Below the pieces are notes generated by a model. That model made no database searches, was not told the origin of the DNA, and saw only the letters and a program-made list of their open reading frames with translations. Position numbers and translations under genes: made by a program. DNA of 64,000 nt. It comes from Thermodesulfobacteriota bacterium (GTDB lineage: Bacteria; Desulfobacterota_D; UBA1144; Nemesobacterales; UBA2774). Positions within the stretch are counted from its first letter, which is position 1; each line of letters begins with the position of its first letter. This document shows, one piece after another, positions 1-64,000 of the stretch. The stretch lies in the NCBI GenBank assembly GCA_963422265.1, contig OY729416.1:704001-768000 (forward strand), written 5' to 3'.

Positions 1-1316
1 TCGTCCCCAACCCTTTGCCACACAGGTCTTATGATGTGAACCATCTTCCAATGCGCTACCCACTTTCCACTGGCGCCCTCTTTCTGTTCCCTAACCGCCC
101 CGGCGAGCGCTTTCTCCATACTACTCTTAACACCCTCTTCTGCACCTACTGGAATATTGGGCTCCATCCCACCCTGCCATAAAGCAAAGTTGCCGTTCAC
201 GTCAGGGATATTCACAGCCCGTCTTGCGCGGTCCTCGTAATTCCTCATATAACCATAAGTCATGGTGATTGATTCTATATTGGGATTAACGAAATCTATA
301 TCCCAAGCCATAGCGTCTGAGACACTGTTTATATAGTCCCACCTTCCCGTGTTGAATCCCACGAAATGCCTGCCTAAAGCCGCTCTGATCTCCATTAGTT
401 GGAACGTCGCCTCAATCTGTTCTATCAACACATAAACCTTAATGGTGCCGACTGGAATATCGAGATGATCTTCTAAAGCGGAAATGAGCTGATTCCAGAA
501 AGAGGCTTCCTCGGCCGTTTGAATCTTAGGCAGATACAACACTATAGAAGAACCCGTTTTATCAAGCGTCTGGTAGTTGTTCACTACGTAAAGTGCCAAG
601 TCCGCTATTGAAGCCGAAAGCGCTAGACCATTCTCGTCCCGTATATGCCTATCGTCTAGGTGTAAACCGCGGGTGCGGAAAATTTTAGTGGTAAAATCAA
701 GCTGTTTACGCCAGTCGCTTATTATCTCTTTATTGAAAAAACCCGTAGCCCATTTGTTCATCCCTTTAGATACCTGCTCGGCAATGTTCAAAAAAACAGG
801 GTCTTTACTAATGGCTAGTTTTAGATTTCTCTGGTTATCAAGGGACATAGACGTAATTTGTCCCAGAGCGTCCTCACCATCAAACATCCATCCATCTGCG
901 CCGGATAACAAAGCGTAGGCTACGTTACGTATGCTCTTTTCAACCGGCGAATTAGGCTTAGCAGCTGGTCCAGTTCCCTGCACCCATTGTCTCTGTAAAT
1001 CATGAGGAATTTCAGAACCGACAAACTTTCCATCCCTTGCATCTTGAACCACTATATTTGTACTCGGTATAAAGTCGTTAGGATCAAGGAATCTAATTCT
1101 CTCCCTGTTCCTAAACCTCTGCACCCTTCTGGCGTATCGTTTTTCCATAAGCACCTTCTGATCCTTATTAAAAACGGACAGTGCCTTGAGGGCATCAACA
1201 ACCTCGGGGGTATATATATCGGTATATTCACTTTCCAGACCATCTCTTATCTGTAAACCTCTTGGGACTGAAATAGTTTTTGATGCTTCATTAGATAATC
1301 TGCGAACGGTACTCAT
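1..1316 (-). CDS. aceB: Malate synthase (3' end runs off the window's left edge; absent from the ORF track)
   Basis: Manual translation from ATG at 1316 (AAGGAG/GGGG upstream): MSTVRRLSNE...ALLSGADGWMFDGEDALGQ...YVLIEQIEATFQLMEIRAALGRHFVGFNTGRWDYINSVSD...GASGKWVAH. DxED, GRWDY and GKWVAH are malate synthase motifs. Confidence 0.88.
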   Translation of the reverse strand, partial: MSTVRRLSNEASKTISVPRGLQIRDGLESEYTDIYTPEVVDALKALSVFNKDQKVLMEKRYARRVQRFRNRERIRFLDPNDFIPSTNIVVQDARDGKFVGSEIPHDLQRQWVQGTGPAAKPNSPVEKSIRNVAYALLSGADGWMFDGEDALGQITSMSLDNQRNLKLAISKDPVFLNIAEQVSKGMNKWATGFFNKEIISDWRKQLDFTTKIFRTRGLHLDDRHIRDENGLALSASIADLALYVVNNYQTLDKTGSSIVLYLPKIQTAEEASFWNQLISALEDHLDIPVGTIKVYVLIEQIEATFQLMEIRAALGRHFVGFNTGRWDYINSVSDAMAWDIDFVNPNIESITMTYGYMRNYEDRARRAVNIPDVNGNFALWQGGMEPNIPVGAEEGVKSSMEKALAGAVREQKEGASGKWVAHWKMVHIIRPVWQRVGD

Positions 1317-1397
1317 ATTCCCCTGCTCTCCTTAAAATATTGGGTTATTAATTTAATCGGCTTCTTACTTCGTAAAACTATAGAGAAATGACGCAAG

Positions 1398-1425
1398 ATT
1401 ATAATACAAGTTCTGGTTAAAGCAA
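1398..1425 (-). promoter_or_regulatory. Candidate sigma70 promoter for malate synthase
   Basis: Minus strand TTGCTT-16 nt-TATAAT, about 80 nt upstream of the start codon. Confidence 0.45.
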
Positions 1426-1462
1426 ATAAAATCTTAACATTACTCTGATTAAATATGGAAAC

Positions 1463-1510
1463 TCGTTCCCCGGACCCCTTTTTAGATTCCTGTTCGGAAG
1501 TGGGAACGAC
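1463..1510. repeat. Degenerate REP-like palindrome
   Basis: GATTCCTGTTCGGAAGTGGGAACGAC resembles the cleaner hairpin at 23798-23819; TCGTTCCC (1463) can pair with GGGAACGA (1502). Confidence 0.5.
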
Positions 1511-1705
1511 GATCTCCTCATATCATCCACCTTATAACTCCCACCCATTCAATCGTTTTGATGAAAGAGAGAAACTTGTATATCTACTTATAGGGGTCCA
1601 GAAACTCTGAAAAGCTATCCTCGAGAAGGTGAAAAATAAAGAGAATCTGAAACAAATTCAGGGTGGTTTAAGGGTATATTTAAATAGCTTTTACACAAGA
1701 AATGG

Positions 1706-3106
1706 CTAGCTTAGGTCTTCTTTTAGACTCTTAACTATTCCTTCCACCATTTTCTTTCCATCCCCGAAAAGCATAAGGGTATTGTCCGCAGCGAATAGAG
1801 GATTAGGAATACCAGCGAATCCTGGACTTAGACTTCGCTTGATCACGACAACCGTCTTTGAGTAATCTACATCTAAAATTGGCATCCCCGCTATTGGGCT
1901 CTGAGGATCCGTCCTTGCAACTGGGTTAACCACATCGTTCGCTCCAATAATAATAGTAACATCAACCTGCCTAAAGCCAGGGTTAATATCATCCATATCT
2001 TTAAGCCTGTCATAAGGAATATCAGCTTCTGCAAGAAGAACATTCATATGTCCAGGCATACGTCCCGCCACGGGATGCACACCGAACTCAACAATAGCGC
2101 CATGACCCTCTAGCAAGTCGAAAAGCTCTCTTACCGCGTGCTGCGCCTGAGCAACCGCCATTCCATAACCGGGGACTACGCATACCTTTTTAGCTCCCTC
2201 AAGAAGCATCGCAACCTCTTCGGGGGAAGTCGCTTTCACCTTGCCCTTATAAACGTCATCTGCTGAAGGTCCCCCTTCAACGGCGCCAAAAGTGCCGAAT
2301 AGGACATCAGTCAAAGAACGGTTCATCGCTTTACACATTATTATCGTTAATATGATTCCCGATGCTCCCACCAAAGTTCCCGCCACGATAAGCACAGTGT
2401 TATGAAAGACAAACCCCGTTGCGGCAGCGGCTAATCCAGAGAATGAATTTAAGAGAGCTATAACGACCGGCATATCCGCCCCGCCTATTGGAATCACAAA
2501 TAGAATTCCCAGTACGGAAGCAGCTATAACCATCAGCCAATACAATGTTGAAGATCCAGGATAAACCACCATAAAGTAGGCAAAAACCAGCGTTAAAAGT
2601 GCTAGAATGATTTTGACTATTTGATCTCCGGGATAGCGGACTGATCCCTCATCCGCGAGACCCTGAAGCTTGCCGAATGCGACAAGACTTCCCCAGAACG
2701 TAACCGCACCTATGAGCCCAGAAACAAACGTAGCAATAGAAGACTGAGGGTTCACCGATTCAGGACCTATTAGGATGGACGTTTCAAGTAATGCAGCCCC
2801 TGCAACTAAGACGGATGCTATTCCACCGAACCCGTTATACAAGGCGACTAGCTGAGGCATTGCGGTCATTTGAATCCTGATAGCCAAAGCGGATCCTATT
2901 CCACCCCCAACTATGATCCCAGCGAATATTATCCAGTAACTGACGATATTCTTATGAAGCAAAGTTACCAAGACGGCTAAGAGCATTCCCAGAGCGCCGA
3001 GCAGGTTTCCCCTGACTGCCGTTCTAGGATGGGAAAGCCCCTTGAGGCCAAATATAAACAAAGCCGCAGCTATTAAATAGATGATGTTGACGAGCTCAGA
3101 AGACAT
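1706..3106 (-). CDS. pntB: NAD(P) transhydrogenase subunit beta
   Basis: Multi-TM N-terminus; GGADMPVV, VPGYGMAVAQAQH, HPVAGRMPGHMNV and GANDVVNP motifs. Confidence 0.97.
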   Translation of the reverse strand: MSSELVNIIYLIAAALFIFGLKGLSHPRTAVRGNLLGALGMLLAVLVTLLHKNIVSYWIIFAGIIVGGGIGSALAIRIQMTAMPQLVALYNGFGGIASVLVAGAALLETSILIGPESVNPQSSIATFVSGLIGAVTFWGSLVAFGKLQGLADEGSVRYPGDQIVKIILALLTLVFAYFMVVYPGSSTLYWLMVIAASVLGILFVIPIGGADMPVVIALLNSFSGLAAAATGFVFHNTVLIVAGTLVGASGIILTIIMCKAMNRSLTDVLFGTFGAVEGGPSADDVYKGKVKATSPEEVAMLLEGAKKVCVVPGYGMAVAQAQHAVRELFDLLEGHGAIVEFGVHPVAGRMPGHMNVLLAEADIPYDRLKDMDDINPGFRQVDVTIIIGANDVVNPVARTDPQSPIAGMPILDVDYSKTVVVIKRSLSPGFAGIPNPLFAADNTLMLFGDGKKMVEGIVKSLKEDLS

Positions 3107-3108
3107 AT

Positions 3109-3390
3109 TTAATCCTTCCTTTTGAACATCTCTAACATTCGGTTGGTCACCATAAATCCACCCACAACATTAATTGTCGCAAGAGCAACTGCAAGAAATC
3201 CAAGCACGGTAGTAAGCAACGTGACCTGAGTCCCCGCTGATAGTATTGCCCCTATTAGAATAATTCCTGATATAGCGTTTGAGCCCGACATTAAAGGGGT
3301 ATGGAGCGTAGGAGGAACCTTAGTTATTACCTCAAAACCCACAAAAGCAGCTAGAACAAATATGGTAAACGCCATTGCAAAGCTATCCAT
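3109..3390 (-). CDS. pntA: NAD(P) transhydrogenase subunit alpha part 2 (membrane)
   Basis: VPPTLHTPLMSGSNAISG, NVVGGFMVTNRMLEMF. Confidence 0.95.
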   Translation of the reverse strand: MDSFAMAFTIFVLAAFVGFEVITKVPPTLHTPLMSGSNAISGIILIGAILSAGTQVTLLTTVLGFLAVALATINVVGGFMVTNRMLEMFKRKD

Positions 3391-3420
3391 TTTGTAGCCC
3401 TCCCGAATTTAGTCCTCTTC

Positions 3421-4569
3421 CTATAATCGCAAACTTTCCCTTACCCGATCGTTGACTACTTTGCCGTCGTCAGTAATAAGAGTTTCCCTTAGTATTTCAT
3501 CCTCTAAATCTATGTAGAGCTTTTCATCTTTAACCATTAAAAGAAGAAGATTTGCAATATTCTTGGAATACATCTGACTCGCATGATAAGGAACGCTTGA
3601 CGGAACGTTTTGCGGACCTATGACAGTTACTCCGTCTTTCCTAATAGTCTTACCCGCTTCCGTAAATTCACAATTACCGCCGCTCTCAGCCGCAAGATCT
3701 ACTATTACGGATCCCTGACCCATACCTGCAACCATCTCCTTAGTAACCAGAATCGGCGCTTTCCTGCCTGGAATTGCCGCTGTAGTTATAACGGCATCGC
3801 TTTCAGCAATAACCTTAGCCATGAGATCCTGCTGCTTTTTGTAAAACTCTTCATCCATCTCTTTTGCGTAACCACCCTCGTCTTCAGAGTCCCCTGCTTC
3901 AAGCTCAAGCTCTACGAATTTCGCCCCCAAGCTCTGCACCTGCTCTTTGACGGCAGGACGAACGTCATAAGCCGAGACTACGGCTCCTAGACGATTGCAT
4001 GTAGCTATCGCCTGCAGTCCCGCCACCCCAGCACCAACAACAAAAACACGAGCTGGTGTGATCGTTCCGGCGGCGGTCATCATCATCGGAAACATTCTTG
4101 CAAGGGATTGCGCCGCTATCAGAGCAGCTTTGTAGCCTGCAATGTTAGCCTGTGAAGAAAGAACATCCATGCTCTGGGCTCGCGTGATACGCGGAACAAG
4201 CTCCAGCGCAAATGCCTTAACCCCTTTTAATGCTAGGGCATTTACCGCCTGCTTATTAGTCAAAGCATCTAAAAGTCCTATTAATATCTTACCTTTCCCA
4301 AGCTTCTTTAGATCCTCAGCGTCACTATCGGGATTGCAACCTACTACCCTTACTTGCAAGAGCACGTCCGCCTTCGCAAATACTTCATCGCGGTCGGAAA
4401 TAACCGCTCCTTGCTCTTTATACATCTCATCAGTAAAGCCCGCTTCTAATCCTGCACCCGACTCTACGCGCACGGTGAAGCCCGCATTACTAAGCGCAGG
4501 TAGTCCACTAGGAATTAATGCCACCCGTCTTTCCCCGGCAAACGTTTCTTTTAAGATTCCAACGATCAT
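3421..4569 (-). CDS. pntA: NAD(P) transhydrogenase subunit alpha part 1 (domain I)
   Basis: ERRVAL, PRITRAQSMDVLSSQ, GAGVAGLQAI, DLAAESGGNCE; likely start MIVGIL at 4569 (ORF track extends to 4596). Confidence 0.96.
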   Translation of the reverse strand: MIVGILKETFAGERRVALIPSGLPALSNAGFTVRVESGAGLEAGFTDEMYKEQGAVISDRDEVFAKADVLLQVRVVGCNPDSDAEDLKKLGKGKILIGLLDALTNKQAVNALALKGVKAFALELVPRITRAQSMDVLSSQANIAGYKAALIAAQSLARMFPMMMTAAGTITPARVFVVGAGVAGLQAIATCNRLGAVVSAYDVRPAVKEQVQSLGAKFVELELEAGDSEDEGGYAKEMDEEFYKKQQDLMAKVIAESDAVITTAAIPGRKAPILVTKEMVAGMGQGSVIVDLAAESGGNCEFTEAGKTIRKDGVTVIGPQNVPSSVPYHASQMYSKNIANLLLLMVKDEKLYIDLEDEILRETLITDDGKVVNDRVRESLRL

Positions 4570-4886
4570 ATTATTGCTTCGACCACCATTCTCCAATTTT
4601 TACATTCCATCTTTACCCTCTTTACATTCCCTTCTTCCCCTTCTTCCCTTTTTCTGTTACCAACAAATAGTTATATCAGTATCTATACCTGTTAGCTTTT
4701 AATAATTCAAGACTATATATCAAATTTGCTTACACATTATATGAAAAGCTATCAAAGATTAGAAATTTTATTCATTAATGAAAACTAGTCAAGTTAAAGC
4801 AAATAAGATTTGCTAAACACTTCCAATGCAAAATTTTTATGATATGATACCCACCTCTAAAAATAGATTTCAATAGGGTTTATATT

Positions 4887-6191
4887 ATGAACATCGCCGT
4901 AATAGGAACAGGATACGTCGGATTAGTCACCGGGGCATGTTTGGCGGAAAGTGGAAATAACGTCATTTGCGTTGATATTGATGAAGAAAAAATAAGGAGT
5001 CTTGAAAAAGCTAAGGTTCCGTTCTATGAACCTGGACTTGAAGATATAGTAAAAAAGAATCTAAGTGAAAAAAGGCTTTGTTTTACCACTGATATTAAGA
5101 AGGCGGTAGAAAATTCTTTAATAATTTTCATTGCCGTGGGCACCCCACCAGGAAAAGATGGCTCGGCGGATACGAGTGCGGTACTTAACGTCGCTAAAAG
5201 TATAGGTGAAAACCTCAATTCTTATAAAATTGTAGCTACAAAGAGCACAGTCCCGGTAGGCACTACAGAGATGATCCAAAATGAAATAAAGAGCACAACG
5301 GACGTTGCATTTGACGTAGCTTCCAATCCAGAGTTTCTGAAAGAAGGGGCTGCAGTTGAGGATTTTATGAAGCCCGACAGGGTAATAATTGGGGTCGAAA
5401 GCAAAGAGGCGGGACAAACCTTAAAAGAGCTTTACGCTCCTTTTATGAGGTCGAGTGAAAGGGCGCTTATAATATCTATAAGGTCATCAGAGCTTGCCAA
5501 ATATACAGCGAACGCCATGCTCGCAACCCGAATCTCCTTTATGAATGAAATAGCTAATCTGTGCGAAATTGTAGGGGCGGACGTCTCTGACGTCAGACAC
5601 GCGGTTGGTGCGGACGAAAGGATCGGTCATCACTTCCTATTTCCTGGAATAGGGTATGGTGGTTCGTGTTTCCCAAAAGACGTGAAGGCGCTGATTAGCA
5701 CAGCCAAAAATTTGGACTATGAACTTAAGATATGTGCAGCTACGGATAAAGTAAATAATAGACAAAGAGAGTTGTTTTGGAATAAGATAGAGAGGTTTCA
5801 TAGCGGTAGCCTGCGCGGAAAAAAGTTTGGAGTTTGGGGCCTGTCTTTTAAGCCCAAGACGGACGATATAAGAGAAGCGCCGGCTATTTTTATAGTTGAA
5901 AAACTTATTGCAGAGGGTGCTAATATAATCGTTCATGATCCGGCTGCCACGAAAAACACAAGAGCGCATTTTGGGAATAGTATCTCCTATGCAAAATCTA
6001 ATTATGGTGCTTGTGAGGGCGCCGACGCGCTTATCATCAACACTGAATGGAATGAGTATCGTCAACCTGATTTCTCGAGGATGAAAAACATTATGGAAAA
6101 ACTCGTGATCTTTGATGGAAGAAACCTCTACGATCCTCAAAAACTTGCAAATATGGGTTTTAAGTATATTGGTGTGGGCATAAGAAACTGA
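4887..6191 (+). CDS. ugd: UDP-glucose/GDP-mannose 6-dehydrogenase
   Basis: GTGYVGL, KSTVPVGT, NPEFLKEG, GYGGSCFPKD. Confidence 0.95.
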   Translation: MNIAVIGTGYVGLVTGACLAESGNNVICVDIDEEKIRSLEKAKVPFYEPGLEDIVKKNLSEKRLCFTTDIKKAVENSLIIFIAVGTPPGKDGSADTSAVLNVAKSIGENLNSYKIVATKSTVPVGTTEMIQNEIKSTTDVAFDVASNPEFLKEGAAVEDFMKPDRVIIGVESKEAGQTLKELYAPFMRSSERALIISIRSSELAKYTANAMLATRISFMNEIANLCEIVGADVSDVRHAVGADERIGHHFLFPGIGYGGSCFPKDVKALISTAKNLDYELKICAATDKVNNRQRELFWNKIERFHSGSLRGKKFGVWGLSFKPKTDDIREAPAIFIVEKLIAEGANIIVHDPAATKNTRAHFGNSISYAKSNYGACEGADALIINTEWNEYRQPDFSRMKNIMEKLVIFDGRNLYDPQKLANMGFKYIGVGIRN

Positions 6192-6198
6192 AGACATA

Positions 6199-8550
6199 AT
6201 GACCAAATCGCTTGTAATCGTAGAATCTCCCGCGAAAGCTAGGACTATAAAAAAATACCTTGGCGAAGGTTTTAACGTAGAAGCTTCATCAGGGCATCTA
6301 ATAGATCTCCCTGTCAGCGAGCTCGGCGTTGATATTGAAAACGACTTCGCTCCCCAATACGTAGTTATAAAGGGAAAGAACAAATTCCTAAATCAACTCA
6401 AAAAAGCCGCTAAGAACGCACATAAAGTCTATTTAGCGTCTGACCCCGACAGAGAAGGCGAGGCGATTGCATGGCACATTGCGGAGAGACTGAACATAAG
6501 AGACAGGTCTGAGAGGATTCTTATTCGCGAAATTACGGAACAGGCGGTAAAAGATTCTATAAATAACCCTACGACGCTTAGCCAAGACCGGTTTGAAGCA
6601 CAGCAAGCCAGAAGAATCCTCGATCGTCTTGTGGGCTATCAAGTAAGTCCGATACTGTGGAGGAAACTCAAGAAGGGCCTCAGCGCCGGAAGGGTGCAGA
6701 GCGTAGCTTTAAGACTCATAGTTGAAAGGGAACGAGAAATCAAGGCTTTCAAACCACTGGAATATTGGACGATAGAATCTAAATTAAAGCGTCCTCAGGA
6801 TAATGAAAATGAGGCTTTCAAGGCTACTCTTACTAAATTTGACAGTAGAAAAACATCTATGTCAAGCGAAGAGCAGGCGAACTCAATACTGAATTCAATA
6901 AAGCACGAGAAATTTACAGTTTCAAAAGTTGAAAGAAAGGATAAGAAAAGAAACGCCCAGCCCCCTTTTATAACCAGCACGCTACAGCGTGAGTCATCAC
7001 TAAAGCTTAGGTTCTCGGCAAAGAGAACTATGGCTCTTGCCCAAAAGCTCTATGAAGGAGTAGAGCTTGGCAAAGAAGGTCCCGTTGGCTTAATTACCTA
7101 TATGAGGACGGATTCCGTGAGGACTTCGGACTTAGCCTTGAGCGAGGTGAGGGCTCACATTAAAGAGTTCTATGGAGAGTCCTATCTTCCTCAAAAGCCC
7201 AATTCATTTAAGATTAAGAAATCCGCTCAGGATGCACACGAATGTATAAGACCTACTTTCGTAAATAAGACCCCTGATTCGGTAAAAGAATTCCTACAAA
7301 AGGATGAACACAATCTTTACAAACTCGTATGGCAAAGATTCGTAGCCTCCCAGATGAGACCAATGATATACGATCAGACAACCCTTGACACTGAGGCAGG
7401 TAGAGGCATTTTCCGCTCCACTGGCTCTATTGTTAAATTTCCCGGTTTTTCCACCATCTACCTTGAAGGTAAGGAAGAGGAGGAAAAACAGGAAAGCGAT
7501 GAAACTAGAAAACTTCCAGAGGTAAAGAAAGGAGATGTCTTAGACCTCCTTGGTATTGAAGGGAAGCAGCACTTTACCCAGCCACCCCCACGATTCACCG
7601 AAAGCTCTCTTGTGAAAGAACTTGAAGACAAGGGAATAGGACGACCTTCAACTTACGCCTCTATTCTTTCTACGATTCAGGATCGGGAATACGTTATAAA
7701 AGAAAAGAACAAGCTTCAGCCAACAACCTTGGGAATATCGGCAAATGATCTCTTAATACAGGGATTTCCTCAAATCATGGACGTAAAGTTCACCGCCAAT
7801 ATGGAAAGCAACCTAGATGACATTGAGGATGGAAACGTCAATTGGATAGAGCTTTTGAAAAGCTTCTATGAAGATTTATCAAGCCGTTTGGAGCAAATCC
7901 AAAAAGGGATTCAAACCGATGTCAAGTGTGATAAATGCGGCGCGCCGATGATAATAAAATTGAGTAGAAACGGGGAATTCTTATCATGTTCAACATATCC
8001 CGAATGTAAGAATGCAAAGCCATTCGAATATGATCCAGACGGCAACGTTAAACTCATAGAAAAGGTAGAGCCAAAGTTAATTGATAGTATCTTGTGCGAT
8101 AAATGCAACTCTCCTATGGCTATTAAAAACAGCAGGAGAGGCGAGTTCCTCGGATGCTCGGCTTATCCTAAATGCAAGAATGCAAAGCCATTCGAATATG
8201 ATCCAGACGGCAACGTTAAACTCATAGAAAAGGTAGAGCCAAAGTTAATTGATAGTATCTTGTGCGATAAATGCAACTCTCCTATGGCTATTAAAAACAG
8301 CAGGAGAGGCGAGTTCCTCGGATGCTCGGCTTATCCTAAATGTAAGAACGCAAAGCCATTCGAATATGATTCTCAAGGTAGGATCAAGGTTCTCGAAAAA
8401 GAGGAGCCACAAATAAGAGAAGATATAAAATGTGAAAAATGTGGAAAGCCCATGGCTTTAAGAAAAGGGAGGTTCGGGAACTTTCTTGGGTGCACCGGCT
8501 ATCCTAAATGTAGAAACGTCATTAAAACCGAGGATGAGATTAGTCACTAA
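6199..8550 (+). CDS. topA: DNA topoisomerase I with four C4 zinc ribbons
   Basis: IVESPAKA, DPDREGEAIAWH, SAGRVQS, ITYMRTDS, GIGRPSTYA. Confidence 0.98.
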   Translation: MTKSLVIVESPAKARTIKKYLGEGFNVEASSGHLIDLPVSELGVDIENDFAPQYVVIKGKNKFLNQLKKAAKNAHKVYLASDPDREGEAIAWHIAERLNIRDRSERILIREITEQAVKDSINNPTTLSQDRFEAQQARRILDRLVGYQVSPILWRKLKKGLSAGRVQSVALRLIVEREREIKAFKPLEYWTIESKLKRPQDNENEAFKATLTKFDSRKTSMSSEEQANSILNSIKHEKFTVSKVERKDKKRNAQPPFITSTLQRESSLKLRFSAKRTMALAQKLYEGVELGKEGPVGLITYMRTDSVRTSDLALSEVRAHIKEFYGESYLPQKPNSFKIKKSAQDAHECIRPTFVNKTPDSVKEFLQKDEHNLYKLVWQRFVASQMRPMIYDQTTLDTEAGRGIFRSTGSIVKFPGFSTIYLEGKEEEEKQESDETRKLPEVKKGDVLDLLGIEGKQHFTQPPPRFTESSLVKELEDKGIGRPSTYASILSTIQDREYVIKEKNKLQPTTLGISANDLLIQGFPQIMDVKFTANMESNLDDIEDGNVNWIELLKSFYEDLSSRLEQIQKGIQTDVKCDKCGAPMIIKLSRNGEFLSCSTYPECKNAKPFEYDPDGNVKLIEKVEPKLIDSILCDKCNSPMAIKNSRRGEFLGCSAYPKCKNAKPFEYDPDGNVKLIEKVEPKLIDSILCDKCNSPMAIKNSRRGEFLGCSAYPKCKNAKPFEYDSQGRIKVLEKEEPQIREDIKCEKCGKPMALRKGRFGNFLGCTGYPKCRNVIKTEDEISH
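8008..8342 (+). repeat. Tandem 168-bp duplication (56-aa zinc-ribbon unit) inside topA
   Basis: 8008-8174 is identical to 8176-8342 by direct reading; a partial third copy follows. Confidence 0.95.
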
Positions 8551-8651
8551 ATTCATTCTAAAACCCTTGTCGGTTGACTTAGCTGATCCTTTACCTTACA
8601 GTTTTAGTTTTACTATAGATAATCTAACTGACTAACCAAGACCATTTAGAA

Positions 8652-9710
8652 ATGGAAAGGCATTCTAGGCAAATAGATCTGGGTGGCGTCAAAGTAGGTG
8701 GGGGCTCTCCCGTTACTGTCCAGTCTATGACAAAGACGGACACAAGGGATATCCCCACCACCGTAGCTGAAATAAAACGTTTGGAGCAAGCTGGCTGCGA
8801 TATAATCCGACTTGCGGTGCCTGACATGGATTCTGCTAAATCACTTGGAGCAATTATTGAACAAACCAGCATACCTATTGTTTCAGATATACATTTTGAT
8901 TACCGATTAGCACTCGAAGCGGTCAAGCAAGGCGTCCACGGCATGAGGCTTAATCCGGGCAACATAGGCGCCAAATACAGAATTAAGGCAGTGGTAGATG
9001 CCGTTAGAGAAAGAGGAATACCAATCAGAATCGGTGTCAACTCTGGTTCACTTGAAAAAGACATTTTAAGAAAACATGGTTCTCCCACGCCTCAGTCTCT
9101 AGCGGAAAGTGCCTTAAGGCATGCCCAGATATTAGAGGACATGGATTTTAGGGACATTAAAATCTCAGTCAAGTCAACTGATGTAAAAAAGATGATAGAG
9201 TCCTATAGGATTTTAGCTGAAAAGTGTGATTATCCTCTCCACCTAGGCGTAACCGAGGCTGGCACCTATGAGCTAGGCGCTATCAAATCCTCAATCGGCA
9301 TTGGAACCCTTCTCGCTGAAGGGATAGGAGATACAATTAGGGTTTCCATAACGGGCGACCCTGTAGATGAAATCTTAGTAGGACTCAACATACTTCGCTC
9401 ATTAGGACTAAGAAGAAATGGAATTGAACTCATATCATGTCCTGGGTGCGGCAGACTTGAGATTGATTTAGTAAAGCTCGTGCGAGACGTAGAAAGAAGA
9501 ATCTTAAACTTGGAACTCCCGAGACCAATCAAGGTCGCTATCTTGGGATGCGTCGTGAACGGCCCTGGCGAGGCATCGGAAGCCGACATAGGAATTGCAG
9601 GTGGCAGAGGAAAGGGAATGCTATACAAAGATGGGAAACTCGTGCGCTCCTTCAAAGAACACCGAATAGTAGATGAACTAGTTAAAGAACTAGAGAATTT
9701 TGCCGTTTAG
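8652..9710 (+). CDS. ispG: HMBPP synthase (MEP pathway)
   Basis: VQSMT, DIHFDY, RLNPGNIG, RIGVNSGSL, HLGVTEAG, SCPGCGR, GCVVNGPGEA. Confidence 0.97.
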   Translation: MERHSRQIDLGGVKVGGGSPVTVQSMTKTDTRDIPTTVAEIKRLEQAGCDIIRLAVPDMDSAKSLGAIIEQTSIPIVSDIHFDYRLALEAVKQGVHGMRLNPGNIGAKYRIKAVVDAVRERGIPIRIGVNSGSLEKDILRKHGSPTPQSLAESALRHAQILEDMDFRDIKISVKSTDVKKMIESYRILAEKCDYPLHLGVTEAGTYELGAIKSSIGIGTLLAEGIGDTIRVSITGDPVDEILVGLNILRSLGLRRNGIELISCPGCGRLEIDLVKLVRDVERRILNLELPRPIKVAILGCVVNGPGEASEADIGIAGGRGKGMLYKDGKLVRSFKEHRIVDELVKELENFAV

Positions 9711-9818
9711 GCGCTGACTGCTCTCACAATAATCCTGTGTAATCCCGTTCAGAAAAAAAACTTGCTCATAATGTTGCGGCATATTATTATTAAGATGGTT
9801 TTATGTTACTTTTAGAAT

Positions 9819-10874
9819 GTGAACCAGTTTATTGCAAGTATCAAAGGCCGTAGCTCCGCGGAAAATCCGGCTAATAGGTTTGAAAAGATTGAATACGAAC
9901 CTTCCGAAGAAGAAGTCGCGCAAGGAATCTCTCCTAAGACCATATTCTATAAAGACACCGCCAAATCAATAATTACCCGCAATGATAGCCCTGACGTCGG
10001 TTTTAACGCGGGAATCAATCCCTATAGAGGCTGTGAACACGGTTGTATATATTGCTATGCAAGACCAACTCACGAGTTTCTAGGTCTTTCTCTTGGACTG
10101 GATTTTGAGACTAAAATATTTATAAAAGGAGACGCCCCAAAACTGCTTAGAAAAGAGCTTTCCTCAAAAAAATATGAGAGCGAAGCCATAGTAATCAGCG
10201 GCAATACGGACTGCTATCAGCCCGTTGAGAAACATTTTAAGTTGACACGCTCCTGCCTCGAAGTCCTCCTAGAGTTTAATAACCCTACTGCAGTAATTAC
10301 AAAAAACTACCTGGTAACACGTGACCTAGACCTGCTAAAAAAATTTACCGAATGGGACGGCGTGATCGTTGCCATTTCCATCACTACTTTGGATTCAGAA
10401 CTTAGATCCCGTATGGAGCCTAGAACCTCTTCGCCCAGTCTGAGATTAAAAGCCATAGAAGAGCTTTCCAAAAATGGAATTCCGGTGATAGTAATGGTTG
10501 CACCTGTAATACCAGGACTTACCGACCATGAAATCCCTAATATTATAAGTAGCGCCGCTAGCGTCGGGGCGGTAGGAGCAGGCTATATAATGCTTAGACT
10601 GCCATACGGGGTATCGGACATCTTTTCAAGTTGGCTTGAGAGACACTATCCAGATAGAAAGGACAAAGTGCTTAACCGAATAAAATCGGTGCGAGGAGGA
10701 AAACTTAACGACGCTCAGTTCTACGACAGAATGAAGGGACGGGGTATATACGCAGAACAAATAAAGAATTTGTTTGATATATCTTATAGAAAAGCAGGAT
10801 TTGATAAAAATGAAATAAACCTCTCAACCGATCATTTTAATACATCTAGTGAGACGCAGATGAAACTACTATAA
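9819..10874 (+). CDS. PA0069/SplB-like radical SAM protein
   Basis: NPYRGCEHGCIYCYAR (CxxxCxxC), TDCYQPVE, MEPRT. Confidence 0.9.
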   Translation: MNQFIASIKGRSSAENPANRFEKIEYEPSEEEVAQGISPKTIFYKDTAKSIITRNDSPDVGFNAGINPYRGCEHGCIYCYARPTHEFLGLSLGLDFETKIFIKGDAPKLLRKELSSKKYESEAIVISGNTDCYQPVEKHFKLTRSCLEVLLEFNNPTAVITKNYLVTRDLDLLKKFTEWDGVIVAISITTLDSELRSRMEPRTSSPSLRLKAIEELSKNGIPVIVMVAPVIPGLTDHEIPNIISSAASVGAVGAGYIMLRLPYGVSDIFSSWLERHYPDRKDKVLNRIKSVRGGKLNDAQFYDRMKGRGIYAEQIKNLFDISYRKAGFDKNEINLSTDHFNTSSETQMKLL

Positions 10875-10936
10875 AAGCTAAGCTGATTATCACTCAGTAG
10901 GATTTCCAATCTTTTTGTACTCAAAAGCATTATAAG

Positions 10937-12331
10937 CTACCGAGCAAAAGGAACAGCATCAATAACTTCAATACGGACTTCTTCTGGCGCTGCATTTAGA
11001 AATCCAGCTTCGATATCTCTAAAAGTCCTTCTACTATGCGCAGGCAGCACGTCGTAAATTATCGCTCGATTTGAAGACGTTGGAGATCCTCCCCTAAACG
11101 AGAAGAACTTAACCTTAAACTCAATTTTGGCGTAATCAATGCCACTCTTGTTACTAAGCGTGATCTCTGATATCTTGCCTATAGTTTGCGCGACGCCTCC
11201 CCCCCATACAAAATCTTCAACTATAATGTCATGACGAGGAAGTGGGACCTCTTCAACTTCATACTGGTCTTGGGCTAGCGTAGTTTGCTTGTCCGGCAAT
11301 TGTTCTTTGTCTTGCAGGGGCTTTTGCTCGGACCCTATTGCCGGTTCTTTAAGTGCTACACTATCCTCAAGTCCAACTGACGCTCCTTCCCGCTCTTGCT
11401 CTAACCTTTTCTTGTATCTTTCAGATAGAGAAAGCCTTTTGCTTCCCTGGGATTCATAATCTTGCTGTAAAGACTTGTCCAAGTTAGCGTCACTTTCTAA
11501 CCTCTTTACGGATTTGCCTTCCTTTTGAGCAATCCTGTAACGTAGCTCCTTTTCAGATATGAGCTTTGCACTTACCACGCTTACCATGTCTCTGCTCGCG
11601 CCCGGATGCCTGAAGCCAACGTTCACGTCCTTAAACGTCACCTCACCTTTAGCTGGAATAACGTCGTGGATAACCGCTCTGCCAGCAAATCCTTTGCTCC
11701 CAACCTTAACGTTGCTCGCACCTGAAAAGTCAACCCTTATCTTAACGTCTTTCCAATTCTCATTGCTCTTGTTTACCAAGGTTAGTTCTTTCAGAATTCC
11801 TTCCGTTCCATATTGCCCTCCTATCCATTCCCAATCCTTTACTAATATAATATCCTTTACCTGAGTAGAATCTTCATCTTCAATTAACTCCGCCCCTACT
11901 ACTCTCGCAACGGTGTTTTGAAGTTCCGAGTGCATCATGCCAAATTCAATATTATAAAACGTTTTCTCGCTCCCAGACCGTAAGACGTCACTTATCATTG
12001 ATCTCAAAGAACCAATCGAAATACCGTTACCAGAATATAAATCAACTTCAATCGCAATATTTTCGTAGTCTTCCTCGCCACGATTCTCAAGGGTAATCTC
12101 TCCCAAAATGGCAGCCCTGCCCATCCCACCGGAAGCCCATTTATAGTCCTTAACCACTATGACACTCTTTGGAGACTCCGTTTTTTTTCTTATAGCGTTC
12201 ACGTCTTGGACAACGAGGTTAAGAAAACAAAACGAAAATATGGCTACTGTCATAAGGTTTAATATCTGATTAGCGAATCCGTAGCTATTAAGTCTGAATT
12301 TTGTAAGTCTCAATTTTGTCATGTAAGGCAT
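10937..12331 (-). CDS. Membrane-anchored or secreted hypothetical protein with three similar beta-rich (FxLYD-like) domains
   Basis: N-terminal hydrophobic stretch; three repeats of the pattern IxVxDxxWxGG...xEITLxNxxxxxYxxIxxxVxF. Confidence 0.7.
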   Translation of the reverse strand: MPYMTKLRLTKFRLNSYGFANQILNLMTVAIFSFCFLNLVVQDVNAIRKKTESPKSVIVVKDYKWASGGMGRAAILGEITLENRGEEDYENIAIEVDLYSGNGISIGSLRSMISDVLRSGSEKTFYNIEFGMMHSELQNTVARVVGAELIEDEDSTQVKDIILVKDWEWIGGQYGTEGILKELTLVNKSNENWKDVKIRVDFSGASNVKVGSKGFAGRAVIHDVIPAKGEVTFKDVNVGFRHPGASRDMVSVVSAKLISEKELRYRIAQKEGKSVKRLESDANLDKSLQQDYESQGSKRLSLSERYKKRLEQEREGASVGLEDSVALKEPAIGSEQKPLQDKEQLPDKQTTLAQDQYEVEEVPLPRHDIIVEDFVWGGGVAQTIGKISEITLSNKSGIDYAKIEFKVKFFSFRGGSPTSSNRAIIYDVLPAHSRRTFRDIEAGFLNAAPEEVRIEVIDAVPFAR

Positions 12332-12410
12332 TTTAGCTCCTCAAATAGTTTTGACGTTTATGTTATAGATCAGTAATATATACTTATGTATAAGAAAGCC
12401 AATATACCTT

Positions 12411-12432
12411 ATATTGACGACATATTGACGAC
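12411..12432. repeat. 11-bp tandem direct repeat ATATTGACGAC x2 in a divergent promoter region
   Basis: Read directly at 12411-12421 and 12422-12432. Confidence 0.75.
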
Positions 12433-12501
12433 GGATGTATGAAAACTGACTCATATAAAAAAGTAACCACTAAATTAACAACTATAGAGTAACCGATAAA
12501 A

Positions 12502-12822
12502 ATGGGCGTTTACGTTCTACTAAGCAAGCTTACCCCTGAAGGTAGGAGGACAATCAAGGAGAGGCCTCATAGGATAAAGGAAGTAGTTAAGGAATTGAAA
12601 GAATCGGGCGTGAAGGTATTTCAGCAATACGCGACGCTAGGTCAATATGATTTTATCAACATAGTTGAGGCGCCCGACAACGAGACAATAAGCAGGATTT
12701 CCGTTGACTTGTGCTCACGGGGGACAGTCGAGATTGTTACCTTGGCAGCAGTTCCAATAAACTCTTACGTGTCCACTCTTAAGAACGCCCAAATAGTTTC
12801 TTCACAGAGGAAGAAAGGCTAA
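12502..12822 (+). CDS. GYD domain protein
   Basis: YATLGQYDFINIVEAPD. Confidence 0.88.
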   Translation: MGVYVLLSKLTPEGRRTIKERPHRIKEVVKELKESGVKVFQQYATLGQYDFINIVEAPDNETISRISVDLCSRGTVEIVTLAAVPINSYVSTLKNAQIVSSQRKKG

Positions 12823-12912
12823 TTCTAATACTAACAAACTTGCGGATAGGGATTTTCACAACCCATATCTAAAAACTAAATATCACAATTATTTCCTAAG
12901 CGTTCACGTAAC

Positions 12913-13083
12913 TTGATAAGAAAAATTTTCAAAGAGTTTAAGAGAATTTTGAAAGACCACTCTGAAGACGTTTATGGAGTAGGATCCCGCATTACACTTT
13001 CCCTTTATATTATTCTATCCATAGCGTGCCTTGTCGTGCCGCTACTCTTTCTTCTTATACTGATTTTGTTAAAGGTTATTTAA
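12913..13083 (+). CDS. Putative 56-aa single-TM membrane protein
   Basis: Manual translation from TTG: MIRKIFKEFKRILKDHSEDVYGVGSRITLSLYIILSIACLVVPLLFLLILILLKVI*; no clear SD. Confidence 0.4.
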   Translation: MIRKIFKEFKRILKDHSEDVYGVGSRITLSLYIILSIACLVVPLLFLLILILLKVI

Positions 13084-13191
13084 CAAATACGAAAACACAC
13101 CCCCTGTCGCTACTTACTTGTTATCCTTAACTGCTTGTCTCGCCAGTCTTTTGACCGAACTATTAATCCTATGTAACATAGCTTTTTATAG

Positions 13192-15003
13192 ATGGGTAAA
13201 ATAAGGATTCTTTCCGACAATTTAGTCTCCAAAATTGCAGCAGGGGAAATAGTCGAAAGACCCGCTTCTGTAGTCAAAGAACTAATTGAAAACTCAATCG
13301 ACGCTAGCAGCACAATGATTGAAGTTGAGATTGAGAACGGCGGGAAAAGGCTAATCAGGGTATCGGATAACGGTGAGGGAATGACAAGAGATGAGTCCCT
13401 TATGTCATTAGAAAGGCACGCGACTAGTAAAATTAAAGATATTAAAGACTTGTTCTCTGTTAGCACGTTGGGGTTCCGAGGCGAAGCAATACCAAGCATA
13501 GCTAGCGTGTCGAGATTCAAGGTAACGACCATATCTCAAGGCGAAGAGATCGGCACTGTAATCAACGTTGAGGGTGGAAAGATAAGAAGCGTTGAGGAAA
13601 TTGGCGCTCCACAAGGCACTACTACAGAAGTTAAGAACTTATTTTATAATACGCCCGCAAGGCTTAAATTTATGAGAAAGATTGAAACCGAAGTTACTAA
13701 CGTTTTAAGCATCGTAGAGCGAGAAGCTATTTCACATCCCGAAATTGGTTTTAGGTTAAACAGCGACGGAAAAACACTGCTCCATTTCCTTGCGAGAAAA
13801 AGTATTGATAAAAGGGTCCAAGAAATATACCCAAACACCAACCTCTTTCCGATCGTCGCAAGCGTAGAAGAAGTAGGCGTGTCGGGTCTTATGTCAAGCC
13901 CGCTTGATCACCGGTCATCCGCTCAAAAGATTTTTATATACGTCAACCTAAGGAGCGTAAAAGATAGACTCTTAACACGCATGATAATCAACTCCTATGG
14001 AAAAATGCTTGAGAAGGGCAAATTTCCACAGGGTGCGCTTTTCGTAGAAATACCACCTGAGCAGGTAGACGTCAACGTCCACCCTAGCAAAAACGAAGTC
14101 AGATTTAAGAACACAAGACTTATTGACGGCTTGATAAAGTCATCAATAACAAGAATGCTTGAAAATGCTCCCTGGATTAAGGATTACCATAAAAGAGTTG
14201 AGGGCGCCGTTAGTAATTTTGAACAAAGACGCTACGACGTTACAATTCCTCATATAAGTCACCTACGTGAACCTAAACGGGCAGTCTATAAAAATTGGAC
14301 TGATACGAACGCCGCCTACGAACGTTTAAGCCAAGAAGGCGCAAACAAGCAAAACGAAACCAAGCCACAAATAACGATCAATAAACCCAAAGGACAAGAT
14401 TTATTCAAGAACAAGGGCTTTTATTCAAGCCTTAAAGTAATTGGTCAACTGGGCGAGCTATACATAGTCTGCGCCTCTCAAAATGGAATGGTTCTCGTAG
14501 ATCAGCACGCCGCCCATGAAAGGATAAATTATGAAAAGGTTAAAAAGGCTTACGCTAAATCAGGCGCCCTCGACGCGCAGGAGATGCTCGTTCCGGAGAC
14601 CGTTGAATTCTCTCCTTATGAAGCAGGTTTGATTGAAAGGCATGGAGAAGAAATTAAACGATTGGGATTAAGGGTAGAGAATTTTGGCGACAACGCCTTC
14701 ATAATTAGATCAACTCCCGCTATATTAAATAATATAGACTGCGCGAGCCTATTAAAAGACATAGCTTCCGAGATTGCCGACGTTGGCATGGAGAAAAGTA
14801 TTAGCGAAAGAATAGACCGCGCAATATCAACAATAGCATGTCACTCATCTATAAGAGCTAACCAAGGGCTTGACGCTCAAAAAATGGAAGCCCTTCTTCA
14901 AGGGCTTGATCATTCAGACTTTCCACACTCGTGTCCCCACGGTAGACCAGTAGCTCGTGAAGTTACGTTTTACGAGATAGAGAAGATGTTTAAAAGAACG
15001 TAG
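13192..15003 (+). CDS. mutL: DNA mismatch repair endonuclease MutL
   Basis: IAAGEIVERPASVVKELIENSIDA, GFRGEA, DQHAAHERINYE, CPHGRP. Confidence 0.98.
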   Translation: MGKIRILSDNLVSKIAAGEIVERPASVVKELIENSIDASSTMIEVEIENGGKRLIRVSDNGEGMTRDESLMSLERHATSKIKDIKDLFSVSTLGFRGEAIPSIASVSRFKVTTISQGEEIGTVINVEGGKIRSVEEIGAPQGTTTEVKNLFYNTPARLKFMRKIETEVTNVLSIVEREAISHPEIGFRLNSDGKTLLHFLARKSIDKRVQEIYPNTNLFPIVASVEEVGVSGLMSSPLDHRSSAQKIFIYVNLRSVKDRLLTRMIINSYGKMLEKGKFPQGALFVEIPPEQVDVNVHPSKNEVRFKNTRLIDGLIKSSITRMLENAPWIKDYHKRVEGAVSNFEQRRYDVTIPHISHLREPKRAVYKNWTDTNAAYERLSQEGANKQNETKPQITINKPKGQDLFKNKGFYSSLKVIGQLGELYIVCASQNGMVLVDQHAAHERINYEKVKKAYAKSGALDAQEMLVPETVEFSPYEAGLIERHGEEIKRLGLRVENFGDNAFIIRSTPAILNNIDCASLLKDIASEIADVGMEKSISERIDRAISTIACHSSIRANQGLDAQKMEALLQGLDHSDFPHSCPHGRPVAREVTFYEIEKMFKRT

Positions 15004-15062
15004 ATACTTAGTCACTTTAAAACACTACGAATTTATTATGATGATTAATGGAGGTTCACAAC

Positions 15063-15635
15063 ATGGGCGTCGTTGAAACAAATCAATTTCACAAAGGGCT
15101 CAAAATTGAGTTTGAAGGAAATATATGGGAGATAATTGAATATCGTCACTCTAAAGTCGCTCAACGAAGCGCCGTGATGAAAACCAAGCTAAGAAACGTA
15201 GTCACCGGAGCCGTTCAGGAAAAGAATTTCCGCTCAGGCGATAGCTTTAAGGTTCCGGACGTGGACAGAAAAACTATGCAGTTTCTCTATAAAGATGACA
15301 TAGGCTATCACTTTATGGATTTAGATACCTACGAGCAGCACAGCCTTACCCCAAATCAAGTCGGTGAAGCAGCTAGGTTTCTAAAAGAACAGCAGGAGTT
15401 AAACGTTCTTTACTTTAATAATGAGCCCATGGGGCTGGAGCTGCCAACGGCTGTTGAGGTTGACGTAGTGGAAACCAATCCCGGCGTAAAAGGAGACACC
15501 GTATCAGGTAGCACTAAGCCCGCTAAGCTAGAGACCGGCGCTACCATCCAGGTGCCTCTTTTTATTGACGTAGGCAACTGTATAAGGGTTGATACAAGAA
15601 CTGGCGAATACTTAGATAGGATTAAAAAGAAGTAA
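15063..15635 (+). CDS. efp: Elongation factor P with a non-canonical tip loop (VAQR)
   Basis: GGAGG SD before ATG 15063; TKLRNVVTG, MQFLY, PGVKGDT, KPAKLETG, VPLFI, VDTRTGEY. Confidence 0.93.
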   Translation: MGVVETNQFHKGLKIEFEGNIWEIIEYRHSKVAQRSAVMKTKLRNVVTGAVQEKNFRSGDSFKVPDVDRKTMQFLYKDDIGYHFMDLDTYEQHSLTPNQVGEAARFLKEQQELNVLYFNNEPMGLELPTAVEVDVVETNPGVKGDTVSGSTKPAKLETGATIQVPLFIDVGNCIRVDTRTGEYLDRIKKK

Positions 15636-15804
15636 GAGCGCGGAGAAAAAAGTCTATAGAAACTCTAAATTGTTGATTTACTTGCATTTTACCATCTACC
15701 CAATAGAATAAAAGTATGTATGAGAAGTAAGAGCACACGCTTCTTAGAACGCGATCAATTGACCTATAATCACCATCAAAACTTAGTAGCCATGGGGAGA
15801 TGAT

Positions 15805-16650
15805 ATGAAAGAATACGCGCATCCTGAAGTCTTGGTAAATACAGATTGGGCAGCAGCCCACGTTGACGATCCTAAGGTAAGGATTATAGAATCGGATGAG
15901 GACGTGCTTTTATACGACGTGGGACACATAGAAGGCGCCGTTAAAGTTGACTGGCAAACAGACCTTCAAGATCAGTTGATTAGGGATTACGTAAATAGAG
16001 ACAAATTTGAGAAGCTCATGTCTGAAAAGGGGATATCTAACGATACCACGGCCGTTTTTTATGGAGATAGAAACAATTGGTGGGCTTGTTACGCCTTTTG
16101 GGTATTTAAGTTGTTTGGACACGAGAAATGCCTTATAATAAACGGCGGAAGACAGAAATGGGTTGAAGAGGGACGCCCGCTCACAAAAGAGGTAAAAGAA
16201 TATCCCAAGACTGATTACCAAGTCTCGGGAACAGATGAATCCATACGCGCATTCAGGGATGACGTTACGGTGCATATGGGGTCTGGCAAACCATTGATAG
16301 ACGTTCGCTCTCCAAAAGAATACAGCGGAGAACTCCTACACATGGAGGCGTACCCACAGGAAGGCGCCCTCCGAGGCGGCCACATTCCCGGGGCTGCGAA
16401 CGTTCCATGGGCTACGGCTGCTAATGAGAACGGCACGTTTAAATCCGCTGACGAGCTTCGATCTATATATATGGAAAGTAAGGGGCTTAAAACTGACGAC
16501 GAAGTTATAGCTTATTGCAGGATTGGGGAGAGGTCATCTCACACCTGGTTTGTGCTGACGTATCTCTTGGGCTTTGAGAGAACAAGAAACTACGACGGTT
16601 CTTGGACGGAGTGGGGTAATCTTGTCAGGGTGCCTATAGAAAGACCTTAA
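15805..16650 (+). CDS. Tandem-rhodanese sulfurtransferase (SseA/CysA-like)
   Basis: [39 protein letters not shown]. Confidence 0.93.
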
Positions 16651-16671
16651 TTCACTAAAAACCAGCAACTA

Positions 16672-16702
16672 AAGGATGCGGCTCTCCCAAAGCGGCATCC
16701 TT
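16672..16702 (+). other. Intergenic stem-loop between the sulfurtransferase and sufE (possible terminator or stabiliser)
   Basis: AAGGATGC...GCATCCTT inverted repeat. Confidence 0.5.
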
Positions 16703-16735
16703 CTAGGCTTTTAGCTAACCCCAATTACCACGTTA

Positions 16736-17161
16736 ATGAGTAGGATAAAAGATATAATAGAGGCGTTTCAGGAAGCCGATTATCAGGAGACGCTTGCAAT
16801 GCTTCTTGATTATTCAGAGGTACTACCTGAGATTCCGGATGAATACGTAGAGGCGCGGAACGCCGGTTATAACAGGGTGACAGAGTGCGAAACCCCTGTT
16901 TTTATATGGGTCGACGTGAAAGAGGGTAAAGTCAAAATTTATGCGGACGCCCCCGCGGAATCCCCAACGGTAAGGGGGTTCGTATCCCTCTTGGTTGACG
17001 CATTTGACGGCGCCACCCCAAAAGAGATAGAAGACGCCCCGTCATATCTCATAAATAGTCTCGGCTTGGACCGCAAGCTAGGCACAAGACGCATGTTTGG
17101 ATTGAGCGCTGTGTATAATCGTATTAAAAACGACGTGAAGCACGCAACGCAAATGAGCTAA
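16736..17161 (+). CDS. sufE: SufE family sulfur acceptor
   Basis: RVTECETPVFIW (conserved Cys), ESPTVRGF. Confidence 0.88.
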   Translation: MSRIKDIIEAFQEADYQETLAMLLDYSEVLPEIPDEYVEARNAGYNRVTECETPVFIWVDVKEGKVKIYADAPAESPTVRGFVSLLVDAFDGATPKEIEDAPSYLINSLGLDRKLGTRRMFGLSAVYNRIKNDVKHATQMS

Positions 17162-17170
17162 ATAACCTGA

Positions 17171-17641
17171 TCACTCATCGGTCTTTACTACGTACATCTT
17201 TGGGTTCTGGAGTCTTACCGCTTGCAGTCTTTGCTGTATAATGTGAGCGAATCGTTTTAATAATTCGTAGCCCAGATCGTGATCCTCTTCGCATTTTGCG
17301 CGGATAAAAACCCCATCTAATGAAATCGCTTTTATAGGTGCTACGGCTCTAGCATCAAAATGCCACGTGTAAGGTGGGAATAACCATGACCATCCAAGCG
17401 TGTCATCTTCACCTATCATTTGGATTGTTATAGGATCCCTATCTGGATCAAGCCTCGCTTGTAGGGCTACTATGCCTTCCTGAATAATATAAAAATTTTC
17501 AGCCTTATCGCTCTCTTGAAAAATCACATCTCCCTGGTTAAAACTCACGTTTGACGCCTTTTTAGCTATCATGTCTATATACCTTTGCTCAAGCCCTTTG
17601 AAGCAGTGGTGACATGCGAGAATTGACACTAGCGCATTCAT
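17171..17641 (-). CDS. Stand-alone cyclic nucleotide-binding domain protein
   Basis: GDVIFQE, FYIIQEG, LGWSWLFPPY.WHFDARA; no HTH domain. Confidence 0.88.
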   Translation of the reverse strand: MNALVSILACHHCFKGLEQRYIDMIAKKASNVSFNQGDVIFQESDKAENFYIIQEGIVALQARLDPDRDPITIQMIGEDDTLGWSWLFPPYTWHFDARAVAPIKAISLDGVFIRAKCEEDHDLGYELLKRFAHIIQQRLQAVRLQNPKMYVVKTDE

Positions 17642-17643
17642 TA

Positions 17644-17716
17644 TTATTGTCTCCTCATCATTATTGTCTCCTCATCATTGTCTCTCATTTATTATCTATC
17701 AATCATTGTCTGCTCA
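17644..17716 (-). repeat. 17-bp tandem repeats of the RBS/start region (TGATGAGGAGACAATAA): two perfect and two degenerate copies
   Basis: Plus strand TTATTGTCTCCTCATCA at 17644-17660 and 17661-17677; variants at 17678-17688 and 17702-17716. Confidence 0.8.
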
Positions 17717-17772
17717 GCCACGTGGTTACTTATGAACATATTATATCATCTCCCTCATCTTATGTTCACTAT

Positions 17773-18876
17773 TCAATTCCTTATCTGAAAAAGCATGCCT
17801 GGTAGCTTTCTAATATAACCATTTAACTCAAGGGATAGTAGGGTTGAAAGCACGATTGAAGAATCAGTTCCAGAGAGCTTTATAATATTATCAACGTGCA
17901 AGGGTTCTGCTTTTAATACGGAATATATCGCTTTTTCTCTACCTGAAAGCAAAGAAATCGTATCTTCCCTTGCTTCAGGTTTGCTCTTACGGTGCAGGGC
18001 ATTCAACTGCTCGACTTCACCTAAAACGTCGTCGACTGTCTCAACTAACTTAGCGCCCTTTTTTATAAGCCAGTTAGTTCCTCTACTTAGGTGTTTACCT
18101 ATGTTTCCCGGCACCGCAAACACCTCTTTGTTCTGATCAAGAGCAAAGGACGCGCTTATAAGTGAGCCGCTCTTTGCCGAAGCCTGAACAACTATGACGC
18201 CTAACGAAAGACCGCTTATAATCCTGTTTCTCTGTGGAAAGTTGTGCGCATGAGGTTCTGTGCCTAATGAAAACTCCGAAATGATAGCGCCGTTTTCTGA
18301 AATAGCCTTATAAAGCCTTCTATTTTCTGGAGGGTAGACAACGTCAATACCCGACCCCATTACGCCTATTGTGCGCCCTCCCCTTTTAATTGTTTCTGAA
18401 TGAGCAATGGAATCAACCCCGCGTGCCATACCACTAACTATAGTAATGCCCAAAGCCCCAAGCTCACCTGCTAGAGTTTCCGTGACCTGCCTTCCATATC
18501 TATCAGGAGTTCTTGTCCCCACTATGGCTATAGATATTTCATCCCTTGGGATTATAACCCCTTTCTCATACAGAAAAGGGGGGGGATTATATATACGTTT
18601 AAGGCTTCTAGGATATTCCGGATCATTAAGAGTGAGTAGCTTAAACCCATATCTGTCAATTTTACTTATTTCCCTCTCTACCCTACTCCACCCCTTAAAA
18701 TTCTTAATCGCTTGGACATTCCTCTCTCCTATTCCCTCTACCTTTATCAGCTCTTTGGGCTCGGCTTCGAATATATCTTTAGCATTGTTAAATTTTGAGT
18801 ATAAGTTCTTAGTAAGTACCTCTCCTATCCCATTTACCATGCTAAGAGCTATCCAATACTTCATCTCGCTTCTCAT
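17773..18876 (-). CDS. dprA: DNA-processing protein DprA
   Basis: AIVGTR, IVSGMARGVD, FPQRNRIISGLS, SGSLISA, VFAVPG, C-terminal winged helix. Confidence 0.96.
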   Translation of the reverse strand: MRSEMKYWIALSMVNGIGEVLTKNLYSKFNNAKDIFEAEPKELIKVEGIGERNVQAIKNFKGWSRVEREISKIDRYGFKLLTLNDPEYPRSLKRIYNPPPFLYEKGVIIPRDEISIAIVGTRTPDRYGRQVTETLAGELGALGITIVSGMARGVDSIAHSETIKRGGRTIGVMGSGIDVVYPPENRRLYKAISENGAIISEFSLGTEPHAHNFPQRNRIISGLSLGVIVVQASAKSGSLISASFALDQNKEVFAVPGNIGKHLSRGTNWLIKKGAKLVETVDDVLGEVEQLNALHRKSKPEAREDTISLLSGREKAIYSVLKAEPLHVDNIIKLSGTDSSIVLSTLLSLELNGYIRKLPGMLFQIRN

Positions 18877-18954
18877 TCTAATTTTTAGCGCTTTAATTTA
18901 ATACTCTCAGACAAACCTGACGCCCTAGACGCACCAGTTATAATCTAACCTAAT

Positions 18955-19401
18955 ATGAATGAAAAAGAACACTTACAACCTAGCTTCTTTATAGATAAAA
19001 ATGGGAATTGGTTTCAGAACGGCGTCAAGATTCGGCATAGGCTGACTTACCTTTACAATAACAGGCTCCTTAGGCGCGACGGGGAAACGAGGTACTTCAT
19101 TCAAGAAGGGGCGTTAAAGCTCTACGTAGAAGTAGAGGACACACCATTTGTCGTGAAGATGGTATATAAAAAGGACGAGGACTACTTACTAATTCTAAAT
19201 GATGAAACGGAGGAAAAACTCGACTTTAGCACCCTCAAGATAGACAGCAAAAACGTTCCCCACGTTCGAGTTAAAAATTATGAATTTCCCGCAAGGTTTT
19301 CAAGACCTGCTTACTATGAGCTTATGAAACACGCAAAGAAAGAGAGAAATGATTATTATATTGAATCAAAAGGAGTAAGACACGTCTTAAAAAAGTCTTA
19401 G
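18955..19401 (+). CDS. DUF1285-like hypothetical protein
   Basis: IDKNGNWF, VEVEDTPFVV, ARFSRPAYYEL. Confidence 0.7.
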   Translation: MNEKEHLQPSFFIDKNGNWFQNGVKIRHRLTYLYNNRLLRRDGETRYFIQEGALKLYVEVEDTPFVVKMVYKKDEDYLLILNDETEEKLDFSTLKIDSKNVPHVRVKNYEFPARFSRPAYYELMKHAKKERNDYYIESKGVRHVLKKS

Positions 19402-20555
19402 TTAAATGCGTCCACCAGCCTCAATATAATTTCATCCGCTAGTAGGTTTCCTTTTTTTGTTAGCCTGAGTTTGTTTCTGGAAGATTCAATAAAACCACCG
19501 TCTAGCAAATCCTCAAGAATATCTACTTGAGGAGACGCTCTATACCTTGAACAGAGTTCTAAAGCATCTAAACCCTCTTTTAGTCTGAGACCCATTAACA
19601 AGCGATCTTCAAACGAGTGACCTCTACTAAGAGCTTCGGTAAATTCTATAGGCTTTTGAGAATTCCTGACAGACTTCATATAAAGCGAGGGATTTTTCAG
19701 GTCTGCCCATCTGCTGCCCCATTCGGAATCACGAGTTTGAGAAAAATGCGAATGCGCACCCGCGCCAATTCCAAGATAGTCGCCGCACCTCCAATAAAGC
19801 AGGTTATGCTCACACTCATAGCCTGCTCTGGCATAGTTCGAGATTTCATACTGTTCGTAACCCTTACCACCTAGAAATTCCATCGTAAAAGCTATCAATT
19901 CTGATAATGCATCCTCATCAGGAAGGTTCAGTTTGCCGAGCTTGCGCAGCGTGCCAAACGCTGTTCCATTCTCTACCGTAAGGCAGTACGCGGAGACGTG
20001 TTGAGCGCCAAAGCCTACGGCGTGAGTTAGGTCTTCTTTTAACTCGGATAAGGTCTCACCCTTAACCCCATACATAATATCGAGACTAAAGTTATCAAAA
20101 CCCGCCCTAACTAAGTCTTTTAGCATTCTCCTACTATCTTCCGGGCTATTTATTCTTTCTAAAAAAGAAAGTTTTCTTTGTGAAAAAGATTGTACCCCAA
20201 CGCTTATTCTATTTATCCCTACATCACGGAGCGCCTTGAGTTTGCTTAAATCCGCCGTCTTAGGATTCGCTTCTAAAGTAACCTCCACGTCCCTATGGGG
20301 TAACGTTATTTCGTAAATTCCAGAAAGGATTTTTTCTATACTCTCAGGGTTAAAGAGCGACGGCGTGCCTCCTCCAAAAAACACCGAAGTCAACTTTGAA
20401 CCCTTTAACTCCTCGCTATAAAATCTGAGTTCCTTAAGTAAAGCATTCGTGTATTCTCTCTCTGGAAAACGGTCACCCACCGCATAAGAGTTAAAATCAC
20501 AGTAGGGACATTTGGTCACGCAATAAGGAATATGCACGTACACACCTAAAGCCAC
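19398..20555 (-). CDS. hemW: Radical SAM heme chaperone HemW (HemN-like)
   Basis: YVHIPYCVTKCPYCDFNS, GGGTPS, YEISNYA, HNLLYW. Confidence 0.93.
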   Translation of the reverse strand: MALGVYVHIPYCVTKCPYCDFNSYAVGDRFPEREYTNALLKELRFYSEELKGSKLTSVFFGGGTPSLFNPESIEKILSGIYEITLPHRDVEVTLEANPKTADLSKLKALRDVGINRISVGVQSFSQRKLSFLERINSPEDSRRMLKDLVRAGFDNFSLDIMYGVKGETLSELKEDLTHAVGFGAQHVSAYCLTVENGTAFGTLRKLGKLNLPDEDALSELIAFTMEFLGGKGYEQYEISNYARAGYECEHNLLYWRCGDYLGIGAGAHSHFSQTRDSEWGSRWADLKNPSLYMKSVRNSQKPIEFTEALSRGHSFEDRLLMGLRLKEGLDALELCSRYRASPQVDILEDLLDGGFIESSRNKLRLTKKGNLLADEIILRLVDAFN

Positions 20556-20640
20556 ACCACTATACTACGGTGATTATATAAGTGTTGCAACGGATTTGTT
20601 TTAGAGTGATACTTATTACTTAACTATTACACGCTTAAGC

Positions 20641-21882
20641 ATGAAAATCATACGCACAATTTTGCCCATAGTCCTATGTTTTCTCACAGCAGTAAGTTTC
20701 GCTTCAGCCAACGGGAAAACTGTGCTTACGATTGATGAAGCCGTTAGAATCGCACTAGATAACAATCCAAAAATCACAGTATCGGATAACGAGATCGAGA
20801 TACGCAAAGCCGACTTGAAAAGCGCAAGATCGCAGTATTACCCCCAGATTAGCTCGAGGGTCGTAGTCCCATTCATTGAAAGCGAGTCGGGCTTTTTTCT
20901 CGACCAAATCATATGGGACTTTGGCCAGACGTCCAGCAGAGTAAAATCGAGCAAGGCAATGTTGGAATCCTCTAAATACGATAAAAAAACAACGGAAGAC
21001 GACTTAATTCTCGAGGTTAAAACAAACTACTACGCAGTTCTCGCGCATCAGCACTTAGTCGAAGCTTGCAGAAAAAAGGTAAAAGAATATGAGAAACGCA
21101 CCGAGCGAGCTCAGGAGTTTTTCAAATACGGCAAAATATCCCAAAACGACCTTACTAAAGCCGAAGTAAGCTTAGAGAATACAAAACTAGAACTGATTAG
21201 CACCCAAAACAATCTTGAGATATCTAAGATAAATCTGCTAACGGTTATGGGAGTAAAAAGCGACTTTAATTACAGACTCACGGATAGCGAAAGCATTACT
21301 CCTATACTAATTGAAATTGACGATGCAATGGAGCAAGCTATAAGCAACCATCCTGAAATAAAAAGCCTCAAAGCGAAAGAAGCATCTATGAGGGCTAATT
21401 TGAAAGCGGCAAAAAGAGAATTCTATCCCCTTATCGTAGGGAGAGCGGCTTATAGATTTGAAGGAGAAGGAGCCGAAACCCCGGGGCTCATAGCAGGCGT
21501 AGGAATTAAGTTTCCTTTATTCAAGGGCTTTTCCCGATTTGCCGAGCTTGAGAAGGCAAAAGGCAATATAGGAAGGGTTAAAGCGGAGCTTGAATCCGCC
21601 AAAGCGGACATTACGGCGGAAATAAAGAAAATACACCTTGATCTCAAATTTGCAGAACAAAAAATTATATCTACAAAAAAAGCTAAAATTTCGGCTGAGA
21701 CAAGCCTCCTTCTTGCAAAAGAGAGATATAGGCTCAAGAGAGCTTCGGAAGTTGAACTCGCCGAGGCGGAGCAGCTCTACGCGTCAACCAACGCATCATA
21801 CAAGCAGTCAATTTATAATTATAACGTTATAGGTGCTAGACTAAGCCTCTCTTTGGGAGAACCGAATGAATCTTACAAATAA
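20641..21882 (+). CDS. TolC family outer membrane protein
   Basis: Signal peptide; two OEP-type repeats (ALDNNP...YYP, AISNHP...FYP). Confidence 0.9.
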   Translation: MKIIRTILPIVLCFLTAVSFASANGKTVLTIDEAVRIALDNNPKITVSDNEIEIRKADLKSARSQYYPQISSRVVVPFIESESGFFLDQIIWDFGQTSSRVKSSKAMLESSKYDKKTTEDDLILEVKTNYYAVLAHQHLVEACRKKVKEYEKRTERAQEFFKYGKISQNDLTKAEVSLENTKLELISTQNNLEISKINLLTVMGVKSDFNYRLTDSESITPILIEIDDAMEQAISNHPEIKSLKAKEASMRANLKAAKREFYPLIVGRAAYRFEGEGAETPGLIAGVGIKFPLFKGFSRFAELEKAKGNIGRVKAELESAKADITAEIKKIHLDLKFAEQKIISTKKAKISAETSLLLAKERYRLKRASEVELAEAEQLYASTNASYKQSIYNYNVIGARLSLSLGEPNESYK

Positions 21883-23014
21883 AAAAATAATCGGGGTCGT
21901 TGCGCTAGGCGTCATCATAATACTTTCCCTTACTACTTCTGGGGTGTTTAACAATGATAGCTCGGCGCTGATCTATAAAACCGCAAAGGTAGATAGAAAC
22001 GATATAATTTCACATATTGCAGCTACGGGAACACTATCTCCAACAATTACCATGGAGATTAACGCCCACGCAACTGGGACCATTAGCAATATTTACGTGG
22101 ACTACAACTCACACGTCAAAAAAAATGACCCCTTGGCTGAAATAGATACCATTTCCCTAAAAACAGAGCTAAAACGCGCCCGAGCGGACCATAGAAAATC
22201 CAAAGCGGAGCTAAACATTGCAAGCTCGGTATTGAAAGCAAATCAGGAGCTTTACAATAAGAGATTGATATCCAAAGAAGAGTTAGATGATTCCAAGGGG
22301 AAGTACTCATCGTCGCTCGCAGCCCTTGAGCAATCGGAAGTCGTTCTTGAAATAGCGAAGGCTAATCTTGATAATTCTGTAATTCGTTCGCCGATTGATG
22401 GATTTGTGCTTTCTAAAAACGTGAATTTGGGAGAAAGGGTTATTACAAACTCAAAAACGCTTTTTCTTATTGTGGGAGACATGGCGACAATGAAAGTGAA
22501 CGCAAAAGTGAACGAGTCGGATATAGGAAAGGTTGAAAAAGGACAAAAGGCATTCTTTACCGTTGATGCTTACCCAAACCAAACCTTTGAAAGCGCCATC
22601 TCTCAGATAATGAACGAGCCCATAGTTAATGATAACGTTGTAGGTTATGAAGTAACAGCGCTTGCCAACAACGAAAATTTTAAGCTCAAGTCAGGTATGA
22701 CTGCTGAAGTAAGAATAGTCGTGGCTAACAAACAAGCCGTACTCAGAGTTCCTACCGCTTCTATAAGATTCATTCCTCCACCTTCCGCAAACGTAAAAGA
22801 CAAGCTCAAAGACACGTCTTCCTGGGTGGTTTGGATTCCCTCTGGAAATGAACAGATCTCGGCAATCCCCGTTAAGATCGGCGTAAGCGACGACCGTCAC
22901 ACCGAGATTATAGAAGGAAACATTAAAGAAGGGCAGGAGGTAATCGTGGAAGCATTGTCTAAAAATAACCCCAGTAATGACTCATCCTACCTCCCACAAC
23001 CCAGGAGATTTTAG
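21866..23014 (+). CDS. Efflux periplasmic adaptor (MacA-like MFP)
   Basis: ATGTL, GTISNIYVDYNSHVKK, IRSPIDG, VNESDIGKV, VDAYP, LKSGMTA. Confidence 0.9.
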   Translation: MNLTNKKIIGVVALGVIIILSLTTSGVFNNDSSALIYKTAKVDRNDIISHIAATGTLSPTITMEINAHATGTISNIYVDYNSHVKKNDPLAEIDTISLKTELKRARADHRKSKAELNIASSVLKANQELYNKRLISKEELDDSKGKYSSSLAALEQSEVVLEIAKANLDNSVIRSPIDGFVLSKNVNLGERVITNSKTLFLIVGDMATMKVNAKVNESDIGKVEKGQKAFFTVDAYPNQTFESAISQIMNEPIVNDNVVGYEVTALANNENFKLKSGMTAEVRIVVANKQAVLRVPTASIRFIPPPSANVKDKLKDTSSWVVWIPSGNEQISAIPVKIGVSDDRHTEIIEGNIKEGQEVIVEALSKNNPSNDSSYLPQPRRF

Positions 23015-23017
23015 CGA

Positions 23018-23707
23018 TTGAGCACCAACAAAGTTATATCAGTCAAAAATATTCATAAGACATATAAACTGGGAGACGTTGAAGTGCACGCCCTAAGGGG
23101 CGTCTCGCTTGACGTTAAGGAGGGAGAGTTTTTATCAATTATGGGTGCGTCAGGATCAGGCAAAAGCACGCTGATGAATATCATAGGATGCCTAGACAAA
23201 CCGACCAGCGGCGCCTACGTTCTTGACGGGAGTGAAACTTCTAAGTTAAGCAAAAACGAACTAGCATCAATCAGGAATAAGAAAATAGGCTTTGTATTTC
23301 AAAGCTTTAATCTCTTGGCTAGGACCAGTGCAGTGGCTAACGTAGAGCTGCCGCTGATTTATAATAATAAAAAAGGTCAGGACAGGGCGAAGCTGGCAAA
23401 CGAAGCCTTAACAAGGCTCGGACTTAAAGGACGCGAGAACCATTTTCCATCCCAGCTATCTGGGGGACAACAGCAGCGGGTTGCTATAGCGAGAGCTATC
23501 GTCAATAATCCAAGCATAATATTGGCTGACGAGCCTACGGGTAATCTTGACACGGCTACGAGTAAAGAAATAATAGAAGTCTTTAAGGGCTTAAATAAGC
23601 GAGGTAAAACAATTATCATGATCACTCACGAGCAGGATATTGCTGAAAACGCAGAGAGAGTAATAGTATTCAAAGACGGTCGGATAATAGAGGAAAGAGC
23701 GTCTTAG
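23018..23707 (+). CDS. MacB/LolD-like ABC ATP-binding protein
   Basis: [36 protein letters not shown]. Confidence 0.95.
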
Positions 23708-23795
23708 TAAGTCTGGAATTGTATAGCGCGTCTCTATTTATTATTGTTGGCTTTTCTGGTGTCTCGTTGCGGTTGGTGAGTTCCCTCCGCTTTCT

Positions 23796-23820
23796 GGATT
23801 CCTGCTCGGAGGCAGGAATG
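23796..23820. repeat. REP-like palindrome
   Basis: ATTCCTGC-TCGGAG-GCAGGAAT, a perfect 8-bp stem between convergent genes. Confidence 0.65.
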
Positions 23821-23976
23821 GGAAATACACCCCTTCTTGCGCTTCCATATTGAGCTATATTTCTCACAAGCAAATGAGGATTGAGAAATAACATCTTTCC
23901 CTATTCCACACCATTACTTCACCATTACCTGCTTAAAACTCTCGACACCAAATGGCATGGTTTAACAAGTAATCCT

Positions 23977-25776
23977 CTAATAAAATATATGGACGGAACC
24001 ATTGCTAACTACTCCAAAATCATCAACCCAATCCCCATTGACGTCGCCCAGATTCCGGACGGTTTTTCCAAAACCATTCCCAACAACACCGTTACCTTCA
24101 ACAACCATCCCAAATTCTTTACCGTTTTTCTTAATCAATCCGTCTGTCACCTTAGCGTCAACGTTCTTGGGTAAATCTTTCTGACCGAAGAACAAGAATA
24201 CTTTTTTACTGCCGGGGGCACCCACGGCGAAACCGGCGTTGGTAGCCATATGCCTTGTATTCAACGACCTCGCAGTCATATCATCTTTATTAGGGGCGAG
24301 GTAAGGAATGACGCTCACGGAACTCCCAAACCTACTGCCGGTCTCGGGATCGACAAACTTAGATTTGTGACTGAGATTGGAAAGTCTATCTCCCTCCAAG
24401 GCAGATTTGATATCCCACCCAGAGTATAGAAATACAGCCCCAGCCCCTGGAGCACCTACTATTACGTCAGGAGCTCCCTGGTCATCTCTATCTATATCAG
24501 CATCAACGCCTCCTGATATGCTAAAACCAAATTCTCCCACTTGATCGCCGCTCAATACGACAACTCCCAATTCCTTATTAGAAATGTCAGGCATGTCTTT
24601 TCCTTCAAGAGAACCATCTCCGAATATTACGTAAGCCTTGTTGGATCCGGGCGCTCCTACGCCAAGCTCATTGTTACCATCTCGGTCAATATCCCCTAGA
24701 AGCGCTATGCTATGTCCAAAACGGCTATCCACCGCCGCATTGTCGTCGCTAAAACTGGCTTTAGGCTGGCCAGATGTGCCCTCAAACACGTAAACCTTGC
24801 TAACACCAGGAGCTCCTACAACAAACACGCCCGATCCACCTATTACACCTCTACCGCTACTTAAAGAAGAGCCAAAGCTGCCTCCTTCCTCTTCTATTTC
24901 AATCTTCTCGGTTTCTTGATCCTTCACATCGATTGTTATCGTATCTTTGCTTTCATCACTCGACCAAGATCTGTTTCCAAACACAACGAACACTTTACCT
25001 TTACCATCATCAAACCCTGGCGCCCCTATAATAAGCTCATCGGCTGAGTCTCCGCTAAAACTCGGGAGACCCTGAAGTGAAGCCCCAAACTGAATACCCT
25101 TCTCTCCACTGATAGTTACGTCAGCCTTAGATAAATCAATATTCGTTTCTTCTCTCCCGAAAAATATATACACTTTCCCCAAGCACGGATCACCTATCGC
25201 AACGTCGTTTAAGTTGTCCCCGTTAAAATTGCCAGCCGCAACGGATTTGGATTTATCAGGACAATCAGCTTGCTGTTCACTTTGGTATTTCACCGAAAGC
25301 AAAGGAGTCTCAACTTTTTTTATTCTAGCAGGGTTGGAGCGGTTGCCCACTTCATCCATAGCTGCGACGCCGAAGAAGAAACCTTTCTTACCTGTAACGT
25401 CTAGCCTCGGAATCAAAAAGCTCTCTTCCTCTCCCGCTGGCTTGGGGCTCTGCAGGTTAGGCATTAAAGTCGCTTTTGAGAAATTATCCCGCAAAATGTC
25501 TTGCGTATTAGTATTTTCTACATCAACTGCATCATCAGAAGACGAGATTTCCCTCGCCTTTTCATCAACGAAGAACCTCACAAAATATTCAGTAGCCCTA
25601 CCCTTAGATCCATCGTCTCCAGGAGCCGTCCATTTAAGACTTCTGGTAGAGCTGTCCCACTCGGGGTCTATAGCCCCAGGGTCATCGGCGTCGCCTACCG
25701 CACACGAGGCAATTGACAATGATAACAATATAATAATAAAACGATACAAGCACTTAAAACTCAGAACTGAATTCAT
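23977..25776 (-). CDS. FG-GAP/integrin-alpha repeat lipoprotein with an N-terminal Fn3-like segment
   Basis: Lipobox IASC; WTAPGDDG; repeated FG.S...GAPG and DxxxDGxxE/D motifs (GNFNGDNLND, GDIDRDGNNE, GDVNGDWVDD). Confidence 0.85.
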   Translation of the reverse strand: MNSVLSFKCLYRFIIILLSLSIASCAVGDADDPGAIDPEWDSSTRSLKWTAPGDDGSKGRATEYFVRFFVDEKAREISSSDDAVDVENTNTQDILRDNFSKATLMPNLQSPKPAGEEESFLIPRLDVTGKKGFFFGVAAMDEVGNRSNPARIKKVETPLLSVKYQSEQQADCPDKSKSVAAGNFNGDNLNDVAIGDPCLGKVYIFFGREETNIDLSKADVTISGEKGIQFGASLQGLPSFSGDSADELIIGAPGFDDGKGKVFVVFGNRSWSSDESKDTITIDVKDQETEKIEIEEEGGSFGSSLSSGRGVIGGSGVFVVGAPGVSKVYVFEGTSGQPKASFSDDNAAVDSRFGHSIALLGDIDRDGNNELGVGAPGSNKAYVIFGDGSLEGKDMPDISNKELGVVVLSGDQVGEFGFSISGGVDADIDRDDQGAPDVIVGAPGAGAVFLYSGWDIKSALEGDRLSNLSHKSKFVDPETGSRFGSSVSVIPYLAPNKDDMTARSLNTRHMATNAGFAVGAPGSKKVFLFFGQKDLPKNVDAKVTDGLIKKNGKEFGMVVEGNGVVGNGFGKTVRNLGDVNGDWVDDFGVVSNGSVHIFY

Positions 25777-26013
25777 ATAAGTTGTCCTTTATTGTTTGAG
25801 AATGTTGATACTTTACCGAACAAGAACCAGTTTTCCAACAAAGAGAATTTAATAATTAAAGAGTAGCTCTGTTCTATTCACCAACAACTTGCCGAAAGGA
25901 TGGGAAAGATAAGGAAGGGTTCTCCTCATTCCCCAATACTACTCATTTGATAGACTTCAACCGATATGGTAATTTCTCTAAGTTGATGAAGATACTTTAG
26001 GGAGAAAATCTAG

Positions 26014-27288
<1,275 letters not shown>

Positions 27289-27366
27289 TTGAGAGGGAAT
27301 GACGTGTATTCTCTATGAGTGTAGATACTCAGATTATAGAGATATTCAAATTTAAGGACAAAAGCT

Positions 27367-28791
27367 ATGTCAGCTAAGACGTTATTCGATAAAATTTGGG
27401 AAGCGCATATAGTGCACGAGGAACCGGGGCAGCCTACCCTTTTATATATAGACCTACATCTGGTGCACGAGGTTACCTCCCCGCAGGCATTTGAAGGGCT
27501 TCGCCTTTCAGGCATAGGGGTTAGAAGACCCGATCTTACGTTTGCGACAATGGATCACAACGTTCCTACTAGCGACAGATCAAAACCTATAAATGATCCC
27601 ATATCAGCCCAGCAAATTGAGACGCTTAGGGAAAACTGCGAGGAGTTTGGGATCACGCTGTTCGGTCTTACTATAAACAGCGATATGCAGGGTATAGTCC
27701 ACGTAATAGGTCCTGAGCTTGGCCTTACAAAACCGGGTATGACCATTGTCTGTGGAGACAGCCACACGTCAACCCACGGGGCTTTTGGCTCTCTTGCCTT
27801 TGGTATAGGAACAAGCGAGGTAGAACACGTGCTCGCCACCCAATGTTTAAGGCAAACTCGCCCCAAGCAATTTGAAATTAGGGTAGAAGGTGAAAGGGGA
27901 TTAGGCATAACAGCAAAAGACGTCATTCTAAAAATTATAGGTCTTATCGGAACGGCGGGGGCTACCGGAACCGTAGTTGAATATAGAGGTTGCACAATAG
28001 AGACGCTTACGATGGAAGAAAGAATGACGGTGTGCAATATGTCGATTGAAGCTGGGGCAAGGGCTGGCATGATAGCACCTGATGAGAAGACGTTTGAATA
28101 CGTAGAGAACAGAGCTTACGCGCCTAAAGGCGAGAGTTTTGAGAAAGCGTCAAAAGACTGGCGCTTTCTCAAAACGGATGAAGGGGCTTATTTTGATAAG
28201 TCTATAACAATTGACGCAGCTACTATTGCTCCCCAGGTTAGCTGGGGAACGAACCCAGGAATGGTAACGGACGTTACAGGAAAAGTATCCGACCCTGACG
28301 AAATCCAAGATGAGAACGGTAGTAAGGCAGTGAGAAATGCCCTTGATTATATGGGACTCGGCGCCGGAACCCCCATCCAAGACATTAAACTTGATAGAGT
28401 TTTCATAGGTTCTTGCACTAATTCCCGCATAGAGGATTTAACAAGAGCGGCAAGAATAGTCAAGGGAAAAAGGGTTGCGTCCAACGTGAGGGCTATGGTA
28501 GTTCCCGGATCTCAGATGGTTAAATCGAAGGCGGAGAATCTAGGGCTGGATAAAATCTTTAGGGAAGCAGGATTTGAGTGGAGAGAGTCCGGATGCAGTA
28601 TGTGCCTTGGAATGAATCCGGATATTTTGCAGCCCGGGGAAAGATGCGCTAGCACTTCTAACAGAAACTTCGAAGGTCGTCAGGGAAAGGACGGAAGAAC
28701 CCACCTGGTAAGCCCAGAAATGGCAGCAGCAGCAGCCATTAAGGGACATTTTGTGGACGTAAGGGATTGGGATCTAGAAAAAGAAATATGA
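27367..28791 (+). CDS. leuC: 3-isopropylmalate dehydratase large subunit
   Basis: [53 protein letters not shown]. Confidence 0.98.
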
Positions 28792-28806
28792 TAATGAGGC
28801 AGTAGA

Positions 28807-29427
28807 ATGGAACCACTTGAGAGAATTTCAGGAATCGTAGCCCCGCTTGACCGTATGAACGTGGATACGGATCAGATTATCCCTAAGCAGTTTCTAAAAA
28901 GAATAGAAAGAACTGGCTTTGGGGAGTTTCTATTCTTTGATTGGCGCTATAAAGAAGACGGCGCCCTTAACCCGAGTTTTGAGCTTAACCATGATCGCTA
29001 TCAGAACGCCAAGGTGCTTCTGACAGGCCACAATTTTGGAAGTGGAAGTTCAAGAGAACACGCCCCCTGGTCCCTGAAGGAATACGGCTTTAGGGTGATA
29101 ATCGCCCCATCTTTCGCAGACATCTTTTACAACAATTGCTTCAAAAACTCTATATTGCCAATTACCCTGCCTGAGGAAACGATTAGAGAGCTTTTTAACA
29201 AGATAGCTTCTAAAAAGGGCTATAAGCTAACTATTGACCTTAGGTCGCAGACGATTGAAGATCGGGACGGTTGGACTATCACCTTTGAAGTCGATTCTTT
29301 TAAGAAGAAAAGCCTTCTTGAGGGTCTTGATGACATATTCCACACGCTTCAACGCGAAGACAAAATAACTGCTTATGAACACAAGATACCTATAACTAGG
29401 GAATGGAGCATCCCTTGTAGAAGATAA
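28807..29427 (+). CDS. leuD: 3-isopropylmalate dehydratase small subunit
   Basis: [34 protein letters not shown]. Confidence 0.98.
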
Positions 29428-30936
29428 ATGAGCGCTAGCTTAAGTCAAAACACTTACCAAAAACAAGTTCAGCAACCGCGCCTTATTCTAACTCAGGAGC
29501 TTCAGCTCTTCCTCAGACTAATACAAATGACCACGATGGAGTTAAGGGAGTATTTAGAGGAACAACTAATTGAGAACCCAGTGCTAGAGGAAATAGAAGA
29601 GCAGGCTGATAAAGACGACGGGAACGTCAAAGAAGAATTTGATCTTGGTGATCTGGCTGAAAGCCGCGTGCTTAAAGACGGCAATGGCGATTTACCTCAT
29701 TATTCACCCATGGAGTCCTTTGACAACGGTGAAGAAGAAACACCGTGGGAAAATAGAATAAGCAATGCTGAATCTCTTATAGACCACCTAGAATGGCAAG
29801 TTAAAGTTTCAGATTTTTCACTAGAAGAGAAACAGATAGCCACTATTATCATAGGAAACACCAATGACGACGGTTATCTGGAGCTAAGTGCTCAAGAAAT
29901 AGCATCAACTTTTTTAAGAGAGGGGAATGGCAAATCACCTAAGCGTGTAGTAGCGCACGACAAAAAACTCCTAGAGAAAATCAATAGCGTGCTTAAGCGA
30001 ATACAGTCTTCCTTTAATCCAACTGGCGTATGCGCTAGAGATTTGAAGGAAAGCCTTGAGATTCAAGTCCTCGAATTAGGTTATTCAAAGGACGATTTGA
30101 TATTTAAGCTCATTGACAACCACCTAGAAGTTCTTGATAAAAAAGACGTATTCCAAATTGCAGAAGAGTTCCGCGCGACGGCTGAAGAAGTTCAAAACGC
30201 GCTTTTGACTATTTCTACCTTGGAGCCAAAGCCCGGAAGGCCCTTTTATAAAAAAGATTCGGAAAGCCACATAGTCCCCGACTTCTACGTTCATAAGGTA
30301 GGAGAGGACCTCCAAATCCAGCTTAACCGTGACTTTCCGAAGGTCAGGATAAGTAATTACTACAGAAACCTTGTAAAAAACCAACAAAACCTGCCTCCTG
30401 ATACGAAACAGTTTGTTAAGGAAAAGCTCGAAGCTGCACAGAGAATTATGAAGTGCCTTGATGAGCGCGAGGTTACTGTAAGAAAAATCATTACTAAAAT
30501 AGCTGAAACTCAAAGAGACTTTTTTGAGAACGGCAAAGATCATATAAAACCGCTCATACTCAAGGACGTCGCTCGGTCAGTAGGGGTGCATGAATCTACC
30601 GTCAGTCGAATAACCAGCCGAAGATACATACAAACGCCTCAAGGCACAATAAAGCTCAAATCTCTCTTCTCAAGAAAAATAGAGACAGCGCAAGGTAGAG
30701 AAGTCTCTTTTGAAAAAGTAAAATCTTTAATACGTAATATTATATCAAACGAGCTGCAGCACAGCCCGTATTCAGACGAGGATATTTCAAAAATGCTTAG
30801 AAGAAGGGACGTCAAGGTTGCTAGGCGCACAGTTGCGAAATATAGAAAGGTGCTTAGAATACCAGCCTCTTCGGTGAGAGCAAATAAAAACGGGAAGGCA
30901 CAGAATGAAAACAACGGTAACGACAAGACATATTAG
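29428..30936 (+). CDS. rpoN: RNA polymerase sigma-54 factor
   Basis: Gln/Leu-rich region I, ENPVLE, HESTVSR, RpoN box ARRTVAKYR. Confidence 0.96.
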   Translation: MSASLSQNTYQKQVQQPRLILTQELQLFLRLIQMTTMELREYLEEQLIENPVLEEIEEQADKDDGNVKEEFDLGDLAESRVLKDGNGDLPHYSPMESFDNGEEETPWENRISNAESLIDHLEWQVKVSDFSLEEKQIATIIIGNTNDDGYLELSAQEIASTFLREGNGKSPKRVVAHDKKLLEKINSVLKRIQSSFNPTGVCARDLKESLEIQVLELGYSKDDLIFKLIDNHLEVLDKKDVFQIAEEFRATAEEVQNALLTISTLEPKPGRPFYKKDSESHIVPDFYVHKVGEDLQIQLNRDFPKVRISNYYRNLVKNQQNLPPDTKQFVKEKLEAAQRIMKCLDEREVTVRKIITKIAETQRDFFENGKDHIKPLILKDVARSVGVHESTVSRITSRRYIQTPQGTIKLKSLFSRKIETAQGREVSFEKVKSLIRNIISNELQHSPYSDEDISKMLRRRDVKVARRTVAKYRKVLRIPASSVRANKNGKAQNENNGNDKTY

Positions 30937-31456
30937 CGAGAATCAAAATTCAGAAGAGCTCAAAACCTACGCTCTGAAAAAAGCAAAGAGAATAGAAAAA
31001 TATTTGAAATCTGAGAGAGAGCCTTCAGAGCTGCGATTCGTGCTATCGTCGGAGAAATTCAGAGATGCTGCGGAAATTACGGTCAACAGTGCAAACGTTA
31101 AAGCTGCAAGCTCAGTCGAAATGGACGACATGCACGCAGCAATAGATGGCGCGGTTGATAGCATAGTCAGACAGATAAAAAAGCAAACCGACAAGAAAAT
31201 AAAAAGCAAAAGGAGGGTTAGCGCTAGACCAAAAGAAGATACTGACGAGATTGTGAACGAAACCGATTCACCCTCAATCCAACTCGCAGACGTCAAAGTT
31301 CACAAGCTTCCCTCAAAGCCTATGTCAATAGAAGAAGCGTCTTTACAATTAAGAGTATCAGACGCTAATTTCATAGCCTTTAAAAATAGCGAAAATGATA
31401 AAATGAACGTTCTATACCTGAACCGTAGAGGTCAGGCAATACTGATTGAACCATAG
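30905..31456 (+). CDS. hpf: Ribosome hibernation factor (long HPF)
   Basis: DMHAAID, KPMSIEEA, NVLY; located after rpoN. Confidence 0.88.
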   Translation: MKTTVTTRHISENQNSEELKTYALKKAKRIEKYLKSEREPSELRFVLSSEKFRDAAEITVNSANVKAASSVEMDDMHAAIDGAVDSIVRQIKKQTDKKIKSKRRVSARPKEDTDEIVNETDSPSIQLADVKVHKLPSKPMSIEEASLQLRVSDANFIAFKNSENDKMNVLYLNRRGQAILIEP

Positions 31457-31471
31457 CTATAACAAAGCAAT

Positions 31472-31933
31472 ATGAGAATATCCGACGTTCTAGAACAAAA
31501 AGCGATAATACCTAATTTACTCTCAAGAACCAAGCCTGACGTAATAAAAGAACTTGCGGAACATCTATCCTCCGTTCACCAGAACGTTAATACAGAGCGA
31601 TTGATAGAGCTTGTAACAGAGCGCGAAGCGCTCTGCAGCACCGCAATTGATTCAGGAGTAGCTATTCCTCATGCTAAGCTCAACGGAATACATAATATAA
31701 TCGCATGGTGCGGAAGGACCAGAGAAGGGGTTGACTTTGGTTCCCTTGACAATGGGGCTACGCACTTTTTCTTCCTAATAGTTGCTCCTGAGAACTCTAC
31801 GGCGCTTCACATTCAACTGCTAGTAAGGGTTTCAAAGGCGTTCCGAAGTGCAGAACTCCGCTCAAAACTAATGAAATCAGATTCTGCGGACGAAATACTC
31901 GAGGCTATAATATCAGAAGACGAAAAATACTAA
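31472..31933 (+). CDS. ptsN: PTS EIIA (Ntr/Fru-type)
   Basis: RE...STAIDSGVAIPHAK; rpoN operon context. Confidence 0.88.
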   Translation: MRISDVLEQKAIIPNLLSRTKPDVIKELAEHLSSVHQNVNTERLIELVTEREALCSTAIDSGVAIPHAKLNGIHNIIAWCGRTREGVDFGSLDNGATHFFFLIVAPENSTALHIQLLVRVSKAFRSAELRSKLMKSDSADEILEAIISEDEKY

Positions 31934-32785
31934 ATGAAAGATGTGGTTGTCATCAGTGGACTCTCAGGATCTGGCAAAAGCACGGCGGTAAACGTGTTAG
32001 AAGATCTAGGATTTTACTGCGTCGATAACTTGCCTTTGGCTCTTCTTCCTAAGTTTATCGAACTTTGCAACGCTGCTGATAAGGGTATAGATAAGGTGGC
32101 TATGGTTATTGATATTAGGGAAGGAGTCTTCTTTGACCTCGCGCCCGGATTCATAAAAAAACTAAGAAAAGAGGGCTACCTAATAGATGTTATATTCCTA
32201 GAGTCATCTGACAGGGTCCTAATTAAAAGATACAAGGAAACGAGACGGAAGCATCCCCTTGCCAAAGATGGAAATACTATTAAAGCCATATCCAAAGAAC
32301 GAGAAATGCTCAAGGAGCTAAAAGACCTTGCCAATTACCAGATTGATTCATCAGAACTCAGTGTGCACCAACTAAAAGATATTATAATAAATAAGTTTAG
32401 CAAATCGACACCTTACAAGACTATGATAAACATCCTATCTTTCGGCTATAAGCATGGACTTCCTTATGACGCGGACATTATTGTTGACATTCGGTTCCTG
32501 CCTAATCCTTACTTTATAGACGGCTTAAAAAATCTAAATGGAACTGATCGCGAAATCCAAAACTTCGTGCTCGGTAAAGAGAATTCTATCAAATTTATAG
32601 AAAAATTTACGGAATTTCTTGAATTCCTAATTCCTCAATACGAGCAGGAAGGCAAATCCTATCTGACCATAGGCATAGGTTGCACTGGCGGAAGGCATCG
32701 CTCGGTAGTAATAGCGAATGAAATAGCCGAGCATTTTAACAGATTATCACCAACAATAAGGCATAGGGATATCAGTAAGAGTTAA
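31934..32785 (+). CDS. rapZ: RNase adapter RapZ
   Basis: GLSGSGKS, VDNLP, ETRRKHPL, SFGYKHG, RFLPNPY, GCTGGRHRSV. Confidence 0.96.
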   Translation: MKDVVVISGLSGSGKSTAVNVLEDLGFYCVDNLPLALLPKFIELCNAADKGIDKVAMVIDIREGVFFDLAPGFIKKLRKEGYLIDVIFLESSDRVLIKRYKETRRKHPLAKDGNTIKAISKEREMLKELKDLANYQIDSSELSVHQLKDIIINKFSKSTPYKTMINILSFGYKHGLPYDADIIVDIRFLPNPYFIDGLKNLNGTDREIQNFVLGKENSIKFIEKFTEFLEFLIPQYEQEGKSYLTIGIGCTGGRHRSVVIANEIAEHFNRLSPTIRHRDISKS

Positions 32786-32796
32786 GGAGAATAGAT

Positions 32797-33210
32797 ATGG
32801 TAGGTATTGTGGTCGTAACTCATGGGAAATTGGCAACCGAGCTTGTATCCTCAGTGAACTTCGTTTTATCATCAAGTTCCGCCGTTAAAATACAAGAGGT
32901 TTGTCTCAATCCGGATATGGAGTTTGAAACTTTTAAGCAAGAAATAAAGAAAGCTATAAGAAAATTCAAACAAAAAGACGGTATTCTCTTGGTAACCGAT
33001 ATGTTTGGCGGAACACCATCAAATATAAGCCTAACCTTTCTTGAAGAGAAAAAGGTCGAGGTAATATCGGGAGTAAACCTTCCGATGCTCCTTAAGCTAG
33101 CCACCTTGCCCAATGAAACTAGCCTAGATCAAGCAGTTAAAATTGCCGAATCGGCAGGGAGAGATAACATTATTGTCGCAAGCAAACTCTTACAAAAGGG
33201 GGATTCATGA
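32797..33210 (+). CDS. PTS EIIA (mannose/fructose-type)
   Basis: VVVTHG, TDMFGGTPSN, GVNLPML. Confidence 0.92.
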   Translation: MVGIVVVTHGKLATELVSSVNFVLSSSSAVKIQEVCLNPDMEFETFKQEIKKAIRKFKQKDGILLVTDMFGGTPSNISLTFLEEKKVEVISGVNLPMLLKLATLPNETSLDQAVKIAESAGRDNIIVASKLLQKGDS

Positions 33211-33289
33211 CAAAATGATTCTGGTATAATATCGCTTTATTGTCCATAGGCTTAAATTAACCAAATAAAAGGTATAACAAGGGGAAAAC

Positions 33290-33619
33290 ATGACCAAAGA
33301 AGACATAGAGAAAATAATAGAATCCTGGAAAAACCATTTACTTACTGGTGAATTAGAGAATTATAAACTAGAAATCGGCAAAGACGTATCTCAAGAATTC
33401 GCAGCTATAGCCCTATACCTAGATTCAAGAACGGTTAAAGCTTCGGGAGAGATTGAAGAATACTACGAAGGTTACAGAAGTGCTGCCCTTGACATCCTTA
33501 ATTTAATTGGTGTTGACATAGCTCAGGATGACCAGCTAAAAGTAATCTCTCTTTATAAAAAGGAGCCAGAGGATGACAAGGAGGAAGAACTCAAACGAAA
33601 TATCTGGGGATCCCAATGA
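33290..33619 (+). CDS. Hypothetical acidic protein
   Basis: 109-aa ORF with AAGGGG SD; ATGA overlap with the next gene. Confidence 0.75.
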   Translation: MTKEDIEKIIESWKNHLLTGELENYKLEIGKDVSQEFAAIALYLDSRTVKASGEIEEYYEGYRSAALDILNLIGVDIAQDDQLKVISLYKKEPEDDKEEELKRNIWGSQ

Positions 33620-34434
33620 AGCTAGCAGACCTATTTGATTGCTTTCTTATAGATCTAGACGGCGTTATATACGTTGGCGACTCGCCCACGCCCAGTTCTG
33701 TGGAAACAACAAAACATCTGCTAAAAAATAATAAAGCCATTACTTTCTTAACAAACAATCCTGGCAAAACTTATTCTCAGTATTTACAAAAACTCAATAA
33801 AATGGGTATTGAGGAAAAAAATCTGAGAATAATTACCTCGTGCACGGCGCTTGCCCAATACGTAAAATCCAAATTTGGAAACCTGCAAGATAAAAGAGCA
33901 TTCGTCGCAGGCAGCGATGCCCTTAAAGAGGAGATTAAACTCGCAGGGCTTAACCTCATAAGCGGCGAGGAGGCTAAGAAAGCTAATATCGTCATCTTCG
34001 GTGGACATCCTGACTTTAACTATGAAGAGATGAAGATTGCGACGCTTGCCCTCTCAAATGGCGCTCACTTCTTTGCCACCAATCGTGACCACGCCTACCC
34101 GACTCAGGAGGGATACGTTCCCGCCACGGGAGCGATGCTCGCCTCTATAGAAACAGCTTCGGGTAAAAAGGCTATATGCGCTGGCAAACCGGAGGCTATT
34201 ATGTTTAAGATCGCACTGGGCAACTTTGACAATAAGAAAGAGAAAATAGCAATAATTGGCGATCATATACCTACGGACATTGAGGGAGGCAAAAAGGCAG
34301 GAATCACAACCATACTCGTCCTTTCAGGACTGACCAAGGAAAAAGAGTTAAGAAACTCGGCAATTAAGCCCGATTACGTAATAGAACGTCTTGGTGATTT
34401 ATTAGACGAGAATTATCTAAAATACGTGCAATAG
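33616..34434 (+). CDS. HAD-IIA (NagD-like) hydrolase
   Basis: DLDGVIY, LTNN, GKP, IGDHIPTDI. Confidence 0.92.
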   Translation: MKLADLFDCFLIDLDGVIYVGDSPTPSSVETTKHLLKNNKAITFLTNNPGKTYSQYLQKLNKMGIEEKNLRIITSCTALAQYVKSKFGNLQDKRAFVAGSDALKEEIKLAGLNLISGEEAKKANIVIFGGHPDFNYEEMKIATLALSNGAHFFATNRDHAYPTQEGYVPATGAMLASIETASGKKAICAGKPEAIMFKIALGNFDNKKEKIAIIGDHIPTDIEGGKKAGITTILVLSGLTKEKELRNSAIKPDYVIERLGDLLDENYLKYVQ

Positions 34435-34479
34435 GTTGCTAAGAAAACCATTTAATCAAGCCAGGAACAAGATTGCATT

Positions 34480-35226
34480 TCAACGCGACGGGAGGGTTTT
34501 ATGCTTTTTGTTAAAACCGAACAAATCAATAAAATCGCTAAATACTAGCTTACTAAGCTCTTTTAGCCGCTCTATGAATAATGGCGTATCGCTTCTTATA
34601 ATATCAGAATCTATTACTCCATTAGATTCCTCTATCTCCATTTTATTCTCAGGAACGTCAAGCCACCTATCTACCATCGGCTCGTCAACTTCCAGATGAA
34701 ACTGGAATCCGTAAACTTTATCTCCGTAACGGAATGCCTGGTGCTGACATAATGGAGAATACGCTAAATGCACAGTTCCCTTAGGAAGCTCAAAAGTATC
34801 GCCGTGCCACTGAAATACTCTTTCTACGTCCTTGAAATTAGACATTAAAGGATCGGTCTTGCCCTCTGCGGTAGGAGATACATCATACCACCCGATCTCC
34901 TTCTCTAGGTTTCTAGCAACCATAGCTCCAAGCGCTTTTGCCAGTAATTGAGAACCAAGACAAATACCTAATACAGGAAAGTCTCTCTGCACCGCTTCCC
35001 CTATTAGCTTCACTTCGTTTTCTAAATTGGGATATTGATCAACCTCGTTAACGTTCATGGGGCCACCCAGAACAATTAACCCATCATAACCGTCTAGACT
35101 AGGCTGCAAGTAAGGGTAGCGTTCAAAATTAACGTATTTAATCCTGAACCCAGAGTTTCTCAAGAGGGGATCAAGCGTCCCCAGTATCTCGTGCGCAACG
35201 TGCTGGAATACTAAAAGTTTAGGCAC
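34480..35226 (-). CDS. Type 1 glutamine amidotransferase
   Basis: LGGPM, GICLGSQ, QWHGDTF, QFHLE. Confidence 0.92.
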   Translation of the reverse strand: MPKLLVFQHVAHEILGTLDPLLRNSGFRIKYVNFERYPYLQPSLDGYDGLIVLGGPMNVNEVDQYPNLENEVKLIGEAVQRDFPVLGICLGSQLLAKALGAMVARNLEKEIGWYDVSPTAEGKTDPLMSNFKDVERVFQWHGDTFELPKGTVHLAYSPLCQHQAFRYGDKVYGFQFHLEVDEPMVDRWLDVPENKMEIEESNGVIDSDIIRSDTPLFIERLKELSKLVFSDFIDLFGFNKKHKTLPSR

Positions 35227-35328
35227 AAAGGTAAATCCCTAATTTAGCATTGCTAAAGTTATGATACGGATACTACTAATTGTTTTTCTGGCAATTGTTT
35301 AGATTCTTATGGAATCAAATCGGATAAC

Positions 35329-35787
35329 TTATTCCGCCTTCAGATACATTACGACGTCTTCCTGAATCGACTCGTCCACTAAAATTCTCCAATCGTCATT
35401 ACCTTCGGTAATCGCATTTCTAATTTTCGTAGCAGAAATCCACCCTATGTCTTGTGGAGGGAAGAACTCGTTCATTTCATATCCCACTCCCCTACCCCAA
35501 TTAACGGACTCTATGTCCGGTATTGCCATTACCACCACGTCATCACCCTTGCTCTTATGGTACTTCTCAATCATGCTTATAGTTTGCTGAGTCGTAAAGG
35601 GATTTTTATCATCAGGGGGAATATCCCTTACCATAATAAGGCAAGGAACTCCTTTATCTAATTTCTGTTGAACTAAACTCACGTGTCCCTTATGATAGGG
35701 CTGATATCTACCGATAAAAATGGCTCTCCTGTCCTTGGAAGGCTTAATATCAGAATGCCCATGATTTGTAAAAGTCCATTCACTCAT
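35329..35787 (-). CDS. HxGH nucleotidyltransferase (cytidylyl/adenylyltransferase-like)
   Basis: FIGRYQPYHKGH, NPF, ISATKIR; GAGGAG SD. Confidence 0.82.
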   Translation of the reverse strand: MSEWTFTNHGHSDIKPSKDRRAIFIGRYQPYHKGHVSLVQQKLDKGVPCLIMVRDIPPDDKNPFTTQQTISMIEKYHKSKGDDVVVMAIPDIESVNWGRGVGYEMNEFFPPQDIGWISATKIRNAITEGNDDWRILVDESIQEDVVMYLKAE

Positions 35788-35894
35788 TTCGAGTCTCCTC
35801 TAATTTATATTATGTTAAGATTCGCTTAATACCGCTATGGAGAGTTCCGTTCAGATTCAAACCTGAAAATACCTAACTCTAAAATAAGGTGGAT

Positions 35895-35922
35895 ATTATA
35901 CCAGTTCACGCGATTTTTTCAA
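35895..35922 (-). promoter_or_regulatory. Candidate sigma70 promoter (extended -10)
   Basis: Minus strand TTGAAA-16 nt-TATAAT with TGG before the -10. Confidence 0.55.
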
Positions 35923-35958
35923 GAGAATAGTAGGTAACTACCTCCCCTTTGCATAAGT

Positions 35959-35987
35959 TTGACGCAAGGCGAGTTTCTAGCTATTCT
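35959..35987 (+). promoter_or_regulatory. Candidate sigma70 promoter for the DUF1844 gene
   Basis: TTGACG-17 nt-TATTCT. Confidence 0.5.
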
Positions 35988-36069
35988 GTCAATTGCTTAG
36001 AATATACCAACAGCTAAGTCGTATAAGCTTATGGCAATCACCAAAAACTATTAAGGAGGTTTGTGAAAC

Positions 36070-36369
36070 GTGAGTGAAGAAAAGAAAAAAGAGCCCGAGA
36101 GACAAGGAGAGTTAAAAATGGACTTTTCTGCTTTTATTCTGTCGCTAAACGCTTCCTCGCTTATCCACTTAGGAGAACTCCCCGACCCGCAACTAAGAGA
36201 GAGGTCGGTTAACCTGCCAGCCGCAAAGCACACGATTGAGATACTTGAGATTATTAAGGATAAGACTATTGGAAACTTAGATGACGAAGAGAGCAAGCTC
36301 CTTGTAGATATCCTTTATAACTTGAGAATGAAGTTCTTACAGTACGCTTCGCCTAATGATAAGAAATAG
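36070..36369 (+). CDS. DUF1844 family protein
   Basis: FILSL...HLGELPDP...NLPAAKHTIEIL...KTIGNL...LYNLRMKF; AAGGAGGT SD. Confidence 0.85.
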   Translation: MSEEKKKEPERQGELKMDFSAFILSLNASSLIHLGELPDPQLRERSVNLPAAKHTIEILEIIKDKTIGNLDDEESKLLVDILYNLRMKFLQYASPNDKK

Positions 36370-36445
36370 AACGTCAACATAATATGTATGATTGGGTGGG
36401 CTCACCATAGGCGCAGATGAACGAAGATAAAAGATATTAAAAACA

Positions 36446-36484
36446 GAGAAATCCGCAACCCCGCTTCGCTCCATTAGGAATGAC
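36446..36484. repeat. Degenerate REP-like remnant
   Basis: GAGA...CGCTTCGCTCC...GGAATGAC ends in the same GGAA(T/C)GAC tail as the 1463-1510 element; lies between convergent genes. Confidence 0.3.
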
Positions 36485-36558
36485 ACTTGCATACCTTATT
36501 TAACTCTTACCTAACTTTACCCCTTAAATATGAACGGCAAACGCGCGCACCTAGTCCG

Positions 36559-37461
36559 CTAATCCAACCGTGAAAGACGTAAGAACGCTCTGAACCTAGT
36601 ATCTATCTCTTCCTTTTCCAATTTTGCGAGTCTTCTAACACTAAAATCTTCAACCGTAAACGAAGCTATTACGCTTCCATATACTATAGCGTTCTTAAAA
36701 CCTAGCGCGGTAGTCGCTTCACGATTCGCCACGTAACCCATGAACCCTCCGGCGAAAGTGTCCCCTGCACCCGTAGGATCAACAACCTTTTCTAGGGGAT
36801 AACTTGGAGCCCAGAAGACTTCTTGCCCCGAAAACATAAGAGCGCCGTATTCCCCCCTTTTCACAATGAGAGACCTAGGACCCATATCGAGCACAGCCTT
36901 AGCGGCATTTGTAATTCTAGGCTCGCCCGCAAGCGCCCTTGTTTCTGAGTCGTTAATCATAAGTATATCTATGTTTCTTAGCACTTCCCTAAGCTCGTTT
37001 GGCTTGTTCTCTATCCAGTAATTCATAGTATCGCAAGCAACCAGCTTAGGACTATCTATCTGCTTTAACACGTTTAATTGCAACTCGGGATCTATATTGG
37101 CGAGAAAAACATATTCCGCATTCCGGTAGCTCTCAGGAATAACCGGATCAAAATCCTGAAACACGTTGAGATACGTGCCCAATGTCTCCGGATCTCCGAG
37201 ATCATATCCATATCTTCCCTCCCACCTGAAAGTCTCTCCCGATGCTTTAGCAACACCTTCGAGCCCTATGCCTTTAGACTTAAAAAGCTCTAAATACTTA
37301 TCAGGAAAGTCCCGTCCCACAACGGCGACTACCCCTGCTTTGGTAAATGCGCTTGCTGCGAGCGAGAAATAAGACGCCGACCCCCCAAGAATACTTTCCT
37401 CTTTACCAAACGGGGTCTCAACCGCATCAAGCGCCACGGATCCAACTACCAGTAATTTCAT
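36559..37461 (-). CDS. PfkB family sugar/nucleoside kinase
   Basis: GSVALD, LGGSASY, DPTGAGDTFAGG. Confidence 0.93.
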   Translation of the reverse strand: MKLLVVGSVALDAVETPFGKEESILGGSASYFSLAASAFTKAGVVAVVGRDFPDKYLELFKSKGIGLEGVAKASGETFRWEGRYGYDLGDPETLGTYLNVFQDFDPVIPESYRNAEYVFLANIDPELQLNVLKQIDSPKLVACDTMNYWIENKPNELREVLRNIDILMINDSETRALAGEPRITNAAKAVLDMGPRSLIVKRGEYGALMFSGQEVFWAPSYPLEKVVDPTGAGDTFAGGFMGYVANREATTALGFKNAIVYGSVIASFTVEDFSVRRLAKLEKEEIDTRFRAFLRLSRLD

Positions 37462-38315
37462 CTTATATACCTCTCTATCAGAATTCCGAGACGAGATTTA
37501 ACCTCTTCGGATATAGTTTCCTTAGACGTGATTATTGCATTTTCAAGGGCGCACTCACAAAGACATTTCCTTTTTTCACTAATCAGTGGGACAACTTGCC
37601 TTATTATACTCTTTGATAAATCAACGTTCTTATGCAAAGTTTCAATTAAACTGTCAACGGTAACGTCTTCATGCCCCTCGTGCCAACAGTCGTAGTCAGT
37701 CGGCATTGACAGGCTAGCGTAACAAATCTCGGCTTCACGGGCAAGCTTAGCCTCAGTCGCGTTCGTCATACCAATTACATCCACGCCCCACTTTCTATAG
37801 ATTCCACTTTCGGCTCTTGAAGAAAACTGAGGACCTTCCATACACATATAGGTCCCCCCGAAGTGAACCGTCGCCCCTAGTTGCTCTGAAGTCCTACGTA
37901 AATCTTCAGAGAGCACCGCGCAGACCGGATCAGCCATAGAAACGTGTGCTGCTATGCCACCACTAAAAAACGTCGATTCCCTTTTTTTTGTATTATCATA
38001 AAACTGTAAAGGAATGACCACGTGGCCGGGGGATATTGCCTCTTTCATACTTCCGACGGCGCTTGAGGAAATAAGCCAATCTACACCAAGCTTCTTCATA
38101 GCGTAGATATTAGCTCGATAGTTGATCTCAGAAGGCATTATCCTATGCCCCTTTCCATGCCTAGACAAAAACACCATTCTGGTATCTACAAGTGATCCAA
38201 CGACGAGTTGGTCCGAAGGTTTGCCCCAGGGAGTATCAACCGAGATGAATTCAACGTCGGTCAACCCATCCATTTCATAAAGCCCGCTCCCACCAATTAC
38301 GCCTACTGTTTTCAT
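37458..38315 (-). CDS. mtnP: S-methyl-5'-thioadenosine phosphorylase
   Basis: GVIGGSGLY, RHGKGH, NYRANIYA, EGPQFSSRAES, GMTN..EAKLAREAE, TDYDCWH. Confidence 0.94.
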   Translation of the reverse strand: MKTVGVIGGSGLYEMDGLTDVEFISVDTPWGKPSDQLVVGSLVDTRMVFLSRHGKGHRIMPSEINYRANIYAMKKLGVDWLISSSAVGSMKEAISPGHVVIPLQFYDNTKKRESTFFSGGIAAHVSMADPVCAVLSEDLRRTSEQLGATVHFGGTYMCMEGPQFSSRAESGIYRKWGVDVIGMTNATEAKLAREAEICYASLSMPTDYDCWHEGHEDVTVDSLIETLHKNVDLSKSIIRQVVPLISEKRKCLCECALENAIITSKETISEEVKSRLGILIERYIR

Positions 38316-38343
38316 AGCTACCCCCGAGTTGAAAAATGACTAT

Positions 38344-38997
38344 CTAAACCTGTTGAAAAACTAATATTACCCTCTTTTGACACCCAAAAGGAAGGGTTAT
38401 GCCCTTGCGCTCTACGAGCGTAAAGTTTTGATTCTCTTCCTCAATTCTATCAGTCCAGTAGCTGTCCTGGACATCATCCTTTCCCCTCATAAGAACGATA
38501 AAACCCCTATCGGATATATAAGGAGCGCTTAGTCTAATTACATCTATCGGGCTGCCCACCGCTCTTGTAACTACGTAATCAAATCCCCCCCTAGGAAGGT
38601 TATTATTTAGGTCCTCTGCCCTACCCCAGACTGCCTTAATCTCCTTGAGTCCGAGATTTCTTACAACTTCCTTCATAAATAGAACTTTCTTATAAACGGA
38701 ATCGAGCAAAGTTACCTTTAGAGAAGGGCGAACGATCTTTAGTGGTATCCCTGGAAATCCCCCCCCAGAACCTATATCGAGAACGCTTGACCTTTTATCT
38801 ATGAAAGGAGCGACGGACAGGGAATCCAGAAAATGACTTATCACAATACCTCTCTCATCAGTAATACTTGTAAGATTCATTTTTGCATTCCACAATTTAA
38901 GGAGATTAAAGTAGAGAGTGAAGAGCTCTAGCTCGCCGTCAGCGATCCTTATGCCAAGCTCAAACGAGCCTTGCTTGAGAAGTTCATTGGGATTCAA
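38344..38997 (-). CDS. rsmG: 16S rRNA m7G527 methyltransferase
   Basis: WNAKMNLTS, HFLDSL, DIGSGGGFPGIPL, RAE, TRAV. Confidence 0.95.
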   Translation of the reverse strand: MNPNELLKQGSFELGIRIADGELELFTLYFNLLKLWNAKMNLTSITDERGIVISHFLDSLSVAPFIDKRSSVLDIGSGGGFPGIPLKIVRPSLKVTLLDSVYKKVLFMKEVVRNLGLKEIKAVWGRAEDLNNNLPRGGFDYVVTRAVGSPIDVIRLSAPYISDRGFIVLMRGKDDVQDSYWTDRIEEENQNFTLVERKGITLPFGCQKRVILVFQQV

Positions 38998-39797
38998 TCC
39001 ACGCGCCTTATTTGGATCGGATGATCTACTATTATACCGGGGGTGCCTTTGTACATTTTCACTCTTCCTATAACTTCAACTTCCCTGCCATTATAGTATT
39101 TAGACGGATATATATCAAAGAACTCAAAATTAGCCCAGTCATCTCTGAAAATTACGGCGTCAAACTCACCGTTCATGCTTAGCACCAACACTTTATTTGA
39201 TATTCTAGCGCCAGAAACACGTCCTCTTACAACAACTCTTTTCCCGTTATAGCGACTAGCATCCGTGGCATCTATGATAAATTGCCGGTTCCTTGACGGG
39301 TAGTTAAGCGTGGCAGGATCTCCCCATATACCTCTTTTATTCCGTTTAGCCCGCCTGAGCGCATCGTTAATAATGTCTTTACGTTTCATGTTTGGCTTAA
39401 TAAATAAAGCAGTAGCCAACCCGTTAGCTACAAGCTCTTGGCTAACTAAAATGCCGTCAACGTAAACGTATGCGAGCTTCCTTCCATAAGCATCATACTT
39501 TTCCTTGTCAAATTCAATCCTGACGCTCTTGCCTCCCACCAGTTTTTTGTTAAATTCCAGGGCTTCTTTGGCTAGAGGTTCACCAGGAGAGTGAAGTTTC
39601 GCAATCTCAGGAGTGTCTATTCCCAGATACCTGACATGAGATTTATTAGCATCATCTATTATTACAGTGTCTCCATCAACTACATCTAACACCTTATAGT
39701 CGAACGTTTTTCCCTCTTCCGCCCCTGAGAAAAAATAGAGACCTAAGAGAATAAGCAAATGAGGTAAAATCAAAGCGAGCTTCTTAGTACCTCTCAC
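38994..39797 (-). CDS. Thermonuclease (SNase) family protein with C-terminal OB-like domain
   Basis: N-terminal TM; VDGDT, RYLGIDTPE, DAYGRKLAYVY, RGIW. Confidence 0.9.
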   Translation of the reverse strand: MRGTKKLALILPHLLILLGLYFFSGAEEGKTFDYKVLDVVDGDTVIIDDANKSHVRYLGIDTPEIAKLHSPGEPLAKEALEFNKKLVGGKSVRIEFDKEKYDAYGRKLAYVYVDGILVSQELVANGLATALFIKPNMKRKDIINDALRRAKRNKRGIWGDPATLNYPSRNRQFIIDATDASRYNGKRVVVRGRVSGARISNKVLVLSMNGEFDAVIFRDDWANFEFFDIYPSKYYNGREVEVIGRVKMYKGTPGIIVDHPIQIRRVD

Positions 39798-39818
39798 GCC
39801 TGCTCCTTAATCTTATAC

Positions 39819-40991
39819 TTACCTACTATTACTTGAAGAAACCTTGCCCGACTCACAAAAGGTGAACAGCGCAAAACCCACCAACACCATACATCCAGCG
39901 ACTAAATACATAACATCATAACCAAAGTCTCTCGCTATTATACCTATTGGAAAAGCAAGGAAATTTATCCCCACACTATAAGAAGCGTTGAACGCCCCCA
40001 TGGCTTTCCCTCTTTCGTCATCTCTTGTTTTATCAATTACGAGGGCACTAAGCGTGGGATATAAAAAACCGTAACCGACGCTGAAAAAGAGCGATACCAA
40101 AACCGTGCTTAATGGAGACTCTACAAAATACATGGCGGCGAGCGATACTGAGACCGCAAGGAAACAAGGTGATGCGATTGCCTTCCTTCCCCAATTATCA
40201 GATATCCGCCCTCCAAATATTCTCGTTACCATTACTGCTATCGTATAGGTCAGGAAGAAATAGGAAGCAGCTAATCCCTTTGAACTTAGAAAAGTAGCAA
40301 CGAAGTTTAGTATAGACCCAAGACCACCCGCCATGATCAAGTTTGATACTAGTATAAAGGAAAATCTTTTAGATAATATCAAATGAAAAAATCCTATAAC
40401 GTATCCGTCGGAAGAGACTCTAAAACTTCCGTCCTTAGCAAAAACTGTGATTGCAAACGCTAATAGACTGAAAACCGAGGCATAAATAAAAAAATATTGG
40501 AAACCGAAAAGCTCAATCGCAAACTCTCCCAATGACGGACCTATAGCATAAGACGCAATCGTGAAGGCGCTAAATATTCCGAGCCCCTCCGCCCTTCTTT
40601 CGGGAGGAATATAATCCGTCACGAACGTCCCAGCTGACGTAAATGAAAACGCGAATGACAAGCCTTGTATAAACCGCAATATATAGAAAAAAGGTGATAA
40701 ATGAGATATAAACAGGTAGCATAAGGATGCTAAAAACATCACCGCATAGCCCAAGAGCATAAACCTTCTCCTTCCATACCTATCCACCAAATAGGAAACG
40801 AAAGGAATCGCTCCCAACGAGGTAACGCCGAAGGACCCCATTATAAAACCTATATGCGCCTCATCCCCCCCTAAGTCCTTTATATATAACGGGAGTAAAA
40901 AGAATGATGAAAAGGTGCAGAAAAATAGAAAGTTCGCAATTGTCGCAAGCGTAAAATTCTTGAATTGAGCTTGAGAAGAACGGGTGCGCAT
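39819..40991 (-). CDS. MFS transporter
   Basis: Multi-TM; DRYGRR and GRISDNWGRK motif A. Confidence 0.92.
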   Translation of the reverse strand: MRTRSSQAQFKNFTLATIANFLFFCTFSSFFLLPLYIKDLGGDEAHIGFIMGSFGVTSLGAIPFVSYLVDRYGRRRFMLLGYAVMFLASLCYLFISHLSPFFYILRFIQGLSFAFSFTSAGTFVTDYIPPERRAEGLGIFSAFTIASYAIGPSLGEFAIELFGFQYFFIYASVFSLLAFAITVFAKDGSFRVSSDGYVIGFFHLILSKRFSFILVSNLIMAGGLGSILNFVATFLSSKGLAASYFFLTYTIAVMVTRIFGGRISDNWGRKAIASPCFLAVSVSLAAMYFVESPLSTVLVSLFFSVGYGFLYPTLSALVIDKTRDDERGKAMGAFNASYSVGINFLAFPIGIIARDFGYDVMYLVAGCMVLVGFALFTFCESGKVSSSNSR

Positions 40992-41066
40992 AACTTTCCC
41001 AAAACCAGATAGATTGAGAACGTATTATAACTTTATTAAAGGGAAGGAAAAATACCTCCAGCTTCT

Positions 41067-41094
41067 TTGACAATGCGTAACTACATGATATGCT
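41067..41094 (+). promoter_or_regulatory. Promoter of the tRNA pair
   Basis: TTGACA-16 nt-TATGCT with extended TG, 16 nt before tRNA-Lys. Confidence 0.6.
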
Positions 41095-41110
41095 CTTGTT
41101 TCTAATTAAC

Positions 41111-41183
41111 GAGCCGTTAGCTCAGTCGGTAGAGCAACTGCCTTTTAAGCAGTGGGCCGCAGGTTCGAATCCTGCACGGCTCA
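41111..41183 (+). tRNA. tRNA-Lys(TTT)
   Basis: GAGCCGT/ACGGCTC acceptor stem, anticodon arm CTGC-CTTTTAA-GCAG, GGTTCGAATCC; CCA not encoded. Confidence 0.96.
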
Positions 41184-41193
41184 TTCTTAAAAA

Positions 41194-41268
41194 GTCCCCA
41201 TCGTCTAGCCTGGCCTAGGACATCGGCCTTTCACGCCGAAAACAGGGGTTCAAATCCCCTTGGGGACG
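41194..41268 (+). tRNA. tRNA-Glu(TTC)
   Basis: GTCCCCA/TGGGGAC acceptor stem, TCGGC-CTTTCAC-GCCGA, GGTTCAAATCC; CCA not encoded. Confidence 0.96.
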
Positions 41269-41293
41269 TGTGACTTAGCCAGGCTTAAACCTA

Positions 41294-41845
41294 TTATCTA
41301 ACCAGCCTAGATATGCTCTTAAACTCATCCGTGCCCGCACGCTCTAAAAGCTGAAAAACGAATGCCTCCATAGTTCCTATGGTAGCACCCGATCTTTCTA
41401 TCAGGCTCATCCCCTTTTCCCAATCAAGCCGACGCCTTGAGATCACCGCGTCCGCAGGCACATATACGGAGTAGCCCTTATTTATAAGATCAATTGCAGT
41501 CTGAAGCACGCACACGTGCGTCTCTACGCCGCATAGTAGCACTTCACGCTTGTTAATTTCATTGATTGCCGATTCAAATTCAGGAGATCGCACACAACTG
41601 AAAACAACTTTTTCTATGGGAGAAAAGTTGTCAACCGATTCTCTAACTTCCTGTATCGTAGGACCTAAGCCTTTCGGATACTGCTCGGTAACCGTAACCG
41701 GAATATCCAAAATCTTGGCTGCCTCAAGCAGTATCTTTATGTTTTTCACGTTCGTCCTAGCTACGTCTTCAGGCATCGCCCCCATCAGTCTTTCTTGAAC
41801 GTCAACAACTACAAACGACGTCTTGTCTTTACTTATAAAATCCAT
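41294..41845 (-). CDS. Isochorismatase family hydrolase
   Basis: VDVQERL, TEQYPKGLG, K..FSC, GVETHVCVLQT. Confidence 0.92.
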   Translation of the reverse strand: MDFISKDKTSFVVVDVQERLMGAMPEDVARTNVKNIKILLEAAKILDIPVTVTEQYPKGLGPTIQEVRESVDNFSPIEKVVFSCVRSPEFESAINEINKREVLLCGVETHVCVLQTAIDLINKGYSVYVPADAVISRRRLDWEKGMSLIERSGATIGTMEAFVFQLLERAGTDEFKSISRLVR

Positions 41846-41860
41846 AATAAGCCTCCTTAG

Positions 41861-42985
41861 CTATAACTCTTTCAAGGATTCATATTCGACTTTAGAGAAT
41901 AAACCATCTGGCAATTCCGACAATCTTTCATTAGCTACACGTATTGCAGGTTCTGAATTATCAACCCCAATCCAATTACGATTGAGGCACTGCGCAGCGA
42001 CAAGCGTCGTTCCCGAACCCGCAAAACAGTCGAGCACCAAATCCCCCTCATTAGAAGAAGCTTTAACTATAAACTTCAATAAATCTAGACTTTTCTCCGT
42101 CGGGTACCGTGGATACTGCGGGTCCTTGAATTCCCATATATCTTGCATTTTTTTTCCTTCTCTTTCATCAAGGAACAACTTTTTGCGGGGGACGCCGTTA
42201 GGTGACCATTCTATCAACCCTTGCTTGTCCCAGACATCCAAAACTTCTGGGGAGCTTCTCCAATGCCTGCCTTCAGGAGGTTTTATTCCTCTCCATGATG
42301 TTCCAGTACTCCCGCTTGTAGTTTCTCCGGGGGCGTGAAGCGGAATAGTAGTATATCTTCTACCATCTCTATCAATTTTCTTAAACAAACGTTCTACGTC
42401 CTCATTAGAAAAGGGAATTTTAGGATCGTTCCAAGTGAGGTTATCCGACATTGAGTAAAATAAAATTAGGTCTTTGATATTACCATACGCTCTGCGATGG
42501 AAGTTCTTAGGATTACACTTGACACGGGTAATATCGTTACGAAAATTCTTTCGCCCAAAGACCTCGTCCATTAGGAGCTTTACGTAGTGTCCAATTTTGT
42601 AGTCAATGTGGAGATAAATAGAACCATGATCTGACAGTAATTCTCGCAAAAAGATCAACCGCTCGCGCAGAAACTCCAAAAATTCAGCACCAATTAAAGT
42701 GTCGCTATACGCTAAACTATCGGCATTACTACTGCTTATCGTATTTGCTCTATTTTTTCCTATTTTAAATCGCCCGTTGGTAGCAAACGGTGGATCAATG
42801 TAAATTAAATCCACCTCGCCCTTATAGCTATCAAAAAGGGAACGAAGAACCGAAAGATTTTCACCTTGAATTAACTTGTTGTTTCCTCTTCCCCCGGAAA
42901 CTGATTTCAATTCTCTCTTCTCAGTTTGCCTGAGAATATAACTTTCCTCCTTTTTGTTCTCATAGTATAACAACATAGCCGTCAC
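41861..42985 (-). CDS. Site-specific amino (N6A/N4C) DNA methyltransferase, beta class
   Basis: LIYIDPPF precedes YPTEK and LDCFAGSGTT. Confidence 0.93.
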   Translation of the reverse strand: MTAMLLYYENKKEESYILRQTEKRELKSVSGGRGNNKLIQGENLSVLRSLFDSYKGEVDLIYIDPPFATNGRFKIGKNRANTISSSNADSLAYSDTLIGAEFLEFLRERLIFLRELLSDHGSIYLHIDYKIGHYVKLLMDEVFGRKNFRNDITRVKCNPKNFHRRAYGNIKDLILFYSMSDNLTWNDPKIPFSNEDVERLFKKIDRDGRRYTTIPLHAPGETTSGSTGTSWRGIKPPEGRHWRSSPEVLDVWDKQGLIEWSPNGVPRKKLFLDEREGKKMQDIWEFKDPQYPRYPTEKSLDLLKFIVKASSNEGDLVLDCFAGSGTTLVAAQCLNRNWIGVDNSEPAIRVANERLSELPDGLFSKVEYESLKEL

Positions 42986-43766
42986 AACTGATATAAAAAC
43001 TCTCGGAGAACGAGACTACTCATAATGTTTTTATCTCTCAGCTCCGTTGTAATCTCTCTATACATTTTATACTTGCCTTTGACGTATAATATGCCATCCA
43101 AAATAGCTATAGGAATTGCCTTGAGTCCACTTAACTTCAACGGAGCTACACCGTCATTAAACTGAGCGTTCTGGTGACCGCCAATATCCGTGAGGAATTT
43201 TGCCTCGCCTATGACGTATTGACCATTGAAGCGAGCGATTAAATCAAGACCTTTATCCAACTCTCGTAATTGAGATGTTCTTTAGCAAATAGCATCATTT
43301 CAACATCGCTTGCATCCAAGATAGCGTTATCTTTCGTCGCAACAAACTCATCCAATCTAACAGGTTTTACTCCCAGTGATTTTTGATTCAACCATCTTCG
43401 AAATAGGGGACCGATTTGACGATTTGTCTCTTTCGGTTCAGAAGAAAGTTCAAAAACCTTATCTATGCCCATCTCATAGAGACGCCCACAGAGACGCTTG
43501 ACAGTTGCAGGGTTACGCCGCATGGCACCGCTATCTTTCCTCAGATACGCTACATAAGAATCTTTGATCGGGAAAAGATCAAGCTTTAATAGATTGTTAA
43601 GTAAGGCTATATCGTCTCTTTCTTGAAAGGCTCTCTCTACGCCTTTCCATACTTTGGGATCAATGTCTCTGATCCCTTCAGGAATAGTTGGATATACCCG
43701 GAAAAGATCGTCTAAGTAACTTCTTTGATTAGCATATTCTATACTTAATTTAATCCAATGGTTCAT
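42982..43766 (-). pseudogene. Type II restriction endonuclease (Tsp45I-like by recalled similarity), split by a frameshift near 43261-43265
   Basis: Two overlapping ORFs (43239-43766 and 42982-43260) in different frames; PD-(D/E)xK-like GLD...GEAK motif in the second; GTGA overlap with the MTase. Confidence 0.8.
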
Positions 43767-43797
43767 AGGCAGTTTAGCTACTCTACTTGTTTAAGCC

Positions 43798-44337
43798 TTA
43801 GAATAAATCCAATACCTCTTTTTCGCTGGCTTTTTCTTCAAGGTCTTCTAGCTCTTTACTTCTATACTCCAAATGGCATCTTATCTCAAAGTTATCTCCC
43901 GTTAGAGATGCAACTATGGCTGTATCCTTAGACTCCCAGGTTGAAAAATATGACAAATGCCCCTTACTTAGAGCATATCCCCAATCGGAAGGATTGTCTT
44001 TATATAAATCGTCGTCTCAGAATACATTTTCTTCTTTTGGTTTTCCGTACTTCTTTGTGAGTATCTCTGTGAAATCACTATAGTCGTTTATGAAAAGGTT
44101 GTCGTTCTCATGAGTTCCATCTAAAATATACTTCGCTCGTACTAACTGATCATCAATAAAAACATAAAGGATTGTTACAATCTTACCAATTACAACCTCA
44201 TATCCTAAACGTAAAGTCTCCATGTACCCACCGCCTCCCTCTTCTAATACTTCCACATCTTCTGAGGATTTAACCTGTGCAATAGACATCCCCCACCTTG
44301 TCTTCCTAAAATTGTATAGGCTGTTCTCCTCACTCAT
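43798..44337 (-). pseudogene. Hypothetical protein interrupted by an in-frame TGA at 44017-44019
   Basis: Frame continues after TGA for 72 sense codons (DDDLYKDNPSDWGYALSKGHLSYFSTW...EVLDLF) to TAA at 43798. Confidence 0.75.
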
Positions 44338-44366
44338 TTTACTACATCCTATTTGATTCAACATTA

Positions 44367-46010
44367 CTAAAATACATTATCGGCACTAGCACTCCATCCC
44401 TTAGCGTCAACGAGCACGCCGGGGTTCATAATCCAGGCAGGGTCGAGCTTTTTTTTGGCAGCTTTCAGAACTTCGCCAAACAGATGGGGTCTCTGCCGTT
44501 TATACCATTTATCATGGTATCTGCCAACCGCATGATGGTGGGTAATAGTCCCGCCGAGCTTAATAAAGAGATCAGATATTGCTGATTTTAGCTCGATTCC
44601 CATCTGAAGTTGACTCCCCTTTTTACCAGGGGCGGTAATAGAGTAGTAAGGGGCTGGACCATCGGGATAAGCATAGGTAAAGCGGCATGAGATAAATCCA
44701 CCTCCGCATACCTCATCCATTATTTTTTTCATCTCCGACATCACCGTCCCATGGAACTCCGCAAACTTCTCCCACGTAATAGCCGTTTCATACGTCTCCG
44801 TAATCATTCCCATGGCAACCAACGCTTCCCAAACGTAGGGCATACGTATGAAGGAGTTACGCCACGCGCCTGCTATGCCTTCTTTATTCTTATTGATATC
44901 TCCTGTGTTACCCGCTACTTCTTGATTGGGAACAATCCCTCCGTAATCCTTACAGCACTCAAGCGAGCGCTCCATCCAAGCGTCAAGAGGATGATCAGCC
45001 GATTCAAAACCGAGTACCATTATAGCCTCGCCCCCGTCGTGCACGTTATTAAACCAAGCCTCGGCAGGATCAAGTATGCGAACGTTAGAGGGCCAGAGCC
45101 CTGCTTGCAGTACAGCTCTGACCGCTTCTGAAGCCGAGAAAAAATCGGGAAAGAGTAGAGATGCGTTTTGACGAAAAGTTGGGCGTTTCTGAAGACGCAT
45201 CCATGCAGATGTAATTATACCCATAGCCCCTTCGGACCCCATTAGAAACCTGTCAGGACTTGGACCCGCGCCTGAGCCCGGAAGGCGTATAGACTCAATC
45301 TCCCCTACAGGAGTGACCATGCGGATGCTTTCTACAAATTCATCTATATGAGTCCCAAGCGTCGCATAATGACCACCCGATCGAGTAGCTATCCATCCAC
45401 CCAGGGTAGAGAACTGAAACGATTGGGGAAAATGGCGAAGCGTCAATCCTTCTGTTTTTAAGGAAGACTCAAGGGCGGGACCATAAATACCTGCTTGAAT
45501 ATTAGCAGCTCGTGAAGCCTTATCTATTTCAAGCACCTTATCAAAGCACTTCATGTCAATCACAACGGCGCCGTCGTAGCCGTCTCCTACATCAGGCTCC
45601 GTGCCCGCAACGACGCTCGATCCACCACCGTATGGAATTGCAGCGATACCAGAAGTAGAACACCAATCTAATATGTGGACTATCTCCTTTTCCGAGCTGG
45701 GAAAAGTGACAACGTCAGGAGCGATTCTAAAGTCCCGCTGATAAGCCCTCACTATATCTGGAAAGCCTTTTCCGTAGGTATGTGAGACCCTATCAAGCTT
45801 GGCACTAGAGCAAATATCAGCAAGATAGCTTGGAGCGTTTATCTTAGGCGGCGGCAAGTCTATTTCATCTAACTTTGGTATAGGATCAATCTCGATCCCA
45901 CTTATATCAAAGCGCCCCTCCATACGCTTAATAAGGGCTTTCTTTGATTCAACGCCTAAATCAGCTTGCTTTACTCCCCAACCCCAGAATTTACGCCCGT
46001 TCTCACTCAT
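44367..46010 (-). CDS. FAD-binding oxidoreductase (alkyl-DHAP synthase/VAO family)
   Basis: PYGGGSSV, HFPQSFQFSTLGGWIATRSGG, GSEG..GIIT, TITHHHAVG, DPAWIMNPG. Confidence 0.88.
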   Translation of the reverse strand: MSENGRKFWGWGVKQADLGVESKKALIKRMEGRFDISGIEIDPIPKLDEIDLPPPKINAPSYLADICSSAKLDRVSHTYGKGFPDIVRAYQRDFRIAPDVVTFPSSEKEIVHILDWCSTSGIAAIPYGGGSSVVAGTEPDVGDGYDGAVVIDMKCFDKVLEIDKASRAANIQAGIYGPALESSLKTEGLTLRHFPQSFQFSTLGGWIATRSGGHYATLGTHIDEFVESIRMVTPVGEIESIRLPGSGAGPSPDRFLMGSEGAMGIITSAWMRLQKRPTFRQNASLLFPDFFSASEAVRAVLQAGLWPSNVRILDPAEAWFNNVHDGGEAIMVLGFESADHPLDAWMERSLECCKDYGGIVPNQEVAGNTGDINKNKEGIAGAWRNSFIRMPYVWEALVAMGMITETYETAITWEKFAEFHGTVMSEMKKIMDEVCGGGFISCRFTYAYPDGPAPYYSITAPGKKGSQLQMGIELKSAISDLFIKLGGTITHHHAVGRYHDKWYKRQRPHLFGEVLKAAKKKLDPAWIMNPGVLVDAKGWSASADNVF

Positions 46011-46012
46011 CT

Positions 46013-47566
46013 CTATAAATTCTTGCTAAGCTCCTGCTCAAATTTGTGAGCTAGCTCACTCGCTTTTGAGTCGTATTCGTCAGTATTCGACCAGTTCTTC
46101 TTGGGCTCGAGAAGCCTTTCTTCAACGCCAGGGCAAGACGTGGGCACTCTGAGATCGAATATTGGAACCTTCCTAAACGAGCCCTTATCCAACGTTCCAT
46201 CCACAGCAGCAGTAACAAGCGCGCGCGTCTGGTGGAGAGGCATTCTTTTCCCAACGCCATAAGGTCCACCAGTGATTCCTGTATTAAGCAACCATACTTG
46301 CGCTCCACTTTCTTTGAGCCTATTTTTAAGCATCTCGGCATAAAACAGCGGGGGTCTTGGAAGGAATGGCGCACCAAAGCACGAGCTAAAAGTCGCCTGC
46401 GGCGCGCTCACTCCCCTTTCAGTACCAGCGACTTTAGCGGTGTATCCCAAGGTAAAATAATACATAGCCTGTTCAGGCGTCAACTTGGAAATAGGGGGAA
46501 GAACCCCAAACGCGTCATAAGTAAGCATAAATATAGTTCTAGGAATGCCACCAACCCCCTCGGGCACTATGTTAGTAAGCGCGTCTATCTGATAGGCGAC
46601 TCGCGTATTCTCGGTATGCTCATCACTATCAAAATCTATCTCGAGCGTCCCTTCGTCTATGGCTACGTTCTCCAAAACCGAGCCAAACCTCAAAGAGGCA
46701 TCGTATATCTCAGGCTCAGTCTTTGGGCTAAGCTTAATCGCCTTAGCATAGCAACCCCCTTCAAAATTAAACACGCCGCCGTCAAACCAACCGTGCTCAT
46801 CATCCCCTATGAGGGCACGATCTGGATCCGCCGACAGAGTTGTCTTACCCGTACCTGAAAGTCCGAAGAATAAAGCCACGTCGCCCCCCTTGCCAATGTT
46901 GGCAGAGCAGTGCATAGGGAACACGCCACTATCAGGAAGGAGAAAGTTAAGGGCGGAAAATACCGACTTCTTCATTTCACCAGCATACTGCGTGCCACCT
47001 ATAATAGCCATACGCTTTTCAAAGTTGAGCACTACGAAAGTCTCTGACCTAGTGCCATCCGTCTTAGGATCAGCCTTAACGCCCGGAGCGCATAGCACCG
47101 TAAATCCGATGGATCTATGGGGAAGATCATTCTTGCCCGGACGTCTGAAAAGATTATTAACAAATAAGCTGTGCCAAGCATATTCGGTTATGACTCTAAC
47201 ACTCGTGCAGTAGTCAGTATGGGCGCAAACGGACAAATCTCTCACAAAAAGATCCCTTCCCTGATAGTAGGACAGTATTTTCTTGTGAAGCACGTCGAAA
47301 TACTCAGGGGCAATAGGCTTATTAATCTTACCCCACAAGACGCTGTGCTGTGTGCTTGCTTCTTTTACAATAAAACGGTCAGCGGGAGACCGCCCCGTGT
47401 GAGCGCCTGTATAAGCTACTAACGTGCCACCTTGCGCAATACGCGCTTCCCCCCTTTTTACAGCTTCTTCATAAAGTGCTGGTATCGGCGAATTGTAGAA
47501 AACCTTGCCTGGATTGTTAATTCCGTGTTTTTCACTAAGCTCGTTTTCAGTTATTTCTTGCACCAA
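46013..47566 (-). CDS. pckA: PEP carboxykinase (ATP)
   Basis: TGRSP, YAGEMKKS, MHCSAN, GLSGTGKTTLS, IGDDEHGW, NFEGGCYAK. Confidence 0.97.
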   Translation of the reverse strand: MVQEITENELSEKHGINNPGKVFYNSPIPALYEEAVKRGEARIAQGGTLVAYTGAHTGRSPADRFIVKEASTQHSVLWGKINKPIAPEYFDVLHKKILSYYQGRDLFVRDLSVCAHTDYCTSVRVITEYAWHSLFVNNLFRRPGKNDLPHRSIGFTVLCAPGVKADPKTDGTRSETFVVLNFEKRMAIIGGTQYAGEMKKSVFSALNFLLPDSGVFPMHCSANIGKGGDVALFFGLSGTGKTTLSADPDRALIGDDEHGWFDGGVFNFEGGCYAKAIKLSPKTEPEIYDASLRFGSVLENVAIDEGTLEIDFDSDEHTENTRVAYQIDALTNIVPEGVGGIPRTIFMLTYDAFGVLPPISKLTPEQAMYYFTLGYTAKVAGTERGVSAPQATFSSCFGAPFLPRPPLFYAEMLKNRLKESGAQVWLLNTGITGGPYGVGKRMPLHQTRALVTAAVDGTLDKGSFRKVPIFDLRVPTSCPGVEERLLEPKKNWSNTDEYDSKASELAHKFEQELSKNL

Positions 47567-47696
47567 TATTCGTACCTCCGTAGCATTTATATCTTAATTT
47601 GTTTAGGCGTCTTAGACTCTTACGTATAAAGGGTACGTAAAAACTCAAGATATTATATAAAGATTAAAACGTTTTCAAGCCTAAACAAAATTCAGT

Positions 47697-47725
47697 TTGA
47701 CCCAAGACCTAACTTATGATAGATT
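47697..47725 (+). promoter_or_regulatory. Candidate sigma70 promoter for carD
   Basis: TTGACC-17 nt-TAGATT. Confidence 0.5.
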
Positions 47726-47765
47726 ATTATTTATCTTCGTATAAAAGGAAAAGTTCGCAACAACC

Positions 47766-48266
47766 ATGATATTCAAGGTAGGCAGTAAAGCCGTATATCC
47801 AGCCCACGGTGTTGTTAAAGTAGAATCGGTCGAATCAAAGGAGATTCTCGGGACTAGAAAGGACTTTTACATACTTCAAATAGTTGACGGTGGGGCTACT
47901 TTGATGGTCCCCACGGATAACACCGAGTCCGTCGGGCTTAGAACTCTGATTACCAAAAGAGGGATCACTAAAATCTATAAAATATTGAACGGTAAAGATA
48001 ACAAGTCAGTTCAGCAAGAAAACCACCAAAGCTGGAATAGAAGATACCGTGAATACTCGGATAAATTAAAAAGTGGGGATATATTTGAAATAGCTGGCAT
48101 ATTAAAAGATATATATCATCTTCAAAAAGACAAAGACCTGTCATTTGGGGAGAGGAAAATCATGGATTCCGCCCGATCCCTCCTCGTGAAAGAGATATCA
48201 ATTGCCAAAGACCTTGAAGAAAGTTTGGTAAGCGAAGAGATTAACAAACTCTTACAGCAATCCTAG
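47766..48266 (+). CDS. carD: CarD family transcription regulator
   Basis: FKVG..VYPAHGV, VGLR, WNRRYRE, LSFGER. Confidence 0.94.
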   Translation: MIFKVGSKAVYPAHGVVKVESVESKEILGTRKDFYILQIVDGGATLMVPTDNTESVGLRTLITKRGITKIYKILNGKDNKSVQQENHQSWNRRYREYSDKLKSGDIFEIAGILKDIYHLQKDKDLSFGERKIMDSARSLLVKEISIAKDLEESLVSEEINKLLQQS

Positions 48267-48589
48267 ATTTCTCCATAGCCTACCCCGCAACGTGAAATAT
48301 ATACGTGATGGACTCAACCAAAAATGATCAGGAATAAACGTAGATTAAGGGTGGTATTAAAATAATTGCCATTTGCGACGCATAGACGCCCCAAACCAAA
48401 ACCGTCCGACAATCCTTGCCATTGAAACCTAAAATCTCTGCTACCTATACTCATCACCACCTTAACCTCCTTTTACTAGAGCAAACACAGCACCTCAATC
48501 GCCGATCCTGTTGTTACTTTATAAAGCTCACATATAACACAAGCTCTCCCATCTGACCAACGGGAAAAAACTGCTATCAACAAACCGAA

Positions 48590-48945
48590 CTAGTTAGCTA
48601 CCCAGCCTCCATCAACCGATAGCATAGACCCCGTCATAAAAGCAACGTTTTCACTGTCGCAGAGGAACTTTACCGCATGAGCGATCTCCTCCGCTTTCCC
48701 AAAGCGTCCAAGGTGAGCGGTGGCTGGCTGTTGTTGCTTTAAAAATCCATCTACCTCTGGGGCGTTCTTTAAGAACTCCTCTACCATAGGCGTCCAGATA
48801 GTTCCCGGGCAGATGCAGTTAACCCTTATTCCTTTATCGGCATATTCAAGAGCCATGCTTCGCGTGAATTGAACTATCGCACCCTTAGTGGAATTATAAG
48901 CCGCGGCGCCGGGTATGGCTTTCAACCCAAGTATTGAGTCGAGCA
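48590..48945 (-). pseudogene. C-terminal half of a short-chain dehydrogenase/reductase (N-terminal Rossmann part missing)
   Basis: S...AAYNSTKG, IRVNCICPG, GRFG..EEIA, TGSMLSVDGG are present; no TGxxxGxG or NNAG upstream, where rarA occupies the space. Confidence 0.8.
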
Positions 48946-50271
48946 TCATCTTTTCCTTCGCTTCTTCCACTTGCTCTCAAGATATTTTTTGAGGTTAATT
49001 TCTCTGCCTACATCTGTAGGTTCGTAGAAAATCTTATCCTTTAGCTCTCGGGGAAGAAAATCCTGCTCAATAAAATGGTCGTCGGAATTGTGAGAGTATT
49101 TATAGTCTTTACCATAGCCAAGCTCCTTCATTAATTTTGTAGGAGCATTCCTTAAATGAAGAGGAATTGGCACGTTCGGGCCACTACGTACCTCAGACGA
49201 CGCCTTGCCCAGCGCCTTGTAAGACGCATTGCTCTTAGGACAACTAGCGAGATAGGTCGCTACCTGGGCGAGAACGATCGCCGCCTCGGGCATACCTACG
49301 TAATCAACCGCAGTAAAAGCGGACGTCGCCAAAGTTAGAGAATAAGGCTCCGCATTCCCTATATCTTCGGAAGATAATATAATAAGCCTTCGGGCTATAA
49401 ACTTGGGATCCTCTCCCGCTTCAAGCATTCTTGCAAGATAATACACGGCAGCGTCAGGGTCGCTCCCTCGGACGCTCTTAATAAACGCTGAAATAGTGTT
49501 GTAATGCTCATCGCCCATCCTATCATATTTATAATGACGCGTTTGGAAAGCCTCGCGAACAACGTCTCTGTTTATACTAAAAGAGTCCTGAGACTCACAG
49601 ATAACAATGGCAATCTCAAGTGCATTTAACATGACGCGGGCATCTCCACCGCTGAGTCTGACTAGCTCTCCTTTTGCCTCATCACTTAACAAGGTGCTAT
49701 TAACCCTTTCGTCCTTGCTAAACGTCTTGTTCAATATCTCGCCAAGATCATCATCCTTAAGCGACTCAAGAACATAAACGCCACATCTTGATAGGAGTGG
49801 AGAAATAACTTCAAAAGAGGGATTTTCAGTCGTGGCTCCAACTAAAACTACGCTTCCATCTTCAACGCTCTTAAGAAGGGCCGCCTGCTGAGACTTGTTA
49901 AAACGGTGAATCTCATCTATAAAAAGAACGGTTTTCCTCCCCATCTTAAGAGAGTTCACAGCCTCTGCGATTATTTCCCTAAGCTCCTTTATGCCTGATG
50001 ATATAGCGTTTATTTGAACAAAATCGGCTTCTATGCTTGTAGCTAATAATCTGGCGAGCGTAGTTTTGCCGGTGCCAGGCGGTCCCCAGAAAATCATAGA
50101 GTGCATCTTCTTATTCTGAAGCATCTTTCGGACCACTCCGTCCGATCCTATAAGGTGTTTCTGCCCAACGAATTCGTCAAAACTACGCGGGCGCACTCTC
50201 TCCGCCAGTGGAGCCGCCGATTTAGGTGGCTCAAATAAACCTTGCCCAAGTTTAAGATTCTTGCTAGCCAT
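48946..50271 (-). CDS. rarA: Replication-associated recombination protein A
   Basis: PLAERVRP, WGPPGTGKTT, DEIHRFNK, ATTENPSF, SAFIKSVRGSDPDAA, PLHLRNAPT. Confidence 0.96.
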   Translation of the reverse strand: MASKNLKLGQGLFEPPKSAAPLAERVRPRSFDEFVGQKHLIGSDGVVRKMLQNKKMHSMIFWGPPGTGKTTLARLLATSIEADFVQINAISSGIKELREIIAEAVNSLKMGRKTVLFIDEIHRFNKSQQAALLKSVEDGSVVLVGATTENPSFEVISPLLSRCGVYVLESLKDDDLGEILNKTFSKDERVNSTLLSDEAKGELVRLSGGDARVMLNALEIAIVICESQDSFSINRDVVREAFQTRHYKYDRMGDEHYNTISAFIKSVRGSDPDAAVYYLARMLEAGEDPKFIARRLIILSSEDIGNAEPYSLTLATSAFTAVDYVGMPEAAIVLAQVATYLASCPKSNASYKALGKASSEVRSGPNVPIPLHLRNAPTKLMKELGYGKDYKYSHNSDDHFIEQDFLPRELKDKIFYEPTDVGREINLKKYLESKWKKRRKR

Positions 50272-50364
50272 AAACAAAGGGTAGAAGGTTATAGACGATA
50301 AATCAACACTCTAGGATCACGGGGATAAGCCATGAGTTCAGAGAATTGTAAAAATGTCTATTTA

Positions 50365-50649
50365 TCAGAGAACTTCTAAGATAGTTCTTTTGAAGAGGGG
50401 ATTTAAGTCATTCATCGAGGAATCTTTGATCATCCAACAGTCAATTAAGTTGGCATCCCTTGTAAGAACAAGATTAAATCCGTTTTCCTTGCCCCAGATC
50501 ATTTGCTCTTTTAACGATGAATAATCCTCTTGCTCTACACCGTCGAGATCATCCATCGGCTTGTCCAGCAAGCCTTTCTCTATCTGTCCTAGGTATATAC
50601 TACGTGAGCTTTTGCTTCTGAAGTTGTATAAATTATCGGTATTTAACAT
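50365..50649 (-). CDS. Hypothetical protein (about 94 aa)
   Basis: ORF with AAGGAG SD before MLNTDN; no recognised motif. Confidence 0.6.
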   Translation of the reverse strand: MLNTDNLYNFRSKSSRSIYLGQIEKGLLDKPMDDLDGVEQEDYSSLKEQMIWGKENGFNLVLTRDANLIDCWMIKDSSMNDLNPLFKRTILEVL

Positions 50650-50751
50650 CCTTTCTCCTTCTTTAAGTCCTTTACGCTTAAACAACATTTTGACTAAATC
50701 GCCTATATGGTAAGCACGAATTACCGCTAGTCAAGGGGAAACATGAAACGC

Positions 50752-51861
50752 TTAGTTATATACCCTTAGCTCATTGTAAAGGGCGTCTCTTTCAACGGGA
50801 ATGAAACCCGCTCCTTTAATCATACCGACCATGAAGTCACGCGTGTGTCCAAGCTCAGAGGGCGCGCCAGCGTCGTGTATAATCTTCTCGCGCATTATAG
50901 TCCCGTCGGCGTCACTGCACCCATAGTGAAGCGCTACCTGCGCCATCTTCTCACCAAGTGTGATCCAATAGGACTTGACGTGGGGAAAGTTGTCCAGATA
51001 TAGACGAGCGGTAGCGTGAACTTTAAGGTCATAAGAACCGGGGAAGAACTTGACCTGCTTTTTTAATCCCGTATTTTCGGGCTGAAACAAAACGGGTATG
51101 AAAGCGAAAAAGCCAGGAGCGTCATCCTCAATATTCCTCAATCGCTCAAAATGGTCAACCACGTGGAAAGGCTCTTCTACATGTCCGTATAGAATGGTAG
51201 CGTTTGTAGGAATGCCAATCTCATGGGCAAGTCTATGAATCTCTTCCCATCTTGTAGCTACCGTCTTAGGTGCGCAAATTTTCTTGCGCACGTCAGGGTG
51301 GAGAATCTCTGCTCCTCCCCCCGTTAGGGCGTCAACCCCATTTTCATTTAGCGTCTCAAGTATCCATTCAATACTTTTACCAGTTAATTCCGTGAACCAG
51401 TCTATCTCAACTGCAGTAAACGCTTTAACGTGCGTATCGGGGAAGTTGTCCTTAACAAGTCTTACTATATCAAGGTAATGCTGAAAATCCCAATCGGGAT
51501 GAAGCCCTCCCACAATGTGAACCTCTTTAATCTCATCACTTATCATAGACAGAATCTGATCGTGAGAAAGCTCATAGGCGGCGGCGGATTTCTTTGTGGT
51601 TCCAAAAGCACAGAACTTACATGAAATAGCGCATACGTTCGTAGGATTAACGTGACGGTTGACTACAAAATAGACCTTGTCGCCCACTCTCTTCCTTTTA
51701 ACGTAATCGGCAAGCATACCAACCGTATTAAGGTCGTCCGTGGACATAAGAGTAATACCATCTTCAAACGTAAGGCGCTCTTCCCTTTCCACTTTATCAA
51801 CTATAGGAAAGAGCGATTTATCAAAGCAGAGATTTTCTATATCTTCCAGTATTCTTTCCAT
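50752..51861 (-). CDS. mqnE: Aminofutalosine synthase MqnE-type radical SAM (CofH/MqnC family)
   Basis: NPTNVCAISCKFCAF, HIVGGLHP, KAFTAVEI, GGGAEI, IIHDAGA, ERDALYN. Confidence 0.85.
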   Translation of the reverse strand: MERILEDIENLCFDKSLFPIVDKVEREERLTFEDGITLMSTDDLNTVGMLADYVKRKRVGDKVYFVVNRHVNPTNVCAISCKFCAFGTTKKSAAAYELSHDQILSMISDEIKEVHIVGGLHPDWDFQHYLDIVRLVKDNFPDTHVKAFTAVEIDWFTELTGKSIEWILETLNENGVDALTGGGAEILHPDVRKKICAPKTVATRWEEIHRLAHEIGIPTNATILYGHVEEPFHVVDHFERLRNIEDDAPGFFAFIPVLFQPENTGLKKQVKFFPGSYDLKVHATARLYLDNFPHVKSYWITLGEKMAQVALHYGCSDADGTIMREKIIHDAGAPSELGHTRDFMVGMIKGAGFIPVERDALYNELRVYN

Positions 51862-53612
51862 CTTTCGCTTACTATCTCCTTTATTTCATCGGACATTTCA
51901 ATCACCTTAGGATACCATCTCTTTAAGGTAGCATCTATGCCCATTCTCCCTCCATAGACAACTGCCGAGCCCCTAAGCTCCGTGCGCTCAAGAATCACGT
52001 CAAGATATGGGTCAAACCTAGTAAATATACCCCAGATTAACTCTGTATTATTATGAAGGTCTATATCTGGGCTAACTACGATTATAATGCTAAGTTCCTC
52101 GTAACCCTTAGTCTGAAAGATCTCGTTAATCATTTCCTTAGGTGCATTATCCAGTTTAATGACGAGGATGCCACCTTTAAGAAGCCTCCAGTCCAGAATA
52201 TCTTTATGCTTTCCTCGTGGATCAGAAAGGCGGGCAGGCTTAGGTTTATTTCTTCTTCTGCAATTAGGTTTCCTGACTGCGTTTATACCCATCTTGCTAC
52301 CGACGTTTAGCTTCCCACTTGTAAAATCTAGGGTATCAAGCGGTGCCCACGGTATCATCAGAAAATCTTCATTGGGGTCAAAGTTATCACCTATTTCCGT
52401 CAATACTGCGTCCCAATCACGTGGATTTACATCGCTTGAAATGGTTATTATCACCTTGGTCAACAAAAGCTGCCCCGTCCCCCAAAGGGCAAGCATGGCT
52501 TTTATTCCATTTTTCGGATAACGCTCGTCAACCGCAACTACCAGCAGGTTGTGAAAGCCCGCCTCAGGGTAAGCCCACATATCCTTAACCTCTGGATGAA
52601 TAATTCGCGTAAGGGGTGAGAACATATCGCCAGCCGCCATTCCCAAGAATACGTCCTCTTTTGGAGGCTTGCCAACAGTAGTAGCTGGGTATATCGGATT
52701 TGCCCTATGGGTGATTTGATTAAGGTGATAGACGGGAAAATCAGCCTGCATAGAGTAATGGCCAAAGTGGTCGCCAAAAGGACCCTCCCGCCGTAGTTCA
52801 TTCTGGGGAACTACTCCTTCAAGTATAAACTCAGCGTTTGCGGGCACCATAACGTCTATACTTTTTCCTTTTACCATAGGTATGGGATTGCCCCGCAGAT
52901 AACTTGCGAACGCAAGTTCGTCCATACCTTCGGGAAGAGGCGCAATGGCGCTGAATATCATTTTAGGGTCCCCGCCCAGAACAACCGCAACCTCTAGGTC
53001 TTTATTTAGCTTTCCAGCCTCATGGTAATGAGCAGCGCCGCCTTTATGAGGATGCCAGTGCATACCAGTCGTCCTCTCATCGTAGATTTGCATCCTGTAG
53101 ATTCCAGTATTTCTTTTACTCGTAACCGGGTCTTGAGTAAGAACCAATCCCAAAGTTATGAACTTACCTCCGTCCAGGGGCCAGCACTTTATTATTGGGA
53201 GCTTTCTTAGATCCAGAATCTCATCTATCTGCTGAGCTACGCCATGCCGAACCTTCCTGGTCCTCATATTTATAAGCTCATAGACTTTAGGAAGGATCGA
53301 GAAAAAAGACTTAATTGAAGGGGGGTTTAGCTTGTGAAACAACTCGACAAGCTCCTCCCCTACGTCTCGCGGCTTTCTACCAAGGGCAAGCTCAACCCTT
53401 TCCTCGGTACCAAACAGGTTCATAGCAAGGGGATATTCAGCGCCCTTGACTTTCTCAAAGATCAAAGCAGGTCCCTCGTCTTTAATTACCCTGTCGGCAA
53501 TTTCAGTCACCTCGAGGACCGGATCCACTTCAGCCTTTACGTATTCAACGTCTCCTATTCTTTTTAGGTAAGAGACGTATTCCTGAAGATCGTAAAAGTT
53601 TCTTTTGCCCAT
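51837..53612 (-). CDS. ubiD: UbiD family menaquinone-biosynthesis decarboxylase
   Basis: NLFGT, GIYRMQ, EGPFGDHFGHY, GKPPKED, DTLDF...GSKMG, extra C-terminal domain. Confidence 0.92.
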   Translation of the reverse strand: MGKRNFYDLQEYVSYLKRIGDVEYVKAEVDPVLEVTEIADRVIKDEGPALIFEKVKGAEYPLAMNLFGTEERVELALGRKPRDVGEELVELFHKLNPPSIKSFFSILPKVYELINMRTRKVRHGVAQQIDEILDLRKLPIIKCWPLDGGKFITLGLVLTQDPVTSKRNTGIYRMQIYDERTTGMHWHPHKGGAAHYHEAGKLNKDLEVAVVLGGDPKMIFSAIAPLPEGMDELAFASYLRGNPIPMVKGKSIDVMVPANAEFILEGVVPQNELRREGPFGDHFGHYSMQADFPVYHLNQITHRANPIYPATTVGKPPKEDVFLGMAAGDMFSPLTRIIHPEVKDMWAYPEAGFHNLLVVAVDERYPKNGIKAMLALWGTGQLLLTKVIITISSDVNPRDWDAVLTEIGDNFDPNEDFLMIPWAPLDTLDFTSGKLNVGSKMGINAVRKPNCRRRNKPKPARLSDPRGKHKDILDWRLLKGGILVIKLDNAPKEMINEIFQTKGYEELSIIIVVSPDIDLHNNTELIWGIFTRFDPYLDVILERTELRGSAVVYGGRMGIDATLKRWYPKVIEMSDEIKEIVSERWKEYWKI

Positions 53613-53760
53613 TGTTTAGTAAAGTATACTTTTTTATTTGAGCCCCCGATTCCCCCGTTTAGACTTGACTTGTCTAGGCACGCTTTGAGTAGGGAGCACA
53701 TTGGGGAACGCCCGCACTGTAATGACCCCCGCGGATATAAACCCCTTTCACGCATATTCT

Positions 53761-54312
53761 CTACTCAAGCGCTTCGTGCTTCCACCCTTTACCAGCACTT
53801 ACCCCGAGCAGGCTTAAAACTTTATTAACGTATCCTTCTATTAAGTCATCCACTCTCCGAGCACCTGTATAATGAGGAGGGCTGATCGGCGCAATAACGG
53901 CGCCTTCTCTAGAGAGCTTAAGAGCATTTTCAAGAGCTACCGAGCTAAGCGGAGTTTCCCTTACTGCTATAACCAGCCTTCTTCTTTCCTTAAGAGCAAC
54001 CTGAGCTATACGCGTAATCAAGGTATCCGCAATACCATTAGCGATTTTGGCTAAAGTCGATATTGAACAGGGGATAATTACCAGTGAGTCAAAATGATTG
54101 CTGCCCGAGGAAAATGGCGCACCGAGATCCGAATCATTATATATATCATTGACCCAGGGACGAAGCTCCTCAGTCTTTAGATCGAGCTCCTCATGTAGTA
54201 CCCTTTTGCCCCATTTGCTCACTACGAGGAATTTATCATCCGGGCACCTACGGAGAAAATCGACTCCATAAACGACCCCTGACGCCCCGGTAAAACCAAC
54301 TATCGTGCGCAT
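53761..54312 (-). CDS. ubiX: UbiX family flavin prenyltransferase
   Basis: Start MRTIVGFTGASG at 54312; SSGS, PCSISTLA, LKERR, RETPL. Confidence 0.93.
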   Translation of the reverse strand: MRTIVGFTGASGVVYGVDFLRRCPDDKFLVVSKWGKRVLHEELDLKTEELRPWVNDIYNDSDLGAPFSSGSNHFDSLVIIPCSISTLAKIANGIADTLITRIAQVALKERRRLVIAVRETPLSSVALENALKLSREGAVIAPISPPHYTGARRVDDLIEGYVNKVLSLLGVSAGKGWKHEALE

Positions 54313-54313
54313 G

Positions 54314-55156
54314 TTACGGTAAGTATATACCAGATAATACAAATAGGAAAACGGTAACCCCGACCAGAACGTTGATCTTAAAGAAGGCAAGGTCAACGTT
54401 CTGGGCTTTTTTATGCTCTAAGTAGAGAAGAACCCCTATTGCGATTAACAACGCCGCGGAAACAATCGACCTAAATTGGTAGAAATAAAGAAAAACAACG
54501 GCAAGAAAAGCCGCATGGTGAAGGACGCTAGAAACTGAAAGAGCCGCTTCTTTCCCATAAATGGAAACCATAGAATAAACGTTGCTCTTTCTATCAAACT
54601 CTTCATCCAAAGTTGCGTAAATAATGTCAAAACCAGATACCCAGCATAGGGTAAAAAGAAAGAGAATTATAGCCGGCAGCAAGTCGCTTAAAGAACAGGT
54701 AACGGCAATCCAACCACCGAGAGGGGCAAGCCCAAGCCCAAGCCCCACCCCAAAATGACATAGATACGTAAACCTTTTCATAAGGGGGTAAATGATAAAG
54801 ACTAAAATAGGTATCGGAGAGAGGTAAAGGGTTAGGTCACAGATAAGATACGCAGCTAAGAAATACGCCAGGAGTCCCAAAACCGTTATTAAACACGCGC
54901 TTAGCAGACTGACTCTGCCCGCTGGAAGCTCTCTCTGTTTAGTTCTAGGATTCAGGCTATCGATTCTTCTATCCAAGATTCTATTGATAGCGAGGGCGGA
55001 GGTTCGCGCTCCGGCTCCGGCGACCAGTATTAAGATAAGGAGTTTAAGATCAGGGATGCCCTGAGCAGCCAATAAACTCCCAGCCAAGATCAGAGGCAGC
55101 GAAAAAAGCGTATGCTCTAGCTTGATAAAGTTTGCATAATATATTAATCTTGTCAT
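54314..55156 (-). CDS. ubiA: UbiA family prenyltransferase (MqnP-like)
   Basis: KLEHTLFSLP, NRILDRRID..NPRT..R.LP, GFDIIYATLD. Confidence 0.92.
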   Translation of the reverse strand: MTRLIYYANFIKLEHTLFSLPLILAGSLLAAQGIPDLKLLILILVAGAGARTSALAINRILDRRIDSLNPRTKQRELPAGRVSLLSACLITVLGLLAYFLAAYLICDLTLYLSPIPILVFIIYPLMKRFTYLCHFGVGLGLGLAPLGGWIAVTCSLSDLLPAIILFLFTLCWVSGFDIIYATLDEEFDRKSNVYSMVSIYGKEAALSVSSVLHHAAFLAVVFLYFYQFRSIVSAALLIAIGVLLYLEHKKAQNVDLAFFKINVLVGVTVFLFVLSGIYLP

Positions 55157-55253
55157 ACCATATTGTTAAGCATCGGAAGACTATGACTGCATCCTTTACT
55201 GGCACTTCTCCCTTTATAGAATAACCTAATTTTACACCTCAATACGTGAATAC

Positions 55254-56615
55254 GTGGCTAAAATGACGAAGCCAGAGTTGACTCAAAAAATATCCTATAG
55301 CCTAAAACAGGGCGACTTAGATGAGATAAGAAGAATCTTATCCCCTGTTCACCCTTCAGAAATAGCGAAAATAATACAGTCTTTTAGCCCTGAAAACCAT
55401 CCCAAAATACTAGAAATCCTAGACACGGAAACGGCTTCGGAAGTGATCTTAGAGCTTGAACCCGATCAGCGCGAGGAGATACTTGAGGATTTTGACGAGA
55501 CGAAGATCGCCGAGATCGTCGAAGAGATGGACTCGGACGACGCCGCCGACTTGATCGGAGAGCTTCCCAAAGAAACGGCGGAAACCGTTCTCGCCAAGAT
55601 GGATCCCGAAGAGGTTAAAGAAGTAGAGCCTCTCCTTAAATACCCCGAAGACACGGCAGGCGGTATTATGCAGACCGAGCTCGTCAAGGTCGGAGAGAAA
55701 TTTACGGTCAGAGATACAATCAATTGGATAAGGTTCATAGCGGACGAGGTAGAGGACTTTCACCTCATTTTCTTAACCGACGCGGATGATAAGCTCTTAG
55801 GACAAATATCTCTCAGTAAACTTATATTAGCCACGCACGGGGCTAAGGTAACAAGCATTATGGAACCCGTTGAAGTTACCGTAACCCCGGAAGTTGATCA
55901 GGAAGAAGTCGCAACCATATTCCAGAAATATGACATAGTATCGCTGCCTGTAATAGACGCTAGAGGGGTTCTTATAGGGAGAATTACGGCTGACGACGTG
56001 CTAGACGTCATTACGGAGGAAGCCTCTGAGGATATGATGCAAATGGCAGGGGTAGGTGAAAGCCTACATCCTATATACACGCCTACGCTCACCAGAATCA
56101 AACTAAGAACCCCGTGGTTATTACTCACGCTAATCGGGGAGTTATTCATCGCATTTATAATAGTATATGCCTTTAAGCCAACCTTAGAAAAAGTGGCAAT
56201 CCTGGCAGCTTTTATGCCCGCTATTATGGCTACGGGTGGAAACGTAGGCCTTCAAACCACTACTATAGTTATAAGAAGTCTTGGAATGGGAACGGTAAAC
56301 GTAAAGCAGATATTCAAAGTTATTTCCTCTGAGATAAGGGTGGGCATTGTCTTGGGAATCTTATGTGGTTCTATAGCGGCAATAATAGGAGCACTCATAA
56401 GCTCTAATCAGCCTGAGGTATTCAAAATAGCTTCAGCGGTATTCATAGCCATGCTATCAGCAACGCTAGCGACCTCCTTTATCGGAGTTGCGGGGCCGCT
56501 GGCGCTACATAGATTAAATTTTGATCCCGCAGCTGCCTCGGGACCATTTCTTACTATGTTTAATGATATATTCGGTTCGGTATTCTATCTATTTATAGCA
56601 ATGCTAATTTTTTAG
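55254..56615 (+). CDS. mgtE: Magnesium transporter MgtE
   Basis: MgtE_N and CBS domains (TAGGIM, GRITADD), GGNVGLQ, DPAAASGPFLT..ND. Confidence 0.96.
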   Translation: MAKMTKPELTQKISYSLKQGDLDEIRRILSPVHPSEIAKIIQSFSPENHPKILEILDTETASEVILELEPDQREEILEDFDETKIAEIVEEMDSDDAADLIGELPKETAETVLAKMDPEEVKEVEPLLKYPEDTAGGIMQTELVKVGEKFTVRDTINWIRFIADEVEDFHLIFLTDADDKLLGQISLSKLILATHGAKVTSIMEPVEVTVTPEVDQEEVATIFQKYDIVSLPVIDARGVLIGRITADDVLDVITEEASEDMMQMAGVGESLHPIYTPTLTRIKLRTPWLLLTLIGELFIAFIIVYAFKPTLEKVAILAAFMPAIMATGGNVGLQTTTIVIRSLGMGTVNVKQIFKVISSEIRVGIVLGILCGSIAAIIGALISSNQPEVFKIASAVFIAMLSATLATSFIGVAGPLALHRLNFDPAAASGPFLTMFNDIFGSVFYLFIAMLIF

Positions 56616-56651
56616 ATTCTCAATATAGATAACAGCAATAGTAACAACTTT

Positions 56652-57359
56652 ATGACGATCTCGGAAGCATTTCTAATTCGCAAAATACCCTATGGAGATG
56701 CTGACTACATAATCAGTTTGTTTACGAGAGACCTAGGCAAAATAAATGGTCTTGCTAAAAACGCAAAAAAAAGCGCAAAAAGGTTTGGCGGATGTATTGA
56801 GCCATTAGTGCACTTTCAAGTAAGCCTGAGAGATAAGCACAAGGGTTTTTATTTTATAGAGAACACCGAAACGATAGGTGTATTCAAGAAATTTATAGAA
56901 GATATAGAATTATTCACGTGGGGTAGCTTCCTGCTCGATAATATAGACGCCCTGACGGAAAATGGTCTGCCGAATGAAGAGTTATTCAACCTTTTGCTTG
57001 AGACAATAAACGAGCTTAATAACGAGAAAAGCATCCTCGCCGCCGTGCTCAGATTTCAGCTCAAGGCGCTGTCAATATCAGGCTACGAGCCCAATCTTGA
57101 CACGTGCGCCGAGTGTGAGAATGAAATAAATGGAGATTCGTTTTTTAATCTCAGAAAAGGTGGGGCGATTTGCTTAAGTTGTAGGAAACTGAAGAAAAAT
57201 AGTTTCCTAGTGTCAAAAGAATTCCTAAGGGATAAAGAGTTAATGAAAACTCATCCGAAAAAAGCGCTACAATACATAAGACTATTCGCAAAATTTACAG
57301 AATACCATACAGAGAAAAAACTAAAGTCATCACGTTTCATAAAGGAGATTGAGGTATGA
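56652..57359 (+). CDS. recO: DNA repair protein RecO
   Basis: YGDAD, GKI..LAKNAKKS.KRFGG.IEP, CAEC...CLSC. Confidence 0.92.
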   Translation: MTISEAFLIRKIPYGDADYIISLFTRDLGKINGLAKNAKKSAKRFGGCIEPLVHFQVSLRDKHKGFYFIENTETIGVFKKFIEDIELFTWGSFLLDNIDALTENGLPNEELFNLLLETINELNNEKSILAAVLRFQLKALSISGYEPNLDTCAECENEINGDSFFNLRKGGAICLSCRKLKKNSFLVSKEFLRDKELMKTHPKKALQYIRLFAKFTEYHTEKKLKSSRFIKEIEV

Positions 57360-58534
57360 TAGAGATCCCTGGATTTTTGGGAAGCTCCGTGTGGTCGGGA
57401 ATAAAGAAGGAGAAGAAAAAAGACCTTGCCCTTATATACGCTGAGTCACCGGCAAAGGCGGCTGGGTTTTTTACAACAAATCTAGCTAAAGCCGCCCCCG
57501 TATTAATTGGAATGGACAGGATTAAGAGTGGCTATTGCCAAGCGCTCCTTATTAACAGTGGTGTAGCAAACGCATTCACCGGCGAAGAGGGGCTTAAAGA
57601 CTCAATATTAACCTCAAAGCACCTAGCCGACGAGCTTGGAATTAGCGAAAACTTAGTTATCCCTTCCTCAACGGGAATAATAGGTGATCGCCTGCCAGTA
57701 GATAAGCTAAAGAAGGCTTTACCAAACCTTGTGAAAGGGCTTAGAAAGGACGGATTTTTGGACGTTGCAGAGGGAATTATGACAACGGATTCCTTCCCTA
57801 AATACGCCTCAGCGAGGGTTAGGATAGACAATAGGACAGGCACCTTGGCAGTGATAGGAAAAGGTGCTGGCATGATAGCACCCGACATGGCGACAATGCT
57901 AGCATATATACTCACTGATATAGACGTGAGTAAAAAGGCTATATCAAAGGCGCTGACAAACGGCGTTAATCAAAGCTTCAATAAAATTATTGTAGATGGA
58001 GATACTTCAACGAACGATACGGCGCTGCTCCTTTCAAGTGGAAAACTAGGCAATAAGGTGATAGAGGAAACTGATATCAATTACAGAAAATTTGAGGGGG
58101 CGGTTACTGAGCTTGCGACTGAAGTCGCCGAGATGATAGTGCAGGACGGTGAAGGTGCTACTAAGGTGGTCAAGATAATAGTCAAAGGGGCAAGAACCGA
58201 AAAGGACGCTCAGAAAATAGCTCGCACGCTGGGGACGTCGCTCCTCGTAAAAACCGCTTTTTTTGGAGAGGATCCCAACTGGGGGAGAATAATAGCGGCT
58301 GCAGGTCACGCTGGGGTTAATTTCAATCCTGATAAAATAGACCTATTTTTTGGAGACCACGAGGCGCTTAGGGATTCAAAGAACGTGATGAATGAAGAGA
58401 AGGCAAAGGATATTCTAAAAAGTCCGAAATTTGACGTTACCCTCAACGTCAAAAGTGGAAAAGCTAGCTCATTTGTAATTGCAAGCGACGTAACGTTTGA
58501 TTATATAAAGATAAACGCTCATTATAGAACCTAA
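57356..58534 (+). CDS. argJ: Glutamate N-acetyltransferase ArgJ
   Basis: NSGVANAFTG, IMTTD, KGAGMIAPDMATML, DGDTSTND, DGEGATK, DPNWGRI. Confidence 0.97.
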   Translation: MIEIPGFLGSSVWSGIKKEKKKDLALIYAESPAKAAGFFTTNLAKAAPVLIGMDRIKSGYCQALLINSGVANAFTGEEGLKDSILTSKHLADELGISENLVIPSSTGIIGDRLPVDKLKKALPNLVKGLRKDGFLDVAEGIMTTDSFPKYASARVRIDNRTGTLAVIGKGAGMIAPDMATMLAYILTDIDVSKKAISKALTNGVNQSFNKIIVDGDTSTNDTALLLSSGKLGNKVIEETDINYRKFEGAVTELATEVAEMIVQDGEGATKVVKIIVKGARTEKDAQKIARTLGTSLLVKTAFFGEDPNWGRIIAAAGHAGVNFNPDKIDLFFGDHEALRDSKNVMNEEKAKDILKSPKFDVTLNVKSGKASSFVIASDVTFDYIKINAHYRT

Positions 58535-58541
58535 TAGGAAC

Positions 58542-59651
58542 TCACTTGCTGGAATCTACGCCGACTAAATCAAACAGATTATTAACCCCTTCCTTCTCCA
58601 TATAACGAATAATCCCCCTGTTAATTTTGCCAGCCACCGCCGTGCCTTCGCTCCTGATGGCAGTTACTAATTGGAGCGCCTTCGCTCCCGCCTTTATTTT
58701 TTCAAGGGCAGTCTCAGCATCCTTAATCCCTCCAACGCCTATTATCTCGAGCCTATCCCCAGCTTCTCTATAAACGTGAGCTATAACGTCAGTAGTAAGC
58801 CTCGCATAATCCCGATCGTCCCCACTTAACCCCCCTGGACTACCCCTCCATCGCTCGCCGTATTTACCCTTGAGATTAGAATCCGAAGTAGTGTTACAGG
58901 CTATGATTCCAGTTACTGACTCTTCAAGCGCGACCGCTAAAACGTCATCAACAGCATTGTAACTTAGATCGGGAGCTATTTTGATGAAAAGGGGTTTTCT
59001 CCTCTTATCAAAACTATCCATCGTCTCGATCACGGCTCGGATAACATCAAGAATCAGTTCCTTTTCTTGAAGCTTTCTGAGCCCAGAGGTGTTTGGCGAG
59101 CTCACGTTGATTGCATAGTAATCGGCAAACTCGGACGTTCTTTTGGCGACCGCCGCATAAGCCCCCGGGGCGTCTTTATAAAGAACGCCCTTGTTTAATC
59201 CTAGACTAACGCCTATAGGAACACCTCTACCCTTGTATCTAAAGAGGTTCTTGGCAACTACGTCCATACCTCGACTGTTGAAACCAAGCCAGTTTATGGC
59301 AACGCCCGAAGAAACCATAAATAGCCTTGGCTTTGGGCTACCCATCTGGCGATTCTCAAGAACTGACCCCACTTCAACGGAGGCAAAGCCAAGGTGGTAT
59401 AATCCTAAAACCGCGCGCCCGGCTTTATCCCAACCGGCACCTACAATCAAGGGATTTTCTAGCTTAACGTCGCCACCTAAGCTAACGTTAAGCCTTTTAT
59501 CTACAAATCTCTTGCACCCATCGGCTAATAGTTCTACTAACCTTAACGTTAAAGGAGAAATCTCGGCTAAGCGTAAAGACTCGCGGGCAAGGTCATGAAA
59601 CGTTTCAGAGTCGCACTTATCAAGGATAGGTCGTATTATCTCTTTATACAT
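58542..59651 (-). CDS. pyrD: Quinone-dependent dihydroorotate dehydrogenase
   Basis: AGWDK, PKPRLF, INWLGFNS, NVSSPNT, KIAPDL, GGLSG, IIGVGGI. Confidence 0.93.
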   Translation of the reverse strand: MYKEIIRPILDKCDSETFHDLARESLRLAEISPLTLRLVELLADGCKRFVDKRLNVSLGGDVKLENPLIVGAGWDKAGRAVLGLYHLGFASVEVGSVLENRQMGSPKPRLFMVSSGVAINWLGFNSRGMDVVAKNLFRYKGRGVPIGVSLGLNKGVLYKDAPGAYAAVAKRTSEFADYYAINVSSPNTSGLRKLQEKELILDVIRAVIETMDSFDKRRKPLFIKIAPDLSYNAVDDVLAVALEESVTGIIACNTTSDSNLKGKYGERWRGSPGGLSGDDRDYARLTTDVIAHVYREAGDRLEIIGVGGIKDAETALEKIKAGAKALQLVTAIRSEGTAVAGKINRGIIRYMEKEGVNNLFDLVGVDSSK

Positions 59652-60744
59652 TAAATCTAAAAAGTATTATGTCACCATCTTGGACGACGTAGTCCTTACC
59701 TTCTGATCTCATTTTGCCTATATCTCTTAAGGCGGATTCAGACCCTGCTGAAATAAAATCATCATAATTTGCGGTTTCAGCCCGGATAAACCCCCTTTCA
59801 AAATCGGAATGAATTATGCCCGCTGCCTGAGGAGCCTTTGAATCTCTTCGCGTAGTCCAGGCTCTGACCTCTTTGGGTCCTTGAGTAAAATAGGTAATTA
59901 GTCCAAGCTTTGCATAGGCGACTTTGGCAAGCTTATCCAACCCTGAATTCTTGAGCCCTAAACCCTCTAAAAATAATTTCTTGTCATCATAAGGAAGCTC
60001 AGCGATCTCAGACTCAATCTTGGCGGAAAGGACTATAACTTCGGAGCTTTCCCTTTTAGCATAAGCCTTTATTTTAGCAACCTCCACATTCTCCGAGTCA
60101 TCAGATATATTATCCTCCGGCACGTTGCAAACGTAAACGACGGGTATGGCAGTCAATAAGGGCGTCTCTCGTATGATCTCCATAGACTTGTCGTCCGTCT
60201 GGAAGTTTATCGCTTTGCCACCACCCTCAAGGAATTGCCCCAGCTTGCTGACAACGTCTAGCTTATCCTTGATAGCCTTGTTGCCACTTTTAGCCTTAGA
60301 GGCAAGCCTTTCCGCTCGTCTCTCCAACGTCTCGAGGTCTTTAAGGAGAAGCTCGTCTTCAATTATACGAACGTCTCTAATCGCATCCATAGAACCTTCT
60401 ACGTGGACGACGTTGTCGTCCTCAAAGCACCTTACAGTATGGAGTATTAGATCTACCTCGCTAATACTGGAGAGAAAGGCGTTACCGCGTCCCTTACCCT
60501 CTGACGCACCCTTCACTAGCCCGGCAATATCTACCACTTCAAGGAACGTGGGGGTAATTTTCTTGGGTTTAACAAGCTCAGCTATTTTATAGAGCCTGTA
60601 ATCCTCAATTGGAATAATGCCAACATTATCCTCAATTGTGCAAAAGGGGAAATTGCCCACCTCCGCACCTGCGTTGGTAAGGGCGTTAAAGAGCGTTGAC
60701 TTACCCACGTTAGGGAGACCAACAATCCCGCATTGTAATCCCAT
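59644..60744 (-). CDS. ychF: ATPase YchF
   Basis: Start MGLQCGIVGLPNVGKSTLFN at 60744; FPFCTI, DIAGLVKGA, IHSDFERGFIRAE, EGKDYVVQDGD. Confidence 0.97.
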   Translation of the reverse strand: MGLQCGIVGLPNVGKSTLFNALTNAGAEVGNFPFCTIEDNVGIIPIEDYRLYKIAELVKPKKITPTFLEVVDIAGLVKGASEGKGRGNAFLSSISEVDLILHTVRCFEDDNVVHVEGSMDAIRDVRIIEDELLLKDLETLERRAERLASKAKSGNKAIKDKLDVVSKLGQFLEGGGKAINFQTDDKSMEIIRETPLLTAIPVVYVCNVPEDNISDDSENVEVAKIKAYAKRESSEVIVLSAKIESEIAELPYDDKKLFLEGLGLKNSGLDKLAKVAYAKLGLITYFTQGPKEVRAWTTRRDSKAPQAAGIIHSDFERGFIRAETANYDDFISAGSESALRDIGKMRSEGKDYVVQDGDIILFRFNV

Positions 60745-60825
60745 TGCCTTATTATATCCCGCTTCGGAGACTGAATCCACCACGTGAAAATGACGGACTC
60801 AGAGTGTCTTCTGCCTATTCCATCC

Positions 60826-62106
60826 CTATTTGCCTGATAGCATCTCGTAAAGCTTGCTATTCCCGTTAACCCTAGTAAGCTGGCTCCACCTCTCATTAAG
60901 GTAATACTTGGTTTCTTCGTATCTACGCGTTCTATCTTCAAGGTAGAGTTCGGTCTCCGCGTCGTCCATTTTTGACACCTTGTTTACAAAAGATAAGGTG
61001 CAAGAGTAGTAAAGGGGAATGAGGGCTTCAAGCAGCTCCTTATTAGTTAATTCTTTGTCGAATATAGAGGCAAGGGCAAAATCAAAAAGTATTCTCACCC
61101 ATTCATCACCTTCGTAATGAAATTGTTCAGGATCCACTTCGCTTAGACTCTGAACCGACTGCATGCTAGAGGGCATCAGCACCTTTCGCCATACGCTGCT
61201 GTAACTTTCAAACCCAGCAATGAAGGATTTATGCAGAAGATCGGTATTGACCTTTACCTCCTCGCTTACGCCGCTCTGTCCAAGCCCAAATCCATAGATA
61301 ACGCTAGGACGAGACGCCTCAACGTCCTTCCAAAAGTATTCAAAATTTTTCATAAGCTTAAAGATTGTCCCTACAACCTGAGAAAACATAGGACCTAAGT
61401 CGCTAGCAGGATCCTTCGGGCGATGCGTTTTTGAAGAACCCATAAATGCCTGGCACACGTTAAAATTACGGCAAATGGCAACGGAAGTCATCCATATATC
61501 AATACCGAAATTATAGATGTCTTCGTCCCAAGTAGGCTCTAGCGTCAGACACTCGGCGAGCCTTCCGGAAATAGCGAAATCGCCAGCAATCGGCTGACGT
61601 ATGCGGAGACCAAACAACGTCCTCAGCATAGGATAGGCAATGTTATTGGTTATAGTGCCGTCGTATTTGTGCCTCATATATATGGGTACAACAAAGTCGT
61701 ATCCATCTTTTAATGGCTCCATAAAATACCTTATCCATCTTGGGGTAAGGCTTCTTAGATCGGCGTCAAGCAGAATAATAGCCTTTGCCCCAAGCCCCGA
61801 AGCAATCTCAAGCAAATTACGAACGTTCCTACCCTTGCCCCGGACCCCCTTTTCTGTAGATGCGTAAATTTTCGGGATTTTAGTCGGGGTGTTAAAGAAA
61901 GCATCCTTCGTCCCATCCTCAGAGCAGTTATCAACGTTGACGATAACTGAAGAATTATGGGGAAAATAGATGCTAAGCCCTTTGCTAGCCTGCTCTACCG
62001 GTGAAAAGATGGAATCCGCCTCGTTATAAGATGGAATTCCTACCACAATCTCCGCTGAATTAATATTCTTAGGATTCTGTATCTCAGCTATCAACGATGT
62101 TCTCAT
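60826..62106 (-). CDS. GT-A glycosyltransferase, glucosylglycerate/mannosylglycerate synthase-like
   Basis: VVGIPSYN, D..SEDGT, GKG, DADL, RHKYDGTITN, RQPIAGDF, FGIDIWMT. Confidence 0.75.
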   Translation of the reverse strand: MRTSLIAEIQNPKNINSAEIVVGIPSYNEADSIFSPVEQASKGLSIYFPHNSSVIVNVDNCSEDGTKDAFFNTPTKIPKIYASTEKGVRGKGRNVRNLLEIASGLGAKAIILLDADLRSLTPRWIRYFMEPLKDGYDFVVPIYMRHKYDGTITNNIAYPMLRTLFGLRIRQPIAGDFAISGRLAECLTLEPTWDEDIYNFGIDIWMTSVAICRNFNVCQAFMGSSKTHRPKDPASDLGPMFSQVVGTIFKLMKNFEYFWKDVEASRPSVIYGFGLGQSGVSEEVKVNTDLLHKSFIAGFESYSSVWRKVLMPSSMQSVQSLSEVDPEQFHYEGDEWVRILFDFALASIFDKELTNKELLEALIPLYYSCTLSFVNKVSKMDDAETELYLEDRTRRYEETKYYLNERWSQLTRVNGNSKLYEMLSGK

Positions 62107-62150
62107 CCTATTTCACATCCTCTATCTTATAACTAGACGTCTTTATTTGT

Positions 62151-62188
62151 AAAAGGGAAAGCTCCGCCGCTTTTTAGCGCGGCGGGGC
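62151..62188 (-). terminator. Rho-independent terminator after the TonB-dependent receptor
   Basis: Minus strand GCCCCGCCGC-loop-GCGGCGGAGC followed by TTTCCCTTTT. Confidence 0.65.
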
Positions 62189-62265
62189 AAAGACTTATCA
62201 ACCACAATAATTACATTCTCAACACGTAGCGCCGCTTTTAATCTACGTTAACATCCACGTATAAC

Positions 62266-64000
62266 TTAGAGGGCGAATCCATAGGTTAGCTGCACTCCAT
62301 ATATCCTACCCTTCGCCAACGGTGAGAAGGTTCCTCCCAGTGGTGCTACATCTAACTTAGACGGCAGCACAGTATCACCCCCGTGCTTGACCTCATTGAG
62401 CAGGTTCTTGCCATACACTCCAATAGACCACTGGCTGCTATACGAGTAGAAGTCAACGCCGGCGTCAAGCATCTTTTGCTTGTCTATAAAGCCGAGGTTG
62501 CTGTCAGTAAAGAAAGATTTATCCCGATAAGCGTAATTGACGCGTGGGGCAACGCTTCCCCAGTTGCCCACTGCCGCTTCATATATTAACCCTACGCTAT
62601 AGGTCCACTCGGCGGCGCGGGGGGGATCGAGGTCTTTATCCTTATCGTTCACCTCACCATCATCATTTAGGTCATGCTTGACCTTGGTGTATTCCGGATT
62701 TAGGTAACCCACCGAAGCAAGTAGAAACAGGTTGTCAACCAAGGCTAAGACGCCGTCTAACTCAAAGCCGAATATCTCAACGTCAGCGGTGTTGCGAATT
62801 TCTTGCGCTACCCCAACTTTACTATTTGGCAGGTTTAACTCGCGCTGCATATCATCAACCAAATTATAGAAAAACGCCCCGTTAAAACGACCACGGTTCC
62901 CAGCGTCCACCTTGAAACCTGTCTCAAAACTATCTATACGCTCTGCACCAAATGGACCAGGAGTTGTAGCTTCTCCGGTTAAAGGATTGATGATTCCGGT
63001 ATCCCGCAGGTTATAGCCACCAGATCGGAAGCCCCTGGTCCAATGACTATAAACAAGGGTATCGTCCCTGAGTTGATAGGAGAGACCAAGTTTTGGTGAC
63101 AAATTGTTCCAGCTTTTACTGTCTTGGAATTTCATCGTGCAACCACCCTCCTTTACGATGTTACAGGGTGATCTTAGTGGCAAATCAGGGCGACTCCAAT
63201 TATCAACTAAGGAAGCTATTTTTGCTTTCTTTTTTTCATTGGTATATCGCGCCCCAGCCGTCAGCGTCAGCCGACTGGTCAAATCGTAATCCAGTGCCAT
63301 AAACAATCCCAGAGTCCTCACTTCGTAGTTGCCACCTCCATCCTGGGTCATAACACCGCCAAGCAGCGAACGCCGCTCGTGGTAATCTAGCTCATTATTA
63401 AAGTAGTAAACGCCGGTGGTCAGGCGCAGGTTGTCATAAAACGACCCCGTGTAACGTAGCTCGTTGCTGTATTGCCTAGCGTCATACCATGCGTCGGCGT
63501 GGAAAAGGTTCGCTGGCGAAGCATCTGCGTCAACTCGCGTCTTTCCCTCATAATCACGCCAGCCAAAAATATTGGTAATAGTGCCGTCACCAACGCTTAC
63601 GTCCCAATCCATACGGGTGTTAAAAAAGTGGGTATCAGCTTTTTGGAAGCCTTCTTCGTCAATGCTGAACTTATGGCTGTTACGCTTAAAGTCAGGCAAT
63701 TGATTATTTGGGTCGCCACGCCTATTGCCATGGCTCTGAGCCGCGGGACCATCTCCATCAACATTATGGTATTCATAGCGAAAAACGAATTCTAAATTAT
63801 CGCTAGGACTCAAAGTTACCACCGGACGTAGCATTATGCTATCTCGCTCACCAAACGCGTCGCCGGTGTTAAGGTTTTTGAACCAACCCTTATCCTGATT
63901 GGTATAAAACGACAGCTTAGCACCTATAGAGTCGCTCAACGGTCCACCCATGCTACCCATAAGATAAAAGTTTGGCTTTTCGCCACCGCTTTCAGCGGAG
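62266..64000 (-). CDS. TonB-dependent receptor (5' end beyond the window)
   Basis: Frame open to the window edge; GARYT.E.K, SPKLG, GFRSGGYN, E.IDSFETG.K, GKNLLN, GRIYGVQLTYGF. Confidence 0.92.
   Translation of the reverse strand, partial: SAESGGEKPNFYLMGSMGGPLSDSIGAKLSFYTNQDKGWFKNLNTGDAFGERDSIMLRPVVTLSPSDNLEFVFRYEYHNVDGDGPAAQSHGNRRGDPNNQLPDFKRNSHKFSIDEEGFQKADTHFFNTRMDWDVSVGDGTITNIFGWRDYEGKTRVDADASPANLFHADAWYDARQYSNELRYTGSFYDNLRLTTGVYYFNNELDYHERRSLLGGVMTQDGGGNYEVRTLGLFMALDYDLTSRLTLTAGARYTNEKKKAKIASLVDNWSRPDLPLRSPCNIVKEGGCTMKFQDSKSWNNLSPKLGLSYQLRDDTLVYSHWTRGFRSGGYNLRDTGIINPLTGEATTPGPFGAERIDSFETGFKVDAGNRGRFNGAFFYNLVDDMQRELNLPNSKVGVAQEIRNTADVEIFGFELDGVLALVDNLFLLASVGYLNPEYTKVKHDLNDDGEVNDKDKDLDPPRAAEWTYSVGLIYEAAVGNWGSVAPRVNYAYRDKSFFTDSNLGFIDKQKMLDAGVDFYSYSSQWSIGVYGKNLLNEVKHGGDTVLPSKLDVAPLGGTFSPLAKGRIYGVQLTYGFAL

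Follow-up and report, generated by a model that had tools for sequence, protein, structure and literature searches.

EF-P is the translation factor that eases ribosomes past runs of proline. The EF-P/IF5A factors are universal, and the working rule of the field is that their tip residue is a lysine or an arginine, usually with a costly modification. The efp gene in the window (the whole stretch of 64,000 nucleotides analysed here) encodes a glutamine at this place, directly followed by an arginine. This locus raises the question of whether such a protein is a genuine EF-P, whether it is the only one in its genome, and whether its tip would need a modification in order to work.

The efp gene and its loop

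The gene belongs to a Candidatus Dadabacteria-like bacterium, whose complete genome is a single contig of 1.78 Mb (99.42% complete). Its features are as follows.

15050..15054, + strand: Shine-Dalgarno-like GGAGG, 8 nt 5' of the efp ATG (read from the sequence)
15063..15635, + strand: efp coding sequence, 190 codons plus a TAA stop, the only efp of the genome (TIGR00038 match, translation)
15078..15248, + strand: domain I, KOW-like EFP_N, residues 6-62, bearing the beta3-omega-beta4 loop (Pfam PF08207, 69.7 bits)
15153..15173, + strand: seven-residue beta3-omega-beta4 loop K31-V32-A33-Q34-R35-S36-A37 (AlphaFold2/DSSP strands, gapless alignment, codons)
15162..15164, + strand: codon CAA for Gln34, at the site of E. 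coli Lys34 (translation, alignment)
15165..15167, + strand: codon CGA for Arg35, the proposed functional basic residue (translation; Arg35 in 99 of 119 clade sequences)
15270..15428, + strand: domain II, EF-P OB domain, residues 70-122 (Pfam PF01132, 74.7 bits)
15453..15620, + strand: domain III, Elong-fact-P_C, residues 131-186 (Pfam PF09285, 93.4 bits)
15492..15500, + strand: G144-D145-T146 of the domain III loop, whose E. coli counterparts make contact with the E-site codon

The start codon is likely ATG 15063, which we prefer over ATG 15048 because GGAGG is present at 15050-15054 and the homologues start with MGVV. The longer ORF from ATG 15048 was also considered as the efp start, and the homologues give it no support.

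The encoded protein is clearly an EF-P. It scored 233.8 bits on NCBIfam TIGR00038 (cut-off 185.8), which places it over the equivalog threshold, and 234.2 bits on NF001810 (cut-off 161), and all three Pfam domains were over their cut-offs. HMMER aligned its residues 5-188 with residues 5-188 of E. coli EF-P (6enj_w) without a gap, and other solved EF-Ps aligned likewise. An AlphaFold2 model (mean pLDDT 84.1) found EF-P structures as its best Foldseek matches (probability 1.00), with Thermus thermophilus EF-P (1ueb) at rank 2 and Corynebacterium glutamicum EF-P (6s8z) having the highest query-normalised TM-score among the matches listed, 0.75; the value for E. coli EfpL/YeiP (8s8u) was 0.73. 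In the clade alignment (44 sequences), 35 columns are invariant, domain III residues among them. G144, T146, Y183 and R186 belong to these; for D145, conservation is 90% or more. A role in contacting the E-site codon is described for D145/T146 of E. coli EF-P (NAR 2026 review, PMC12856214).

The codons CAC TCT AAA GTC GCT CAA CGA AGC GCC (15147-15173) encode residues 29-37 as H-S-K-V-A-Q-R-S-A. DSSP assigned strands to residues 20-30 and 38-45 of the model, leaving a seven-residue loop (31-37) centred on Gln34, a block that is modelled with lower confidence (pLDDT about 64). Since the query 'skvaqrsa' stands over 'vkpgkgaa' of 1yby in the printed HMMER alignment, Gln34 occupies the position of the tip lysine, and the apex (E. 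coli position 34) is therefore neither Lys nor Arg. Both descriptive claims of the earlier note, a Gln at the Lys34 tip in a gapless alignment with E. coli EF-P and an otherwise typical EF-P, are thus borne out. A Lys or Arg apex is typical of EF-P but does not formally define it, because proteins with Q, N, M or A tips were counted as EF-P in the Volkwein survey.

A single conserved copy in an organism with polyproline motifs

From the whole-genome search, it is clear that this is the only efp of the organism: with its own protein and the family model as queries, one efp-family match was obtained at E values up to 10. Among 41 related genomes, 39 also gave exactly one match each, and the other two (59% and 74% complete) gave none. 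The earlier note had suggested looking for a second, canonical efp elsewhere in the genome; no such copy is there. It had also entertained a specialised paralogue, an EfpL/YeiP-like secondary factor acting alongside a canonical EF-P. Paralogues such as EfpL do typically have non-canonical tips, and two EF-Ps occur in some genomes. However, the present gene is the sole efp of a 99.42%-complete, one-contig genome, its product falls under both the EfpL cut-off (131.8 versus 216 bits) and the YeiP cut-off (115.9 versus 264 bits), and its loop has 7 residues against 9 in EfpL. With one match in each of the 39 relatives as well, a paralogue is extremely improbable, and we have dropped this option.

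Gln34 is also widely shared. Of the 39 efp-bearing genomes of the order, 34 have it (33 with AQRS and one with AQRR), as do 97 of the 119 database homologues whose loop could be read; close relatives with PGKG throughout, which the earlier note had named as a sign of error or private decay, are not what we observed. Of 80 named genome loci, 29 have AQRS, all labelled Dadabacteria, Thermodesulfobacteriota or similar metagenome-assembled genomes, and the next matches (at most 51% identity) have KPGKG. In the 34 codon rows with AQRS (genome G026 counted twice), Gln34 is encoded by CAG (28) or CAA (6) and Arg35 by all six arginine codons (AGA 16, AGG 6, CGA 4, CGC 3, CGT 3 and CGG 2). Since synonymous codons differ at both positions, the loop is under purifying selection. 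Contigs from two further studies (P2 and P3) span 15147-15173, and no difference is listed for them there. A run that may be RNA (X7) covers parts of the window but not the loop.

Could the glutamine still be a sequencing or assembly error, a private decay, or the mark of an EF-P drifting as dispensable in a reduced genome? The genome is small, and a glutamine tip inactivates E. coli EF-P. The recurrence of the loop in relatives and database homologues, the synonymous codon changes, the agreeing contigs and the 35 invariant columns, which reach into domain III, all speak against such an origin. Because the loop is conserved across relatives and the contigs of two further studies agree, chance or error is excluded, and the explanation as a whole has hardly any probability left. 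The Q-R loop is a real variant, conserved through whole lineages.

Drift is further opposed by the proteome. ValS keeps its PPP motif, and the 1480 crude ORFs contain 92 PPP motifs, spread over 58 of them, where shuffling gave 36.8 ± 6.8; the longest proline runs comprise 12 residues. The linker domain (PF12848) of the ABCF back-up factors was not found in the genome, and the three tRNA-Pro genes look canonical. The retained PPP motifs, including that of ValS, and the undetected ABCF linker domain indicate that the organism still needs EF-P function.

An unmodified arginine or a modified loop

None of epmA, epmB, earP and ymfI, which the earlier note had proposed to look for, was found in the genome, profile matches being either absent or under the modifier cut-offs. 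EarP (PF10093) had no match in the complete genome at E values up to 1, and EpmB (TIGR03821) none in the genome. The best genome match to EpmA (TIGR00462) reached 244 bits against a cut-off of 286.9 and is LysS, passing the LysS threshold (706 versus 468 bits), and the best match to YmfI (NF047420) reached 219 against 238 bits and is FabG, passing the FabG threshold (TIGR01830, 337.2 versus 297.75 bits).

The protein also differs from each modified type by its own loop. A beta-lysylated EF-P has K34, P32 and G33 together with EpmA and EpmB, and here the loop is K-V-A-Q-R-S-A; a rhamnosylated one has R34 and EarP, and here the tip is Gln34 with PF10093 unmatched; the 5-aminopentanolylated (YmfI) type has a tip lysine, with proline two residues before it, and this lysine is missing here, with NF047420 under its cut-off. 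The P-G-K-G-P motif of the PGKGP subfamily is not present (V-A-Q-R-S instead), nor are the marks of EfpL/YeiP, namely a loop longer by two residues, an Arg tip, scores over the cut-offs and a place beside a primary EF-P. The protein does share the absence of Pro32 and of EarP with the unmodified arginine type. The motif of that type is K-[M/L]-G-R-G-G-A, and in the window protein Arg is at 35 rather than at the apex and both flanking glycines are lost; it thus appears to be derived from, or adjacent to, the unmodified arginine type without being a member by motif. With V32 and Q34, it falls into the Gln-tip category of Volkwein (Q34, no Pro32).

When the loop columns are left out, the tree places these proteins in a Dadabacteria clade (98% SH-aLRT) in which position 34 is Q in 17, R in 5 and K in 1, the ARRS and AKRS forms being nested among AQRS forms. 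In the 119 clade sequences, the residue pairs at 34 and 35 are QR in 96, RM in 16, RQ in 3, RR in 2, KR in 1 and QQ in 1, so that 118 of them have a basic residue (Arg or Lys) at one of the two positions; the sole exception is P0111 (AQQS), with neither. Sister families of the same order have K-M-G-R-M-G, with Arg at 34. Among the 150 nearest representatives at 50% identity, nine more Q34 loops were found, eight with Arg at 35 or 36; they are scattered over the tree, often adjoining R-type loops. Dehalococcoidia/SAR202 loci have K-M-Q-Q-R-A-P in 80 out of 80 cases, and a Q34-R35 EF-P is the sole efp in 5 of 5 complete Dehalococcoidia genomes. Judging from these sequences, the clade variant S-K-[M/V/I]-A-Q-R-S-[A/P] probably arose within arginine-type EF-Ps that lack proline 32, and the pattern suggests that the tip residue is tolerant while the charge is required.

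In our judgement, the likely explanation is that the window protein descends from arginine-type EF-Ps and needs no modification, the contact being given by Arg35. It would most likely be the single functional EF-P of this Candidatus Dadabacteria-like bacterium and work like other EF-Ps, the stabilising positive charge coming from an unmodified Arg35 beside the apex, Gln34 serving as a tolerant polar apex residue and post-translational modification being unnecessary. In the cell, the protein would then lack a modification, and the tRNA would be contacted by Arg35, alone or together with Gln34. With Ala at 33 and Gln at 34, the loop would have to act in a different conformation. The earlier note had put forward a modification-independent factor with Arg35 at the CCA end of the tRNA. 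The first half of this proposal is favoured by the lack of a known modifier in the genome, by Arg35 being kept with six different codons and by the basic residue in 118 of 119 sequences; the contact itself stays a prediction. Several observations run counter to the Arg35 model: the Ala and Gln at 33 and 34 with the new conformation that they would demand, the AQQS loop of P0111, the presence of a deoxyhypusine-synthase-like (DHS-like) gene, and the low confidence of the modelled loop.

The other proposal of the earlier note was a new kind of modification. Candidate sites for the activating group are Gln34, Arg35 and Lys31, and the result would be comparable to beta-lysyl-lysine, hypusine or rhamnosyl-arginine in restoring a long, charged extension; on Gln34, this could be N5-methylation or the transfer of an amine onto the carboxamide. 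Most characterised EF-P/IF5A proteins do need a tip modification, E. coli K34Q is inactive, and many EF-Ps are expected to belong to further modification classes. The known classes are reported not to cover the EF-P types of about half of bacterial genomes (PMC13602936), and genomic data are said not to show whether an EF-P is unmodified or modified by a novel pathway (PMC12931083). Nevertheless, close relatives vary at position 34 between Q, R and K, which is unexpected for a dedicated acceptor residue. Two candidate enzymes also have to be weighed.

The first is the DHS-like gene, which is present in the window genome and in 38 of 41 related genomes of the order and falls short of the NF002006 cut-off (411.7 versus 434 bits). 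Within the same order, the R34-type genomes G025, G028 and G034 have it too, with only a weak match in G038, and so does T. thermophilus. On the other hand, it is missing from R34-type G032 and from all five Dehalococcoidia genomes with a sole Q34-R35 EF-P, and DHS is marked absent for the Q-tip Thermodesulfovibrio yellowstonii (Volkwein table S1, PMC6544042). Moreover, DHS modifies a lysine, and its bacterial homologues are described as having no experimental tie to EF-P (NAR 2026 review, PMC12856214). As it does not track with the Q type, we have rejected the DHS-like gene as the EF-P modifier. It forms a minor part of the case for modification only.

The second is a TgpA-like transglutaminase, whose gene follows efp at a distance of about 2 kb in 13 of 31 related loci. 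The gene order in Dadabacteria is mutL, a SIS protein, efp, an ECF sigma factor, its anti-sigma factor, Metal_resist and then TgpA-like or RimP/NusA. In SAR202 it is an integrase-family recombinase (presumably Xer-like), aroQ in some loci, an M24 peptidase, efp, xseA, xseB and a formyltransferase. Neither set of loci shows a conserved modifier-like neighbour of efp, and no neighbour is common to both. The TgpA-like gene does not adjoin efp in the window genome, and Transglut_core has no match in the Q-type families f6 (0 of 3 genomes, two of them single-contig and 96-98% complete) and f3 (0 of 1), yet is present in R-type genomes; we have rejected this candidate as well. With the toggling of position 34 and two independent Q-type lineages lacking a modifier-like neighbour, the proposal of a new modification is weakened, and we consider it unlikely but still of some weight. 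That Gln34 itself is the acceptor of a new activation, either by a polyamine or other amine on its carboxamide or by N5-methylation, is quite improbable. If it were true, the Q-R loop would constitute a fourth modification class in Dadabacteria, SAR202 and Thermodesulfovibrio, with a tip chemically parallel to hypusine or beta-lysyl-lysine.

Relation to known EF-P systems

The earlier note had cautioned that tips other than Lys and Arg might already be catalogued, and this is the case. In the survey of 1166 EF-Ps by Volkwein 2019 (Front Microbiol, PMC6544042), position 34 is K in 81.11%, R in 14.75% and Q in 0.6%, Q34 never occurs with P32 (0%), and E. coli K34Q is reported as inactive. The accessible sections of that paper contain residue counts and an ancestral-state remark; a Q-R motif, members from Dadabacteria or SAR202 and functional work on any natural Q-type protein do not appear there. 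Gln tips were thus tabulated in 2019. Our literature search gave no paper that pairs EF-P with Dadabacteria, and of those that pair it with Thermodesulfovibrio none deals with EF-P subtypes, judging by title.

What is added here is a Gln-tip EF-P that serves as the only copy in whole lineages, the Dadabacteria and the Chloroflexota labelled Dehalococcoidia/SAR202. Since Gln tips had been counted in 2019 and unmodified arginine-type EF-Ps were shown to work in 2024-2026, we regard the finding as incremental rather than surprising. If the protein is unmodified, as in the favoured Arg35 reading, the positive charge could lie off the apex, and A-Q-R would be a second working loop geometry next to G-K/R-G and a further design principle for modification-free EF-Ps. 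The Tomasiunaite preprint points in its abstract to a current interest in engineering such factors. If it is modified, a new modification class would follow.

The closest match by tip residue is the Gln-tip group of Volkwein 2019, which shares Q34 and the lack of Pro32 with the window protein. Its T. yellowstonii member (YP_002248247.1, M32/Q34), from a cultured organism, has EpmA, EarP, DHS and YmfI all marked absent (PMC6544042), whereas the window genome has a DHS-like gene. The nearest functional precedent is the unmodified arginine type (EfpL, Deinococcus and others), which was omitted from the list of EF-P types in the earlier note. T. thermophilus EF-P (1ueb, 4v6a) and Deinococcus radiodurans EF-P resemble the window protein in being a sole three-domain EF-P with a 7-residue loop, no Pro32 and no known modifier. 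They differ in having Arg at the apex rather than a Gln with Arg one position later, and in the flanking glycines of G-R-G, both replaced in A-Q-R-S. For D. radiodurans EF-P, activity in E. coli without modification has been demonstrated (Brewer et al. 2026, PMC12931083); for the Q-type it would be a prediction of the Arg35 reading. Distant EF-Ps often do not function in E. coli.

In EfpL (8s8u), an unmodified Arg near the loop tip is described as sufficient for activity (NAR 2026 review, PMC12856214), but the loop is two residues longer and the protein is secondary beside a canonical EF-P, in contrast to the sole copy here, which is under the EfpL/YeiP cut-offs. PGKGP-type EF-P of C. glutamicum (6s8z) works unmodified in its native host (Tomasiunaite preprint; PMC12856214); there the tip lysine is stiffened by two flanking prolines, whereas the window protein has V-A-Q-R-S. 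Finally, beta-lysylated E. coli EF-P (6enj/6enu) shares with the window protein the gapless alignment over residues 5-188, the three domains, the GDT loop, Y183 and R186, while its P32, G33, K34 and G35 are all replaced in the window protein, in whose genome EpmA and EpmB were not found.

Gene identity and loop register

The 190-residue protein is the translation of 15063-15635 on the forward strand, and its residues 29-37, numbered from ATG 15063, read H-S-K-V-A-Q-R-S-A. This start, the one chosen in the earlier note, is correct, since a GGAGG lies 8 nt before it and the homologues begin with MGVV; the ORF finder's start at ATG 15048 was rejected because the GGAGG spacing and the homologue starts fit 15063.

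Features in and around efp
15050-15054 (+): GGAGG
15063-15635 (+): efp
15147-15173 (+): codons of residues 29-37
13192-15003, 15805-16650 and 16736-17161 (+): genes around efp, compared with loci L055 and L068 of relatives
10937-12331 (-): 464-aa ORF without a Pfam match at E up to 0.001

The rest of the protein is a typical EF-P, as had been claimed, with 233.8 bits against the NCBIfam efp model TIGR00038 (cut-off 185.8) and all three Pfam EF-P domains; its scores with the EfpL (131.8 versus 216) and YeiP (115.9 versus 264) models fall below the cut-offs. When solved EF-Ps were searched with HMMER, the E. coli protein (6enj_w) aligned without gaps from 5-188 to 5-188, and in the 1yby alignment 'skvaqrsa' of the query stands over 'vkpgkgaa', so that Gln34 occupies the position of the tip lysine. 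The translation and these alignments thus bear out the ungapped reading of H29 to A37, with Gln34 at the Lys34 tip. In the AlphaFold2 model (pLDDT 84.1), whose top Foldseek matches are EF-P structures, strands 20-30 and 38-45 flank a seven-residue loop (31-37).

In most family-level relatives (compare L055 and L068) the gene order is mutL, a SIS-domain gene, efp, an ECF sigma factor, an anti-sigma factor and Metal_resist. The window's genome lacks both the SIS gene and the sigma module beside efp; what comes after efp instead is a rhodanese gene and a SufE gene.

A sole, conserved EF-P

Loops in the 39 genomes of the order with an efp
A-Q-R-S: 33 genomes (families f1, f3, f6, f7 and f8)
A-Q-R-R: 1 genome (G033)
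A-R-R-S: 1 genome (G027)
M-G-R-(M/S)-(G/S): 4 genomes (G025, G028, G032 via locus L080, and G038)

The proposed check of xxQR tips in related genomes therefore found them in 34 of these genomes; those close relatives that are named are MAGs bearing the label Candidatus Dadabacteria, Thermodesulfobacteriota or Deltaproteobacteria. The loop could be read in 119 of the 120 best database homologues, with Gln (97), Arg (21) or Lys (1) at position 34. The residue pairs at 34/35 were QR (96), RM (16), RQ (3), RR (2), KR (1) and QQ (1), meaning that 118 of the 119 carry Arg or Lys at one of the two positions. In 34 A-Q-R-S codon rows (genome G026 enters twice), Gln34 is encoded by CAG (28) or CAA (6) and Arg35 by all six Arg codons, a synonymous variety that points to selection acting at the amino-acid level. 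Beyond the clade, the nearest genome matches (identity ⩽51%; Rokubacteria, Oligoflexia and others), which make up 49 of the 80 loci compared, have K-P-G-K-G.

The reading of the Gln tip as a sequencing error or private decay, with PGKG in all close relatives, was rejected, because the loop is kept in 33 of the 39 genomes as A-Q-R-S, its codons vary synonymously, and contigs X5 and X6 from two other studies span 15147-15173 with no listed difference (a further contig, X1, is possibly the source assembly). Nor is the protein the specialised paralogue that had been envisaged. The window's genome is a single contig of 1,783,595 bp with a completeness of 99.42%; searched up to E = 10, first with the protein and then with the family model, it gave one efp-family match and no more, and the protein scores under the EfpL and YeiP cut-offs. 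One match each was found in 39 of the 41 genomes of the order, this one included, and the other two are 59% and 74% complete. The Gln-tip feature is confirmed as biologically real; the genome has no other EF-P, and this one is under selection.

Contigs of other studies differ from the window within efp at 15275, 15351, 15414 and 15476-15477, including, by codon reading, changes at residues 97, 118 and 139; these are differences between strains, and none of them falls in the loop.

In a crude set of 1480 ORFs, each 90 aa or longer, 58 proteins together hold 92 PPP triplets, versus 36.8 ± 6.8 after within-protein shuffling, and the longest proline runs reach 12 residues. The ValS triplet, reportedly near-universal, is present as IVIPPPNVTG near the N-terminus of a 913-aa crude ORF that matches the valS gene identified in the genome. 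The ABCF linker domain PF12848, found by a control search in 8 of 14 reference genomes, was not found in the 99.4%-complete genome; by the PF12848 query alone, a Uup, EttA or YfmR-type factor is absent. Across the clade, domain III keeps G144, D145 and T146 as well as Y183 and R186, and D145 and T146 of E. coli EF-P are described as contacting the E-site codon (PMC12856214). With PPP motifs retained, no ABCF linker domain and domain III conserved, the organism appears dependent on this EF-P.

Outside the window, crude ORFs at G000:C1:85936-86694, 986006-987283, 134953-136038 and 1191246-1192277 (contig C1 of the window's genome, G000) have uninterrupted proline stretches of 7 to about 12 residues; provided that the ORFs are true genes, their products would depend strongly on EF-P. 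Two 323-aa ORFs, also outside the window (G000:C1:894978-895949 and 1300249-1301220), share the N-terminal motif KEVPPPPIER and are probably a duplicated or mobile-element gene. Three tRNA-Pro genes (CGG, UGG and GGG) look canonical. A fourth ARAGORN call outside the window (AGG, G000:C1:613545-613620) has an acceptor end unlike theirs, which could mean a spurious call or an atypical tRNA.

Recurrence of Gln34 loops

In a maximum-likelihood tree of 145 EF-Ps, built with the loop columns left out, the Dadabacteria-type clade has 98% SH-aLRT support and 23 rows (tip Q 17, R 5, K 1). A-R-R-S/G forms fall within the A-Q-R-R group, A-Q-Q-S and A-Q-R-S adjoin A-K-R-S, and an M-G-R-M-G group branches from within the Q forms; position 34 has thus changed repeatedly between Q, R and K.

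Outside the clade, Gln34 occurs in 9 of the 150 nearest 50%-identity representatives: K-I-A-Q-A-R-A, R-T-A-Q-R-R-A, R-T-A-Q-R-K-P, K-M-Q-Q-R-A-P, R-M-S-Q-S-A-A, K-I-A-Q-R-Q-A, K-M-Q-Q-R-T-P, R-M-Q-Q-R-K-A and R-K-S-Q-A-R-A. Eight of these have Arg at 35 or 36, and Gly33 is absent from all nine. They are scattered on the tree, requiring 12 parsimony changes, at least four of them forced by well-supported branches, and two directly adjoin R-type loops. K-M-Q-Q-R-A-P was found in 80 of 80 loci of Dehalococcoidia, SAR202 and Chloroflexota MAGs, where it belongs to the only efp in all five complete chromosomes; here a large, independent lineage shares the tip design. Q34-R35 is thus a recurrent replacement of the G-R-G tip in proline-less EF-Ps. 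In the same 80 loci (L140-L219, efp at about 3001-3567), the longer loop H-K-M-Q-Q-R-A-P-V-T is invariant.

Asn tips were seen in 11 of the nearest representatives (T-P-G-N-L-R-A, T-P-G-N-W-R-A and similar, with Arg two positions past the tip; P0180, P0187, P0189, P0196, P0229, P0241, P0245, P0247, P0249, P0252 and P0258). Volkwein 2019 (PMC6544042) ties N tips to deoxyhypusine synthase (DHS)-like genes.

Modifiers and comparison with known EF-Ps

The search of the whole genome for known modifiers yielded none: EarP and EpmB had no match, the best EpmA match (244.3 versus 286.9) is a 494-aa LysS (706.4 bits versus 468), and the best YmfI match (219 versus 238) is FabG (TIGR01830, 337.2 versus 297.75). 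That an unknown modification activates the loop seems unlikely to us. One candidate is a DHS-like gene (PF01916, 295.8 bits; NF002006, 411.7 versus cut-off 434):

L035:1444-2532, about G000:C1 1641816-1642754 (-), outside the window: DHS-like gene

It adjoins thrC and thiE, with no polyamine or efp genes beside it, and occurs in 38 of the 41 genomes of the order, R34-type included, with two copies in several. It was not found in the five Q-type Dehalococcoidia complete chromosomes, and table S1 of Volkwein 2019 (PMC6544042) marks DHS absent in the Q-tip Thermodesulfovibrio yellowstonii. According to a 2026 review, no experiment ties bacterial DHS homologues to EF-P. The gene may have a role in polyamine metabolism. 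Of 31 related loci, 13 have a TgpA-like transglutaminase downstream of efp; a search for Transglut_core gave no match in the Q-type families f6 (0/3) and f3 (0/1), and the domain is present in R-type genomes. The efp neighbourhoods of Dadabacteria and SAR202 have nothing in common and hold no plausible modifier gene. As Brewer et al. 2026 (PMC12931083) put it, genomics cannot separate unmodified EF-Ps from those with unknown modifications; they also count 206 arginine-type EF-Ps without a known modifier.

The Gln tip as such is already known, and the earlier suspicion that such tips were catalogued proved right: position 34 in 1166 EF-Ps is given as K 81.11%, R 14.75%, A 0.51%, M 0.77%, N 2.23% and Q 0.6% (Volkwein 2019, PMC6544042). 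In that report Q34 never co-occurs with P32, the E. coli variants K34A, K34M, K34N and K34Q are all inactive, and G33 is essential in the E. coli and P. putida proteins. Our literature search found no paper linking EF-P with Dadabacteria and, judged by titles, no characterisation of a natural Gln-tip EF-P. New here are that the Q-R motif is conserved, that it recurs in several lineages, that the only EF-P carries it throughout the clade in Dadabacteria and in Dehalococcoidia/SAR202, and that position 34 tolerates Q, R or K, together with a basic residue at 34 or 35 that seems all but obligatory.

EF-P types outside the known classes are put by a review at about half of bacterial genomes, and EfpL is described in a review as having an unmodified Arg33. 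The Q-R loop would probably be a modification-independent, shifted version of the unmodified arginine-type design, with Arg35 as the putative contact; among known systems, the T. yellowstonii EF-P combines M32 with Q34, and all modifiers are marked absent there (Volkwein 2019, PMC6544042).
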